Source: a virus
Taxonomy: Duplodnaviria; Heunggongvirae; Uroviricota; Caudoviricetes
Strand: one strand, 5' to 3'
Length of the DNA stretch: 35,193 bases
IMG/VR virus record: IMGVR_UViG_2737471821_000012
Coordinates: 1 to 35,193 of that record
In this document: one piece after another, positions 1 to 35,193 of the stretch
Numbering within the stretch: position 1 is the stretch's first letter
How the letters are laid out: each line of letters begins with the position of its first letter
Notes under the pieces: model-generated
What the model saw: the letters and a program-made list of their open reading frames with translations, nothing else
Database searches by the model: none
What the model was told of the DNA's origin: nothing
Program-made: the position numbers and the translations under genes

Positions 1-978
1 CCAGTCGTTTATAGTATAGAAGTTCGCCACCACGCCATTGATGAAACGACAATTATGGGTTCTTCCTAGGTGAACATATTGAATTCGGCAAGCATAGTTG
101 GCGATGTTGTTCCCATCAACTGTAACGTGAGAGATAGATGTGCTACGTCTTATAGAGTCAGTTTCGTAGTACATGTTGACAACTGTCTCTCCAGTGAACC
201 CACTCCCCGCAATAATGAATGACTTCTCAACGCCATCCCCGAATAGGTCAACAGTGCCTATTGTTAAATCAACTGGTGACTTAACATAGTAAGTTCCTGC
301 AGGGACAAACAGCCTCTTTCCTGCCGATAAAGCAACTGCTGCAGCAGCATTAAAGCTAGCTGAGTTATCTGCCGCTGGATCACCAGTAATGGAGAAAAAT
401 TGAGCAACAGAAATATAATCTGCTACCGTCACTTCGTACCATGGCAAAGCAGGAGATGACGGAAGAGTGCCACTACCACCGGTGTAGATTTTATTATTAT
501 ACCACCACCAGTTATCAACATTAGATAACACCCCCTCCTGCCACACCCCCCCTAACGAGAAATCAAGACCGTAAGAAGTAGCTATCTGACTTAATGATAA
601 TGTTGCTCCTCTGTCAGAAGCTAATTCTTGCCTTAATTGGTCAGGGTCATACTTCAGCACATTAGGAAAATAGAACTGCTGTGCACCATACGCATCATAA
701 ACAGCCATAGAATGGCCTTGCACAGTTACGAACTTGGCAATCTGTCCGTTATATACCGGATATCCAGCAGCGTTAATGATGATTGGTTGCGAAACAGGAA
801 CGTGAGAGCCGTCTTCATTCTCTACATAAACCTGAATCTGGTTTTCAGGATTTACCGGGTCAGTGTCAATTTTACCGATATAAATTTTGCCATTGGCTAC
901 GGCTTTAAAAGAACGAGCCATAGTGAAGAGTTGCGAAGGCATGCTCACTACAACATTGGCATTTATTGAATCTGTCAT
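1..978 (-). CDS. Tailspike protein, P22 gp9-like N-terminal head-binding domain; 3' end lies beyond the window
   Basis: Reverse-strand ATG at 978 with GGAG upstream; my translation begins [47 protein letters not shown], which closely matches the P22 tailspike N-terminus as I recall it; frame stays open to position 1. Not in the ORF track because the stop is outside the window. Confidence 0.85.
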
Positions 979-1037
979 TTTAATTTGCTCCAGATACAAG
1001 GAATCGCCGCAGCATGGCTACGGTGAATTTTGGGCAT

Positions 1038-1060
1038 AAAAAACCCAGCCGAAGCTGGGT
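1038..1060 (-). terminator. Rho-independent terminator downstream of ant
   Basis: Minus strand reads ACCCAGC-TTCG-GCTGGGT followed by TTTTTT, between the ant stop and the tailspike start. Confidence 0.55.
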
Positions 1061-1078
1061 CGTTGCGTTGGTTATCTG

Positions 1079-1981
1079 TCAGTAGTTATGTACTGAAGGA
1101 GGTAATTCTTTATTCTTAAGTCTCATCCATGCGGAAAGATTCGTTGGTCCGTCTGGCTCATTAATATCAACATCTCGTGTGTGGTTTATTAAAACGTCTC
1201 TCGCCATCCCGATAACATACGAAAACTCATGACCGTAGTCGTAGCATCTGCCGGAATAGTTAGATTGAATTTGTTTTAATGCCGGATACAGTTCGCGGAA
1301 TAATGCCTGTGAGCGGTTGGCATAATCCCATAACCATACAAGGCTGTTTGCTTCTTTTGCAGAAAGCTCGTTGGTTTTCCTCTCTTGTTTACCGATGAAC
1401 TCACCTTCAAGCACTACCCTGTGGATGTACTCTACAGCTTGCGGTATCTGAGATGCATCAAGCTCTTCAATACTTTCCACATTGAAACGCTGATGAATCA
1501 TTGCATAAGCTTCTGGGTACATTAGATGCTTTTTGCTGACTAGCATATTTACAGCATCACGAAGTGGAGTCCTGTCATCAACAGATGTTTTCTTACGTGC
1601 ATTTTCTGCCTTTCCCTTTGTCCAGTAGTCATGCAGCACAGTAAAGCATTCCTCCTGGTACTGAATCAGTTTATCACGGATGTCAGCACGAACTTTCTCA
1701 GGGTTGATGCTGAACAGCCATCCATTTAACTTCTTCAAAGGAAGGCAGAGTAGCTTACGAAGCTTCCCATCAGCGGCAACCATGTTCATATGAACACAGT
1801 TGAATTTGCTAATCTGCTTCATGAGTTTTGTTTGCTGCGTTGACCAGCTCATTCCAAGGTTTTGAACGATTGGCTTCATCGCAACATATGCAACTCCGGC
1901 AGCCATAGCGGTGATAATTTGCTGACCGTTGAATGGTACGTAAGAGGTGTTCACTGCTTCTAAAATTGCTATACTATTCAT
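1079..1981 (-). CDS. ant: Antirepressor Ant (P22 immI type)
   Basis: ORF 1079..2047; likely true start is the internal ATG at 1981 ([21 protein letters not shown]...) preceded by GGAG, giving 300 aa; sits immediately downstream of arc as in P22 immI. Confidence 0.8.
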
Positions 1982-2049
1982 GTTGGTTTTTCTCCACGGA
2001 TTTACTGACAACCGAAGCCCTGACTGTTCCCGCAGTTGGGGCTTCAACT

Positions 2050-2211
2050 TTACGCGCCAATGCGCCCTTCCTTCTTAAAGCTTTCCATTACTCTCTGATA
2101 AATCTCAGAGTTAACAGACCGACCATTCTCTTCCGCCACCTTGCGGACCAAATCCAATACTTCTTTAGGCCACCGCAAATTGAACTGCGGCATTTTTCTT
2201 GCACCTTGCAT
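2050..2211 (-). CDS. arc: Arc repressor (ribbon-helix-helix), 53 aa
   Basis: Hand translation of the minus strand gives [53 protein letters not shown], nearly identical to P22 Arc as I recall it; below the 60-aa cutoff of the ORF track. Confidence 0.85.
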
Positions 2212-2304
2212 ATTCAACTCCACTTCATTAAATGGTATTACCGTACTACTATTGAAAGCGTACTACTACCGTTCTACCATGTCAATAAATAAAAGGAGAA
2301 TGAC
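2212..2304. promoter_or_regulatory. Divergent arc/ant and mnt promoter-operator region
   Basis: 93-bp gap between divergent arc and mnt; contains two near-identical copies of GTACTACTA(T/C) at 2243-2252 and 2261-2270. Operator assignment is inferred from position only. Confidence 0.4.
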
Positions 2305-2547
2305 GTGGCTAGAAATGATCCGCAATTCAACGTAAGAATGCCAGATGAGATAAAACAGCAACTTACGCATATTGCTGCAACAAATCGCCGCTCGATAAAT
2401 GCAGAGATTATTTCAGCTATCGAACTGTGGATAAAAATTCATAAAGAGCAGCTAATACCTTCAAGTAGTCGAATCCTGACAAAGTCAGAGCAAGAAGCGC
2501 TTGATGTAGCTATCGATGTGTTAAAACGTGTGAGAGATGAGGGATAA
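2305..2547 (+). CDS. mnt: Mnt repressor (ribbon-helix-helix)
   Basis: GTG start at 2305 with AAGGAG 7 nt upstream; N-terminus MARNDPQFNVRMPDEIKQQLTHIAATNRRSINAEI resembles P22 Mnt; divergent from arc. Confidence 0.8.
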   Translation: MARNDPQFNVRMPDEIKQQLTHIAATNRRSINAEIISAIELWIKIHKEQLIPSSSRILTKSEQEALDVAIDVLKRVRDEG

Positions 2548-2549
2548 CC

Positions 2550-2795
2550 ATGGAGCAACAACAAGGGTCGCCATTATCATTGATAATTATGGTGATTTTT
2601 TTCGTTTTCATCTTTTTTATACCTGCTTTAAAAATATCCAAGAAAGCTGGTTTTGACTGGAAGATGGCGGTATGTTTAACAATCCCTGGATTCAACGTGG
2701 TTGCGTGGCTAGCACTTGCGTTCATGGATTGGCCAATTCATAAGTATCTACCAAAAGACATGAATGGGATCATGAGCAAAACTAAGGAGAGTTAA
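2550..2795 (+). CDS. Small membrane protein (two predicted TM helices), unknown function
   Basis: 81-aa ORF starting 3 nt after the mnt stop; two hydrophobic stretches (LSLIIMVIFFVFIFFIPAL and VVAWLALAFMDW); locally AT-rich. Confidence 0.6.
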   Translation: MEQQQGSPLSLIIMVIFFVFIFFIPALKISKKAGFDWKMAVCLTIPGFNVVAWLALAFMDWPIHKYLPKDMNGIMSKTKES

Positions 2796-2799
2796 CCAT

Positions 2800-3285
2800 A
2801 TGAAAAAATCACTGTTAATTATCCCGCTTCTGCTGGCTGGATGCGCAAAAGTAAGTGACTACCAAGCAAGTTGCGAACAACGCTATCAAAAGCTTAGCGA
2901 TATGGCTAATTGCCTTGATGCCAGCGTGAAGAACGACTCACGCATGGCATCAGCACCAACACCTAAGCTGTATGTCCTTGCTGCGAAGATGCTCGGACAA
3001 GGTGTCGATGAAGGAAAGATAAGTGACGCGCAGGCAAGACTTGAGCTTCAGAATCTTTATGTTCAATTACAAAGCCAAGAACAAGCCCAACAAATAGCGC
3101 AAAGCCAAGCATTCCAGCAGGCTTTATTGAATTATCAGGCTGTAAACACAATGCAAGCGATCGAGCAAAAAGCGAGGCAGCCTGTTATAACTCAACCTTA
3201 CCCAACGCGTGTTGACACCTATACAAACTGCAATTCAGGATTTGGAAATACCGTCACATGCAACAGTAGCAGCAACATTAGATAA
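2800..3285 (+). CDS. Predicted lipoprotein with Gln-rich helical region, unknown function
   Basis: 161 aa; N-terminus MKKSLLIIPLLLAGC has a lipobox (LAGC), with Ala after the lipidated Cys; Q-rich stretch QLQSQEQAQQIAQSQAFQQALL; four further Cys; tightly spaced after the 81-aa ORF. Confidence 0.65.
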   Translation: MKKSLLIIPLLLAGCAKVSDYQASCEQRYQKLSDMANCLDASVKNDSRMASAPTPKLYVLAAKMLGQGVDEGKISDAQARLELQNLYVQLQSQEQAQQIAQSQAFQQALLNYQAVNTMQAIEQKARQPVITQPYPTRVDTYTNCNSGFGNTVTCNSSSNIR

Positions 3286-3287
3286 AG

Positions 3288-5402
3288 CTATTCATATTCA
3301 TTCATACCGCTTAACGAGGCGACAATACCAGCTCTCGACAAGCGATTGAATTCATCGCTACCAATAGCATCGCGTATTGCTTTTACGGCGGCCTTATTTG
3401 CCATAAATCTGCGTTCCGCCGCCGCTAATGCTTCTTTGCTTCCGCCTGCTCTTACTGCTTTGGTGGCTTCCTGAACAGCTTTCTCTATCGCATATCGACC
3501 ACTACGTGTGGTGGCAATTTTAGATACAGCGCCTTTTAACCCAGCGCCAACTAAAGCACCCGCGGCAGCGCCTGCAATGCCCCCTCCAGCGCCACCAACA
3601 ATGGCACCTGATGTTGAGTTGGCAATTGCATTTAACACCGTTGATGTGACGTTGGATAAACCAGCATCCAGATCGCGTAGTACATTGGCAGTTCTCCCTG
3701 TTCTTTCAATATACTGCTGAGGTTTCACTGCCGCTCTTGCAAGAGTGCCATATGCATCAGCAATTCTTCCAAGTTCTGAGGAATATCTGCTAATGGCTTT
3801 TACATTTTGTGGGGTAAGTATCCCTGCGATATGGTTAATTCCTGCTGCATCAGATTTGCCACCACGTACACCATGCGAGATAGCATCCTGCAACATTGAT
3901 GATATAGCAGGAACACGCTCTGATTCTGGCAGCGCGCGGATCATAGAATGGAATCCAGCAGGACCATTAAGACCTTTAGCTGACGATGCTTGAAGAGATT
4001 TTACTCCATTCGTAATCAGTGCATCTGTTGCCAAATCACGCCCAAAAACAGACTCTGCACTCTCTTGTGCGGATAGCCTCGCTTTAGACAGATCATTAGC
4101 TTTTTGCCAGTCATCAAAAAATCCGCCGTTTTCCGCCATTGTGCGCATATCATCAGTAATTGCCCGACGTATTTCCCCTGCTCTCCTTGCCGCATTTGCC
4201 TCTCCACTACGCTTATATTTTTGCTCCGCATCAGCAAATTTCGCTCTCCATGCTTTCATGCCATCAAATGTTACTCCACCTTGATTGTTTGCCTGAACAA
4301 ACTGTTTCATTTCAGGAGTAAGCGGTATGCCAGCAGATCGCTCTGCCTGAATAACGGCATTACCATTTAGCATTCTTGCTTTTTGATTTGGCATTGTTGA
4401 CCGCACGTCATCCCATGCCGCGCGCTCAGCATCCTTCATCTGATCAAGATTTTGAAGAATCCTTTGTTTTATAGCCGCACTTTTTTCTGATGCCGTTCCA
4501 GATGCGGCCCCAAATTCATCAAGGTTTCGACTTAACTTTGATGATATTTCGTTAAATGCTGCCTGATGGGCATCCTGAACAATCCCTGGTGTTGATGCCA
4601 ATGCGCCTTCGGCTTGTGCAATTCCACGACTTCCAGATCGCATTCCTGGTGTTAATGCGTTTATATCAATTCCAGCAGACTCAGCCGCTTTTGCTACATC
4701 TTCGGACACATTAGCGGCCTGACTGGCAATTGACTGACGCCCAGCACCTGACTTTGCCATCTTGGAAACATCATTAGCAGAATTCAGTGCTGCACCACCA
4801 AGAGCCTGTGAAACCCTTGGCGCAATAACGCGCCCGACACCTGAAAGAACGCCTTGAGCACCAATATTGATACCACCGTTAATGGCAGCATTTTGTGCAA
4901 AATCACCCTCCTGATTTGCAGCATCAGCAAGAGAACCGGCAATCATGTTTCCTGCGGAACCGATGTCTCCTGCGAGCTTTGCTGGCGCTCCAGCAGCTTT
5001 TGCTGCTGTGCCAATTGGCAGGAGATACCCACCAATTGTTTCACCGGCTTGCGCATAAGGGTCTGTCGGTCGATCGACTGGACGATAGACATCATCCAAA
5101 ACCTTGGGGCCACCAAGCCCCTGGCTGATTGCATTAATCAGACTTGCGCCACCCTGCAATACGTCAAATGGTATGTTTACCAGACCACGGCCAGCCTGTT
5201 CTGCAATTTGCCCTGCGCTTTGACCACCAGTGAGCCAGTCAGTGGCTTTTCCTACCAGAGATTGTTCTTCTGGCTGCGATTGGTTTTGAGTGGATTGATC
5301 ACCAGAAGACAGCATCTGAGCAATGCGACGTGCTCCCTCAGTATCGCCGGCAGCATCAGCATTCCTTAACGCCGTCATCAACTGTTCGCGACTATAGGCC
5401 AT
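3288..5402 (-). CDS. DNA ejection/injection protein, P22 gp16-like
   Basis: 704-aa Gly/Ala-rich protein, last of three consecutive ejection-protein-like ORFs after the tail needle gene; assigned by position and composition. Confidence 0.65.
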
Positions 5403-6667
5403 TACTGCCCTCCGAGATATTTATTAATCAGGTCATCATCAGAAAGCTGCTGTTGAGACGGTTGTATGTCCTTCCCGTATTTCTGTTGCATACGTTTCTG
5501 AGCCATCTCAGTGGTTTTTATGATTGTTTTGATAGCTGCTCTGGCTGATTTTTCAGACTGATTTGGGGACAAACTACCAATAGCATCCATTACCTTTTGC
5601 CCCTCGGCATTACTTAAAGCCCCCATCCCTTTCATCTGCTGAATGCCAGATAAGAATCCCTGAGATTTCAGTGTGTCAACCAGAGTTTCTGTATCAGCAG
5701 CCTCTGTTCCTGGAATGAATCTACTCGATAGTGGGTTTAGGTTTGTTCCGAAATATCCAGTGAATCCTGGGCTATTAAGAACTTTTGTAGCCGTCTCTAT
5801 CGTTCTGGAGAGATTATCCATTCCAGAGTTGTACGCATCGGCCTTATCTCGCTTTGCCTGCTCCATAGCTTGCTGATTCTGCAATCTCTTGTCCTGCAAT
5901 TCAGCAAGTTTTAAGGCATTAGTTTCATTTGCGATGAGTCTGTCGTATTTCTTGTCCTCTAATTCCATCCGACGAAGATTGACATTTTGTTGCGCAATAT
6001 TGTTGCTTGCCCACCCTCTGGCATTTGTCATGTCATTATTACGGATTGTTTCGTTAATTCTTTGCTGATCCTGCTGGCGGCCAACCATCTTGTCCTGAAC
6101 ATTGAAGTAATCAATCGGGCCAAGAGCAGCCATTCCGAGGTGATCAACAAACTCACCAAATCCTGAAGGATTCTGCTGATACATCTGAGCAACGTTGTTA
6201 GGGTCAACGCCGACGCGCGCCAGTTCCTTGGCGTTGTTTTGCAGCCATGATTGCATTGCTTCTGGAGACGAGGCCGCAAGGCGTGCGCCAGCTGCTAAGG
6301 TGCCGATAGAATTACGCTGCTCTTCATCAATGAATCCCATGCCTTTACGAACGGATTCAATCTGGTCTGGATATTGAGTAGCCAACTGACGCAAAGCACC
6401 GCGATCACCAGACGCATAAGCATTAGCGTATGCCTGCTGAAATTCTTTCTGCCGCTGAGCCTGCTTTTCCTGCTGAACCCCCCCCGCAATACCTGAAAGG
6501 CCTTGCAAAGCAGTCAGCCCAACATTGTTAGCGCCTGAACGCTCAATATCATTGTTCTGCCTGATAAGCTGAAGCGTATTGCCGATGTCATTTACGCTCG
6601 GAGCGTTTGAGTTGACGCCGCCGATACCAGCCAACAATCCGCCGTTTGTTCCTTGCCAAGTAGCCAT
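5402..6667 (-). CDS. DNA ejection/injection protein, P22 gp20-like
   Basis: 421-aa ORF between the gp7-like and gp16-like genes; order matches P22 7-20-16. Confidence 0.65.
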
Positions 6668-6676
6668 GATTACCCC

Positions 6677-7369
6677 TTAAAACAACGAGCCAAGCAATCC
6701 GATACCAGCACCAATGCCAGCGCCCCAAGGCGTTGATGTTTCCAAAAGGCTGGCAAGACCTGCACCGGCAATCGCACCAGACGTGCCACCGCTAATTGCA
6801 GTCTGAAGACTTGATGGTTTATTGGCATTAGCAGCGGCAAGTGCTGCGCTTTGCTGTGCAATGCTGCTCATGTTGTTGGCGTACGTCTGCCCGGCGTTTG
6901 CCTGACCTTGCAGCGCACCAAGCCCAACGTTTGCCAGATTGTTGTAATTGCTCATCTGGTTTGATAACCAAGACTGACCGAGTGTAGGCGCGATCGTAGC
7001 CAGTTGATTGCTTGTGGCTGTCGAACCAAGTCCACCCGTCGCCTCCGCAGCAGCAAGACTCTGGTAACGCGCCTGACCTGCAAGGTCTTTATACTGCTGA
7101 GAGTTGTAATACTGATTAAGTGCCTGCCCCTGACCTTCTAAACTGGAAAGATTCTGCAACTGGTTAACATACTGCTCCGCAAGAGGCGTGAACGGAGCAA
7201 GGTTTTTCATGATCGTCTGCCACTGCTGATTTTGCAGGTCTGCTGCATACTTCTGAGCTTCTGCGGCATACTTTGCGCTTTTATCAGAACTGCCACCTTT
7301 CCCACCCTTTTCAGGGCAATAAGGTTCCTCGCCGCGCAGTTTTCTGCCCAGCTTAAATGCATATAACAT
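6677..7369 (-). CDS. DNA ejection/injection protein, P22 gp7-like
   Basis: 230 aa (P22 gp7 is about 229 aa); Gln/Asn/Ala-rich with a Gly-rich hydrophobic C-terminus; correct position in the P22 order. Confidence 0.65.
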   Translation of the reverse strand: MLYAFKLGRKLRGEEPYCPEKGGKGGSSDKSAKYAAEAQKYAADLQNQQWQTIMKNLAPFTPLAEQYVNQLQNLSSLEGQGQALNQYYNSQQYKDLAGQARYQSLAAAEATGGLGSTATSNQLATIAPTLGQSWLSNQMSNYNNLANVGLGALQGQANAGQTYANNMSSIAQQSAALAAANANKPSSLQTAISGGTSGAIAGAGLASLLETSTPWGAGIGAGIGLLGSLF

Positions 7370-7371
7370 GG

Positions 7372-7827
7372 CTATCTCCCGTGATTCAGGAAGTCGATTA
7401 GTTCTTCGCGTGTGGCGCTGTAAAAAGTCACGTCATCCACGCCTTTAAAGTATTTCTTGATGGTTCCTACACGATTAAGGCCAATCATTGCGCAGTAAAT
7501 CTGCCCGTGGCGGAATTTGCGTGCGGCGAACGATGTGACGCACTGAACGGTGGTGTTAGTCAGAATGTATCGCCAGAACGCCAGCCCGATTTCCTTGCTG
7601 AAGCCACGAACCTCTGGCAGGTACATGGCGTGGCAATCGAATGTCAGCGGCTGAATCTCCTGATAGTAAACAATGCCGCCAAACTGACCGTACACGTTAA
7701 CCTCAAAGTAACGGCATTCAGGCTTGTAGTCGTATCCATCACCGTTGTTGCTTCCGGCAATAATGTCAGGGTGATTTCCGACTGCTTCGATCAGGTCGAT
7801 GTTTCGCGTTGGTTTGAACTGAATCAT
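7372..7827 (-). CDS. Virion-associated protein in the P22 gp14 position, function unknown
   Basis: 151-aa ORF between the tail needle and gp7-like genes, packed tightly against both neighbours; assignment by position only. Confidence 0.45.
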   Translation of the reverse strand: MIQFKPTRNIDLIEAVGNHPDIIAGSNNGDGYDYKPECRYFEVNVYGQFGGIVYYQEIQPLTFDCHAMYLPEVRGFSKEIGLAFWRYILTNTTVQCVTSFAARKFRHGQIYCAMIGLNRVGTIKKYFKGVDDVTFYSATREELIDFLNHGR

Positions 7828-8675
7828 TACTGCTCCGCAATGATTTTGATGGTTGTGGCAGTAAACTCCGCCCCATTTGACTGAATAGTTAACGTACTGC
7901 CATTTGTGGCAAGAAAGCCGTCTTTATCCACGCTGAAGAACGTAGCTAACAGGATGTTGTCGGTTGTTGTCGCCGCATTACGACTGCTGACCAGTGTGTC
8001 AGGAACAGAGCCGGAAAAGGTTAGCTGCATTGACCTGTTTGCGGTTCCGCTGGGCCACGTCCCGACAATCGACAGCTTGAAGAACAGGGTTTTGTTCTCG
8101 TTGAACACAACCATCTTGTTGTTAACGGTGTCGAAGAATGGTGCCAACGAGCCGGATGACGGCGTGAGCGTTTTCAGCAGGCTAACAAGGTTGGTCGGCG
8201 CTGTCGGGATGGTTACTGATACGCCAGAGTAAACAACCTCTGACTTCTTGCGTGTGGTTGCATACTCCAGAGCATCAATGCGCGTTTCATGGTCTGAAAC
8301 CTGCGACTCCAGCGACTGAAGTCTGGTATCAAGCGACGCAATATCGCTTTCATTCTGAGTGATTCGTGTTTCATGTTCCTGAAGAGTTGATTCTGCCTGA
8401 CTGATTCGCTCCTCATGATTAACAAGCGTTGCTTCCGCAGCAGAAATTCGCTGCTCATGGTCAGCGAGAATCACATCCTGCTCATCGTTCCTGACTTGTG
8501 CGTCATAAGCGCCCTGTCCGGCCTCGTTGGCCTTGTTCGCCACGTTACCAACATCAGTACCCTGTGCGATAACGTACAGCAGATATGACTGCGAGAAGAT
8601 ATTGCGTGGAAGAACTGATGTATCGAGCCGCGTAGCCTGGACGATTACCGGCACATTGAGATTCGAATCAGCCAT
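7827..8675 (-). CDS. Tail needle protein (P22 gp26-like N-terminus with a C-terminal knob, Sf6 type)
   Basis: 282 aa; N-terminus [43 protein letters not shown] matches the P22 gp26 N-terminus as recalled; heptad-like middle; length matches the Sf6 needle. Confidence 0.8.
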
Positions 8676-10093
8676 TACTCAATCCTTATCTGGCAGCCAG
8701 AAAGAGTGACAGGTGACTTCGTGATAACGCGCAATTTGAAGCCAACATTTTTCCTGATGCGCCCTACTCGCTTCCACAAAACACGTTTGTCGTAAACGAA
8801 CGGTTCATTCTGCTCAATCATCTGCTCACGCCCGTAATTGATGCCGTCAGTGGTTGCAGAGAGGAACAGGCGGTCAGCGTACTGAGCTACGCCAGTGGAT
8901 GATTCCACCTCCAGATCGAAGCATCTGGCGTTATCCGCTTTGAACAACGGAGTAAACAGAAGGTGTTCCTGTTGCTTGTCGTACTGGCTGCTGATATCGA
9001 ATTGCAATTTCCCGGTCACGGACTCCAGCTTATCGCCGCACGTTATTTGATTGCCTTCGTAAATGAAGTCGATAGCGCGGTACACATCGTCATACAGGCC
9101 TGTTTTCAGTACACACCATTGCGGACCATTGGCACTTGAAGATGCGTCGTATACGAGGACATGGCGCGGAAGATGGATAATCAGCAACTCATGCGCATCA
9201 AATCGCAGCGATTCCATCACGCCATCAGCCAGTTCATCAGCAGTGTAGGAGCGGAGGATTTTCTCAATGCTCGCGCTGGCGATTGGTGACACCTGCCCGG
9301 AGCCGATGATATACACAGACGGCGCACCTGTTGCCGGATTGCTGATGAATGCATAGGAATCAGCAAACGGCGTTTTGCAGTAAGTTCCGGCGATGCCTTT
9401 TTGCACCATCAGCGATGGCTGTGCGACATACAAAGCAGCACCAACGGTGGTTGCGCCAGTCAGGGAGAAATATTCAATCGTCGATGAACCAAAGCAGACG
9501 ATGAAGTCTCGCCATGTTCCGATGCCGATGATGCCGTCAGGCTGCGATTCTGCGCGATATTGTGCGCTGTATCGGTCAGGATGTGATTCGTCTTCAAGGT
9601 CAGTGATAAACCATGAATCAGTGCCGTCTTTTGACCACGCATAACGCCCACGTAAACGCGTAATGTCGCGAACCGAACCTAAATCATACTGAGTGAATCC
9701 GCTGTCTGTAGGCCAGTTTGAGACTGTTTTAACCGTGCCATCATAGCGATACTCGACCAGTTGACCATTAACGCCTACCGCCTGAGATGTTCGACCATGC
9801 GCCATTGATACGCGACCACTTCCGGCAACATCACCGACCTCGCTTTCTCCTTTGTACAGCTTGCCGCCACACACACGATAGACAGCATTCTGCGCCATGT
9901 TGTACTCGACGCCGCGCGATACACCGTTCACATCAGAGCGTTTGGCAATGCCCGGGAATGAGCGAAGATATCCGCTGCTGTTCAGGATTTCTTTGGGGGT
10001 TGCCAACATATTCACTGGCAGATAGTCGATATAGTCGGCGTTTCGAAAGTCTTTGCCGACACCTTTCATAAGCGGAAGTTGCTGAATCGGCAT
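8675..10093 (-). CDS. Tail hub / tail accessory protein, P22 gp10-like
   Basis: 472 aa, the same length as P22 gp10, located between the gp4-like and needle genes. Confidence 0.75.
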
Positions 10094-10102
10094 TTATTCA
10101 CC

Positions 10103-10564
10103 TCACGTACTCGGATCATCTTTCTCGATGTAAAACCGATTCCACGTAAACGTGCTTTTGTTACCACTACCGCGAGGCATGTCATTTCTCCGCTCAAGTG
10201 GTGGTATTTTGGTTAAAGCGATACAGATTGTCTGATATGCACTGTCAGCAGCGGTAAGGAGAGCGTCTGACGGCTGAATGACGTTATCCATGCACACTTG
10301 CACAGCGAGTTTCAAAGCGACGCCATCATTTGCCCATGCAGGGATACCTGAATCATCGTCAGGTAACGGCATGATGCCGTTTTCTGTATCAGCAAACTGA
10401 TACCCAAGCTCGATACCTTTTGCCTGCCATGCTGCCATCATGTCTTCGAGGTCATTAATGGCATCTTCAATTGCCTGAGGGTCAGCATCTGTCAACGTGG
10501 CATTGGAATACAGCCCGGCTTTTCGTAAAGCCTTAAGAACGAGATCACCCTTCGTTTTCGCCAT
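10103..10564 (-). CDS. Head-to-tail adaptor, P22 gp4-like
   Basis: 153-aa ORF downstream of the coat gene and upstream of the gp10-like gene, as in P22. Confidence 0.7.
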   Translation of the reverse strand: MAKTKGDLVLKALRKAGLYSNATLTDADPQAIEDAINDLEDMMAAWQAKGIELGYQFADTENGIMPLPDDDSGIPAWANDGVALKLAVQVCMDNVIQPSDALLTAADSAYQTICIALTKIPPLERRNDMPRGSGNKSTFTWNRFYIEKDDPST

Positions 10565-10733
10565 CTTCTTCCGCCTTAGCCACTTTTTGCTTCGTTGCGG
10601 TTTCTTCAGGAGTTTTTACCCAGCCTTTTTTCAGGTGAGATTTAACTTCTTCGTCATCAACAATGATGTAATCGACAGCAAACTGACCACAGGTGATCAT
10701 GTTGCCCGGCTTATAGAGCATTGTTCGTGCCAT
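10545..10733 (-). CDS. Small hypothetical protein between coat and gp4-like genes
   Basis: ORF 10545..10769; probable start at the internal ATG at 10733 (MARTMLYKPG...) preceded by GGGAGAAG; 62 aa; overlaps the gp4-like start by 20 nt. Confidence 0.4.
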   Translation of the reverse strand: MARTMLYKPGNMITCGQFAVDYIIVDDEEVKSHLKKGWVKTPEETATKQKVAKAEEDGENEG

Positions 10734-10774
10734 TGTCTTCTCCCAATAAAAATGGGGCCGAAGCCCCACCTAAA

Positions 10775-21026: not shown

Positions 21027-21688
21027 GCGCCTTCTCCCTGTACCTGAATCAATGTGAGATTTCCGCAGAACACTGCGCCGGTATCGATATACATCTGGTT
21101 GGCAAATTTGAGCGGTTTCACTGCTGGCGAATGACCAAAGATGAACGTGTCAGCGCCTTTAATTTCTTTCACGATCCCGTCTTGTGAGTTGCTGATTCGT
21201 TCGCGGTTCCAGATTACCTGCTGATGATCAACTGGCTTTCCAAACTCGTATTCGTCACAAGGATAATCGGCGTGGCAGATGACATATTTTTTTCCTTTAC
21301 TCACCAGTTCGATGATTAACGGAAGTTCATCTGCTTTATGGGCAAGAGCTTTGGCCAGAATTTCTTTGTCGTAATCGAGATTAAAGAACCAGCCACCGCC
21401 ATTAAGCAGCCAGTGATTGACGTTTCCGCGCTCTGATAAGCCATCAATCATCATTTGCTCATGGTTTCCACGTACAGCTCTGAACCAGGGGAATGTGATT
21501 AATTCCAGGCATTCGACGTTCTCTGTACCGCGATCGACCAAATCGCCAACCGAGATAAGCAGGTCTTTTTTGGTGTCGAATCCTATCGTCTCCAGTTTTT
21601 TCATCAGGTTCGTGTAGCATCCGTGCAGATCGCCAACTACCCAAATATTTCGGTATTTGCTGCCATCAATTTTTTCGTAATAGCGCAT
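21017..21688 (-). CDS. Ser/Thr protein phosphatase (lambda NinI-like)
   Basis: ORF 21017..21763; metallophosphatase motifs GDLHG, GDLVDRG, GNHE; from the internal Met ([24 protein letters not shown]...) it matches lambda phosphatase as recalled; start set at 21688. Confidence 0.9.
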
Positions 21689-21872
21689 CTCTTTCACTCC
21701 ATCCGCGATGAACCATGAGAACGTCGTTGACGATGGCGTGCATTTTCCCGTCTTTATCATCAACGTATTTTCTGACCGTACCGCGACTACATTTCAGTCT
21801 GCGTGCTACTTCTGTCTGGTTTCCGTATGCTTCAACGAGCATGTCTGGAATGGTTTTTACTGAGAACGTCAT
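21666..21872 (-). CDS. ninH: NinH
   Basis: 68 aa, near-identical to lambda NinH as recalled ([37 protein letters not shown]...). Confidence 0.85.
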
Positions 21873-22480
21873 GCGGCCTCACTTCTGCTATTTCGCAGGT
21901 CTTTGAGTTTCTGTTGGTACTCTGCCTTGATCGCCTTGCACTCTTCGACAGTCCAGCGATGGCGGTTATGGTTTGATTCGATTTCGTCTACTGCTTCCTG
22001 CCCGATGCGATTAATCAGTTCGACGCGATACGGAACGAGATTTCCGCTTTTGTGCTGGTTGCACACCACGCATTGCTTGTGAATATTGCGTTCATCAAAT
22101 CGGAGTTGAGGCGCCGCAGCAGTTGTCCGGTAATGCCCGGCATCCCACTGAGCAGACGTGAGCGTTCCGCACGAGATACATGGTAAGTCGCGGTCTCTTT
22201 CTCTGATGAAGGCGTTTACAGCTTGTTGGGCTTGTTTAATCCAGTAACTGCGGGGCTTTAAGGCGAGTTTTCGAATCTTAAGTTTATCTTTCTGTTTCTG
22301 CTCCTCTCGTCGTCGTTTCTTCTCTGCTGCCTTTTCCGCTTTTTCGCGTTCTTTGCTTCGTCGTTCGAGTGCTATCTTGGTTCCACACTCTGGAGAGCAC
22401 CACCACTGATTGGCGAATGCAGGGTGAAACCATTCCCGACATTCTTCGTTTTTACATCGTCTTCGCGCTTGTTTAGCCAT
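21869..22480 (-). CDS. ninG: NinG (Rap) recombination protein
   Basis: 203 aa, Cys-rich, Lys/Arg/Glu-rich linker; matches lambda NinG as recalled; overlaps NinH start by 4 nt. Confidence 0.85.
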
Positions 22481-22749
22481 TATGGTTCGCTCCAGTAATT
22501 CTCAATTGCAGCAGCCATTCTCTGCATCCACTCAGCCAGCTTTAACGCGGCTTCTCTTTCAGAACCACATTTAGGGAAATCCTTCATTTCCATGCTGGCC
22601 TTATATGTTCTGAATGCCAGGTCTCCGGTAATAACCAACTCCTGATCAAGCACCGAGCGTTTATTCCGGTGTTGAACGTAATAGACAGATTCAGTCCGCA
22701 TTTCTTCTCTGTCTTTTTTGAAGGAAATAAGCTCAGAGAAATCACTCAT
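22480..22749 (-). CDS. Nin-region hypothetical protein
   Basis: ORF track 22480..22851; likely true start is the ATG at 22749 ([12 protein letters not shown]...) in an ATGA overlap with the helicase stop; 89 aa. Confidence 0.45.
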
Positions 22750-24049
22750 CGTCTTCACCAGGTGGAACACTGTCATCAAAAGCGCCTTCACGATGGATCC
22801 CAACCCAATAATCGCAATCCTGTTCAATCTGCCCTGTATCTCGTGAGTCACTTGGTAATGGGCGTTTATTGGTTCGGCTTTCCAGTGCGCGGTTAAGCTG
22901 TGTCAGAAGCACAACAACGCAATCAAGCTCTTTGGCAAGGTTCTTCAGTCCTTTGGTGATCATGCCGTAAGCAAGGTCGTTGCGATCGGCCTTCTCAGCA
23001 GTCATTAGTGTCAGGTAATCGACCAGAATCATGCCAACACATCCTTTTTCTCGCTTGATTCGACGGCTTTCGCTGACGATTTGAGCCAGAGATAATCCCG
23101 GCGTGTCGTCGATGTAAAGCATGTCGATTTCACTCAAGCGATTGGCTGTTTCGATCGCCCTGTTGAAGTCACCATCGTAATCACCCTGATAGCCGTCATC
23201 GGCGTCATTTGTCGCCGGAAGGTAAAAAATATTCGGGTTAACACCAGACTTCTGCCCTACCAGTTTTTCCAGTATCTGATCACCTGGCATTTCAAGGCTG
23301 AACATCAGAGCGGGCTTTTTCTCATGCACTGCGCAATTGATTGCCATCTGGCTGTATAGCGTCGTTTTCCCCATCTTAGGGCGAGCGCCAATGACAAACA
23401 GAGAGCCTTTCACCAGACCTTTCGGTGACAGCATCCTGTCCAGCGATGGGATCCCTGTGCTCATTCCTCGCTGTTCGCCTGACGGGTCAAATCGCTTCTC
23501 AAGGTCGCTAACCCAGTCTTCCATGACCTCACCAAATGAGCGAAGGCCGCGACGCGATCCGGTTTTTGCATGGTCTGTCAGTTGCGTGAAAATCGCCTGA
23601 ATAGCTTCGTACTTCTGCGTTGCAGTCATTCCGTTGCGGGAATAGAGCAATTCCGTCGCTTCAGTCATGCGGTTGATGGCGTAGCGTTCCATTGCGGTTT
23701 CACGAACCTGCATTGCATAGGCAACGATGTTTGCTGCGCTTGGCGTGTTCTTTGCGATCTCAGCGATATAAGCAAAACCGCCAACAGACGCCGTTAACGA
23801 TTTACGCTCCAGTTCATCGAAAAGCGTCAGGCCATCTACTGGCTTTTGCTCCCGGTGCATTCTGGTTATTTCTTCGAAAAGGATTTTGTGTGGTCGGCTG
23901 TAAAATGAGTCAGGCTTCAGCATCGCCAGAACCTTCTGGACGCGCTCACTGCTGTCATCATCCAGAAGCAATCCACCAATCACCGCCTGCTCTGCCTCGA
24001 TGCTATGGGGCGGCGCATAAAAATTATCGGTCATCGTGTTCACCCTCAC
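22742..24049 (-). CDS. Replicative DNA helicase, DnaB family (P22 gene 12-like)
   Basis: 435 aa; Walker A GARPKMGKTT and DnaB-like N-terminus (SIEAEQAVIGGLLLD); directly downstream of the O-like initiator. Confidence 0.9.
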   Translation of the reverse strand: MRVNTMTDNFYAPPHSIEAEQAVIGGLLLDDDSSERVQKVLAMLKPDSFYSRPHKILFEEITRMHREQKPVDGLTLFDELERKSLTASVGGFAYIAEIAKNTPSAANIVAYAMQVRETAMERYAINRMTEATELLYSRNGMTATQKYEAIQAIFTQLTDHAKTGSRRGLRSFGEVMEDWVSDLEKRFDPSGEQRGMSTGIPSLDRMLSPKGLVKGSLFVIGARPKMGKTTLYSQMAINCAVHEKKPALMFSLEMPGDQILEKLVGQKSGVNPNIFYLPATNDADDGYQGDYDGDFNRAIETANRLSEIDMLYIDDTPGLSLAQIVSESRRIKREKGCVGMILVDYLTLMTAEKADRNDLAYGMITKGLKNLAKELDCVVVLLTQLNRALESRTNKRPLPSDSRDTGQIEQDCDYWVGIHREGAFDDSVPPGEDDE

Positions 24050-24859
24050 GAACTTTCAGGTAGGTATTATCGTTAAGCAGGAAATCAAATCCCTTTTTGT
24101 GCCAGACGGTTCCGCGCTGATGGTTTGGGCGCTCTTCGAACATCCATCGGCAATTTTCGCCTACGTAGCTCAAATAATTTCTCCAGTCCTGCATCGTGAA
24201 ACCATGCCCGTCAAGCTGTCGGGTTATCACTCCGGCTTTGCGCCAGAACGTTCGGATCTGGTTTTTACGCTTGTCATTCAGTGCGCGGATTCTTGGCGCT
24301 TCAGGAAGGATTTCGTGGTAAGCATCGACAACATCCTGACAGCTAACGGAAGGTTTTTTCTTGTCAGACTTTTTGTCTGCTGTGGCACTCTCTAATACGT
24401 CAGTATTAGAGATATTATTTATATTATTGTTTATGGACAACCGTTGGACAACCGTTGGACAACCGTTGGACAATTTTTTGCCTGAAAATCGTCATATTTA
24501 ACGATTGTAAACAGGCTAAATTTCTTCCCCATCGAGCAAATATTAAGCATACCTTTCGACTCAAAAGTCCGTAATAAGCTCCGAACTTTGTTGTCGGGGA
24601 TGAATGTTTCTCTGACCAGCGACGGGCGTCCAGTTATCATCTGACCGCGATCAACAGTTATCGGACCGATATCCGTATTGACGACAGTAGATTCGTGATT
24701 AGCCTTGAGGATTAAGTGAAGCCAAAGATGTACTGCCTGAGAGTCCTTATAGAGCCTGCTGTCCATAAACTGGCGGTGTATAGAGACATACCCCATACTG
24801 GATGCCTCCTGATGTTGTACAGGGTTATGCCTGTAATCAGCTAACTTAACGACGCCCAT
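24024..24859 (-). pseudogene. Replication initiator (lambda O-like), reading frame interrupted inside the ori iterons
   Basis: Two adjacent minus-strand ORFs (24431..24859 and 24024..24473) in different frames overlap by 43 nt exactly over the iteron array; the downstream ORF begins with TTG not ATG; both frames encode CPTVVQRLS from the repeats. Confidence 0.55.
24435..24473. repeat. ori iterons: 11-bp direct repeat GGACAACCGTT, 3 full copies plus a partial
   Basis: Seen directly: ggacaaccgtt at 24435-24445, 24446-24456, 24457-24467, then ggacaa; followed on the low-coordinate side by an AT-rich stretch and a 10-bp inverted repeat at 24389..24412. Confidence 0.8.
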
Positions 24860-25007
24860 GCTTCACTCCTGCTTTGGCTAGTCTGTAAACACCAACAAGG
24901 CGCTCTGCGAACGCCCTGTTATTTGCTGCGGCTACCACTAATCCCTCAGGTGAATCAGGGTGTCGAATCTCTTCTTTTTCCTGGTATTTCTTACGACGTT
25001 TTGTCAT
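24846..25007 (-). CDS. Small basic hypothetical protein (53 aa) between cII and the O-like gene
   Basis: Hand translation MTKRRKKYQEKEEIRHPDSPEGLVVAAANNRAFAERLVGVYRLAKAGVKHGRR; AGGAG 5 nt upstream of the ATG at 25007; overlaps the O-like start. Confidence 0.4.
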   Translation of the reverse strand: MTKRRKKYQEKEEIRHPDSPEGLVVAAANNRAFAERLVGVYRLAKAGVKHGRR

Positions 25008-25041
25008 AATGACTCCTGTGGATTGATCCAGTCTTTCTACA

Positions 25042-25320
25042 TCAGGCCTCGAAGAATTCGCCGTTCTTCGGGGCTTTTTCTTTTGTCAGCATTCTGGCTA
25101 CTTGCTTAGCCAGTTCCGCCAACTCCTCGTCTTCAACACCCCATTCAAGAACAGCAAGAAGCATTCCCATTTTGGGGATGAAGCTGTCTTTCCATCGCGA
25201 AATTTGCGATTCATTAATCCCTAACGCGTCGGCAACCTTTCGCTGACCACGTACAGCAATTCGATTCAGGATGTTGCTTGTAATTGCATTCGCTTTCTTG
25301 CGAGTACTTGTAAGTTGCAT
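25042..25320 (-). CDS. cII: CII transcriptional activator
   Basis: 92 aa; core SQISRWK...IPKMGMLLAVLEWGVEDEELAELAKQVA closely matches lambda CII as recalled. Confidence 0.9.
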   Translation of the reverse strand: MQLTSTRKKANAITSNILNRIAVRGQRKVADALGINESQISRWKDSFIPKMGMLLAVLEWGVEDEELAELAKQVARMLTKEKAPKNGEFFEA

Positions 25321-25378
25321 ATGTAAGTATTTCCTTAACTAATAAGAAGTTATGCGCATCAACTTATGCGCGTTGTAT

Positions 25379-25422
25379 TCCCGCATTTCGGCGGGAATGA
25401 GGACCATGACTGTTAAAGAGCG
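25379..25422 (-). promoter_or_regulatory. nutR (boxA plus boxB)
   Basis: On the minus strand, boxA CGCTCTTTAACA (plus 25411-25422) then boxB hairpin TTCCCGCCGAAATGCGGGAA (plus 25379-25398), between cro and cII. Confidence 0.6.
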
Positions 25423-25428
25423 GTGTTA

Positions 25429-25623
25429 CTATTTGTTTTTCTTGTTGCTTGGGAAAGGACGAACTTCCTCTCCAATCACACTGCCATCAGGCTTTACCGT
25501 AACCATAATGTTACGGCCTGCCAGAATGGCCTTACTGATAGCGCACTGGATTACACCAAAGTCACTGGCTGCTTTAGCCTGTCCATGGATTTTGGCGTAA
25601 TCGGCAAGTGTCATTCGAATCAT
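25429..25623 (-). CDS. cro: Cro repressor
   Basis: ORF 25429..25629; probable ATG at 25623 with GGAGAG upstream; sequence ...[45 protein letters not shown]...FPSNKK resembles lambda Cro as recalled. Confidence 0.85.
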
Positions 25624-25629
25624 ATGCAC

Positions 25630-25729
25630 TCTCCGTTATTAACCATGAACAAAGAATACCACAGGTATTCAAAGCAATCAATACTCAGGGTATTTTTAGT
25701 TTAAGTACCTTAGCTATTAGAATTAAGCT
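25630..25729. promoter_or_regulatory. Right operator/promoter region (OR) between divergent cro and cI
   Basis: Contains the 17-bp palindrome GAATACC-ACA-GGTATTC (25654-25670) and a related site AATACTCAGGGTATT (about 25679-25693); cI starts at 25730 with no evident Shine-Dalgarno, consistent with a leaderless transcript. Confidence 0.6.
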
Positions 25730-26446
25730 ATGGAAAATAAAAAATCACTGACGACAGAACAGCTCGAAGACGCTAAGCGGCTTAAGGCTTTGTATGAGTC
25801 AAAAAAGAAAGAATTGGGAATAACCCAATACTCAATCGCTGATGAACTGGGTATCACCCAAGGAGCGGTAGGGCATTATCTTAATGGCAGAAACGCGCTA
25901 AACGTTGAGGTCGCATCTGGTTTTGCACGTTTGTTGCAAGTCTCAATTGCTGATTTTAGCCAGTCAATTGCTGCCAAGGTTGCAGAACAGGCAGAAAGCC
26001 TTAAGAGCGATGCCAACGTAAGGTATGCAGGGGAATACAGAGCAGGAAAGAGGTATCCGGTGTTAAGCAGTATCCAGGCTGGCTCGTGGTGTGAAGCATG
26101 CGAACCATACACCATTAAAGACATAGATGTTTGGCTTGAGTCTGACGCGCATATTCAAGGTAATGCGTTCTGGCTTAAAGTGGAAGGTGATTCAATGACG
26201 GCACCGGTTGGGTTAAGCATTCCAGAGGGAACATTCGTTCTTTTCGATACCGGAAGGGAGGCGATCAACGGCAGCTTGGTCATAGCAAAACTTTCTGACT
26301 CTAACGAAGCAACATTCAAGAAGCTGATAATCGACGGCGGAAATAAATACCTCAAGGGACTTAATCCTGCATGGCCTCTCGTGCCAATCAATGGAAACTG
26401 CAAGATTATAGGCGTTGCAATTGAGACAAAACTAAGGCTGGTTTGA
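25730..26446 (+). CDS. cI: CI repressor (HTH N-terminal domain, S24 LexA-like autopeptidase C-terminal domain)
   Basis: 238 aa; HTH region (QYSIADELGITQGAVGHYLNG), GDSM catalytic Ser motif and downstream Lys; divergent from cro. Confidence 0.9.
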   Translation: MENKKSLTTEQLEDAKRLKALYESKKKELGITQYSIADELGITQGAVGHYLNGRNALNVEVASGFARLLQVSIADFSQSIAAKVAEQAESLKSDANVRYAGEYRAGKRYPVLSSIQAGSWCEACEPYTIKDIDVWLESDAHIQGNAFWLKVEGDSMTAPVGLSIPEGTFVLFDTGREAINGSLVIAKLSDSNEATFKKLIIDGGNKYLKGLNPAWPLVPINGNCKIIGVAIETKLRLV

Positions 26447-26463
26447 TCACGCAAGGGGCGATT

Positions 26464-26832
26464 ATGGTTGGAACCGCTATAGCAAGCTTTTTTGGGATGT
26501 TGGCAATCTCGACAATTTACGGCTTAGCGCATGCTTTTATTGCGAAATCTCTATCAGAAAAAATAAGCCAGGCTTGGGCGCATAGATCAGCTCGTTTCAT
26601 GATTCTGGTGATCATAGCAATACAAGGGATATCTGCATTTATCCTCTATGGATCAAGCTTATACCTATTGTATCAAGGCGCGACATTTACGCCTTACACC
26701 AGTGATTACGGAACTCTATACGATGGTAGTGAAGACATCACTGTGGCTTGGATCGTCTTTGGTTTATCTATGGCCGTGTCTGTTGTAGCAGACATCATTA
26801 AGGTAATTCTCGTCTTAACCTTCGCTGACTAA
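26464..26832 (+). CDS. Polytopic membrane protein co-transcribed with cI, unknown function
   Basis: ORF track 26443..26832 (TTG); likely ATG at 26464 with AAGGGG upstream, 17 nt after the cI stop; about three hydrophobic helices. Confidence 0.55.
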   Translation: MVGTAIASFFGMLAISTIYGLAHAFIAKSLSEKISQAWAHRSARFMILVIIAIQGISAFILYGSSLYLLYQGATFTPYTSDYGTLYDGSEDITVAWIVFGLSMAVSVVADIIKVILVLTFAD

Positions 26833-26961
26833 CCTATAATCCCGGCAGCAATAGCTATCGGGATCCACTTCACATATCCCGCATAAAAAGCACTGAACAA
26901 GCAGACACCGAAAAAATAAATATCCTTTGTATTCATTTGCTTATCATTATTTCATCAAAAA

Positions 26962-27005
26962 TAAATACCTTGGGTATTTACACAATAAAATACCTACAGT
27001 ATTCT
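26962..27005. promoter_or_regulatory. Left operator region (OL)
   Basis: Palindrome TAAATACC-TTG-GGTATTTA (26962-26980) and related site AAAATACCTACAGTATTCT (26987-27005), sharing the AATACC half-site with OR. Confidence 0.55.
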
Positions 27006-27050
27006 TTAGCCATCAGCAGGACGCTGGTAGCCAAACGGAACAGATTGGCA

Positions 27051-27092
27051 GGCTCTTTAACATTGATGGGATTGTCCCGCCGAAATGCGGGA
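27051..27092 (+). promoter_or_regulatory. nutL (boxA plus boxB)
   Basis: boxA GGCTCTTTAACA (27051-27062) then boxB hairpin TCCCGCCGAAATGCGGGA (27075-27092); the boxB RNA is identical to that of nutR. Confidence 0.6.
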
Positions 27093-27199
27093 ACCAAAGA
27101 GTAGTTGGCTTTGGGGTGACGTGAAGTGCAGCTGCACGACGGCAACCGGAAGATAAGCACCCGGCGCGTCACCGCCAAAGTCAATCATCGGAGGTCAAC

Positions 27200-27499
27200 A
27201 TGACAGTAGTCATTACATATCTGGCTGACGATAACGCCAGAAATCGCCGCAGAGCACGCAGACAGGCTCAACGTGAACAGGCAATGCAAGAGCAGCGACT
27301 GGCGCGAAAAATTGCGCTAAAGCTCTCTGGTTGCGTCAGAGCAGATAAAGCAGCATCACTCGGAAGCCTTCGCTGCAAGAAGGCAGAAGAAGTCGAGCGT
27401 AAACAGAATCGTATTTACTACCGCAAGCCACGCAGTGAAATGGGTGTGACTTGCTCAGGCCGCCAGAAAATGAAATTAGGCAGCAAACCACTTATTTGA
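27200..27499 (+). CDS. N: Antitermination protein N
   Basis: 99 aa; arginine-rich motif NARNRRRARRQAQ near the N-terminus; C-terminus RKQNRIYYRKPRSEMGVTCSGRQKMKLGSKPLI closely resembles lambda N as recalled. Confidence 0.85.
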   Translation: MTVVITYLADDNARNRRRARRQAQREQAMQEQRLARKIALKLSGCVRADKAASLGSLRCKKAEEVERKQNRIYYRKPRSEMGVTCSGRQKMKLGSKPLI

Positions 27500-27507
27500 G
27501 GTGAGAT

Positions 27508-27978
27508 ATGACAAAATCATGGAGCGTACCTTTTCCTGAATCAGAAACTGAACATGATGGAATGCCTGTTTTCTGGAGATTCCAGGCGACAGTTGAAGAA
27601 GATGGGATAAAAATATTCGCACTTCAATATATAGCTTTTCATCAGACAGAGCATTATGCATGGTTGGTTCCTGCGCATTGGATTGTTAATTTTAAACCAG
27701 CACCAAATCAGTGGTTACAGGAATGGAAACAAAGGAGAAATAGATATGCAATTAAGAAAGTAGCAAAAAATGCAGAAAGATCTTTTGCATTCCCAACGAA
27801 GAAACTTGCCATTGAGAGTTTATTGCGCCGGAAGAAATACCATTTAATGAGAATCAAACAAGATTTGGCTGTTGTATCAACTCTTGTTGATGGGATGAAG
27901 AATATTGATACATCAACACCAGATATTGAATATAACTTTGGACACAACCAAGAAACAGAAAATTGGGTATTCTACTAG
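27508..27978 (+). CDS. Hypothetical protein, AT-rich cargo gene immediately downstream of N
   Basis: 156-aa ORF 8 nt after the N stop; visibly AT-rich compared with flanking phage genes; followed by a terminator-like hairpin. Confidence 0.5.
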   Translation: MTKSWSVPFPESETEHDGMPVFWRFQATVEEDGIKIFALQYIAFHQTEHYAWLVPAHWIVNFKPAPNQWLQEWKQRRNRYAIKKVAKNAERSFAFPTKKLAIESLLRRKKYHLMRIKQDLAVVSTLVDGMKNIDTSTPDIEYNFGHNQETENWVFY

Positions 27979-27980
27979 GC

Positions 27981-28007
27981 CGCATAGTCGGCCTTTATTT
28001 TTGGCAT
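27981..28007 (+). terminator. Rho-independent terminator-like hairpin
   Basis: GGCCG-CATAGT-CGGCC followed by TTTATTTTTGG. Confidence 0.5.
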
Positions 28008-28024
28008 AAACAACAGAGGCTAAC

Positions 28025-28321
28025 ATGGAATTTAAAGGTACTGAAGGTAAGTGGGAAATAATGATGGATGGCGATGAGATTAAAATCATCCAGGCAGACT
28101 CACTTGAAAATGGCGCAGGCTGGCGTTCGTATATTGCAATCTGTGAGGAAGTTCAATGTATTGAAGATGCCAATCTAATAGCGGCAGCACCTGACCTTCT
28201 CGAAGCACTTCAGTTATTACTTAAGCAATCCAAAAATAGAACAACGACAACATATCCAGAATGGTATGGAGCTGTTAATAAAGGTCTTGCAGCAATCAGC
28301 AAGGCTCTGGGAGGTGAATGA
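28025..28321 (+). CDS. Hypothetical protein
   Basis: 98-aa ORF; its stop overlaps the next ORF start in an ATGA motif. Confidence 0.5.
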   Translation: MEFKGTEGKWEIMMDGDEIKIIQADSLENGAGWRSYIAICEEVQCIEDANLIAAAPDLLEALQLLLKQSKNRTTTTYPEWYGAVNKGLAAISKALGGE

Positions 28322-28530
28322 TGTGCGAGTTTTATGAAGCAGATATCAAACGCCCAGAAATGGCAAGTGATGCGACATTACGTGATTACTTCGCTGCTAA
28401 GGCTATGGCAGCAATAGTGCGCAGATGGGACGGACATTCCTTTGGCGGTGGACAGAATTCACCACAGTACAAAGAATTAGCAGATGATGCCTACTTTATT
28501 GCTGATGCCATGCTCAAAGCTCGCGAATAA
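28318..28530 (+). CDS. Hypothetical protein
   Basis: 70-aa ORF translationally coupled to the upstream 98-aa ORF (ATGA overlap at 28318-28321). Confidence 0.5.
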
Positions 28531-28626
28531 GCACTGTGTATTCATTCCAACGAGTGAATACACGGAGCAATGTCGCTCGTAACTAAACAGGAGCCGACTT
28601 GTTCTGATTATTGGAAATCTTCTTTG

Positions 28627-28872
28627 CCCTCCATCACCGCCCCCGGTATCCCGCTCATGCTGGCGAACCCAGACACGCAGAGTCTCCGGCGTACAGCCAA
28701 TCTTTGGAGCAATGGAACAAATTGTCGCCCATTGTGAGTCATATTCGCTCTGACTTTCCAGAACCATACGGACTGCCCGTTGACGGACTTCGGGGGAAAA
28801 ACGAGTATTTTTAGTCATCCTGTTTACCTCTTTCTCAGGAAGTTTAGTCTCCAGGATTCCCGGGGCGGTTCA
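28627..28872 (-). mobile_element. Truncated IS3-family element (IS629/IS1203-like): left terminal repeat plus the first ~64 codons of orfA
   Basis: Minus strand reads TGAACCGCCCCGGGAATCCTGGAGACTAAACTTCCTGAGAAAGAGGTAAACAGG ATG ACT AAA AAT ACT...; ORF 28477..28818 begins [23 protein letters not shown]...[14 protein letters not shown] as in IS3-family OrfA (recalled), then diverges into unrelated sequence. Confidence 0.75.
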
Positions 28873-28907
28873 TCCAGTGTGAGGGCAATTTTTTTGACGG
28901 AGGATAT

Positions 28908-29876
28908 ATGAGTGAAGTAACAGATTTAGTTGTTATTGAAAAAGCAAATGCAATGACTGTATTTCAGTCTGCCGACCAGATTGAAGAAATCCTTCAAAAG
29001 GTTGAACATGAAGTTATGTCCTTTGTGCCTGATATCACAACGGCAAAGGGCAGAAAGGAGATCGCTTCTCTGGCGTATAAAGTTGCGCAGACGAAAACAT
29101 ATCTCGATGGTCTTGGCAAAGACCTTGTTGCTGAACTGAAGGAAATTCCAAAGCTAATTGATGCCAACCGCAAGACAGTGCGTGATCGCCTTGATGAGCT
29201 GAAAGCCAAGGCACGCCAGCCTCTTACTGATTATGAGGAAGAACAGGCACGGATTAAAGCCGAAGAAGAAGCTAAGGCAGCAGCTGAAGCTCTCGCAAAG
29301 CAAATTGAGTCTGACCATGAAATAGCGATTTTGATGGATCGCGAATTTGACCGCCAAAGAGAAGAGGCAAGACTCAAAGCGGAGCAGGAAAAGCGAGAGC
29401 ATGAAGAACGCTTAAAAAGAGAAGCTGAAGAGAAAGCCAGAGCAGAAGCCGAAGCAAAGGCAAAAGCCCAAATTGAAGCAGCAGCAAGGCGAGAAGCAGA
29501 AGCTAAGGCCGCAGCGGAACGTGCAGAGCGTGAACGCATTGAAGCCGAGCAACGAGCACAGCGCGAAGCAAAAGAGGCAGCAGAACAAGCTGAAAGAGAA
29601 AAGCAGGCGGCAATTGAAGCAGAACGCCGAAAAGCACAGGAGGAGGCTGAACGAATCCGGCGCGAGGCTGAAGCAAAAGAGCAAGCCAGAATAGCAGAAG
29701 AAAAAAGAATCAAGGACGAAGAAGAGCACAGAGCAAAGGATAAAGATCACCGGAAAGAAGTAAATAACAAAATACTTGCTGACCTTATCAAGGTTGGCGC
29801 ATCAGAAGATGTTGCTAAAAATATCATAACAGCCATCGTAAAAGGCGAAGTATTCGCAACAAAAATAACCTACTAA
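28908..29876 (+). CDS. Highly charged coiled-coil protein (Glu/Ala/Lys/Arg-rich repeats), unknown function
   Basis: 322 aa; ordinary N-terminal ~100 aa, then ~170 aa of low-complexity EAKA/REAE repeats, then a short C-terminal domain; the repeats create several spurious overlapping ORFs on both strands. Confidence 0.65.
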   Translation: MSEVTDLVVIEKANAMTVFQSADQIEEILQKVEHEVMSFVPDITTAKGRKEIASLAYKVAQTKTYLDGLGKDLVAELKEIPKLIDANRKTVRDRLDELKAKARQPLTDYEEEQARIKAEEEAKAAAEALAKQIESDHEIAILMDREFDRQREEARLKAEQEKREHEERLKREAEEKARAEAEAKAKAQIEAAARREAEAKAAAERAERERIEAEQRAQREAKEAAEQAEREKQAAIEAERRKAQEEAERIRREAEAKEQARIAEEKRIKDEEEHRAKDKDHRKEVNNKILADLIKVGASEDVAKNIITAIVKGEVFATKITY

Positions 29877-29900
29877 TAAAACCAACATAAGGAACCACCC

Positions 29901-30032
29901 ATGATTTACGCAATCGCGGGAGGCGCTCGCATGGGTGCCTTCCAACTAAATGAATCTTTACTTGAACGAATCACCCGTAAATTACGTGACGGATGGAAAA
30001 GAGTTGAGGTCTTATTATGCGCAATGAAATAG
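29901..30032 (+). CDS. cIII: CIII (protector of CII from FtsH)
   Basis: Hand-translated 43-aa ORF MIYAIAGGARMGAFQLNESLLERITRKLRDGWKRVEVLLCAMK; central ESLLERITRKLRDGWKR matches lambda CIII as recalled; AAGGAA upstream. Confidence 0.8.
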   Translation: MIYAIAGGARMGAFQLNESLLERITRKLRDGWKRVEVLLCAMK

Positions 30033-30169
30033 CCATCAATCACCAGATGCTTCGTGCTGCACAGAACAAAGCAGTAATAGCCAGATTTATTGGTGATTCA
30101 AAAATGTGGATTGAAGCAAATAAAGCGATGAAATCAGCTATCAACCTTCCGTGGTATCGCAGGAAATGA
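30017..30169 (+). CDS. Kil-like small protein
   Basis: Hand-translated 50-aa ORF overlapping the cIII 3' end; position after cIII and an FIGD-KM motif that I tentatively recall from lambda Kil. Confidence 0.4.
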   Translation: MRNEIAINHQMLRAAQNKAVIARFIGDSKMWIEANKAMKSAINLPWYRRK

Positions 30170-30244
30170 GTTTTACAGATAACTGTTCAGACGAAGAATT
30201 CATTCGTCAGATGAAAGATTTAATCGGTAACGAAGGAGATATTC

Positions 30245-30415
30245 ATGTCACTTGCAAGCACAGTGAAGGAGAGCAAGTTACAGAGACGCATGTACACGCA
30301 GAAAGCTCTCTGGTATCGCCATAATGGTGACCGCGAAGGAATGCGGGTATGCCTTAATTTGTCCCGAGTCGAAGTATTAAATCAGCGTTATTTCCTTGGG
30401 CCGTGTCCATTCTGA
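30245..30415 (+). CDS. Small hypothetical protein immediately upstream of the annealing-protein gene (Arf-like position)
   Basis: 56-aa hand-translated ORF with AAGGAG 8 nt upstream; an alternative overlapping 52-aa ORF (30166..30324) is coupled to the kil-like gene by ATGA, and only one of the two is likely real. Confidence 0.35.
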   Translation: MSLASTVKESKLQRRMYTQKALWYRHNGDREGMRVCLNLSRVEVLNQRYFLGPCPF

Positions 30416-30423
30416 GGTGAATT

Positions 30424-31131
30424 ATGGATTTGAATAAATTCGATGAGCCATTCAGCCCTGAAGATATCGAATGGCGAATACAGCAAAGCGGTAAAACACG
30501 CGATGGCAAAGTGTGGGCTATGGTGCTGGCTTATGTCACGAACCGGGCAATCATGAAACGCCTGGACGATGTTTGTGGCAAAGCAGGATGGCGCAATGAA
30601 TACCGCGATATTCCCAACAACGGCGGCGTTGAATGCGGCATATCAATAAAGATTGATTCCGAATGGGTAACCAAATGGGATGCTGCTGAAAACACGCAGG
30701 TAGAAGCCGTCAAAGGTGGTCGTTCAGGTGCAATGAAGCGCGCTGCCGTTCAGTGGGGAATCGGTCGGTATCTGTATAACCTTGAGGAAGGTTTCGCACA
30801 AACATCTCTCGACAAAAAGCAGGGATGGCACAGGGCAAAACTCAAGGATGGAACAGGATTTTACTGGCTCCCTCCATCGCTGCCAGGCTGGGCAATCCCA
30901 GCATCAGATAACAAACCATCACCAGAAAATACCAACCAGAAATCTCCATCGGTTGACTGCGAGCAAATCCTGAAAGACTTCAGCGATTATGCGTCAACAG
31001 AAACTGACAAGAAAAAACTCATCGAGCGTTATCAGCGTGACTGGCAATTAATGGCTGGCAACGAGGAAGCGCAGGCTAAATGCGTTCAGGTAATGAACAT
31101 CAGAGTTAACGAACTAAAACAGGCGGCATAA
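30424..31131 (+). CDS. Single-strand annealing recombinase (Rad52-like N-terminal domain, Erf-type C-terminus)
   Basis: 235 aa; C-terminal ~55 aa (...YASTETDKKKLIERYQRDWQLMAGNEEAQAKCVQVMNIRVNELKQAA) matches the P22 Erf C-terminus as recalled; the N-terminal domain differs and carries a GIGRYLY-type motif. Confidence 0.75.
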   Translation: MDLNKFDEPFSPEDIEWRIQQSGKTRDGKVWAMVLAYVTNRAIMKRLDDVCGKAGWRNEYRDIPNNGGVECGISIKIDSEWVTKWDAAENTQVEAVKGGRSGAMKRAAVQWGIGRYLYNLEEGFAQTSLDKKQGWHRAKLKDGTGFYWLPPSLPGWAIPASDNKPSPENTNQKSPSVDCEQILKDFSDYASTETDKKKLIERYQRDWQLMAGNEEAQAKCVQVMNIRVNELKQAA

Positions 31132-31638
31132 ATGGCAAGCAGAGGCGTAAATAAGGTGATTATCCTTGGTCGGGTAGGACAAGACCCGGAAGTTCGATAC
31201 TCACCATCAGGAACAGCGTTCGCTAACCTGACAATAGCCACGTCAGAGCAATGGCGAGATAAAAATACTGGCGAGCAAAAGGAATTGACTGAATGGCATC
31301 GTGTTGCTGTATCCGGGAAACTGGCTGAGGTCGTGGGGCAGTATGTGAAAAAAGGTGATCAGATTTATTTCGAGGGAATGCTGAGAACCAGAAAGTGGAA
31401 AGACCAGTCAGGACAAGACCGTTACACAACCGAGGTTCATGTCGGAATTAATGGCGTGATGCAAATGCTTGGCGGCATTGGCGACAGCAAACAACAAGCA
31501 GCCAGCAGGCAATCACAGAAGCCACAGCAGCAATCATCACCAGCACAACACAACGAACCACCTATGGATTTTGACGACGATATACCCTTTGCACCAGTAA
31601 CTCTCCCCTTCCCTCGTCACGCTATTCACGCAATTTAA
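31132..31638 (+). CDS. ssb: Single-stranded DNA-binding protein
   Basis: 168 aa; OB-fold N-terminus ([18 protein letters not shown]), Gln/Pro-rich linker, acidic tail ending DFDDDIPF. Confidence 0.9.
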
Positions 31639-31651
31639 TCAGGAGAAAATC

Positions 31652-31945
31652 ATGCCAGCGCCTCTGTATTGTGCGGATGACGCGCGCCGCTGTTCCGGCA
31701 ATTCCGTATCGGAGGTGCTGGATAAATTCAGAAAAAACTACGATCGAATAATGTCTCTACCGCAGGAAACGAAAGAGGAAAAGGAATTTCGCCACTGTAT
31801 ATGGCTTGCAGAGAAAGAAGAACGCGAGCGAATTTACCAGACATCAATCCGACCATTCCGCAAAGCCACATATACCCACTTCCCTGAAATTGACCCGCGC
31901 CTGCGTAATTACCGCTCACGCTATGGCGCTATCAGTAATGACTGA
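31652..31945 (+). CDS. Hypothetical protein
   Basis: 97-aa ORF in the early-left operon. Confidence 0.45.
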   Translation: MPAPLYCADDARRCSGNSVSEVLDKFRKNYDRIMSLPQETKEEKEFRHCIWLAEKEERERIYQTSIRPFRKATYTHFPEIDPRLRNYRSRYGAISND

Positions 31946-31956
31946 GGAATTTACCA

Positions 31957-32246
31957 TGAAAACAATGAAGCTAAACATCGACCTCGGAAAATACGTTATT
32001 ACCGGAACCAAACACGACCTGATTCTTAGTGAAAGAGGAATTATCAAAGAAGGCGAGAATGCAGGGAAAGAAACACTAAGCCGTATCGGTTATTACAGCA
32101 AGTTTGAGCATCTGGTTAAAGAATTATGCAACCGTGAAATCCTGTTATCTCAGGCGCAGACGCTACAGGATATTCAGCAACATATCGAGAATTTAGGTGT
32201 GTCACTTAGCATGGCTATTGACCAGTTCGTGGAGAGTAAATCATGA
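31957..32246 (+). CDS. Hypothetical protein
   Basis: ORF track 31806..32246; probable start at the ATG at 31957 ([12 protein letters not shown]...) with GAGGAA upstream; 96 aa. Confidence 0.45.
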
Positions 32247-32407
32247 GAGGACTTGCATACAATCCCGGCATTCTTCCAGCAGAAATGATTATTCGCCAAC
32301 GCGTAAAGCCAATGCCATCGAGAGAGGAATTGCTTAAGAGAAATTCTTTTCCATCAGTGAATCAAAACAAATATCTGAATGCGATGTTGCGGAGTGGGAA
32401 GAAATGA
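32243..32407 (+). CDS. Small hypothetical protein (54 aa)
   Basis: Hand-translated ORF ([54 protein letters not shown]) with ATGA overlaps to both neighbours. Confidence 0.35.
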
Positions 32408-32880
32408 AACAAATGTCACTAATTGAGATGGATGGATTCCTGAAAGGTAAATGCATCCCCCGAGATTTAAAGGTTAACGAAACAAACGCTGAATATCTGG
32501 TGCGTAAATTTGCTGAAGCGGAGGCCAAGTGCGCGGAGATGGCAGCGGAAAATGCGGGGCTGAAGTCTGGCGCTATGGACGAAATCAAGGTTATCAACCG
32601 TGGAGGGCAGGCATATTGCGTAAAAGATGGAGTGCAAGTTAATCCCATATATGCAAGAGGGTGGAATGATTATCGCGCAAAGTCTATGCAATCAGACACC
32701 CCAGCCACCGATGCTTTCCTGGCTGAAGTCAGGGCTAAGGCGTTTGATGACCTTTGCGCGGCGTTCGTTAAGCACGCGTCGGTGTCCGGGCTGGACGATG
32801 GCGACTGCGTTACGGTGAAAGAGGCGACTGACGCCCTGCTGCATTGTGCGGAACAGCTTCACAAGGGAGTGCATTCATGA
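32404..32880 (+). CDS. Hypothetical protein
   Basis: 158-aa ORF in the coupled chain. Confidence 0.5.
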
Positions 32881-33110
32881 GCAACCTACTACCATGTCCA
32901 TTCTGTGGCGGTGCAGCGCACGTTGCCAGCGAAGCAGATCACCCTGAATATGGCTCTGGCGGTCGATTCTATTTCGTTCGATGCGGTACGTGTCGCGCTC
33001 AATCTGGTAGCAAATATGCAGCGCCTGGAAATGACTGCGCGATTTTTTATTCAGAGGTTAGAGCAGAGTGGAATCAACGAGCAAAGGAGGCGAACAGTGA
33101 GCAAGATTGA
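32877..33110 (+). CDS. Lar-family (restriction-alleviation-like) small zinc-ribbon protein
   Basis: ORF track 32844..33110; probable start at the ATG at 32877 (ATGA overlap, AAGGGAG upstream); [12 protein letters not shown]...C..C pattern typical of Lar-family proteins as I recall them. Confidence 0.5.
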   Translation: MSNLLPCPFCGGAAHVASEADHPEYGSGGRFYFVRCGTCRAQSGSKYAAPGNDCAIFYSEVRAEWNQRAKEANSEQD

Positions 33111-33672
33111 CTATCAGGCACTGCGTGAGGCGGCGCAGAACGCGAAAGATTTAGGTGGGATTAAGAATTACAAGCGAGGCGAGCAAGCTGTTGCCGAATT
33201 TGAGTCCCTGATAACGCCACACATTGTGCTGGCACTGCTGGATGAACGGGAAAGAAACCAGCAATACATCAAACGCCGCGACCAGGAGAACGAGGATATT
33301 GCGCTTACGGTAGGGAAGCTGCGTGTTGAGCTGGAAGCCGCAGAGAAGCGCAACGCAAAATTACAAAGCGAGAATACATACATCCGCAACCGGCACAAAG
33401 AACTGGACCTGTTAATCGGGAAAAACATTCTGGTCATGCAGGCTGCCATTATCGAATGGCAATCGACTGGCGACGCTAAAAGCGGACTGGCATGGATTTA
33501 TAACACACTGTTTGGCCCAGGCGAATTGCCGGACGAATCTGAGAAAGATGCTCAGGCCTACTTTAATCGCAAATATGCACCGATTGACGAAAAGCTTATG
33601 GCGCTTCACAAGTGGTTTTGGGAACAAAGTGAAGCCGAGCGCGCCGCTGGCATTCGCATCAAAGGAGAGTGA
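33097..33672 (+). CDS. Hypothetical protein (possibly Ea22-like)
   Basis: ORF track 32905..33672 overlaps the Lar-like gene; more plausible GTG start at 33097 preceded by AAGGAGG; coiled-coil-like middle region. Confidence 0.45.
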   Translation: MSKIDYQALREAAQNAKDLGGIKNYKRGEQAVAEFESLITPHIVLALLDERERNQQYIKRRDQENEDIALTVGKLRVELEAAEKRNAKLQSENTYIRNRHKELDLLIGKNILVMQAAIIEWQSTGDAKSGLAWIYNTLFGPGELPDESEKDAQAYFNRKYAPIDEKLMALHKWFWEQSEAERAAGIRIKGE

Positions 33673-33673
33673 G

Positions 33674-33865
33674 ATGAATGGACAAATATCAATTGTTCGA
33701 CCTGGAGCATGTGACGATTGCGAGATACGAATGATTATTCGTCTGGCGAGGGGGAAAACAATAACTGCTCTCATTACTCCAGAAAATCTCGCATTGGCAT
33801 TAACCGGAAAGTCAGACCTGCCAGTAGAGCTAAAGCTGCGAAATGTTGAGGTTAAGGTGAAATAG
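33674..33865 (+). CDS. Small hypothetical protein
   Basis: ORF track 33512..33865; probable start at the ATG at 33674 (MNGQISIVRPGACDDCEIRMI...) with AAAGGAGAG upstream; 63 aa. Confidence 0.4.
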   Translation: MNGQISIVRPGACDDCEIRMIIRLARGKTITALITPENLALALTGKSDLPVELKLRNVEVKVK

Positions 33866-33867
33866 CT

Positions 33868-34422
33868 ATGACCACTATTACCAAAGAACGTATCGAATTG
33901 TTCATTAAATCCCCGCTTGATAACGGACTTACTCGTGGCGAACAAATGGAACTGGCACGAATTGCACTGGCATCGCTGGAAGCAGAGCCTGTAAGCCAAA
34001 CTTACAACTTGCCAGAATTAATCGAAGGCATGGAAGTTTCCATTGATGTAAGCACTTGTGATGCTGATTTAGGTAATCGCTATTTCGGCACCGTCACCGA
34101 GGCGTTAGAACTTGATACTGCCAAGAATGGTTACATCCTCCTGGTTCAGGACGCAGAGCCAAACTTCGATGTAAATGGCAACTCTCCGGGAACTCCGGAT
34201 AGTTGGATAAGCTGTAGTGACCAAATGCCTGAAAAGGGCCAGAACGTGCTTATTTCGGTGAATTTCGATAGCTCTCTGGTTGAACCGCTAATATGCTCCG
34301 CACGCTATACCGGAAGCACCTTTCGGCGCGGAGATGCAACGATTAAGCCGGGTAATGGTATTGAGCAGGCAACTCACTGGATGCCGCTACCGGAACCGCC
34401 GCAGGAGGTTAACCGTGGCTAA
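33868..34422 (+). CDS. Hypothetical protein (C-terminal motif reminiscent of DUF551-type phage proteins)
   Basis: 184 aa; C-terminal ...WISCSDQMPEKGQNVLIS...HWMPLPEPP resembles the motif I associate with DUF551 proteins of enterobacterial prophage early regions. Confidence 0.45.
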   Translation: MTTITKERIELFIKSPLDNGLTRGEQMELARIALASLEAEPVSQTYNLPELIEGMEVSIDVSTCDADLGNRYFGTVTEALELDTAKNGYILLVQDAEPNFDVNGNSPGTPDSWISCSDQMPEKGQNVLISVNFDSSLVEPLICSARYTGSTFRRGDATIKPGNGIEQATHWMPLPEPPQEVNRG

Positions 34423-34522
34423 CCTGCAACTTGCCGTCAAAGGTGAATAACAATCCTCGCACTCGCGGGGATTTCTTTTATCTGAGCTCGCTACGGCGAG
34501 TTTTGTTTTATGGAGACAAGAA

Positions 34523-34867
34523 ATGTCAGATTTGGCTATGAAGGTTTTGAAATGGCAATCAACTGGCGATGTCGGCATCAGTAGCGCAACTCTTGCCTCA
34601 ATCGCATGTGGACTGAAAAAGAATATCTATGGTCATCACTTCGGCGCTCCACATGACGCAGCCGATTTCCGACGATGCGTTGCACTTGTTGAGCAGATCC
34701 CAGAAATCAGAGATTCATTCGACAAGGTTGCAAAGCGCGTTCCGGCATTCAAAGGCATCCTCAACGAATGGGATTCCCTCGTTGCTCTGTTGAAATCTGA
34801 AATGAAGATACACGGAAACAAAGCACCAGAGACTTACAGAAGAATTAGCGAGTTACGCAAGGACTAA
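34523..34867 (+). CDS. Hypothetical protein
   Basis: 114-aa ORF; preceded by a hairpin plus T-tract at about 34478-34500 (CTCGC-TACG-GCGAG TTTTGTTTT). Confidence 0.5.
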   Translation: MSDLAMKVLKWQSTGDVGISSATLASIACGLKKNIYGHHFGAPHDAADFRRCVALVEQIPEIRDSFDKVAKRVPAFKGILNEWDSLVALLKSEMKIHGNKAPETYRRISELRKD

Positions 34868-34923
34868 CCACAGCCTCACACTCGATGAGGCCTGTTCATT
34901 TCTCAAGATATCCAGACCTATCA

Positions 34924-34945
34924 TCGCCGCATCAATGCGGTTTTT
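34924..34945 (+). terminator. Rho-independent terminator-like hairpin upstream of the excisionase-like gene
   Basis: CCGCA-TCAA-TGCGG followed by TTTTTTTA. Confidence 0.5.
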
Positions 34946-34992
34946 TTATTGCCTGATTTGCAGGTTCGATTCCCTATTCGGAGATAGCACTC

Positions 34993-35193
34993 ATGCAACA
35001 CGAACTACAGCCTGATTCACTGGTTGATTTGAAATTCATCATGGCCGATACTGGCTTTGGTAAAACCTTCATCTACGACCGGATTAAGTCCGGCGACCTG
35101 CCTAAAGCCAAAGTTATCCACGGGCGAGCAAGATGGTTATATCGTGACCATTGTGAATTCAAAAATAAGCTCTTAAGCCGCGCCAATGGGTAA
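34993..35193 (+). CDS. xis: Excisionase / AlpA-family DNA-binding protein
   Basis: 66 aa; ...FIMADTGFGKTFIYDRIKSGDLPKAKVIHGRARWLYRDHCEF... typical of AlpA/Xis-type HTH proteins at the distal end of the early-left operon; integrase expected just beyond the window. Confidence 0.7.
   Translation: MQHELQPDSLVDLKFIMADTGFGKTFIYDRIKSGDLPKAKVIHGRARWLYRDHCEFKNKLLSRANG

Follow-up and report, generated by a model that had tools for sequence, protein, structure and literature searches.

The open reading frame (ORF) at positions 1 to 978 of the 35,193-nucleotide stretch of viral DNA analyzed here (the window) is probably the N-terminal half of an O141-specific O-antigen depolymerase spike, encoded by a P22-like prophage integrated at argW in Escherichia coli. 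Modular P22-family tailspikes are a well-known kind of protein, of which this spike is a new, uncharacterized example; the analysis adds a probable target that can be named, O141, and a conserved junction module that also occurs with non-P22 anchors. The minus-strand frame opens with an ATG at 978-976 and continues for 326 codons without a stop up to window position 1, so the tailspike gene is truncated by the window edge. The features of the gene and its surroundings are the following.

1..978, minus strand: 5' part of the tailspike gene, 326 codons (from translation)
637..978, minus strand: head-binding (tail-hub docking) domain, residues 1-114 (Pfam PF09008 and PDB matches)
424..636, minus strand: conserved junction module, residues ~115-185 (multi-spike alignment)
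1..423, minus strand: first rungs of the predicted right-handed parallel beta-helix receptor-binding domain, residues 186-326
Outside the window, past position 1, minus strand: remaining 339 of 665 tailspike codons (from the full-length copy P0190)
987..990, minus strand: Shine-Dalgarno-like GGAG, 8 nt 5' of the ATG (read from the sequence)
1042..1061, minus strand: intrinsic-terminator-like hairpin and T-run between ant and the tailspike gene
1079..1981, minus strand: antirepressor ant (immI region), directly upstream of the tailspike gene (PHROG 245, E = 1e-98)
7827-8675, minus strand: tail needle, gp26-like (PHROG 1030)
8675-10093, minus strand: gp10-like (Pfam Phage_stabilise, E = 1e-301)
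10103-10564, minus strand: gp4-like (Pfam P22_Tail-4, E = 7e-41)

The ORF occupies the position expected of a tailspike gene, following immI/ant at the end of the virion module and adjacent to int-att, and the prophage has gp4, gp10, and gp26 hub genes. Its adjacency to ant is as in P22, Sf6, and HK620; homologous loci annotate a 300-aa Ant, and Arc-family genes (arc) are also located upstream, on the minus strand. At the position equivalent to the hairpin at 1042..1061, a terminator is annotated in the HK620 and epsilon34 records. Farther into the window, besides the hub genes, there are genes for P22-type ejection proteins, coat, scaffold, portal, and Sf6-type terminase, and these are followed by genes for lysis, Q, NinG, DnaB, a CI-like repressor, a Rad52-type recombinase, and SSB. 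Based on this gene content, we conclude that the window represents most of a P22-like (Sf6/HK620-type) prophage.

Two other stretches of the window were recorded. At 2550-3285 (plus strand), two small ORFs, one of 81 aa and one of 161 aa with a lipoprotein-like N terminus (MKKSLLIIPLLLAGC), separate the Arc genes of immI from the gene for the gp16-like ejection protein; they match PHROGs with no assigned function and no Pfam family, and in other prophages superinfection exclusion protein A is found there. A moron-like stretch at 27508-29876, between the CI-type repressor and recombination genes, contains ORFs of 156 and 322 aa (PHROGs 1636 and 1376, function unassigned, no Pfam match); the other strand of this stretch has a 113-aa ORF that includes a transposase HTH fragment.

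The N terminus of the predicted protein was readily assigned. The Pfam Head_binding family (PF09008) matches residues 4-114 over profile positions 3-113 of 113 (E = 2e-66), which confirms an earlier note on this DNA that described the first ~110 residues as a P22-type head-binding domain. In a search of PDB sequences, Sf6 gp14 (7sg7) was the best relative, aligned over residues 1-124; P22 tailspike chains (2xc1, 8tvr, 2vky) aligned at residues ~2-121 only, and CUS-3-type N-domains were also among the matches. Counted identities are 104/113 (92%) for Sf6 and 84/114 (74%) for P22, and by sequence comparison the head-binding domain is nearer to those of Sf6 and HK620 than to that of P22.

To obtain the gene beyond position 1, as the same note had proposed, we turned to other genomes. 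A 1,100-nt region surrounding the start of the ORF is present over its whole length in only 6 of 5,426 complete E. coli genomes. The homologue in E. coli O141:H4 P13-6 is 1,998 nt long (665 aa) and carries the annotation "phage tailspike protein"; a single substitution, S196P, sets it apart from the window fragment. A protein of the same 90% cluster, P0190, has first 326 residues that are exactly those of the window; its gene lies at positions 10001-11998 of contig ACBXHL010000004.1 (GCA_054243855.1; L013), which shows a single nucleotide difference from the window in 10,978 nt. The full-length gene therefore encodes 665 aa. On this contig the spike gene is followed at once by an intact 385-aa integrase and then by yfdC, mlaA, and yfdF, i.e., the argW attachment site, and the window's prophage is thus integrated at argW in E. 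coli. Codon 196 of the spike (window position 393), a residue at the start of the beta-helix, specifies Ser in the window and in L013 and Pro in 7 other compared copies and in P0007-P0009 and P0186.

The earlier note had also claimed that the ~215 residues following the anchor do not resemble the P22 endorhamnosidase. Indeed, no P22 chain aligned past residue 121 in the PDB search, and homology to the P22 gp9 catalytic beta-helix (residues ~125-666) is absent by both PDB and Pfam searches, also when the full-length receptor domain is compared. The non-P22 character of these residues thus stands; their treatment as a single domain does not, since they divide into a module at 115-185 and a beta-helix at 186-326. 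Residues 194-296 match Pfam PF12708 (pectate-lyase-like) above the family cut-off (E = 1.2e-9). A search of the full protein against Pfam at E values up to 1 returned PF09008, PF12708, and one sub-threshold chance match only. The full-length C-terminal 545 aa gave no match below E = 0.27 against PDB sequences and matched no NCBIfam model. A WWWYNNK hairpin was considered as an SH3 domain, and the match to 2yt6 (E = 0.12-0.27 only) was treated as chance.

Two AlphaFold monomer models contain a right-handed parallel beta-helix (pLDDT 70-88 over residues ~190-430), the fold that the earlier note had suggested looking for, followed by a lower-confidence beta-rich domain; overall mean pLDDT is low in both (58.1 and 57.5). 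The second run, in which the alignment was limited to true receptor-domain homologues, gave the lower of these means and no improvement, so the first model was used. As modeled, residues ~186-665 make up a right-handed parallel beta-helix and a beta-rich C-terminal domain. The shared helical fold would suit a diverged P22-like endorhamnosidase, and the first rungs of the Sf6 beta-helix do give a marginal match (residues 188-294, 22 bits, i-Evalue 8e-4). However, the remainder of the Sf6 domain is unaligned, homology to the Sf6 endorhamnosidase across the whole beta-helix was not found, and the P22 spike is not among the best structural matches of the model. The searches effectively refute such an origin, and we regard it as barely credible.

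The fold is compatible with a hydrolase, a lyase, an epimerase, or a binding-only protein. Two motifs are invariant in the family alignment, CD386-x-E388 and Y-x-G-E411, ~25 residues apart. This spacing is near the strand spacing of the model, which makes D386, E388, and E411 plausible but unproven catalytic residues, judged from the alignment and the model together. A beta-helix that is not a glycosidase, acting instead as a binding-only spike, as an esterase/deacetylase, or as a lyase on a uronic-acid residue, appears improbable: the two invariant motifs resemble an acidic catalytic pair, and the characterized P22-family spikes (P22, Sf6, HK620) are endoglycosidases.

Few genomes contain the receptor domain: exactly 7 of 5,426 complete E. 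coli genomes have it, at a total of 10 loci. When 50,697 phage records were searched by tblastn, a single marginal match was obtained (27% identity, E = 9e-4); no deposited phage has this receptor domain, and hence no isolate of known host range is available to infer its specificity from. An exhaustive search of 1.84 billion representative proteins yielded only four clusters at E < 1e-30; ~150 weak matches in the same search were discarded because they were limited to the first rungs, which are generic to PF12708-type helices. Full-length relatives comprise one metagenomic protein at 57% identity (P0011) and about eight clusters at ~28-31% identity from E. fergusonii, Enterobacter, and metagenomes. 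The eight inspected copies of the gene are all intact and differ by at most 10 codons per 480 despite their differing prophage backbones.

A probable target can be named because this beta-helix is found largely in O141 E. coli. The O141 wzx/wzy cluster was taken from strain ST12468, where it is accompanied by dTDP-rhamnose and GDP-mannose pathway genes. Its wzy gene is present in 14 of 5,426 complete E. coli genomes, two of the 14 being assemblies of the same strain, and in 5 of the 7 carriers of the receptor domain. The corresponding hypergeometric P is 1e-12, or ~1e-7 when related carriers are counted once (3 of 5 lineages), and these values are optimistic since the carrier genomes are phylogenetically non-independent. 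The carriers, which span at least four integration contexts plus one copy on a T7-fibre-like anchor, are listed below.

P13-6: O141 wzy present; bioA/ybhB
ETEC1716: O141 wzy present
ST12468: O141 wzy present; sbcB-dacD
VG48B2: O141 wzy present; argW
ETEC4090: O141 wzy present; non-P22-type prophage near yfgI
UMNF18: O141 wzy absent, reported as O147; two copies (L003:5123-7117 and L010:3437-5431), at bioA/ybhB and at argW
ET245: O141 wzy absent, different O-cluster; two copies (L011:3437-5431 and a second site), the inspected one at argW

By association, these counts support the relevance of the spike to host serotype that the earlier note had proposed, and suggest that O141 is what the receptor domain recognizes. 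According to published work, the spikes of Lederbergvirus prophages follow the O-antigen of their hosts (PMC10408124), a rule that favors specificity as the meaning of the association; the E. coli spike-specificity survey in that work does not cover O141. The O141 repeat unit has been described as having "a branched three-residue backbone" (PMC11267873).

The two carriers lacking O141 wzy invite another explanation, which we consider unlikely, namely that what the receptor domain recognizes on the cell surface is not the O141 repeat unit but another glycan: a structure common to the O141, O147, and ET245 types, capsule, colanic acid, or an O-antigen modified by the prophage. UMNF18, whose serotype was reported as O147 (PMC4551483), and ET245, whose O-cluster contains L-FucNAc-pathway and pyruvyl-transferase genes, each have the receptor domain twice, and in both the two prophages occupy different attachment sites. 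O141 enrichment would then reflect shared ancestry or ecology, e.g., of porcine ETEC lineages, and several carriers are porcine ETEC; the O141 carriers, however, include one isolate from human blood and one from a farm environment, and their integration sites differ. A match of residues 2-296 to PHROG 8280 ("colanic acid degradation activity") would also fit another glycan, but it spans profile positions 1-253 of 632 and is mostly anchor. The same explanation could draw on an acyltransferase gene just past the prophage integrase in P13-6.

The history of the two exceptional strains offers a different account of them. On the ET245 chromosome, a match to the tailspike query falls at almost the coordinate where the O141 strain ST12468 has its sbcB-dacD prophage; IS1 flanks the ET245 O-antigen cluster, lying beside galF, and also interrupts wzzB. 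UMNF18 and P13-6 have the bioA/ybhB site in common. Given these shared prophage sites and the IS1 and wzzB damage in ET245, it is reasonable to think that the O-antigen may have been replaced after lysogeny in both strains, and O141 remains our preferred target.

In P13-6, the stretch between the degraded integrase and ybhB (L001:9591-11325) contains a hypothetical gene and the acyltransferase-family gene, and may be an O-antigen-modifying (serotype-converting) cassette. In the window's prophage, as seen in L013, yfdC follows the integrase directly and there is no acyltransferase gene.

Comparison of nucleotide sequences revealed where such spikes have been recombined. For many other spikes of E. 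coli and of phages, including HK620 and CUS-3, similarity to the 1,100-nt query ends after its first ~470-480 nt, which take in about 350 nt of the ORF. In blastn searches, a second type of spike in E. coli prophages (e.g., ETEC4073) matched ORF nt 1-521 (residues 1-174) at 92.5% and diverged completely beyond nt 521, the next protein HSP having E = 0.78. Conversely, a different kind of prophage in ETEC4090 encodes a 763-aa protein with a T7-fibre-like N terminus (weak Pfam match), whose gene is 97.4% identical to ORF nt 366-978 and, over the distal 1,431 nt of the full-length gene, 99.9% identical. The modular swap proposed in the earlier note is thus seen from both sides: the same anchor and module joined to an unrelated C terminus, and the same module and receptor domain joined to a T7-fibre-like N terminus. 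With breakpoints at ORF nt 366 and nt 521, the exchange points flank the junction module on both sides. This is an ordinary module swap, textbook tailspike domain shuffling, and not new biology.

Alignment of the full protein with its database relatives divides it into three pieces, not two. The middle piece, the junction module, has a consensus that begins LRxELAS..GAx, and it retains numerous invariant columns in 21 spikes that differ in anchor and C-terminal domain. The anchors joined to it are of the P22 head-binding, PF18668 TSP1/gp66, or PF03906 T7-fibre type, or unrecognized, and its C-terminal partners belong to at least two unrelated families. No Pfam family matches the module; a profile built from it matched one solved structure, the K64-1 S2-4 depolymerase (9k4a, residues 48-98, E = 1.7e-6). 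Because it is kept across at least four kinds of anchor and at least two receptor families and is flanked by exchange points, the module might, tentatively, be a portable recombination cassette that would act as a homology hinge for the trade of receptor domains among temperate and virulent enterobacterial phages. On this reading, every module-bearing E. coli spike would track O141 hosts. In a 2023 survey of E. coli spikes, conserved motifs of this sort were reported in lytic genera and not in Lederbergviruses.

Taken as an O141-specific depolymerase, the protein would work as the single tailspike, presumably trimeric, of an Sf6/HK620-type, Lederbergvirus-like prophage. Residues 1-114 would dock it onto the gp4/gp10 tail hub, whose genes the window also contains, and residues 115-185 would form its neck. 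The groove of the beta-helix within residues 186-665, more than half of which lie beyond the window, would bind and most likely cleave the host O-polysaccharide, most likely the E. coli O141 O-antigen, and cleavage would allow the needle of the virion to reach the outer membrane.

O141 is one serogroup found in F18 ETEC of pigs and in edema-disease strains. As a candidate depolymerase for the O141 O-antigen, the spike is specific enough to be tested, with possible uses in serogroup detection, in phage or tailocin engineering, or as an anti-virulence enzyme.

Among known spikes, those of Shigella phage Sf6 (gp14; PDB 7sg7/7ukj) and coliphage HK620 (gp9) have the nearest anchors, that of Sf6 at the 92% identity given above, but their receptor domains are unrelated in sequence to that of the window spike, apart from the marginal first-rung match of Sf6. 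The linker of Sf6 gp14 is shorter, its residues 124-160 corresponding to residues 124-188 of the window spike, where the ~70-aa module sits. Gp9 of Salmonella phage P22 (2xc1, 8tvr), an endorhamnosidase, has a head-binding domain 74% identical over 114 aa, and the P22 hub proteins gp4, gp10, and gp26 are of the same type as those of the window; beyond residue 121 of the window spike nothing in gp9 is detectably similar in sequence, and P22 infects a host of a different genus, its glycan differing from the probable one of the window spike.

The spikes of the second type (P0020-P0022) are found in prophages of O141 E. coli. P0022 is identical to it over residues 1-146 and has few differences up to residue ~180, whereas the C-terminal ~500 aa of these proteins have no significant similarity to it and no Pfam domain; their hosts are O141, like most carriers of the window receptor domain. 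The uncharacterized spikes P0011-P0019, from E. fergusonii, Enterobacter hormaechei, and metagenomic contigs, share both the junction module and a receptor domain homologous end to end with that of the window spike (closest in P0011). Their anchors vary (PF18668 TSP1/gp66 type, PF03906 T7-fibre type, PF09008, or none recognized), and the specificity of the members at ~30% identity probably differs from that of the window spike. The K1-specific S2-4 depolymerase of Klebsiella phage K64-1 shares with the window spike the match to the junction-module profile; unlike the window spike, it is a capsule-specific protein of a multi-spike jumbo phage, and its anchor and catalytic domain have no sequence relation to those of the window spike.

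Follow-up and report, generated by a model that had tools for sequence, protein, structure and literature searches.

A 55-bp deletion between origin iterons splits the replication initiator gene of a P22/Sf6-like prophage

Results

Two overlapping reading frames encode the halves of an O-like initiator

The window analyzed here is the whole 35,193-nt stretch of IMG/VR record IMGVR_UViG_2737471821_000012, which carries a P22/Sf6-like prophage whose morphogenesis genes look complete. A preliminary description of this sequence had proposed that an O-like replication initiator is present in two pieces, encoded by overlapping ORFs in different frames whose 43-nt overlap is an 11-bp repeat array. 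The coordinates of the ORFs and of the repeats agreed with this arrangement (Table 1), with the overlap at 24431-24473 inside a perfect 11-bp repeat. ORF1 encodes native residues 1-139, identical to the O protein of Sf6/HK106, followed by Gly-Cys-Pro and a stop. The earlier observation that the upstream frame ends just past the repeats and that the downstream frame lacks an ATG was also correct, as the TAA of ORF1 lies directly after the last repeat and ORF2 has neither an ATG nor a convincing ribosome-binding site, its sole candidate start being a TTG within the repeat and its first in-frame ATG lying about 92 codons in. ORF1 matched positions 1-132 of the PHROG 345 profile (E = 5e-25) and ORF2 matched positions 158-292 (E = 2e-54), and ORF2 additionally matched PHROG 24933 over its full length. 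These consecutive matches indicate that ORF1 and ORF2 are the N- and C-terminal halves of one initiator of the Sf6 gp43/HK106 O type. A continuous frame of about 296 aa was absent from the window, which has two ORFs in different frames as compared to a single 891-bp ORF in 79 intact alleles. Judged by sequence, the locus is a disrupted allele of the PHROG 345 initiator family and not an intact member.

Table 1. Features of the split initiator locus (positions in the 35,193-nt window)
Feature	Position	Strand	Remarks
ORF1, N-terminal fragment of O-like initiator	24431..24859	-	ATG start, 142 aa, PHROG 345
ORF2, C-terminal fragment of same initiator, -1 frame	24024..24473	-	149 aa, PHROG 345
A6 run just upstream of iterons	24474..24479	-	GCA AAA AAT in ORF1 frame, slippery pattern A_AAA_AAT
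Four TTGTCC cores (minus-strand reading), 11-bp spacing	24435..24473		Putative remaining origin iterons; 3 + 3 in intact relatives
AT-rich tract of origin, 80-90% A+T, retained intact	24413..24434		Composition and alignment
Perfect 10-bp inverted repeat TCTCTAATAC / GTATTAGAGA, 4-nt loop, retained intact	24389..24412		Adjoins AT-rich tract
DnaB-type helicase gene, truncated	22742..24034	-	Immediately downstream of initiator

Exact copies of GGACAACCGTT begin at 24435, 24446 and 24457 and are followed by GGACAA, with no further exact copies elsewhere in the 35-kb window. Tandem Repeats Finder placed the array at 24434-24473 (period 11, 3.6 copies, 100% matches, score 80) and ranked it as the top-scoring tandem array of the window. 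The proposal that these repeats are putative ori iterons was supported by known phages, as the Sf6 annotation already labels the repeat region a putative origin and an origin with iterons has been described for phage L (PMC8022706). Across 64 intact haplotypes only 1 of 36 core positions was variable as compared to 18 of 58 in the linkers and spacer (p = 5e-4), and the AT-rich tract was invariant in an alignment with Sf6, HK106, IME10 and phage L.

The window allele lacks 55 bp between two iteron triplets

The intact gene is 891 bp long and encodes 296 aa, and the window allele is 836 bp. The intact origin contains six iterons, in two TTGTCC triplets that lie 66 bp apart and flank a spacer of 38 bp, marked by AACGCAAACACCAGTAATGGCGCGG, a sequence missing from the window. 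Alignment with intact relatives placed a clean gap of exactly 55 bp between the triplets, removing the spacer and two of the six iterons and shifting the frame by -1. The origin was thus damaged as well as the protein, and the two-triplet layout was replaced by four contiguous iterons with the AT-rich tract and palindrome kept. When the triplets are misaligned by one iteron they share 21 bp of homology for out-of-register pairing, and the junction lies somewhere inside the corresponding tract at 24442-24462.

The two-ORF arrangement was not shared by the relatives, as phage, E. coli and IMG/VR relatives carry one ORF. DNA identity to the matched E. coli/Shigella phages (Sf6, HK106, mEp234 and others) was 98.6-99.5% over all 836 bp, and 25 of 26 full-length phage records were 891 bp, including Sf6, HK106, IME10 and 22 more. 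The exception, ECP1 (892 bp), was considered as a viable phage with a split initiator and rejected, as its extra C is at gene position 302, not within the iterons, and probably reflects a sequencing error, leaving ECP1 uninformative. Among complete E. coli genomes the best 60 of 139 near-full-length matches all carried a single 891-bp gene, as did all 79 usable alleles of the IMG/VR set, which consisted of 76 of the 80 IMG/VR loci fetched plus the three phage alleles of Sf6, HK106 and IME10.

The comparison of iteron number with relatives that had been suggested therefore gave 3 + 3 iterons with a spacer versus four contiguous iterons here. This upheld a rearrangement among the iterons as the cause of the split and corrected its form: the ancestor had two triplets and lost 55 bp in one deletion, and a single-unit slip in a simple tandem array was rejected because intact alleles are built as three iterons, spacer and three iterons and differ by 55 bp. 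Similarly, the calculation that removal of 11 bp joins the two frames was right, giving an in-frame product of 274 aa, but the wild type is 296 aa and is reached by adding 55 bp and not by changing one or two units.

The break falls in a predicted disordered linker

An AF2 model of the intact protein contained confident domains at residues 24-127 and 189-296, joined by a linker (residues 128-188, pLDDT about 30) that coincided with the region encoding the iterons and the AT-rich tract. In a structure comparison of the AF2 model, residues 24-127 matched winged-helix DNA binders only, and weakly (E >= 0.016), and many distant relatives matched just one of the two domains. The intact protein is predicted to consist of an N-terminal winged-helix domain, a disordered linker of about 60 residues and a C-terminal domain, which together with the mid-gene origin is the layout of lambda O-type initiators. 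By analogy with lambda (PMC6022878, PMC3349717), the N-terminal domain may bind the iterons and the C-terminal domain may recruit the helicase or its loader. Searches of Pfam gave no match for ORF1, only a sub-threshold match to DUF7376 for ORF2 and the intact protein, and no match to Phage_rep_O; searches of NCBIfam and PDB sequences gave no match and no family assignment. The whole predicted winged-helix domain falls within ORF1 and the whole C-terminal domain is kept in ORF2, with the break in the predicted disordered linker, suggesting that the C-terminal domain is no longer coupled to DNA binding.

The neighboring helicase gene is also truncated

Set against the annotated genes of Sf6 and HK106 and the genes called at ten other loci, the gene order followed that of the early-right operon, with cII and a small gp53-like ORF, then the initiator and then a DnaB-type helicase. 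The helicase followed Sf6 gp44 at 99% identity as far as residue 427 of 478 and then continued with 3 unrelated residues and a stop. Loss of its last 51 residues is a second lesion in the replication module, and the exact truncated product was present on one other contig only, from the same strain. Two 322-aa ORFs of the window were considered as IS copies and rejected, as the window contains no long repeat and one of the two is a P22-type antirepressor Ant. At locus L007 a seemingly truncated repressor, considered as a hint of selection against replication, proved to be an intact gene of 216 aa whose short call was the gene caller's choice.

The deletion recurs on different backgrounds as one of several iteron rearrangements

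At least 20-24 contigs carried the exact 142-aa truncated product; their prophages represented at least five immunity types, and the contigs came from independent samples and sources (NCBI, ENA, Logan). The deleted alleles fell on ten distinct SNP backgrounds that differed mutually at up to 8 sites; each was 0-3 SNPs from a different intact allele, four had flanks identical to it, and private SNPs among the ten numbered only 3. Because each deleted background was closest to a different intact allele, the alignments indicate that the 55-bp deletion arose independently many times. Spread of one ancestral deleted allele by recombination was rejected as the main explanation on the same evidence. 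The deleted allele was rare, with 20 contigs as compared to at least 1000 for one intact haplotype, in counts for which clonal sampling is a confounder. Neither the GTDB species representatives nor IMG/VR contained the exact junction, and an E-value-gated junction search, validated by a positive match for the del66 junction, gave no match in 5,426 complete E. coli genomes or 50,697 phage records.

Other products of iteron misalignment were also detected. Contig counts were 66 for del66, 33+47 and 23 for del11, 20 for del55, 15 for del77, at least 14 for dup66, 6 and 2 for ins11 and 0 for del44, roughly following the length of the homology (30, 21, 18 and 10 bp). As del66 and dup66 create zero novel 31-mers, their Logan counts may include artefacts, and support for both was taken from NCBI records and one complete genome. 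Rearrangements of 11 bp and 77 bp appeared as pairs of neighboring genes, STQ36411/STQ36412 in an E. coli contig of 5.2 Mb and SPZ89820/SPZ89821 in an S. flexneri contig of 2.6 Mb. Natural +11, -11 and -22 alleles of the 11-bp unit yielded exactly the predicted truncated products. The statement that every copy-number change in the array toggles the frame was therefore true of natural ±11-bp alleles and not of all changes, as the commonest natural rearrangements were ±66 bp and in frame, and natural alleles with the linker shortened or lengthened by 22 aa in frame are common. This recurring set of rearrangements (±11, -55, ±66 and -77 bp) in Escherichia, Shigella and Salmonella prophages indicates that the origin of the Sf6/HK620/phage L module, located inside coding sequence, is a recurrent breakpoint and a mutational hotspot. 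A search of the open-access literature found the description of the ori and lambda precedents and no report of recurrent iteron rearrangements.

Discussion

We consider it highly probable (roughly 85%) that the initiator gene of this P22/Sf6-like prophage has become a pseudogene and that its intragenic origin is crippled, both through a deletion between misaligned iterons. In the ancestral state the DNA coding for the linker would have been the origin, with TTGTCC triplets in helical phase at 11-bp spacing and the triplets 66 bp apart, followed in the intact gene by the AT-rich tract and then the palindrome. During prophage replication or recombination the triplets could pair one iteron out of register over 21 bp of identity, and the 55 bp between the misaligned triplets would be lost, leaving a -1 frame shift and four contiguous iterons. 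The N-terminal fragment would still bind the remaining iterons and fail to bring in the helicase, and the C-terminal fragment would be translated inefficiently because no ATG or clear ribosome-binding site precedes it. An origin with four contiguous iterons would itself be impaired, and the prophage would be unable to initiate its own replication, an expectation that is stronger in this lineage because the neighboring helicase is missing its C-terminal end as well. In lambda, small deletions in the ori inside O abolish initiation, and O cut at residue 160, or even at residue 294 of 299, is null (PMC6022878). By analogy with lambda O, which is only distantly related, the replication module is most likely dead. 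As four iterons, the AT-rich tract and the palindrome survive, the origin might fire with an intact initiator supplied in trans. The deletion is ordinary prophage decay and has produced a defective allele of a known type of ori by a known mechanism.

It seems unlikely that the inactivation was selected, either because it disarms the prophage or because the array serves as a contingency locus that turns prophage replication on and off in a partly reversible way. The array has the makings of such a locus, with an intragenic 11-bp unit that is not a multiple of 3 and natural copy-number variants that switch the frame; frameshifting variants taken together are about as frequent as in-frame ones, and loss of a further 11 bp turns the 4-iteron state into the in-frame del66 form, which is common among natural alleles. 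Lambda mutants dead for replication are strongly selected in trapped, derepressible prophages (PMC6022878). The repeated independent origin of the same deletion, which could also point to selection, is accounted for by mutational bias alone since product counts follow homology length, and the rarity of the deleted alleles and the clonal sampling behind the contig counts speak against a selected state. Moreover, a tract of three to four units is poorly suited to hypermutation, the wild type cannot be regained once the 55 bp are lost, and no link to other prophage defects was found bar the helicase lesion in this lineage. We also think it unlikely that the iteron array is a built-in fuse, a recurrent and partly reversible switch in prophage domestication rather than a site of neutral decay. 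In such a scheme the likeliest misalignment, in register over 30 bp of homology, would keep the frame, while out-of-register events would both frameshift the initiator and shorten the origin. Lysogens with a blown fuse would be favored as a derepressed prophage could not kill by runaway replication, and a further 11-bp slip from the 4-iteron state would give an in-frame 3-iteron allele.

The split gene might still give a working initiator through slippage to a fusion of about 275 aa, through reinitiation at a TTG (the candidate at 24440 lies seven nt upstream of the ORF1 stop) or through cooperating fragments, but we judge this decidedly improbable. The A6 run is the sole sequence feature that could permit low-level read-through. 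The slippery heptamer A_AAA_AAT lies at 24474-24480 in the 0 frame of ORF1, and the -1 frame runs straight into ORF2, so that a -1 slip would restore a near-normal protein and a trace of full-length product is possible. The slippage product would differ from the in-frame del66-like protein by a few linker residues, and the model predicts a break that leaves both domains whole, in a linker that varies by -22 or +22 aa in nature. However, all 64 intact haplotypes carry the A6 run as well, and there a -1 slip would be harmful and run into a stop 16 codons on; phage L lacks the run. Both observations suggest that it is not a conserved frameshift signal; relatives encode the protein as a single ORF and show no conservation of a programmed -1 frameshift. 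Most deleted alleles retain an otherwise intact ORF2 and helicase, but an intact ORF2 is expected from recency alone given the 3 private SNPs among ten alleles. The allele was found in no isolated phage or complete E. coli genome of the collections searched above, the origin is also short of two iterons, separate fragments of lambda O are null (PMC6022878), and in this window the helicase is truncated too.

That the isolate truly carries an intact 891-bp gene whose repeats were shortened through assembler collapse, or through slippage of the polymerase while the library was made, is very unlikely, and the sequencing or assembly error raised as an alternative in the preliminary description loses its force against nine novel 31-mers and the same product on at least 20 contigs. 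At k = 21 the deleted allele has no k-mer that is missing from the intact allele, so a small-k graph could produce it; at k = 31, as used for the Logan contigs, nine junction 31-mers are missing from the isogenic intact allele and must be contained in the reads themselves, which rules out de Bruijn-graph collapse at this k. The window was 100% identical over 15.8 kb to a Logan contig of run SRR2239619 and represents the same or a near-identical strain, so support for this copy may rest on a single read set, and the absence of the junction from complete E. coli genomes, phage records, IMG/VR and GTDB species representatives would also suit an artefact. The window nevertheless runs 334 bp past the end of the Logan contig and so comes from a different assembly, the product recurs in independent samples on ten SNP backgrounds, and the related 11-bp and 77-bp rearrangements are seen as adjacent gene pairs on multi-Mb contigs.

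Reading the locus as a pseudogenised initiator has practical consequences. The two ORFs annotated as 'hypothetical' or 'O protein' should be merged and marked as one pseudogene, and the prophage should count as probably replication-defective even though its morphogenesis genes look complete. Iteron rearrangements could act as a simple marker for predicting prophage inducibility, and the natural allelic series of 2, 3, 4, 5, 6, 7 and 9 iterons offers material for testing the iteron need of the origin.

The closest known systems are Sf6 gene 43, the 'O' genes of HK620, HK106 and mEp234 and gene 18 of Salmonella phage L, which like the window have an intragenic origin with 11-bp iterons. The likeness to the Sf6 group extends to the TTGTCC iterons, the AT-rich tract, the palindrome and the gene neighbors (cII, gp53-like small ORF and DnaB-type helicase). 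The match of phage L to the window was confined to the C-terminal half, at about 92.5%, and HK620 did not appear among the matches listed. The window differs from this group in being 55 bp short, with four contiguous iterons and pieces of 142 aa and 149 aa in place of 296 aa. In lambda O and ori-lambda the iterons, the AT-rich tract and the palindrome follow one another in the same order, midway through the initiator gene (PMC3349717), and the lambda ori- 'r' deletions (r95, r96 and r98) are likewise small deletions within the origin, which in lambda abolish initiation (PMC3349717, PMC6022878). Sequence kinship to lambda O is very distant, as the window initiator has no match to Pfam Phage_rep_O and the phage L homologue shows 15% identity to lambda O (PMC8022706). 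Lambda has four iterons of about 18 bp as compared to six 11-bp-spaced hexamer cores in the intact relatives, and a P loader where the module studied here has a DnaB-type helicase. The lambda r mutants that have been sequenced (5/9) are in-frame and laboratory-selected, whereas the window allele is natural and out-of-frame. The event itself resembles slippage deletions between direct repeats, in which the DNA between short repeats is lost at a frequency that rises with homology length. In the IncX1 plasmid origin a 22-bp iteron deletion and iteron copy-number changes in natural isolates have been described (PMC6118388). Unlike iteron loss in that plasmid, the iterons here lie within coding sequence and their period is not a multiple of three, so that one event both changes the origin and puts its binding protein, the initiator, out of frame.

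Split initiator gene in the window

The O-like replication initiator in the window is encoded by two overlapping ORFs, ORF1 and ORF2. The preliminary description had reported this layout with an 11-bp repeat in the overlap, and ORF coordinates and Tandem Repeats Finder bore it out. The 43-nt overlap (24431-24473) holds three exact copies of GGACAACCGTT at 24435, 24446 and 24457 followed by GGACAA, and this repeat (period 11, 3.6 copies, 100% matches) is the top-scoring tandem array of the window. On the coding strand it reads as four TTGTCC cores at 11-bp spacing, the iterons of the putative origin. That the downstream frame lacks an ATG start also held, the nearest in-frame ATG of ORF2 lying ~92 codons downstream, and the two ORFs are halves of one initiator, as PHROG 345 ('replication initiation O-like', 297 positions) covers ORF1 (positions 1-132) and ORF2 (158-292) consecutively. 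The iteron run at 24435-24473, like that of intact alleles such as comparison locus L002 (1887-1980), encodes one 11-residue peptide, cyclic NGCPTVVQRLS, whichever of the three frames is read, because 3 x 11 = 33 bp. Look-alike 'CPTVVQRLS' tails therefore occur in both ORFs and in all frameshifted natural variants.

Features of the window, with coordinates
Feature	Position	Strand	Description
ORF1	24859..24431	minus	ATG start, 142 aa
ORF2	24473..24024	minus	149 aa; sole possible start is a TTG within the repeat
AT-rich tract	24413-24434		retained in window
Perfect 10-bp palindrome	24389-24412		retained in window
Truncated DnaB-type helicase	22742-24034	minus	99% identical to Sf6 gp44 to residue 427/478, then 3 unrelated residues and stop
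PHROG 1258 nin-region ORF	22480-22851		start overlapped by truncated helicase
113-aa ORF	28477-28818	minus	transposase-type HTH (HTH_Tnp_1, E = 1e-7)
322-aa ORF	28908-29876	plus	no family match
Hexanucleotide array in 322-aa ORF	29420-29503		degenerate, 14 copies, 61% matches
P22-type antirepressor Ant	1079-2047	minus	full-length (P22_AR_N + P22_AR_C), left end of window

A 55-bp deletion between iteron triplets

Megablast identified 26 isolated-phage records spanning the whole 836-bp locus at 98.6-99.5% identity, and in 25 of the 26 the matching stretch was 891 bp annotated as one gene, such as Sf6 gene 43 and 'O' of HK106, mEp234, IME10 and HK75. The best 60 matches in complete E. coli genomes were likewise 891 bp. 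So were 79 intact alleles, made up of the Sf6, HK106 and IME10 genes and 76 of the 80 retrieved IMG/VR loci; the protein is 296 aa long. A two-ORF layout is not a conserved feature of intact relatives, which carry a single gene. The exception, ECP1 (L096, KY979108.1; propagated on MG1655), is 892 bp and is the only isolated phage whose gene annotation is split. Its one extra C, at gene position 302 (locus ~317) in the N-terminal domain, lies far from the iterons, all six of which are intact; it is probably a sequencing error, and the ECP1 split is uninformative for the iteron question. Upstream of the initiator in the window are cI, cro, cII and a small gp53-like ORF, and downstream a DnaB-type helicase, matching the Sf6/HK620-type replication module. 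The remainder of the window holds P22/Sf6-like morphogenesis ORFs of normal sizes and a P22-type antirepressor.

Intact alleles have two iteron triplets 66 bp apart rather than one tandem array, in the order A6-TTGTCC-AACGG-TTGTCC-AACGG-TTGTCC, a 38-bp spacer (AACGCAAACACCAGTAATGGCGCGGxTCTCAGCGGAGA), TTGTCC-AACGG-TTGTCC-AACGG-TTGTCC and the AT-rich tract. When aligned to them, the window lacked exactly 55 bp. Pairing between iterons 2-3 in the first triplet and iterons 1-2 in the second, over 21 bp of identity and one iteron out of register, would produce the 55-bp loss. The loss removes two iterons and the spacer, leaving an origin of four contiguous iterons in place of 3+3, and shifts the frame by -1. 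Removal of 11 bp from the window does restore the frame in silico, as first calculated, with a 274-aa product. As history, however, a one-unit slip is refuted by the two-triplet intact structure and the 55-bp difference.

Recurrence and spectrum of iteron rearrangements

The window's junction (del55; products are named by the bp lost or gained) was shared by the ten other loci compared, which together with the window represent ten SNP haplotypes up to 8 sites apart. Each del55 haplotype had a different nearest intact allele in the 79-allele panel, 0-3 SNPs away; in four the flanks exactly matched those of four different intact alleles, and private SNPs among del55 haplotypes numbered three in all. 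The del55 loci were in prophages with at least five immunity regions and differing recombination modules. These sequences are most simply read as many recent, independent occurrences of one deletion. The junction is rare, and none was found in 5,426 complete E. coli genomes, 50,697 phage records, IMG/VR or GTDB representatives.

All products of iteron misalignment were generated in silico and the exact predicted proteins looked up. For the large deletions the counts, which are of contigs and not independent events and may include contig ends among 'partial' records, tracked homology length (del66 30 bp, del55 21, del77 18, del44 10).

Predicted iteron-misalignment products and the contigs carrying them
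Product	Length	Contigs
Intact haplotype, commonest type	296 aa	at least 1000
del66, in frame	274 aa	66, plus other haplotypes
del11, first triplet	139 aa	33, plus 47 with alternative start; includes adjacent pair STQ36411/STQ36412
del11, second triplet	159 aa	23
del55 (window)	142 aa	20
del77	137 aa	15; Shigella flexneri, adjacent pair SPZ89820/SPZ89821
dup66	318 aa	14, plus >20 further haplotype clusters
ins11	164 aa	6 (second triplet), 2 (first triplet)
del44	148 aa	0

Logan counts of del66 and dup66 may include artefacts because neither has novel 31-mers; del66 was present in one complete E. coli genome and many NCBI records. In-frame gain or loss of the whole 66-bp triplet-plus-spacer unit (22 aa) was common on many haplotypes, with 318-aa gains in protein records P0066 and P0069-P0089 and 274-aa losses in P0046 and P0098-P0107, corresponding to 9-iteron and 3-iteron origins. 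The Salmonella 299-aa lineage had parallel 277-aa forms (P0161, P0166, P0172, P0183), a parallel deletion in the phage L-type lineage. One Logan protein (P0123, 453 aa) matched the first ~77% of the initiator at 98% identity yet carried DnaB_C/ATPase Pfam domains, and looks like a further rearrangement fusing initiator to helicase. No report of a recurrent rearrangement spectrum at an Sf6/phage L-type origin was found in the limited, open-access literature searched.

It is conceivable that iteron rearrangement is selected or switch-like, as del55 recurs and lambda offers a precedent of 'replicative killing'. The pattern does not call for such a role, as mutational bias accounts for it and rearranged alleles are rare.

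Effects of the deletion on initiator and origin

AlphaFold2, run on a 42-sequence alignment headed by an intact 296-aa protein, predicted two confident domains (residues 24-127 and 189-296, pLDDT mostly 77-93) flanking residues 128-188 (pLDDT ~30), exactly the stretch encoded by the iterons and AT-rich tract. Structural matches to the N-domain were winged-helix DNA binders alone (TubR, CodY-C, MarR, ArsR; probability ~1, best E-value 0.016), supporting a winged-helix DNA-binding domain at the level of fold only. Many distant relatives picked up by an exhaustive profile search matched the N-domain alone or the C-domain alone, which agrees with a protein of two modules connected by a linker. The TTGTCC cores varied at 1/36 positions compared to 18/58 for linkers plus spacer (64 intact haplotypes; p = 5e-4), a pattern that fits cores acting as recognition elements. 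In intact alleles L015-L094, the 5-nt linkers and 38-bp spacer (gene positions 387-480) were also hypervariable relative to the whole gene (83/891 sites).

The 55-bp loss parts an intact predicted DNA-binding domain from an intact predicted C-terminal domain, and the C-terminal part now has neither an ATG nor a clear ribosome-binding site. In lambda, small ori deletions abolish initiation, and O is null when cut short at residue 160 or even at 294/299 (PMC6022878; PMC3349717). By this analogy initiator function has very probably been lost. A -1 ribosomal slip at the A6 run just upstream of the iterons (A_AAA_AAT in the ORF1 frame, ORF2 being the -1 frame) would yield a near-normal initiator. 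However, every intact haplotype carries the same A6 run, and in these a slip runs into a stop 16 codons later; phage L lacks the run, and relatives do not share the two-ORF layout. Slippage is at most incidental leakiness.

Authenticity of the junction and a second lesion

The sequencing or assembly error raised in the preliminary description is very unlikely: de Bruijn assembly of intact reads could yield the deleted allele at k = 21, but this allele holds nine 31-mers without counterpart in the isogenic intact allele, so that a k = 31 assembler (as for Logan contigs) cannot make del55 from intact reads, and the identical 142-aa product is on 20-24 other contigs (NCBI, ENA, Logan). The window matches Logan contig SRR2239619_8 at 100% identity over 15.8 kb and runs past its end, so it represents a separate assembly, made from the same strain or a near-identical one.

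The helicase gene directly downstream of the initiator is truncated and fused to the nin region, which looks like a deletion from its 3' end into that region. The exact truncated product was found elsewhere in SRR2239619_8 only, and the helicase is full-length (478 aa) in other del55 prophages. The initiator split and helicase truncation therefore make two hits in this lineage's replication module.

Elsewhere in the window, the 113-aa and 322-aa ORFs lie on opposite strands within the leftward early operon, a pair also seen in comparison locus L008. Ant at the left end indicates that the prophage has an immI-like region; tailspike and integrase are outside the window.

Relation to known systems

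Deletion between short direct repeats is a well-known process. Iteron loss in natural isolates is also well known, for example in IncX1 (PMC6118388). The same ori type is already annotated in Sf6, and for phage L it has been described as six imprecise 11-bp repeats within gene 18 (PMC8022706). The window locus is a defective allele of this known family, made by a known mechanism.

Follow-up and report, generated by a model that had tools for sequence, protein, structure and literature searches.

Judged from its sequence, the segment 25379-27092 of the viral DNA analysed here (35,193 nt in total, hereafter the window) is the region that controls lysis and lysogeny in a P22-like coliphage with the immunity type of coliphage HK620. 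The immunity type is already known and is not new, because all features of the region have been annotated in the HK620 record since 2001; the region is an ordinary one. Very probably, the phage is a temperate, P22-like coliphage with an HK620 immunity module, and this is its early regulatory region, operating according to the lambda paradigm.

Relationship to coliphage HK620

From cII to codon 64 of N (window 25300-27391), the sequence is 99.2% identical to that of HK620 (AF335538, 2001; genome by Clark et al. 2001, J Mol Biol 311:657, as referenced in PMC2629481). The 17 differences over 2092 bp include only one operator change, at position 25660 in OR1, where HK620 has T and the window has C, while boxA, boxB, OR2, OR3, OL1, and OL2 are identical. 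The GenBank record of HK620 marks nutR, nutL, OR1-3, OL1-3, pR, pL, and tR1 at corresponding positions, with both nut sites labelled 'putative'. The stretch from its annotated nutR to its nutL falls on window positions 25377-27092, in agreement with the interval 25379-27092 given in a preliminary description of this DNA. N diverges past codon 64 and ends in ..CSGSICLPNVAIYAAGYRKSKQLTAR in HK620 and in ..GVTCSGRQKMKLGSKPLI (lambda/phage 21-type) in the window. Outside the immunity region, the phage is nearest to phage Huey and CUS-3, not to HK620. A region of HK620 type was found in 146 of 5426 complete E. coli genomes.

The preliminary description had proposed an immunity specificity different from those of lambda and P22. 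This is supported, as the match is HK620 (AF335538), with no residue difference in Cro and a single one, T66A, in cI. Experimental work on HK620 together with nutL, boxB, or antitermination did not turn up in the searchable literature, where the one related item was the epsilon34 genome paper, with its citation of the HK620 genome paper. The same holds for binding of the HK620-type repressor and for the action of N at these nut sites, on which no experiment came to light there.

Repressor genes, operators, and promoters

The gene order is the same as in lambda. The cro gene (25429-25623, minus strand) encodes a protein of 64 aa from the lambda-Cro fold family (Pfam Cro, 3.6e-26), which matches lambda Cro 1cop along an alignment with a value of 4.8e-19. 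Its recognition helix is Q-C-A-I-S-K, as against Q-S-A-I-N-K in lambda. The cI repressor of 238 aa (25730-26446, plus strand) has the Pfam domains HTH_3 and Peptidase_S24 (5.2e-24), the latter a self-cleaving domain. It aligns in full length with lambda cI (3bdn, 2.9e-52), with the QAG cleavage site, the GDSMT serine, and the FKKL lysine all conserved, but its helix reads Q-G-A-V-G-H and not Q-S-G-V-G-A as in lambda. Downstream of cI, in the place of rexA/rexB of lambda, there is a small gene for an hkaS-like membrane protein of 122 aa (26464-26832, plus strand). It corresponds to hkaS of HK620 and to phrog_6534 (2.4e-79), a family of unknown function; the Pfam search gave no match for it. The lysogeny establishment activator cII (25042-25320, minus strand; Pfam Phage_CII, 1.7e-42) is the first gene downstream of nutR and differs in two residues from the cII annotated at the same place in HK620.

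When AATACCNNNGGTATT was searched for with up to two mismatches, six matches were obtained in 35 kb, at 25655, 25680, 25704, 26919, 26964, and 26989, all of them in OR or OL. The palindromes with AATACC half-sites that OR and OL were said to share are thus indeed there: the form AATACC-N3-GGTATT is clustered at OR and OL and occurs nowhere else in 35 kb. A half-site matrix computed from four of the six sites ranked the other two 5th and 6th in the whole window. The sites are 17 bp long, and the half-site consensus is A-A-A-T-A-C-C.

The right operator consists of OR1 (25654-25670, GAATACCACAGGTATTC), which is a perfect palindrome, OR2 (25679-25695, CAATACTCAGGGTATTT), located 25 bp centre-to-centre from OR1, and OR3 (25703-25719, AAGTACCTTAGCTATTA), which is the weakest of the three and lies 24 bp from OR2, immediately 5' of the cI start. 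The centres of the three sites are at 25662, 25687, and 25711. The OR of lambda is also tripartite, with spacings of 24 and 23 bp. The C at 25660 brings OR1 closer to the consensus and makes a TG at -15/-14 of pR. This promoter (25646-25681, minus strand; -35 TTGATT, 17-nt spacer, -10 TATTCT) is overlapped by OR1 and OR2. With 8/12 consensus bases, it was absent from the list of the promoter scan and was therefore placed by homology with the HK620 annotation. The pL promoter (26977-27005, plus strand; -35 TTTACA, 17-nt spacer, -10 TATTCT) was listed by the scan with 9/12 consensus bases, and pL of the HK620 record corresponds to 26977-27012. OL1 (26988-27004, AAATACCTACAGTATTC) overlaps the spacer and the -10 of pL, and OL2 (26963-26979, AAATACCTTGGGTATTT) overlaps its -35.

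The published assignment of OL3 in HK620 appears doubtful from its sequence. The site corresponds to window positions 26941-26957 and has a matrix score of -14.7, which is at the level of background. The best-scoring candidate for a third OL site is at 26918-26934 (AAATATCCTTTGTATTC), 45 bp from OL2, with a score of 13.3 (the best of the unassigned sites in the window) and 10/12 core positions. The candidate is kept in 23 of 24 related loci, a conservation that says little because pairwise identity among HK620-type loci is about 99%. A substantial, though minority, possibility is that OL has only two functional repressor sites, and that neither 26941-26957 nor 26918-26934 is bound. Phage 933W is reported to have only two OL sites. 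Its unusual operator properties (PMC3317979) fit such an arrangement, as do the background score of the published OL3, the small margin of the candidate over the highest-scoring unrelated site of the window (11.0), and the 45-bp spacing, unlike the 24-25 bp between the other sites. On the other hand, the candidate with its 10/12 core positions adjoins OL and not a random place, which argues for a third site.

The operators had also been described as unlike those of lambda, and this stands in part; they represent a variant of the lambda type. The half-site AAATACC differs from TATCACC of lambda at positions 1, 3, and 4, but the 17-bp odd-symmetric layout and the positions A2, A5, C6, and C7 are common to both phages. 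In the 'evolutionary code' of Cro proteins, Gln at H1 goes with A2, Ala at H3 with A5, and Lys at H6 with C6 (PMC6649833). The helix Q-C-A-I-S-K, with Gln, Ala, and Lys at H1, H3, and H6, accordingly predicts A2, A5, and C6, and the observed A-A-A-T-A-C-C agrees. Compared with lambda, Ser is replaced by Cys and Asn by Ser in the Cro helix, and the half-site differs at positions 3 and 4; the Ser and Asn helix residues of lambda Cro contact base pairs 3-5 (PMC6649833).

Nut sites and boxB hairpins

The boxB sequence CCCGCCGAAATGCGGG is present in the window in exactly two copies, and no further match with up to two mismatches was found there (0.03 expected by chance). The nutR copy (25380-25395, minus strand), recognized by exact match and fold, is inside the nutR of HK620 (window 25377-25422), and the nutL copy (27076-27091, plus strand) is inside the region corresponding to nutL of HK620 (27051-27092). 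As identical 16-mers on opposite strands, they give the same hairpin CCCGCCGAAAUGCGGG (CCCGC-CGAAAU-GCGGG; UCCCGCCGAAAUGCGGGA in its 20-nt form) in the RNA transcribed from pR and from pL, just as the preliminary description had stated. At nutR, flanking U-A pairs lengthen the stem to 25377-25398, and the fold has an 8-pair stem and -12.5 kcal/mol (z -3.9); at nutL, the stem has 6 pairs and the energy is -10.5 kcal/mol (z -3.1). None of 200 shuffles was as stable. Both folds have a C/G-rich stem and a 6-nt loop, CGAAAU, and so the GAAA-containing loop on a C/G stem noted earlier was recovered.

In the energy model, the hexaloop stays open and no GAAA tetraloop is closed. By analogy with phage 21, a C.U mismatch most likely closes the loop into a GAAA tetraloop. 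The loop fits the pattern Y-NNNN-Y with GNRA-like inner four (C-GAAA-U), and the phage 21 boxB loop C-UAAC-C is described in PMC12550061 as a tetraloop closed by a pyrimidine-pyrimidine pair; the same source refers to the structure of the phage 21 N peptide-boxB complex (1NYB, Cilley and Williamson 2003). In distant relatives, the loop and the closing pair (C-CGAAAU-G) are kept, and one stem pair is changed from G-C to A-U. A permissive Rfam search of 24900-27600 yielded no boxB or nut family, only one chance match to a snoRNA (E 0.29).

The boxA core GCTCTTTAACA is also present in exactly two copies, at 25411-25421 (minus strand) and 27052-27062 (plus strand). The base before the core is C at nutR, where boxA (CGCTCTTTAACA, 25411-25422) lies 7 nt past the cro stop and 15 nt before boxB, and G at nutL, where boxA (GGCTCTTTAACA, 27051-27062) lies 13 nt before boxB. 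A near-consensus boxA thus precedes each boxB, in line with the earlier claim. The specificity of boxA comes from this location 13-15 nt upstream of each boxB, because the 11-mer alone is not rare (0.81 occurrences expected by chance with one mismatch allowed). The core is the same as the boxA annotated in phage 21, whose boxA-L and pL leader are identical to those of the window, and longer than boxA of lambda, CGCTCTTA. We take it to be the rrn form as well. The site nutL is between pL and N, and nutR between cro and cII before the first terminator; the records of lambda and phage 21 are alike in this. Just downstream of the nutR boxB, sequence and fold revealed a second hairpin, GCGCAU-AAGUUG-AUGCGC (25354-25371, minus strand), adjoining the tR1 of HK620, which corresponds to window 25371-25377.

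It is very improbable that the boxB hairpins are terminators, pause signals, or DNA-level protein sites and do not bind N. Their stability, their G/C-rich composition, and the position of the nutR copy next to tR1 and the second hairpin would suit such a role, but no U-run follows either hairpin and the terminator scan omits both. As terminators, the hairpins were rejected because of the absent U-run. Although the loop is asymmetric, its two copies are so oriented that they yield one RNA sequence, and a boxA of the same sense is found before each hairpin at a near-constant distance in about 200 occurrences, the distance differing slightly between nutL and nutR contexts. Moreover, the hairpin is co-inherited with one arginine-rich N-terminal segment, which argues for a role in N binding.

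N protein and its probable pairing with boxB

The N antiterminator of 99 aa (27200-27499, plus strand) matches phrog_271, 'anti-termination protein N-like' (6.8e-37). Its score with Pfam N_peptide is 19.7 bits, below the cut-off of 27.9. The C-terminal part can be aligned with lambda N as present in the antitermination complex 6gov (4.7e-05). The protein is a mosaic: residues 1-33 represent an HK620-type arginine-rich RNA-binding segment (..LADDNARNRRRARRQAQREQ..), and residues 34-99 are about 95-100% identical to N of phage 21. In the comparison with phage 21, identity is 90-100% in the leader and boxA, about 40% in boxB, 25-65% in N codons 1-33, and 100% from codon 34 on. The two phages also share the nut layout, the 6-nt boxB loop of pyrimidine-tetraloop-pyrimidine type (C-UAAC-C in phage 21, C-GAAA-U here), and the N-terminal frame A-x-x-R-x-x-A-R-R, which aligns without gaps. 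They differ in the sequences of the boxB stem and loop and in N residues 1-33, which are replaced, and their immunity genes and operators are unrelated, phage 21 having a P22-like Cro and ATTAAG-type operators. Among four N types with a common C terminus (phage 21, P22-type, and lambda-type N were compared), each has its own N terminus and its own boxB.

The boxB was found 201 times on 120 viral contigs, and copies in the nutL context with a readable ORF are followed by the N core A-[RK]-N-R-R-R-[AE]-[RK]-R. Behind this conserved pairing of boxB and N core, N is variable in its centre and at its C terminus, and the nut pair flanks at least nine different immunity modules. Of the contigs found through the HK620-type N terminus, 77 were evaluable, and in 76 of these the exact boxB precedes N by 124-578 nt. 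In 37 loci, small genes are inserted between nutL and N, and boxB is found 328-578 nt upstream of N. Contig L167 has an HK620-type N terminus and no boxB within 3.5 kb upstream. The suggestion of the preliminary description that N would pair with this particular boxB is supported at the sequence level by these 76 contigs and by the arginine-rich N terminus and boxB being replaced together relative to the phage 21, P22-type, and lambda-type N genes with a common C terminus. The N protein of H-19B was considered for the same class and rejected because its arginine-rich segment differs (RSRRRER, in a protein of 127 aa; H-19B N paper).

A tentative reading, at close to but below an even chance, is that the N terminus of HK620 type constitutes with its boxB a fourth, uncharacterised N-boxB class, in which a C.U-closed GAAA tetraloop would be read by an arginine-rich helix without the stacking tryptophan of lambda N, and which would be orthogonal to the lambda, P22, and phage 21 pairs. 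It is rather unlikely that the N-boxB pair is functional as a variant of the lambda class, in which this N might cross-react with lambda-type nut sites, or lambda N with the nut sites here. The loop does hold GAAA, as the GAAAA and GAAGA loops of lambda do, and the N-terminal frame A-x-x-RRR-x-RR is common to lambda N. However, a 6-nt loop on C-G is found here and a 5-nt loop on U-A in lambda, the boxB stem differs as well, and the position of Trp18 in lambda N is occupied by Ala. In addition, a swapped combination of N terminus and boxB was never seen among loci sampled via boxB or via the N terminus.

Proposed regulation and significance

The steps of binding, repression, and antitermination, together with the loop conformation, can be proposed by homology. 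Dimers of cI and Cro would bind the 17-bp pseudo-palindromes with half-site A-A-A-T-A-C-C, at three sites in OR, where pR and the cI promoter diverge, and at two or three sites in OL over pL. Operator-bound cI would silence the prophage, and RecA-stimulated self-cleavage of cI would end the repression. The pL and pR transcripts would each bear a nut site composed of boxA (GCUCUUUAACA) and the CCCGC-CGAAAU-GCGGG hairpin. The arginine-rich N terminus would bind the boxB loop, boxA would recruit NusB/NusE, and the phage-21-like remainder of N would contact NusA and RNA polymerase, with readthrough of downstream terminators as the predicted result.

As a discovery, the region matters little because it is a textbook-style lambdoid region, annotated since 2001 and common in E. 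coli prophages. Its modest value lies in showing modular exchange cleanly in nature: a single specificity of nut site and N terminus occurs with nine or more immunity modules and with several C termini of N, and what is swapped relative to phage 21 is limited to boxB, within about 30 nt of RNA, and codons 1-33 of N. The putative N-boxB and repressor-operator pairs are easy targets for cataloguing orthogonal RNA-peptide and repressor-operator parts. If the fourth N-boxB class is true, it would supply one more orthogonal peptide-RNA tether from nature and a further case of the way in which peptide-hairpin pairs change specificity.

Gene Content and Relationship to HK620

The early control region has the arrangement of the lambda early region in reversed orientation, with pR directed leftward from about position 25681 and pL rightward from about 26977. 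The cI gene (25730-26446, + strand) codes for a protein with Pfam HTH_3 and Peptidase_S24 domains, cro (25623-25429, - strand) belongs to the Pfam lambda-Cro family (3.6e-26), cII (25320-25042, - strand) to Phage_CII (1.7e-42), and N (27200-27499, + strand) to PHROG 271, 'anti-termination protein N-like' (6.8e-37). Replication genes come after cro and cII on the - strand. Directly downstream of cI, at the position of lambda rexA/rexB, a 122-aa predicted membrane protein similar to that of HK620 gene hkaS is encoded at 26464-26832 (+ strand). It was assigned to phrog_6534 (function unknown), with no match in the Pfam search, and could be a prophage-expressed exclusion function.

The stretch from the hkaS-like gene to OL contains an ORF for a 34-aa hydrophobic peptide, MNTKDIYFFGVCLFSAFYAGYVKWIPIAIAAGIIG (26833-26937, - strand). 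This ORF converges on the cI operon, its start overlaps a candidate OL3 site, and it has no PHROG match; it is annotated in phage HF4s only, as 'putative phage protein'. A truncated IS3-family transposase orfA fragment is situated at 28477-28818 (- strand), inside the pL operon downstream of N, and matches Pfam HTH_Tnp_1 (1.4e-07) over its first 59 residues only.

Over 25300-27391, identity to coliphage HK620 (AF335538) is 99.2%, with 17 base differences over 2092 bp. Several other phages, among them HZ41, vB_EcoP-611R6, HF4s, and mEpX2, match the full 25300-27550 stretch at 97-99% identity. Cro is identical to that of HK620 and cI differs by one residue, so the comparison with catalogued immunity types that had been proposed gives the HK620 type. 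The HK620 record already has nutR, cro, pR, OR1-3, cI, hkaS, OL3-1, pL, nutL, and N annotated, with the nut sites labelled putative. When 23799 is added to its coordinates, nutR falls at 25377-25422 and nutL at 27051-27092, almost exactly the limits (25379-27092) set by the preliminary description. That description thus correctly reads an immunity type already known and catalogued. The type is common: of 5426 complete E. coli genomes, 146 contain the block from nutR to nutL (coverage of at least 80%). The remainder of the window is a P22-like phage, with Huey and CUS-3 as the nearest phages.

Nut Sites

The boxB 16-mer CCCGCCGAAATGCGGG occurs in exactly two copies, at 25380-25395 (- strand) and 27076-27091 (+ strand), so that the hairpins of nutR and nutL are identical, as first described; no third match with up to two mismatches was found in the window (chance expectation 0.03). 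BoxA, GCTCTTTAACA, also has exactly two copies, 15 and 13 nt upstream of the hairpins in RNA sense, and the bases preceding it are C and G as previously read. The nutR hairpin has a folding energy of -12.5 kcal/mol (z-score -3.9) and the nutL hairpin one of -10.5 kcal/mol (z-score -3.1), and for neither did any of 200 shuffles fold as well. A second hairpin, GCGCAU-AAGUUG-AUGCGC (25354-25371, - strand), follows the nutR boxB at a distance of 8 nt and touches tR1 as annotated in HK620, with no U-run after it. Taken as a whole, the leader from nutR to cII is more stably folded than its shuffled counterparts (z -3.1).

Each boxB has a 6-nt loop, CGAAAU. In phage 21, the hexaloop CUAACC adopts a GNRA-like turn, UAAC, with a non-canonical C-C pair at its flanks (PMC12550061). 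The loop C-GAAA-U has the same layout, but it would be a true GNRA tetraloop with a C.U flank. By this likeness, the earlier term 'GAAA-type loop' is reasonable, although the energy model leaves all six bases unpaired. At residue 28, N has Ala where lambda N, in the alignment, has the stacking Trp18.

Operators, Promoters, and Repressors

The palindrome AATACCNNNGGTATT, with up to two mismatches, has six matches in 35 kb, three at 25655-25718 and three at 26919-27003, in agreement with the AATACC-type sites reported at OR and OL. A half-site matrix built from OR1, OR2, OL1, and OL2 places 26918-26934 and 25703-25719 next in rank among all sites of the window. The former (AAATATCCTTTGTATTC) scores 13.3, the best unassigned site, and is 45 bp centre-to-centre from OL2, whereas the OL3 annotated in HK620, corresponding to 26941-26957 (TTATCATTATTTCATCA), scores -14.7, a background level. 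The promoters pL (TTTACA-17-TATTCT) and pR (TTGATT-17-TATTCT) overlap OL2 and OL1, and OR2 and OR1, respectively.

Taken together, the six sites give the half-site consensus A-A-A-T-A-C-C, and the twelve lambda half-sites give T-A-T-C-A-C-C. The claim that the operators are unlike those of lambda holds for positions 1, 3, and 4, but A2, A5, C6, and C7 are common, the site has the same 17 bp length and odd symmetry, and the sites are spaced at 25 and 24 bp (lambda, 24 and 23 bp). The annotated operators of phage 21 (ATTAAG..CTTAAT type) are quite different. Cro aligns with lambda Cro (4.8e-19), with a recognition helix of Q-C-A-I-S-K instead of Q-S-A-I-N-K, and cI aligns with full-length lambda cI (2.9e-52), with Q-G-A-V-G-H instead of Q-S-G-V-G-A and with the QAG cleavage site and the Ser/Lys catalytic pair conserved. 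In the 'evolutionary code' of Cro, Gln H1 goes with A2, Ala H3 with A5, and Lys H6 with C6, and in lambda Cro Ser contacts base pairs 4-5 and Asn base pair 3 (PMC6649833). All three pairings are present here, and both Ser and Asn are changed together with positions 3 and 4 of the half-site. This gives independent support for the palindromes as predicted Cro and cI sites, the specificity of which would represent a lambda-type variant rather than something unrelated.

In OR1 (25654-25670), base 25660 is C, while it is T in HK620 and in 22 of 24 related viral contigs. The C makes OR1 a perfect palindrome (AATACC-ACA-GGTATT) and, on the pR strand, creates TG at -15/-14 (TGG-TATTCT), an extended -10 motif. 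The change could alter both pR strength and repressor affinity.

Antitermination Protein N and BoxB

The N protein is a mosaic. Residues 1-64 equal those of HK620 N, and from residue 34 to residue 99 the identity to phage 21 N is 95-100%; codons 1-33 are of HK620 type and codons 34-99 of phage 21 type, with 100% nt identity over 27299-27400. HK620's own N changes to another C terminus (..CSGSICLPNVAIYAAGYRKSKQLTAR) behind codon 64, and at least four C-terminal types stand behind the same N terminus in viral contigs. In a sliding comparison with phage 21, identity is 90-100% in the pL leader and boxA (27004-27063), about 40% in boxB, 60-90% in the boxB-to-N spacer, 25-65% in N codons 1-33, and 100% from codon 34. 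Exactly two islands are replaced, the hairpin and the arginine-rich N terminus, and the rest of the segment is shared.

The C terminus ..KPRSEMGVTC.GRQK.KLGSKPLI is common to four N types, each with its own pair of N terminus and boxB. The N-terminal segment and boxB are DDNARNRRRARR and CCCGC-CGAAAU-GCGGG in the HK620 type, GTAKSRYKARR and CUCAAC-CUAACC-GUUGAG in the phage 21 type, GNAKTRRHERRR and GCGCU-GACAA-AGCGC in the P22 type, and MDAQTRRRERR and GCCCU-GAAGA-AGGGC in the lambda type. The exact boxB was found in 120 IMG/VR stretches. Where a copy stands in nutL context and the ORF downstream can be read, this ORF codes for an N with the core A-[RK]-N-R-R-R-[AE]-[RK]-R, behind which the central and C-terminal parts are of several unrelated types. 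In the reverse test, 80 loci were retrieved through the N terminus. The exact boxB lay upstream of N, at a distance of 124-578 nt, in 76 of them; three were cut by the contig end, and in one no exact boxB was found upstream of N. The proposed pairing of N with this boxB is supported by these loci and by the joint replacement relative to phage 21, both at the level of sequence.

About 34 of the 80 contigs (loci L130-L208) have a small insertion between nutL and N, which places boxB 328-578 nt upstream of N, not 124; some insertions carry another boxA-like GCTCTT followed by a different hairpin (e.g., CCCCGTCTAATTGGCGGGG or CCCCTCAATTCGAGGGG). In distant IMG/VR phages (L052, L018, L060, L099, and L106), boxB is exact at nutL and a variant at nutR, GCUCCCAC-CGAAAU-GUCGGAGC or GCUCCCGC-CGAAAU-GCAGGAGC, and their N termini vary slightly (SDNARNRRRAKR, SDTAKNRRRERR). 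The variant keeps the loop and closing pair (C-CGAAAU-G), with one G-C pair replaced by A-U and the third pair mismatched, which is the pattern expected of a loop-specific RNA hairpin.

The observation is confirmed in all its details and its interpretation supported, for a feature already known. The mechanistic steps of the control region are all inferred from homology to lambda and phage 21, and the searchable literature yielded no experiments on operator binding by HK620-type repressors or on how N acts at these nut sites. Biochemical work on the N-boxB pair would apparently be the first of its kind, and this is the one point of some value. At least nine unrelated immunity modules are found between copies of this nut pair, with nutR and nutL 1152-2990 bp apart; N/nut specificity and immunity specificity are therefore separate modules.

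What the first reader, a model, noticed from the sequence alone, without database searches (positions are those of the whole stretch)
26443..26832. Polytopic membrane protein fused to the cI transcription unit
A roughly 122-aa protein with about three hydrophobic helices starts 17 nt after the cI stop with its own Shine-Dalgarno, on the cI strand and before OL. This is the slot lambda uses for rexA/rexB, so it is predicted to be made continuously in lysogens. A lone small membrane protein here, without a RexA-like partner, is a candidate exclusion or abortive-infection determinant.
Basis: partly seen in the sequence, partly recalled or inferred. Interest (0 to 1): 0.55.

Follow-up and report, generated by a model that had tools for sequence, protein, structure and literature searches.

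The report
Orphan membrane gene behind phage repressor
A small three-helix membrane protein gene, already catalogued as hkaS ("unknown") in coliphage HK620, sits directly behind the prophage repressor gene in the slot where related phages keep rexAB, bstA and other defence genes. It is real and conserved, and it is a reasonable but untested candidate for a new single-gene phage-exclusion factor.

Summary
Window 26464-26832 (+) encodes a 122-aa protein that starts 17 nt after the cI stop, behind a Shine-Dalgarno site, and ends before OL/pL. It has three long hydrophobic helices.

It is the hkaS gene of phage HK620 (99% identical, annotated "unknown"; PHROG 6534, unknown function). The family is a true orphan: 12 clusters among 5.8 billion proteins, one full-length representative among 1.84 billion, and no Pfam, NCBIfam, PADLOC, PDB or fold match.

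It is under purifying selection (dN/dS about 0.14), and its length is fixed at 121-122 aa. All 72 loci whose cI is at least 86% identical carry it, always 17-20 nt after cI. Every lineage has a hairpin after the stop.

In prophages with equally similar cI C-terminal domains, the same slot holds RexA+RexB. More distant cI relatives carry BstA or PADLOC candidate systems there. So the "rex slot" reading is directly supported, and location argues for an anti-phage role.

Expression in lysogens and any exclusion phenotype remain inferred. HkaS is not homologous to RexB, SieA or SieB. My best guess is an inner-membrane exclusion protein. Verdict: a known but uncharacterised gene, a new member of a known kind of locus, of moderate interest.

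The parts
25429..25623 (-). cro, divergent from cI
   Evidence: HK620 annotation transferred with a constant offset of 23939. Homologous ORFs in relatives carry PF09048 Cro. The ORF listing shows the frame ending at 25429.
25654..25719 (.). OR1 (25654-25670), OR2 (25679-25695), OR3 (25703-25719). A pRM-like promoter was read from the sequence: -35 TTTAGT 25695-25700, -10 TAGAAT 25718-25723, which would put +1 at about the A of the cI ATG (leaderless cI, as in lambda).
   Evidence: Operators come from the HK620 record and the palindromes GAATACCACAGGTATTC etc. are visible. The pRM hexamers are my own reading (inference). They fall below the scan's threshold.
25730..26446 (+). cI repressor (238 aa; HTH_3 plus Peptidase_S24)
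   Evidence: Pfam HTH_3 8.1e-10 and Peptidase_S24 5.2e-24; PHROG 4 transcriptional repressor; annotated cI in HK620.
26453..26458 (+). Shine-Dalgarno site of hkaS (AAGGGG)
   Evidence: Purine-rich SD 5-9 nt before the ATG in 7 lineages.
26464..26832 (+). hkaS: 122-aa, three-helix predicted inner-membrane protein (PHROG 6534). This is the finding.
26839..26864 (+). GC-rich stem-loop 7 nt after the hkaS stop. Probable 3' end or terminator of the cI-hkaS transcript, but it has no U-tract in this lineage.
   Evidence: RNA fold -13.7 kcal/mol, z = -2.5. Hairpins of different sequence sit at the same place in L002, L006, L008, L153 and L035. The L035 hairpin is followed by TTTTTTATT.
26918..26934 (.). 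Operator-like palindrome AAATATCCTTTGTATTC (a third OL-type site). It overlaps what the HK620 record calls terminator 'tIMM' (26914-26944).
   Evidence: The half-sites AAATA...TATTC are conserved while the centre varies in L002, L006 and L008. Compare OL2 AAATACCTTGGGTATTT. Interpretation inferred.
26963..27005 (+). OL2 (26963-26979), OL1 (26988-27004), pL (-35 TTTACA 26977-26982, -10 TATTCT 27000-27005)
   Evidence: HK620 annotation; promoter scan hit.
27200..27499 (+). N antiterminator, first gene of the pL operon. It marks the far edge of the slot.
   Evidence: PHROG 271 N-like 6.8e-37; arginine-rich N-terminus.

Best explanation
Shown: hkaS is a genuine, selectively maintained gene. It encodes a 122-aa protein with three hydrophobic helices. 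It is the second and last cistron behind cI, ends in a stem-loop, and lies in the variable accessory slot between the repressor gene and OL/pL/N. Sister prophages fill that slot with RexAB, BstA or other defence candidates.

Inferred: the gene is transcribed with cI from pRM in lysogens, and from pRE during establishment. It is translated from its own strong SD, whereas cI looks leaderless. The protein inserts in the inner membrane N-out/C-in. That places a basic cytoplasmic loop at residues 28-44, an acidic, aromatic periplasmic beta-hairpin loop at 71-94, and an invariant Asp110/Lys113 pair inside TM3.

Proposed function: a stand-alone, prophage-expressed exclusion protein that protects the lysogen from other phages by acting in the inner membrane. 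The most likely mode is interference with genome delivery across that membrane. P22 SieA (also a 3-TM protein), HK97 gp15, T4 Imm and lactococcal Sie2009 work this way. The alternative would be to kill the infected cell.
For: Gene reality: dN/dS 0.135, no indels, 30 intact variants.

Operon anatomy: a 17-20 nt gap and SD in every lineage; no promoter or terminator consensus between cI and the gene; a hairpin after the stop in six lineages, with a canonical terminator in L035.

Membrane protein: KD profile and charge distribution; AF2 pLDDT 89.

Slot identity: all 72 loci with cI at least 86% identical carry hkaS, against 1 of 95 loci with cI below 80%. Loci with equally similar cI C-terminal domains (87-89%) carry hkaS, or RexA+RexB (L011), or an orphan. 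Five of 10 tested occupants from nine other loci hit PADLOC defence models strongly: RexA, RexB, BstA 1.2e-115, PDC-S42 1e-84 and PDC-M03A 5e-119. A sixth, PDC-M63A, scores 8e-45.

Literature: the repressor-to-N region is a recognised accessory/defence locus, and bstA is transcribed from the cI promoter in BTP1 lysogens (PMC7067206; bioRxiv 10.1101/2024.02.24.581848). Genes downstream of cI are lysogen-specific in Phi24B (PMC3342100). In LF82 prophage Perceval, cI and its two downstream genes are transcribed in lysogens (PMC9928086). P22 SieA is a 3-TM inner-membrane protein that blocks DNA delivery (PMC10883804).

Single small membrane proteins with no partner most often act at entry. This last point rests on my knowledge of Imm, gp15, Sie2009 and SieA.
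Against: There are no expression or phenotype data for hkaS. No open paper mentions hkaS together with HK620.

There is no sequence or profile similarity to RexB, SieA or SieB (hhalign probabilities 0.6, 0.3 and 0.1%). There is no PADLOC, Pfam or NCBIfam hit, and the fold searches return only generic helical bundles.

The cassette travels with the immunity module through phages of different virion types: Lederbergvirus HK620, Lambdavirus HK630, Shamshuipovirus mEpX2 and Stx2c phages. It is therefore not matched to one ejection apparatus.

The most conserved parts are the cytoplasmic loop and the C-terminal end of TM3. That could equally point to a conserved host partner and a non-defence role.

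Not all occupants of the slot are defence genes. Examples are an MscS-like channel, DUF1275 and a Tlde1-domain protein.
Confidence: 0.4

Rival explanations
1. Abortive infection by a lone membrane effector. HkaS oligomerises into, or gates, an ion-conducting pore that depolarises the cell when an incoming phage perturbs it. It would be a RexB-like executioner that needs no RexA-type sensor.
For: It occupies exactly the position of rexAB, and RexAB is its alternative in L011. BstA, another abortive-infection protein, also occupies the slot (PMC7067206). Invariant polar or charged residues lie inside the predicted helices: Q54, D110 and K113. The conserved TM3 residues W96, F99, D110 and K113, plus mostly conserved S106, are spaced as on one helical face, as expected for a pore or oligomer interface.
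Against: There is no homology to RexB (0.6%). HkaS has three helices rather than four, and no candidate sensor is conserved nearby. A constitutively made pore-former would need a trigger, and nothing suggests one. Lone small membrane proteins that act as abortive-infection effectors are rarer than entry blockers (my knowledge).
Confidence: 0.15
2. Lysogenic conversion unrelated to phages. HkaS modulates or protects a host envelope function. It could act as an immunity protein against a pore-forming bacteriocin or contact-dependent toxin, or as a small regulator of a transporter or sensor kinase, improving lysogen fitness.
For: The slot also hosts non-defence-looking cargo in relatives: an MscS-like channel (L033), DUF1275 (L013) and a Tlde1-domain protein (L036). 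Size and three-helix layout resemble small inner-membrane immunity proteins (my knowledge). The cytoplasmic face is the most conserved. The gene is present in 146 of 5426 complete E. coli genomes, including STEC.
Against: No hit to any immunity-protein or transporter family. Never found on plasmids. No toxin gene is linked to it. The family is confined to one immunity-module lineage.
Confidence: 0.2
3. A lysogeny-switch accessory. Made with cI from pRE and pRM, HkaS acts on a membrane-bound host factor such as FtsH/HflKC, or senses envelope state, to stabilise establishment or maintenance of lysogeny or to tune induction.
For: Retention is strict with this cI lineage (72 of 72 loci) even after synonymous sites have saturated. 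It is linked to the cI C-terminal domain even where the DNA-binding domain, cro and operators were swapped (L035). Lambda RexA itself biases the switch (abstract of PMC11077077, listed).
Against: Equally similar cI C-terminal domains work with RexAB, with an orphan protein or with nothing in the slot, and P22 c2 has an empty slot. So the repressor does not need HkaS. HkaS evolves about four times faster than cI in amino-acid sequence, and no co-variation with cI was seen.
Confidence: 0.12
4. Not a functional gene: a hydrophobic ORF maintained by chance or by constraints on an overlapping RNA or DNA element.
For: None beyond the lack of any annotation or homologue of known function.
Against: dN/dS 0.135; fixed length; conserved SD and start; 52-83% identical homologues in Salmonella, Hafnia-type and Buttiauxella prophages at saturated dS; confident AF2 model.
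Confidence: 0.02

Closest known systems
Lambda RexB / the rexAB locus
   Same: Same genomic slot: same strand, directly downstream of cI, upstream of OL/pL/N. RexAB is the actual alternative occupant behind an 87%-identical cI C-terminal domain in L011. Both are small polytopic inner-membrane proteins expected to be made with the repressor.
   Different: No sequence or profile similarity (hhalign 0.6%; no PADLOC or Pfam RexB hit). HkaS has 122 aa and 3 helices; RexB has 144 aa and 4 helices (my knowledge). There is no RexA-like partner.
P22 SieA (superinfection exclusion A)
   Same: A single prophage-expressed inner-membrane protein predicted to have three transmembrane segments, carried by P22-like phages, that blocks DNA delivery (PMC10883804). 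This is the closest functional analogy for a lone 3-TM protein.
   Different: No homology (0.3%). SieA has 162-164 aa, its own promoter, and lies in the ant/immI moron next to gene 16, not in the cI operon. Any activity of HkaS is untested.
BstA (BTP1 and relatives)
   Same: Occupies the same cI-downstream slot, is transcribed from the cI promoter in lysogens (PMC7067206), and is found behind a related cI in L014.
   Different: BstA is a soluble protein of about 300 aa with a DNA-binding domain. It is unrelated in sequence, size and localisation.
Small entry-blocking membrane proteins of other phages (T4 Imm, HK97 gp15, lactococcal Sie2009)
   Same: Short membrane-anchored proteins that act alone at the cytoplasmic membrane against incoming phage DNA. 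Sie2009-type genes also lie next to the repressor (my knowledge; review PMC11436027 listed).
   Different: No PHROG or Pfam relationship. They differ in helix number and topology, and their targets are unknown for HkaS.
hkaS of HK620 / HkaS of HK630 / PHROG 6534
   Same: The same gene: 99.2% protein identity to HK620 hkaS and a full-length PHROG 6534 match at 2.4e-79.
   Different: Nothing of substance. Those entries carry no function either ('unknown', 'hypothetical protein').

Membership tests
HkaS family (PHROG 6534) | Full-length sequence match to the family profile | tested here: met
   phrog_6534 E 2.4e-79, residues 1-122 of 122. 99.2% identity to HK620 hkaS.
HkaS family (PHROG 6534) | Position 17-20 nt downstream of an HTH_3/Peptidase_S24 cI, with cro upstream and N downstream | tested here: met
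   True in the window and in all divergent homologues.
Repressor-to-N accessory (moron/defence) locus of lambdoid prophages | Same strand as cI, between the cI stop and OL/pL, no promoter of its own, terminator-like hairpin at the end | tested here: met
Repressor-to-N accessory (moron/defence) locus of lambdoid prophages | Content varies between otherwise related immunity modules and includes known defence genes | tested here: met
   RexAB, BstA, PDC-S42, PDC-M03A, PDC-M63A, NYN, orphans or nothing behind related cI genes. The slot is empty in P22.
Repressor-to-N accessory (moron/defence) locus of lambdoid prophages | Transcribed in the lysogen | not testable with these tools
   No transcriptome of an hkaS-carrying lysogen was found. 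There are only analogies (PMC7067206, PMC3342100, PMC9928086).
RexB (PF15968 / PADLOC RexB) | Sequence homology to RexB | tested here: not met
   hhalign probability 0.6% against the RexB of L011. No Pfam or PADLOC hit at E<=1.
RexB (PF15968 / PADLOC RexB) | Adjacent RexA partner | tested here: not met
   Only hkaS lies between cI and OL. The 35-aa antisense ORF is not conserved.
RexB (PF15968 / PADLOC RexB) | Infection-triggered membrane depolarisation | not testable with these tools
   Needs infection experiments.
P22 SieA | Sequence homology to SieA | tested here: not met
   hhalign probability 0.3%. No PHROG link.
P22 SieA | Three-TM inner-membrane protein | tested here: inconclusive
   Three hydrophobic helices are predicted, but localisation and topology were not measured and no dedicated TM predictor was available.
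P22 SieA | Blocks DNA delivery by ejection proteins | not testable with these tools
   Experimental.
P22 SieB | Sequence homology | tested here: not met
   hhalign probability 0.1%.
Class I holins (3 TM, N-out/C-in) | Location in the lysis cassette and a highly charged cytoplasmic C-terminal tail | tested here: not met
   The gene is in the immunity operon. The protein ends ...ILVLTFAD with no basic tail. No holin family hit.
Bacteriocin / pore-forming colicin immunity proteins | Family profile match, and linkage to a toxin gene or plasmid | tested here: not met
   No Pfam or NCBIfam hit. No plasmid copy among 72,556 plasmids. No toxin neighbour.

The most novel reading that the evidence does not exclude
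HkaS is a previously unrecognised, self-sufficient anti-phage system. A single 122-aa three-helix membrane protein would both sense an incoming phage at the inner membrane and stop it, by blocking entry or collapsing membrane potential. It would functionally replace the two-protein RexAB system in the same operon slot and define a new defence family confined to one immunity-module lineage of enterobacterial prophages.
Probability: 0.18. Interest if true: 0.65.

Novelty: new member of a known kind. Interest (0 to 1): 0.4.

Why it matters
The slot between the prophage repressor gene and N is one of the oldest known homes of phage-encoded defence (rexAB), and new systems such as BstA and HigBAC are still being found there. 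hkaS is an unusually compact occupant with no detectable relatives.

It is strictly kept by one repressor lineage, and it is carried into at least three virus genera and into Stx2c-converting phages. It is present in about 2.7% of complete E. coli genomes.

If it excludes phages, it would be a minimal membrane-based defence whose mechanism can be dissected with simple genetics. It would also be a determinant to watch when choosing therapeutic or typing phages for E. coli and STEC. If it does something else, it is a lysogenic-conversion factor made whenever the repressor is made. Either way, the test is cheap: one deletion and one plasmid.

Tried and rejected
1. A partner for hkaS in the 35-aa hydrophobic minus-strand ORF (26829-26936), which overlaps the hkaS stop. 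It is absent or unrelated in Salmonella, L006 and Hafnia-type loci, so I rejected it as a gene.
2. Remote homology. Pfam, PHROGs, NCBIfam and PADLOC, a 5.8-billion-protein word-indexed search, a full HMMER profile search of 1.84 billion representatives and a PDB sequence search found nothing outside the family. The sub-threshold Cation_ATPase_C (E 0.0035) and TssN hits are treated as compositional.
4. Profile-profile tests against RexB, SieA and SieB were negative.
5. Literature. 'hkaS' alone returns a herbarium acronym. hkaS plus HK620 returns nothing. The highly transcribed 'transmembrane protein' near cI in LF82 prophage Perceval is a different, 168-aa gene behind a 340-aa gene. The cI-embedded sRNA svsR (PMC12803456) is unrelated to this locus.
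6. Rfam scan of 25000-27700: only a chance snoRNA hit below threshold.
7. Plasmid search to test a bacteriocin-immunity link: no match.
8. GC content as a moron signature: hkaS 42.3%, cI 45.6%, window 47.8%. This is too small a difference to use.
Full report
**1. What is at the coordinates**

The window carries a lambdoid immunity region with these parts:
- cro (25429-25623, minus strand);
- three OR operators;
- cI (25730-26446, plus strand; HTH_3 plus Peptidase_S24);
- the ORF in question;
- OL operators and pL (26963-27005);
- N (27200-27499; PHROG 271).

The ORF listing reports the ORF as 26443-26832 with a TTG start that overlaps the cI stop. The sequence shows an ATG at 26464, 17 nt after the TGA of cI, preceded by AAGGGG. 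The SD-ATG pair is present in all seven lineages compared. The upstream TTG extension is not conserved.

**2. It is a membrane protein with three helices**

A 19-residue Kyte-Doolittle scan gives three hydrophobic stretches, at about 3-27, 45-70 and 95-120. AlphaFold2 on an 8-sequence alignment gives pLDDT 89.3 and pTM 0.76. The model has helices 2-29, 31-38, 41-74 and 89-121, and a beta-hairpin at 78-86.

- The first loop carries K28, K33, R41 and R44.
- The second loop carries D81, D87, E90 and D91.
- By the positive-inside rule (established knowledge), this predicts an N-out/C-in topology with the acidic, aromatic hairpin in the periplasm. This is an inference; no dedicated topology predictor was available.
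- Across eight lineages the invariant residues cluster in the cytoplasmic loop and the start of TM2 (K33, Q36, W38, H40, A43-F45, I47, L48, A52, Q54) and in the C-terminal part of TM3 (D110, K113, I115, L118-D122).
- The conserved TM3 residues (W96, F99, S106 in most lineages, D110, K113) are spaced as on one helical face.

**3. It is a known but uncharacterised gene**

- The 501 bases around it are 97.8-100% identical to 16 phage records.
- In the HK620 record the gene is "hkaS: unknown", in HK630 it is "HkaS protein", and elsewhere it is "hypothetical protein".
- It matches PHROG 6534 (unknown function) over its full length, E 2.4e-79.
- The exact protein is seen on at least 1000 public contigs, always unnamed.
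- It is in 146 of 5426 complete E. coli genomes, always chromosomal, and on no plasmid.
- No open-access paper mentions hkaS together with HK620.

**4. The family is an orphan**

- A search of 5.8 billion proteins found 12 clusters at 52-98% identity.
- A full HMMER profile search of 1.84 billion representatives found one full-length representative and one fragment.
- Pfam, NCBIfam and PADLOC give nothing above threshold, and the PDB sequence search gives nothing.
- Foldseek against viral and PDB structures gives no hit at E<=0.001.
- Profile-profile comparison with RexB, P22 SieA and P22 SieB gives probabilities of 0.6, 0.3 and 0.1%.

**5. It is a real gene under selection**

- Against the Hafnia-type homologue, dS is 0.69 and dN is 0.093, so dN/dS is 0.135. 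For cI in the same pair, dN/dS is 0.029.
- In more distant pairs the synonymous sites are saturated while the proteins stay 52-61% identical.
- Length is 121-122 aa in all lineages, with a single one-residue gap.
- The 30 variants found in about 74 loci are all intact.
- HkaS changes about four times faster than cI at the amino-acid level.

**6. Operon anatomy**

- In every homologue-bearing locus the gene starts 17-20 nt after the stop of a cI. Cro lies upstream and an N-type gene lies downstream.
- No sigma-70-like promoter and no terminator consensus lies between the cI start and pL.
- A stable stem-loop sits 7 nt after the hkaS stop (26839-26864, -13.7 kcal/mol, z = -2.5).
- Stem-loops of unrelated sequence occupy the same place in five other lineages. 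In the Buttiauxella locus it is a canonical intrinsic terminator, AACCCGGACTCCGATCCGGGTTTTTTATT. In the window's own lineage there is no U-tract, so termination efficiency is uncertain.
- Reading the sequence, a pRM-like -10 (TAGAAT, 25718-25723) would start the transcript at about the A of the cI ATG. cI would then be leaderless, as in lambda, while hkaS has a strong SD (my inference).

**7. The slot**

I fetched 160 loci encoding relatives of this cI.
- All 72 loci with cI at least 86% identical and enough downstream sequence carry hkaS. Of the 95 loci with cI below 80% identical, one does.
- That one, L035, has an unrelated N-terminal DNA-binding domain (21% identity), with different cro and operators. 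Its C-terminal domain is 88% identical, and hkaS (56% identical) follows it. So hkaS is linked to the 3' end of cI, not to operator specificity.
- Loci whose cI C-terminal domain is just as similar (87-89%) carry something else. L011 has RexA (Pfam 1.3e-96, PADLOC 1.7e-109) followed by RexB (1.2e-60). L165 has a 141-aa orphan. L010 has no convincing gene.
- Behind more distant cI relatives the slot holds BstA (1.2e-115), PDC-S42 (1e-84), PDC-M03A (5e-119, HipA-like), PDC-M63A (8e-45, DUF6932) or a NYN protein. It also holds Peptidase_M78, an MscS-like channel, DUF1275, a Tlde1-domain protein, several tiny membrane ORFs, or nothing.
- In P22 the slot is empty.

This shows directly that hkaS sits in the position homologous to rexAB, and that the position is a cassette-exchange site rich in defence genes.

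The literature says the same. It describes the repressor-to-N region as a common site of accessory loci, with bstA transcribed from the cI promoter in all conditions tested (PMC7067206). [quoted passage not shown] 2007). In Phi24B, genes downstream of cI are expressed only in stable lysogens (PMC3342100). In LF82 prophage Perceval, cI and the two genes after it, one of them a 168-aa transmembrane protein, are highly transcribed (PMC9928086). That gene is not hkaS.

**8. Mobility**

The cro-cI-hkaS cassette is found in a Lederbergvirus (HK620), a Lambdavirus (HK630), a Shamshuipovirus (mEpX2) and Stx2c-converting phages. The window itself is a P22-like mosaic. The gene therefore travels with the immunity module, independently of virion type.

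**9. How it most likely works**

Shown: a conserved protein with three hydrophobic helices, encoded as the distal cistron of the repressor operon, in a slot that sister phages use for defence.

Inferred: constitutive synthesis in lysogens, inner-membrane location and N-out/C-in topology.

Proposed (confidence about 0.4): a stand-alone exclusion protein acting in the inner membrane, most likely against genome delivery. This rests on analogy with the three-TM inner-membrane protein SieA (PMC10883804) and other lone small membrane proteins.

Rivals:
- a sensor-less RexB-like abortive-infection pore (0.15);
- a non-phage lysogenic-conversion or immunity function (0.2);
- a switch accessory acting on a membrane host factor (0.12);
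- a non-gene (0.02).

None of these can be separated by computation here. The conserved cytoplasmic face and the variable periplasmic loop and TM1 fit a conserved effector side with a fast-evolving recognition side. They fit a conserved host partner equally well.

**10. Verdict**

The gene has been in databases as "unknown" since the HK620 record AF335538, and the kind of locus is well known. It is therefore best classed as a new, uncharacterised member of a known kind of locus. Interest is moderate (0.4): a specialist would not be surprised by a moron in this slot. But a strictly retained orphan membrane protein that alternates with RexAB is a clean and cheap experimental target.

Noticed in passing
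window 26914-26944 (core 26918-26934): The stretch that the HK620 record annotates as terminator 'tIMM' contains no convincing hairpin. It does contain an operator-like palindrome, AAATATCCTTTGTATTC. Its half-sites are conserved and its centre varies in Salmonella, L006 and Hafnia-type loci, like OL1/OL2. The annotated OL3 (26941-26957) matches the operator consensus poorly. The real terminator-like hairpin is at 26839-26864.
   Followed up: partly
window 26829-26936 (minus strand) and 26927-27124 (plus strand): Two small ORFs lie in the hkaS-to-N spacer. One is a 35-aa hydrophobic antisense ORF whose stop overlaps the hkaS stop. The other is a 65-aa ORF that spans OL and is annotated 'hypothetical protein' in HK630. 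The 35-aa ORF is not conserved in divergent loci; the 65-aa ORF was not checked there. Both look spurious.
   Followed up: partly
window 28477-28818 (minus strand): A truncated IS3-family transposase OrfA fragment (HTH_Tnp_1, E 5e-7, first ~58 residues only) lies inside the pL operon. The related phage Sf6 carries IS911 in the matching region.
   Followed up: partly
window 27508-27978 and 27977-28003: A 156-aa ORF lies directly after N. It matches PHROG 1636 (unknown function) and has very low GC (36.5%, GC3 29%). It is followed by a canonical-looking intrinsic terminator (AGGCCGCATAGTCGGCCT + TTATTTTT). It looks like a separate moron in the early-left operon.
   Followed up: no
window 28908-29876: A 322-aa ORF with a long Glu/Ala/Lys/Arg-rich low-complexity core. 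RefSeq genomes label it 'TolA'-like. It has no Pfam hit.
   Followed up: no
L035 3007-4043 (uncultured Buttiauxella): This cI gene is a chimera. It has an unrelated N-terminal HTH domain (21% identity), with different cro and operators, joined to an 88%-identical S24 C-terminal domain plus hkaS. This implies a recombination joint inside cI, between its two domains.
   Followed up: yes
L036 3693-4226; L033 3885-5114; L013 3832-4614: Unusual cargo sits in the same cI-downstream slot of other Enterobacterales prophages: a Tlde1-domain (T6SS L,D-transpeptidase effector-like) protein, an MscS-family mechanosensitive channel homologue, and a DUF1275 membrane protein.
   Followed up: partly
window 27200-27499 versus HK620 N (L001 3261-3533): The window's N ORF is 99 aa whereas HK620's is 90 aa. 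The two phages share the immunity cassette, but the N ORF lengths differ, so they may diverge within or just after N.
   Followed up: no

Follow-up and report, generated by a model that had tools for sequence, protein, structure and literature searches.

The three genes that directly follow the antiterminator gene N in this P22-like lambdoid prophage (positions 27508-28530 of the window, by which we mean the whole 35,193-nucleotide stretch of DNA analysed) are, as we consider likely, three independently assorting accessory cassettes, housed in the variable N-cIII segment of the early-left (pL) operon. The original prediction had placed here three open reading frames of 156, 98 and 70 amino acids without known function, and so it turned out: all three lie at these positions on the + strand, searches of Pfam, NCBIfam, PADLOC and PHROGs gave no characterised family, and the PHROGs matches of all three proteins are to families of unknown function only. 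Profile searches of PDB sequences with all three families likewise returned no significant match. Neither homology to core early functions nor an ordinary base composition was found.

What assigns the block to the early-left operon? The palindrome AATAC-N5-GTATT occurs exactly four times in the window, where 0.01 copies are expected by chance. Two copies, at 25655 and 25680, lie between cro and cI; the other two, at 26964 and 26989, cover a promoter-like site (TTTACA-17-TATTCT, 26977-27005), the predicted pL, and together they make up the OL operators and promoter of the operon (26964-27005, + strand). Lying as it does under two copies of the cro-cI operator palindrome, pL is presumably repressed in the lysogen. 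It is followed by nutL (27052-27091, +), composed of boxA (GCTCTTTAAC) and a boxB hairpin (CCCGCCGAAATGCGGG) whose stem folds in a folding calculation. This composite motif, for which chance predicts no occurrence, is present at exactly two sites; the second, nutR (25380-25421, -), is located between cro and cII, and has identical boxA and boxB motifs with a different intervening spacer. The N gene itself (27200-27499, +; 99 aa) matches phrog_271, 'anti-termination protein N-like', with E = 6.8e-37 and its product is 98% identical to the annotated N of phage CUS-3; the match to Pfam N_peptide is weak and below cut-off (E = 0.0013). Downstream of the block, the next gene of the operon encodes a 322-aa coiled-coil protein (28908-29876, +; phrog_1376 and phrog_21365; RefSeq annotation 'TolA'), and the variable N-cIII segment ends at cIII and kil (29901-30169, +; Pfam Lambda_CIII, E = 4e-15, and Lambda_Kil, E = 1.9e-19). 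The window also encodes Cro, CII, cI, a Rad52-type annealing protein, SSB and Abc2. The order OL/pL, nutL, N, three-gene block, cIII and kil thus presents what one looks for in an early-left (pL) operon: OR-type operators over a promoter, two nut sites, and a same-strand run of genes into cIII, kil and the recombination genes, the latter identified by Pfam matches. An Rfam search of 26400-30000 gave no RNA family.

The block does occupy a variable slot behind N, as had been proposed: CUS-3 carries ral there, together with a 140-aa ORF. Moreover, the sequences that bound its genes recur around different neighbours. On the left, the boundary of the 156-aa cassette (27480-27507, +) consists of the last codons of the preceding gene, SKPLI-stop, and a ribosome-binding site; most loci have GCAGCAAACCACTTATTTGAGGTGAGAT in front of the 156-aa gene, including ones with a different sequence farther upstream, and in phage Bas106 the SKPLI-stop codons end a 54-aa ORF, not N. 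On the right, the boundary (28525-28632) contains a conserved hairpin with a 14-bp stem (28534-28565, +) that folds at -22.1 kcal/mol (z = -5.9) and has no U-tract. The same right junction recurs in 124 loci, where the gene before it is the 156-aa gene, a 62-aa ORF or the 70/67-aa gene. This figure, like the other locus counts given here, was obtained with the 80 best IMG/VR loci for each query and includes many near-identical E. coli prophages, which do not represent independent events; a sturdier measure is the number of distinct contexts.

A third junction lies within the block. The site at 27977-28002 (+), the first of its kind after pL, resembles an intrinsic terminator: a stem AGGCCG/CGGCCT (27977-27994) with a 6-nt loop is followed by the U-tract TTTATTTTT up to 28002. 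A terminator-like hairpin behind the 156-aa gene had been predicted correctly, its position (27981-28007) being a few bases off. Its folding energy of -9.6 kcal/mol is modest when compared with shuffled sequences (z = -1.4), and a terminator consensus scan of the region returned 8 sites versus 4.7 expected, which makes the consensus match alone unremarkable. The hairpin becomes credible because it is conserved in related phages. Of 76 enteric loci, about 70 have it immediately 5' of the 98-aa gene, where the sequence preceding it takes at least 12 different forms; it exists in two stem variants, both of which fold. After the 156-aa gene, by comparison, it is missing in 64 of 71 loci, and the 98-aa gene adjoins the 156-aa gene in only some 7 of these 71. 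Judged by these counts, the predicted terminator is a part of the 98-aa cassette, of which it forms the 5' boundary, and not of the 156-aa gene. The association holds only for the enteric version of the cassette; an upstream terminator throughout the 98-aa family was considered and rejected, with such sites at 22 of 95 distant members versus 18 of 95 downstream control windows.

The 98-aa gene (28025-28321, +) encodes an acidic protein (pI 4.5) with the motif LIAAAPDLLEAL and matches phrog_1273 (E = 8.3e-32). Nearly all full-length homologues listed, including one that is 97% identical, carry the precomputed assignment PF27050.1; Pfam (in a set without the PF27050 model), NCBIfam and PADLOC gave nothing meaningful for the protein itself. 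Its AlphaFold2 model (pLDDT 74.7) shows a small beta-sheet and a helical hairpin, for which fold searches found generic matches only. No promoter-like site precedes the gene; directly upstream is nothing but the terminator and its leader of 22 nt. Virulent myoviruses of about 145 kb contain sequences that share about 50% identity with the N-terminal half of the protein, which argues against a lysogeny-specific role.

The 70-aa gene (28318-28530, +) belongs to a family marked by ...ADAMLKARE, corresponds to the C-terminal part of phrog_2201 (E = 1.2e-19), and likewise encodes an acidic protein. It has 427 homologues, and the family is widespread among environmental phage contigs. The ATGA shared by the 98-aa stop and the 70-aa start (28318-28321) is present as predicted, and the Shine-Dalgarno sequence of the 70-aa gene, GGAGGTGA, sits within the last codons of the 98-aa gene.

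Does this overlap signify a partnership? Among 80 close homologues of the 98-aa gene, the 3' neighbour is a 52/53-aa ORF in about 34, a 62-aa ORF in about 25 and the 70/67-aa gene in about 17; these three overlapping small ORFs are unrelated to each other. Seen from the other side, just 10 out of 80 genes belonging to the 70-aa family have a 98-aa family gene upstream. Across 114 diverse members of the wider 98-aa family, the 111 downstream partners fall into 96 clusters, the largest of which, the 70-aa family, accounts for only 5. Overlapping starts are the rule in the 98-aa family, whichever gene comes next: they are seen in 75 of the 114 members (56 of them ATGA), with 39 members lacking an overlapping partner, and the conserved C-terminal Gly-Glu codons of the family provide the Shine-Dalgarno sequence of the following gene. 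Start overlaps are also common throughout the prophage, and upstream of 70-aa family genes with unrelated neighbours. Some functional link between the two proteins is nevertheless conceivable, in that the 98-aa family has no single partner more common than the 70-aa family, and the pairing, complete with ATGA overlap, recurs in four distant environmental phages (L171, L207, L221 and L237).

Could the 98-aa family then be the constant partner, be it chaperone, adaptor or neutraliser, of a hypervariable effector translationally coupled to it, the 70-aa protein being an example? The frequent overlap, the conserved Gly-Glu codons and the recurrence of the pair in distant phages would suit this proposal, yet we regard it as doubtful: 96 unrelated partner clusters are hard to square with one specific protein-protein interface, about a third of the members do without an overlapping partner, and similar overlaps adorn unrelated genes. 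Rather unlikely, in our estimate, is a broader proposal that joins two parts, namely that the 98-aa family acts as a 'leader' gene for variable cargo and that the 156-aa protein is an immediate-early factor, made with N, that targets the host or its defences. The conserved 3' end of such a leader may supply both a ribosome-binding site and a recombination joint for a changing coupled small gene; this architecture of constant partner and variable cargo may be shared by temperate and virulent phages alike, the 70-aa protein being one cargo.

The original prediction took the 98- and 70-aa genes for a dedicated two-protein unit, of the toxin/antitoxin kind or serving jointly in anti-defence, and proposed co-occurrence as a check. 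We find this improbable. Apart from the ATGA overlap and the distant pairings, the exact sequences of both proteins are each found on roughly 270-300 contigs and have the same longest contig, as a unit would lead one to expect; against it, the two genes are not inherited together (about 17 of 80, 10 of 80 and 5 of 111 in the counts above), the promoter scan found no promoter of their own, and searches of Pfam, NCBIfam and PADLOC (E <= 0.1) gave no toxin, antitoxin or defence match for either protein.

The 156-aa gene (27508-27978, +) starts 8 nt past the N stop codon, encodes a basic protein (pI 9.1) and matches phrog_1636 with E = 2.7e-112. It is markedly AT-rich, as had been noted: its GC content is 0.365 (GC3 0.293), versus 0.478 for the whole window. 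It is in fact the most AT-rich stretch of the 35 kb; among 471-nt windows just 0.17% have so low a GC content, the lowest of them all sit at this gene, and the GC content of the three-gene block as a whole, 0.404, has its equal in no more than 0.26% of 1023-nt windows. Shiga-toxin phage 933W encodes a 100% identical protein, ST933Wp19 (NP_049479). The 33 close homologues of the 156-aa protein, where named by organism, all come from Enterobacterales, and a whole-library profile search widens the family to 87 proteins; in Pectobacterium and Brenneria, homologues are encoded just upstream of xis-int instead. No match to the protein was found in Pfam, NCBIfam, PADLOC or PDB, nor a credible one in Pfam or PADLOC for 65 sampled family members. 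The AlphaFold2 model is poor (pLDDT 59.5), and Foldseek retrieved nothing from PDB with it. Kinship of the family with Ral of CUS-3 or with the 140-aa ORF of the same slot was rejected, at profile-comparison probabilities of 0.1-0.2%. Its basic character and a long helix, predicted with confidence, suggest that it may bind a host protein or nucleic acid.

Is the 156-aa gene a moron, horizontally acquired and expressed autonomously in the lysogen, as the hairpin behind it had suggested? Its base composition is the most deviant in the window, loci differ in whether they carry it between their conserved flanks, and in this prophage a terminator-like site does lie at its 3' end. The supposed terminator, however, segregates with the 98-aa gene; the left boundary of the cassette falls within the last codons of the preceding gene; the operator-covered pL lies upstream; and the promoter scan, which covers sigma-70 consensus sites only and could miss weak promoters hidden in so AT-rich a gene, found no site on the + strand between 27005 and 28449, and hence none before the gene. 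We therefore hold an autonomous moron to be quite improbable.

Downstream of the block lies a fragment of an IS629-like element of the IS3 family (28633-28877, -), which retains a terminal repeat and about 60 OrfA codons (HTH_Tnp_1, E = 1.4e-07). The fragment is, over 247 nt, 94.7% identical to the OrfA end of the IS629 copy in Stx2a_F422 and lacks OrfB and most of OrfA; a complete element measures about 1.3 kb. A truncated IS is thus present, as predicted, but instead of abutting the block it begins 102 nt beyond the 70-aa stop codon. Phage Bas106 has the same gene order without an IS (its 98-aa-family gene being a divergent allele); up to the IS junction, its DNA matches 28400-28632 at 100% identity, and it resumes at 28878, just past the fragment. 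TCC flanks the fragment on both sides, and its inner junction shows the microhomology GCCC(T/A)CC. Since TCC is duplicated and the flanks are contiguous, the element evidently inserted in a simple event and later suffered an internal deletion, without loss of phage DNA; read in this way, the fragment is a later scar. That the element brought in or rearranged the block is very improbable given the IS-free Bas106 and these junctions, for all that the fragment lies close by and IS629 is inserted in the same region of Stx2a_F422, breaking up the start of the 156-aa gene.

We thus return to three accessory cassettes that assort independently. How would they be expressed and exchanged? After loss of repressor, the 156-aa gene would be transcribed along with N, because it lies upstream of the first terminator-like site, at 27977-28002. 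Located past that site, the 98- and 70-aa genes would need N-modified polymerase, provided that terminator efficiency and N read-through are as the sequence implies. The 70-aa gene would be translated by coupling to the 98-aa gene, because its Shine-Dalgarno sequence is contained in the last 98-aa codons and the two genes share ATGA. The cassettes would be swapped among phages through recombination at short conserved boundary sequences, for which we propose three joints: at the left end, the five codons that close the preceding gene; within the block, the terminator plus leader that introduce the 98-aa gene; and at the right end, the junction with the 14-bp-stem hairpin. Our weakest inference, from position and charge alone, concerns function: the three proteins are probably dispensable lytic-phase factors directed against the host or its defences, and neither lysogenic-conversion genes nor a toxin/antitoxin pair.

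On present evidence, the locus is an ordinary case of cassette mosaicism in a lambdoid early-left operon. It nevertheless teaches that a hairpin after a gene need not denote a moron, nor an ATGA overlap a toxin/antitoxin pair, both readings having been overturned by comparison with related phages. It also draws attention to three very common, unstudied phage proteins, one of which occurs in identical form in 933W and in Bas106, a cultivable phage of K-12. Should any of them prove to be an anti-defence or host-takeover factor, this would bear on the biology of Stx phages.

How does the block compare with known systems? With type II toxin-antitoxin pairs, the 98- and 70-aa genes have in common that two small ORFs overlap; unlike such pairs, they show unstable pairing, no autonomous promoter in our scan and no homology to known families. 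Morons, as reportedly defined in HK97 and HK022, carry their own promoter and terminator, are inserted between conserved genes and are expressed from the prophage. The 156-aa gene resembles lambdoid morons in its deviant composition and in its presence or absence between conserved flanks, but has neither promoter nor terminator of its own and resides within a repressor-controlled operon. The concept of boundary sequences in mosaic lambdoid genomes is said to stem from the comparison of HK620, and the CUS-3 record annotates one such sequence, 'bsq5'. In these genomes, short conserved stretches flank interchangeable genes, as do the SKPLI-stop codons, the terminator with its leader, and the hairpin junction here; in view of the CUS-3 annotation, these may be boundary sequences in the HK620 sense. 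The closest parallel to the 156-aa gene is ST933Wp19 of 933W (also in BP-4795, Min27, phage 86 and Stx1a phages), an identical protein whose gene likewise comes directly after N in the early-left operon; it bears the annotation 'hypothetical' only, and literature text searches on its identifiers found no study. There, an Ea10/ssb-like gene comes next, in the place taken here by the 98-aa cassette. CUS-3 Ral and the 140-aa ORF show no sequence relation to the 156-aa superfamily. In slot, strand and operon logic, however, the block equals the N-cIII accessory genes of lambda, P22 and CUS-3 (ral, sieB, ea10 and gene 17).

Three ORFs follow N on the + strand, at the positions of the original prediction: a 156-aa ORF (27508-27978), a 98-aa ORF (28025-28321) and a 70-aa ORF (28318-28530), the last two sharing the four bases ATGA, an overlap that was likewise borne out. 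The 156-aa ORF is markedly AT-rich, as claimed: its G+C content is 36.5% (29% in third codon positions), compared with 47.8% in the window as a whole. No more than 0.17% of 471-nt windows reach so low a value, and the most AT-rich of them all lie at this ORF. All three genes are already common in databases as hypothetical proteins. Do they form a single acquired unit? Comparison of related loci indicates that they are three independently assorting accessory cassettes in a repressor-controlled, N-antiterminated early-left operon.

The window is a P22-like lambdoid prophage whose + strand is the early-left operon direction. Pfam matches define CII (25042-25320, - strand), Cro (25429-25629, - strand) and an S24/HTH repressor (25730-26446, + strand), as well as CIII, Kil, a Rad52-type annealing protein, SSB, the anti-RecBCD protein Abc2, an Ead/Ea22-like protein and a DUF551 protein. 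The palindrome AATAC-N5-GTATT has exactly four copies in 35 kb (0.01 expected): two in OR, between cro and the repressor gene (25655-25694), and two, at 26964 and 26989, in OL (26964-27003), over the sole promoter-like site upstream of N (TTTACA-17-TATTCT, 26977-27005). There are exactly two copies of the boxA-boxB element GCTCTTTAAC ... CCCGCCGAAATGCGGG, identical in boxA and boxB: nutL (27052-27091, + strand) between the promoter-like site and N, and nutR (25380-25421, - strand) between cro and cII. N, a 99-aa ORF (27200-27499, + strand), matches an N-like PHROG (6.8e-37) and shares 98% identity with the annotated N of phage CUS-3. Together, operators, promoter-like site, nut elements and N correspond to the classical OL/pL-nutL-N and OR/pR-cro-nutR arrangement, and the three-ORF block is placed between N and cIII. 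The four palindromes and two nut elements mark the immunity region cleanly. The position of lambda rexAB, between the repressor gene and OL/pL, is taken by a 129-aa hydrophobic ORF (26443-26832, probable start 26464) that follows the repressor gene directly and matches phrog_6534; it is a candidate for an exclusion or defence gene expressed in the lysogen.

What delimits the cassettes? The predicted terminator-like hairpin after the 156-aa ORF is present, but at slightly different coordinates: AGGCCG / CATAGT / CGGCCT (27977-27994; -9.6 kcal/mol) overlaps the stop codon and is followed by TTTATTTTT. In 64 of 71 loci, another junction, TACGAATAAGCACTGTGTATTCA..., follows the 156-aa stop codon instead; in the window this junction stands after the 70-aa gene. 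Among loci seeded on the 98-aa gene, hairpin and T-run lie directly upstream of that gene in about 70 of 76, with at least 12 different upstream sequences behind them. The stem has two versions, GGCCGCATAGTCGGCC and AGGCTGCCTGATGGTGGCCT, both of which fold (-9.6 and -13.9 kcal/mol). This places the terminator at the 5' boundary of the 98-aa cassette. On the left, 28 nt 5' of the 156-aa start (27480-27507) are conserved even where the sequence further up differs, as judged from 80 IMG/VR loci seeded on the 156-aa protein. They include the preceding gene's last five codons, SKPLI*, which in Bas106, a cultured K-12 phage (L002, 2995-3028), end a 54-aa ORF rather than N. Since these codons lie inside the cassette boundary, recombination there would rewrite the C-terminus of the upstream protein. 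On the right, a hairpin with a 14-bp stem and no U-tract (28534-28565; -22.1 kcal/mol, z = -5.9) lies within 102 nt past the 70-aa gene; in 124 related loci the conserved junction 28525-28632 comes after one of three different genes, of 156 aa, 62 aa or 70/67 aa. The hairpin may mark a boundary for recombination or act in RNA processing or stabilisation. Together, the SKPLI* joint, the terminator-leader and the right-hand junction appear to delimit interchangeable cassettes, in line with the boundary-sequence view of lambdoid mosaicism. Locus counts represent best-scoring or first-found loci, many near-identical prophages included, and the number of distinct contexts is a sturdier measure than raw fractions.

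Could the 98-aa and 70-aa genes nonetheless be a toxin/antitoxin-like two-protein unit, as their overlap had suggested? In 80 loci with close 98-aa homologues (identity of 75% or more), the 98-aa stop is in nearly every case overlapped, by 4 nt or 1 nt, by the next ORF, which encodes one of three unrelated proteins, of 52/53 aa (~34 loci), 62 aa (~25) or 70/67 aa (~17). Searching viral contigs for the motif AAP(D/E)LLEAL identified 114 diverse members of the family with sufficient sequence downstream; in 75 the start of the next gene overlaps, with ATGA in 56 of these. The 98-aa gene ends in GGA GGT GAA TGA, which holds the Shine-Dalgarno sequence for the following gene. As the overlap is found whatever gene comes next, it is poor evidence for a specific partnership. 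The 111 ORFs found downstream form 96 clusters, the largest being the 70-aa family with five, followed by a cluster of four that is DUF551-like by eye. The 70-aa protein itself belongs to a large family (consensus GGPAFP, then stretches of 14 and 13 residues), in which a gene of the 98-aa family immediately precedes 10 of 80 members; four of these 10 are in distant environmental phages. Neither protein matched toxin, antitoxin or defence profiles (Pfam, NCBIfam, PADLOC). An obligate unit is not supported by these neighbourhoods; a loose functional or positional affinity is possible, because no other single combination is adjacent as often as these two families.

With a pI of 4.5, the 98-aa protein is acidic; it is modelled as a small beta-sheet with a helical hairpin (pLDDT 74.7), with generic structural neighbours only. 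For its homologues, Pfam family PF27050.1 is listed as a precomputed hit, and the literature searched yielded nothing on this family. Its N-terminal half has relatives of ~50% identity in ~145-kb virulent phages of Klebsiella, Cronobacter and Proteus, which argues against a lysogeny-specific role. The matching stretch comprises residues 4-52; carriers also include Salmonella myoviruses, and the myovirus match often spans two annotated ORFs. In an alignment, the family is internally mosaic: the conserved parts are the N-terminal EFKGTxGxW, the motif LIAAAPDLLEAL and a tail, AAISKALGEE, and unrelated sequence replaces the segment from LIAAAPDLLEAL to the tail in different members.

The 156-aa gene had been read as moron-like with its own terminator. 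A self-contained moron is not supported: the gene starts 8 nt past the N stop codon, no promoter-like site was found ahead of it, and the hairpin, missing from most of its loci, belongs to the 98-aa cassette. That hairpin is the first terminator-like site after pL within the window. Given this position, and by analogy with lambda tL1, transcription of the 156-aa gene would accompany that of N and precede antitermination, whereas the 98-aa and 70-aa genes would be transcribed only afterwards. The 156-aa protein is basic (pI 9.1), and a long helix (98-130) is its only confidently modelled part; it had no match in Pfam, NCBIfam, PADLOC, PDB sequences or a fold search. The same protein occurs in BP-4795, Min27, phage 86, many Stx1a phages and Bas106, and at least 1000 public contigs carry its exact sequence. 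There are only 33 close homologues, the organism-named ones all from Enterobacterales; those in prophages of Pectobacterium and Brenneria are located immediately upstream of xis-int, where the same operon has its distal end. A profile search of the whole library yielded 87 matches, the more distant mostly of 125-160 aa. Two of the distant ones were examined: both lie in series of small ORFs on the same strand, and a gene for a YqaJ-type exonuclease is upstream of one of them.

Delivery of the block by the IS, whose proximity had been read as consistent with acquisition or rearrangement, is ruled out, since the IS-free Bas106 has the same gene order, with a divergent 98-aa-family allele, and matching flanks. 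A truncated IS is indeed present, but does not abut the block: an IS3-family, IS629-like fragment (28633-28877, - strand; HTH_Tnp_1 domain; 94.7% identity to the OrfA end of IS629) starts 102 nt beyond the 70-aa stop codon. Bas106 DNA matches window positions 28400-28632 at 100% identity, and the match picks up again at 28878. TCC flanks the fragment on both sides, and its inner, truncated end meets phage DNA at GCCC(T/A)CC microhomology. In the simplest history, an IS629-like element would have inserted into the spacer upstream of a 322-aa gene, duplicating 3 bp of target, and then undergone an internal deletion, probably with no loss of phage DNA. That gene (28908-29876), after the scar, encodes a coiled-coil protein very rich in Ala, Glu, Lys and Arg, for which the RefSeq name 'cell envelope biogenesis protein TolA' is probably a low-complexity artefact; local AT skew there reaches 0.75. 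In the O157:H7 Stx2a phage Stx2a_F422 (2099-3420), a complete IS629 sits at the very start of the 156-aa gene, of which a remnant annotated at 138 aa is left. IS629 seems to strike the N-cIII segment repeatedly.

The moron, toxin/antitoxin and IS-acquisition readings are thus not supported. Position, charge and distribution are the properties that suggest a role for the three genes, most likely that of dispensable factors acting on the host or its defences in the lytic phase. Known phages offer parallels. The 156-aa protein is 100% identical to ST933Wp19 (NP_049479) of Shiga-toxin phage 933W, annotated as hypothetical and likewise directly after N. In CUS-3, with nearly the same N, the slot between N and cIII holds ral and other ORFs; kinship of the 156-aa protein with CUS-3 Ral was rejected, the two being unrelated on comparison. 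Lambdoid mosaicism has been pictured in terms of boundary sequences, and the CUS-3 record annotates a boundary-sequence feature.

Follow-up and report, generated by a model that had tools for sequence, protein, structure and literature searches.

Does a fragment of an insertion sequence (IS) in the early-left region of a tailed phage genome mark the place where phage genes were lost, or is it a truncated IS copy in an otherwise intact operon? The question arises at positions 28,531 to 28,907 of IMG/VR record IMGVR_UViG_2737471821_000012, which was analyzed as one stretch of 35,193 nucleotides (hereinafter, the window). A reading of the sequence without database searches (the sequence-only reading) had described here, on the minus strand, a left end of the IS629/IS1203 type followed by the first ~64 codons of orfA, and had interpreted the truncated element as a rearrangement junction at which phage genes between the N-proximal block and cIII might have been deleted. 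The window is the genome of a P22-like phage (Sf6/HK620/CUS-3 type). The plus strand as given corresponds to the leftward early operon, with the order repressor, N-like protein (27200-27499), three small open reading frames (ORFs), a 322-aa coiled-coil gene, cIII, kil, and erf, annotated here following the related phage CurroJimenez_Bas106.

Identity and extent of the IS fragment

Alignment to IS3-family copies confirmed that the fragment is IS-derived. Positions 28626-28872 of the window matched positions 1-247 of 1310-bp IS copies with 100% identity and without gaps, in at least 34 full-length copies from IMG/VR and likewise in many plasmid copies. Full-length copies of the matching variant are 99.5% identical to copies annotated by their submitters as “IS3 family IS629,” and IS1203 and IS3411 are regarded as isoforms of IS629 (PMC3271280), so that the name proposed in the sequence-only reading is sound. 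The copy interrupting int in the phage 21 int-region record (AF017626.1) is 100% identical to the full-length variant that matches the fragment.

The purely IS-derived part spans 239 bp on the minus strand (28634..28872; 240 bp if the target duplication is 3 bp) and comprises the left inverted repeat, the orfA leader, and orfA codons 1-64. The left inverted repeat lies at about 28847-28872 and is the same as that of IS629 (TGAACCGCCCCGGG...); the IS end, ...GGGGCGGTTCA, terminates at 28872 with the sequence ...GGTTCA. The orfA gene starts with an ATG at 28818, from which 64 of the 108 codons (MTKNTRF...) extend down to 28627, and the encoded part of OrfA contains a helix-turn-helix domain (Pfam HTH_Tnp_1, residues 1-59, E = 1.4e-7, above the curated cut-off). 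The remainder of the element, positions 241-1310, is missing, in agreement with the earlier proposal that a deletion ended inside the IS. A BLAST comparison of the full element with the whole 35-kb window detected no IS-matching DNA outside 28626-28872 and no orfB-matching DNA. The right inverted repeat is absent, the sole TGAACCGCCCC end in the window being the left inverted repeat itself. An Rfam search of 26500-30500 yielded nothing relevant and, specifically, no match to the ALIL frameshift pseudoknot, for which a full IS copy scores 121.5 bits. The element is thus truncated rather than complete with a programmed frameshift, as the sequence-only reading had held.

Compared with the 1310-bp IS629 (isoforms IS1203 and IS3411), the fragment shares the nucleotide sequence, the OrfA N-terminus with its helix-turn-helix, and the 3-4-bp target duplication of the IS629 group of the IS3 family, but keeps only 18% of the length and has neither paired 5'-TG terminal repeats nor the frameshift signal with the orfB DDE transposase. 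Lacking the right inverted repeat, the pseudoknot, and the DDE transposase, the fragment would be unable to transpose alone. It is a feature of an already known kind, namely a shortened copy of a familiar IS at a place where that IS is often found: in O157, most IS629 copies (62%) sit in prophages (PMC3271280), like the fragment in the window.

Past OrfA residue 64, the reading frame runs into unrelated sequence, as had been noted, and continues for 49 codons antisense through phage DNA to a stop, producing a chimeric ORF of 113 aa (28477..28818, minus strand). The chimeric protein had no full-length match among 5.8 billion protein clusters. This ORF is probably a by-product of the truncation rather than a gene, and the chimeric OrfA helix-turn-helix protein is probably without function. 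A breakpoint hot spot at orfA codon 64 was considered and rejected: among the best 120 OrfA-like clusters in the protein database, the points of divergence ranged from codon 61 to codon 108 and did not cluster at codon 64.

Thus, what the sequence-only reading had observed was confirmed, with coordinates almost exactly right, and its interpretation was partly supported, as detailed below.

The flanking phage DNA in IS-free relatives

The window and phage Bas106 are colinear over 27480-29999, the sole indel at this site being the extra 245 bp at 28633-28877 of the window, with 100% identity of the flanks up to 28632 and again from 28878. The two flanks are directly joined, as ...TCTTCTTTGCCCTCCAGTGTGAGGGCAATTTTTTTGACGGAGGATATATG, in Bas106, in two Escherichia coli prophages (L002 and L003), and in E. 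coli strain N63, and the exact 34-nt empty site was present in 90 IMG/VR contigs. Because the flanks are contiguous in these IS-free relatives and, in the window, a duplication of TCC(A) brackets the fragment (see below), the site does not represent a junction between rearranged parts of the phage genome, and the suspected loss of phage genes between the N-proximal block and cIII was not borne out: the extra 245-bp block is the only indel at the site. On this comparison, no phage gene is missing, and the deletion would lie wholly inside the IS. The appropriate label for the feature is a truncated IS629 copy (pseudogene) in an otherwise intact early-left operon, not a deletion junction; beyond annotation, its importance is small.

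The 322-aa coiled-coil gene downstream of the IS piece in the leftward early operon (28908..29876, plus strand) is intact. Its product is a highly charged, repetitive, EAKA/ERRK-rich coiled coil without a Pfam match, labeled “TolA” or “coiled-coil domain-containing protein” in relatives. In two related prophages, this gene is a pseudogene, with an internal stop in L003 and a frameshift in N63.

IS629-type copies also occur near this site in related prophages. Strain N63 (L089, NZ_CM165881.1) carries a full-length copy (2791-4100) that has the same orientation and lies 25 bp upstream of the insertion point in the window; on its other side, this copy is joined to a tail-fibre gene fragment, so that in N63 this intergenic region does contain a true rearrangement junction. 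L002 and L003 each contain a full-length IS629-like copy (1938-3247 in both), 94.7% identical to the window fragment, located a few hundred bases upstream of the coiled-coil gene and devoid of target duplications, with the neighborhoods int/torI, IS, ral in L002 and cII, IS, truncated sieB in L003. IS629 insertions and rearrangements mediated by IS seem to accumulate in the early-left region of the L002 and L003 prophages.

Target duplication and direct repeat at the junctions

Across the junctions, the window reads GCCCTCCA|TCACCGCC..., followed by the IS interior up to the left inverted repeat, and then ...GGTTCA|TCCAGTGTGAGGGC (junction sequence, CTTCTTTGCCCTCCATCACCGCCCCC). The tetranucleotide TCCA (or the trinucleotide TCC) is found at 28630..28633 and again at 28873..28876, immediately outside the left inverted repeat. 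Given that TCC(A) flanks the IS piece twice but is present once in the empty site, it represents a target-site duplication. IS629 duplicates 3-4 bp of target (PMC3271280), and among the fetched loci, clean duplications were identified for 21 of 45 distinct full-length IS copies (19 of 3 bp and 2 of 4 bp).

The junction block GCCCTCCA (28626..28633) is identical both to the empty site, where it comprises the left arm of a terminator-like hairpin and the target, and to the interior of the IS. The internal sequence of the common IS variant, ...GGTGAGCCCTCC|ATCACCGCC... (also given as ...GAGCCCTCC|ATCACC...), has a T where an initial reference copy had an A, which exposes a perfect repeat between flank and IS: GCCCTCC(A), made up of the phage flank and the duplication, also stands in the IS interior immediately ahead of the breakpoint. 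The length of this direct repeat is 7 bp (GCCCTCC), or 9 bp if counted as GCCCTCCA plus the T of the right inverted repeat; when the adjacent right inverted repeat is included, the homology extends to 18 of 22 positions. In a rebuilt full insertion, GCCCTCC is the only direct repeat of at least 7 bp between the 40-nt flank and the IS, and recombination at this repeat yields the window exactly, deleting 1,070 bp. Positions 28626-28633 are, by this alignment, the putative short direct repeat at which the deletion was joined.

Probable insertion followed by an internal deletion

The simplest history of the locus, and one that we consider quite likely, is the insertion of a full-length element followed by a 1,070-bp deletion between the direct repeats of 7-9 bp. 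Under this scenario, a 1310-bp IS629-type element would have entered the loop of the terminator-like hairpin between the small-ORF block and the 322-aa gene, in the orientation opposite to leftward early transcription, duplicating TCC (or TCCA). The flank with the duplication, GCCCTCC(A), would by chance have equaled a stretch located 1,070 bp inside the IS, and a deletion between the two would have removed IS positions 241-1310, that is, the right inverted repeat, orfB, the frameshift signal, and the 3' part of orfA, leaving 240 bp of the IS and every phage base. Spontaneous replication slippage could have produced the deletion, as could a strand switch during transposition-associated copy-out replication; the data fit both. 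What the fragment is, that its flanks are contiguous, and the presence of the duplication and of the repeat were observed directly; from these observations, we infer the order of events and the route of the deletion.

The full-length intermediate, for which the predicted left junction is CTTCTTTGCCCTCC(A)TGAACCGCCCC, is itself inferred: no full-length IS at the exact site was present in IMG/VR, and neither junction was found as a single-piece match in 5,426 complete E. coli genomes. The junction of the window was likewise absent from the 5,426 complete E. coli genomes, 50,697 phage records, and the species-representative genomes. Candidates were set aside on inspection. In the 22-23 E. coli records in which the junction was covered to at least 80%, the coverage came from two separate pieces joined, except in N63, which has a different insertion. 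Plasmid matches listed under “hypothetical protein” were copies truncated elsewhere beside a group II intron gene, or a complete copy. The IS629-type copies of three plasmids from enterotoxigenic and enteroaggregative E. coli (NZ_CP022914.1, NC_011752.1, and NZ_CP024238.1) are truncated at one position, with 795 bp kept, a few hundred bases from the group II intron reverse-transcriptase gene ltrA.

Deletions of a comparable kind are known. Elements that transpose by the copy-out-paste-in route, including IS629, are lost between microhomologies of 2-6 bp, some of which intrude into the IS; a strand switch during abortive copy-out transposition has been proposed to account for the resulting scars, and IS629 loss is stimulated by the transposase and the IEE PrimPol (bioRxiv 10.1101/2023.06.07.543989; PMC9943667). 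As in the scars left by ISApl1 from Tn6330 and by IS629 excision with transposase and IEE, one end of the deletion in the window is at the boundary between IS and flank, and the joint is a short direct repeat that contains the target duplication. Scar events usually remove almost exactly one IS length, whereas the second repeat in the window is 240 bp inside the IS, so that, unlike in the usual scars, a sizeable piece of the element remains. Furthermore, transposase and IEE promote the excision of IS629, and in the window their involvement would be hypothetical. The site appears to be a clean natural example of an IS mostly erased through a deletion between the flank (with the target duplication) and an internal repeat, and this deletion fits current strand-switch and microhomology models of IS loss.

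Besides the failure to find the full-length intermediate, two observations count against an insertion followed by deletion. The internal stretch that most resembles the right inverted repeat coincides in register with the breakpoint, which simple slippage accounts for only via the extended homology of 18 of 22 positions, and an independent fragment with the same internal boundary exists in plasmid contigs from metagenomes. Both are considered in the next section.

Alternative origins of the fragment

The history originally suspected, in which phage genes between the N-proximal block and cIII were lost through a larger deletion or recombination now marked by the fragment, draws some plausibility from the IS629-type copies at true junctions nearby in the related prophages L002, L003, and N63, but is contradicted by flanks that are contiguous to the base in IS-free relatives, by the target duplication, and by a gene order the same as in Bas106; we regard this history as hardly credible, and the comparison of the flanking sequences refutes it. 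Only slightly less improbable is a repeat-induced misassembly that would make a complete copy look truncated. IS copies commonly break or confuse short-read assemblies, and the junction is unique in every collection searched, but a fragment 100% identical to real copies, with exact flanks and a target duplication, would not be expected from such an error, and the overlap of 7-9 bp is shorter than assembler k-mers.

A more substantial alternative, still an unlikely one in our assessment, is that the fragment was inserted as a short element in its own right and the site never held a full-length copy. The IS629 transposase would have paired the left inverted repeat with an internal look-alike of the other end (ATCACCGCCCCCGG...), and a 240-bp circle copied from a donor elsewhere would have been pasted into the terminator loop with a 3-bp duplication, TCC. 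The look-alike, ACCGCCCCCGGTATCC (28636..28651), is inverted relative to the left inverted repeat at 28854-28869, the two being complementary at 14 of 16 positions (88%), so that the remnant would have imperfect terminal repeats. With 15 of 22 positions matched, it also resembles the right inverted repeat better than any other stretch inside the IS. The inner boundary (NNN-ATCACCGCCCCCGGTATCCCGC; internal IS block, ACCGCCCC) is in register with it, and an element starting at this register gives a duplication of 3 bp. However, look-alikes of 15 of 22 or better arise in 12% of dinucleotide shuffles (p about 0.12), and we therefore rejected the notion that the look-alike is remarkable in itself. 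IS3-family elements have conserved terminal 5'-TG, whereas the pseudo-end in the window begins with AT (or TC). The identity of the phage flank with the IS sequence to the left of the pseudo-end, GCCCTCC, would be left unexplained (chance probability about 6e-5), and because of this identity a deletion in situ is favored over insertion of a MITE. Bacterial MITEs and mini-IS are short elements without transposase coding, with imperfect terminal repeats and a direct duplication, as is the 240-bp piece with its 14 of 16 matched positions in the window; in contrast to them, the inner end has no terminal TG and no family at different sites was found. Specifically, IMG/VR, the species-representative genomes, and the metagenomes did not contain multiple copies with the same ends at unrelated sites and with duplications of their own, and copies with other flanks numbered zero in IMG/VR, with none relevant in the species-representative genomes. 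An initial IUPAC scan for mini-elements had returned 85 loci, all of which were ordinary IS interiors; refined scans gave no match in IMG/VR, one unrelated match in the genome collection, and one true second case in the metagenomes. The breakpoints of OrfA chimeras among the protein clusters, which show no preference for codon 64, also speak against a short mobile element.

The second case consists of a 240-bp IS629 left-end fragment in the contigs L092 (QZLQ01000400.1, 8338-8580) and L094 (QZLW01001818.1, 4046-4289), with the boundary …GAGTCC|ATCACC…. In both contigs, the left inverted repeat adjoins the interior of cvaA, the colicin V export gene of ColV plasmids, and the other flank is AT-rich DNA without a match in complete E. 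coli genomes. This independent fragment shares its boundary with the window, as expected for a short mobile element, but it is the lone additional case, it lacks a target duplication, its site within cvaA is rearranged, and it, too, shares TCC outside the pseudo-end. Within the same low probability, we include a hybrid scheme in which the strand switch follows from a stall of copy-out replication at transposase bound to the internal site. Given that the window and L092/L094 share the boundary and that the breakpoint is in register with the look-alike, it is conceivable, although we would not expect it, that the look-alike at IS629 position about 240 is a functional internal transposase-binding site or an occasional alternative end. 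If so, the internal site could stall copy-out and provoke a microhomology switch, or be used as the end; in both cases, 240-bp “solo left-end” fragments would arise repeatedly.

A terminator-like hairpin split by the IS piece

Insertion of a full-length copy followed by its internal deletion, the reading that we prefer, would have left the phage with a divided RNA element. In the empty site, the flanks meet within a terminator-like hairpin (TTGCCCTC-CAGTGT-GAGGGCAA-T7) that shortly precedes the 322-aa coiled-coil gene and has a GC-rich stem of 8 bp, a loop of 6 nt, and a T7 tract; the predicted fold shows the stem. By sequence, the empty site thus has the GC-rich stem-loop directly before a T tract that defines an intrinsic terminator, and a consensus terminator scan detected the intact hairpin in Bas106 (L001 3325-3346). 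The IS piece occupies the loop of this hairpin. An inverted-repeat search located the left arm, TTGCCCTC, at 28624..28631 and the right arm, GAGGGCAA, with T7 at 28881..28895 (arm 28881-28888), both on the plus strand, the latter 13 nt upstream of the ATG of the 322-aa gene. With the arms now 249 nt apart, the terminator scan of the window detected no terminator at the IS site. The minimum-free-energy fold of 28600-28905 still pairs the arms, yet is no better than folds of shuffled sequences (z = -1.0).

Intrinsic terminators in lambdoid pL operons are read through by N-type antitermination. The empty-site hairpin, a predicted terminator, resembles these terminators and shares its strand with the genes for the N-like protein, cIII, kil, and erf, whereas the arms in the window are separated by the IS piece. 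Splitting the terminator could slightly alter N-independent read-through into the 322-aa gene, cIII, kil, and the recombination genes.

In Bas106, an annotated 32-aa ORF (L001 3271-3369) covers this hairpin and, through an ATGA overlap, reaches into the start of the 322-aa gene. Its counterpart in the window (28570-28737) is disrupted and reads into the IS as a 55-aa ORF. Where the relatives differ by A or G, the stem stays paired in both forms (U-A versus U-G), suggesting that the RNA structure rather than the 32-aa peptide is conserved.

The upstream hairpin

A second inverted repeat had been described at 28536-28563 as lying just beyond the junction. This hairpin is real and longer than reported: its arms, 28531-28547 and 28552-28568, form a 14-bp hairpin (28531..28568, plus strand) directly after the stop codon of a 70-aa ORF, with a predicted RNA fold of -21.7 kcal/mol (z = -6.8; none of 200 shuffles as good). 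Its association with the junction did not hold, because the hairpin is 100% identical in IS-free relatives and present in 79 of the 90 IS-free loci; by this comparison, it is a pre-existing phage feature unrelated to the IS event. At this position, at least two of the other IS-free loci (IMG/VR L102-L181) instead carry another inverted repeat, ATAGCAGA...TCTGCTAT. The hairpin may be a processing signal, a termination signal, or a module boundary. Homology among the mosaic relatives L002 and L003 begins exactly at its 5' edge.
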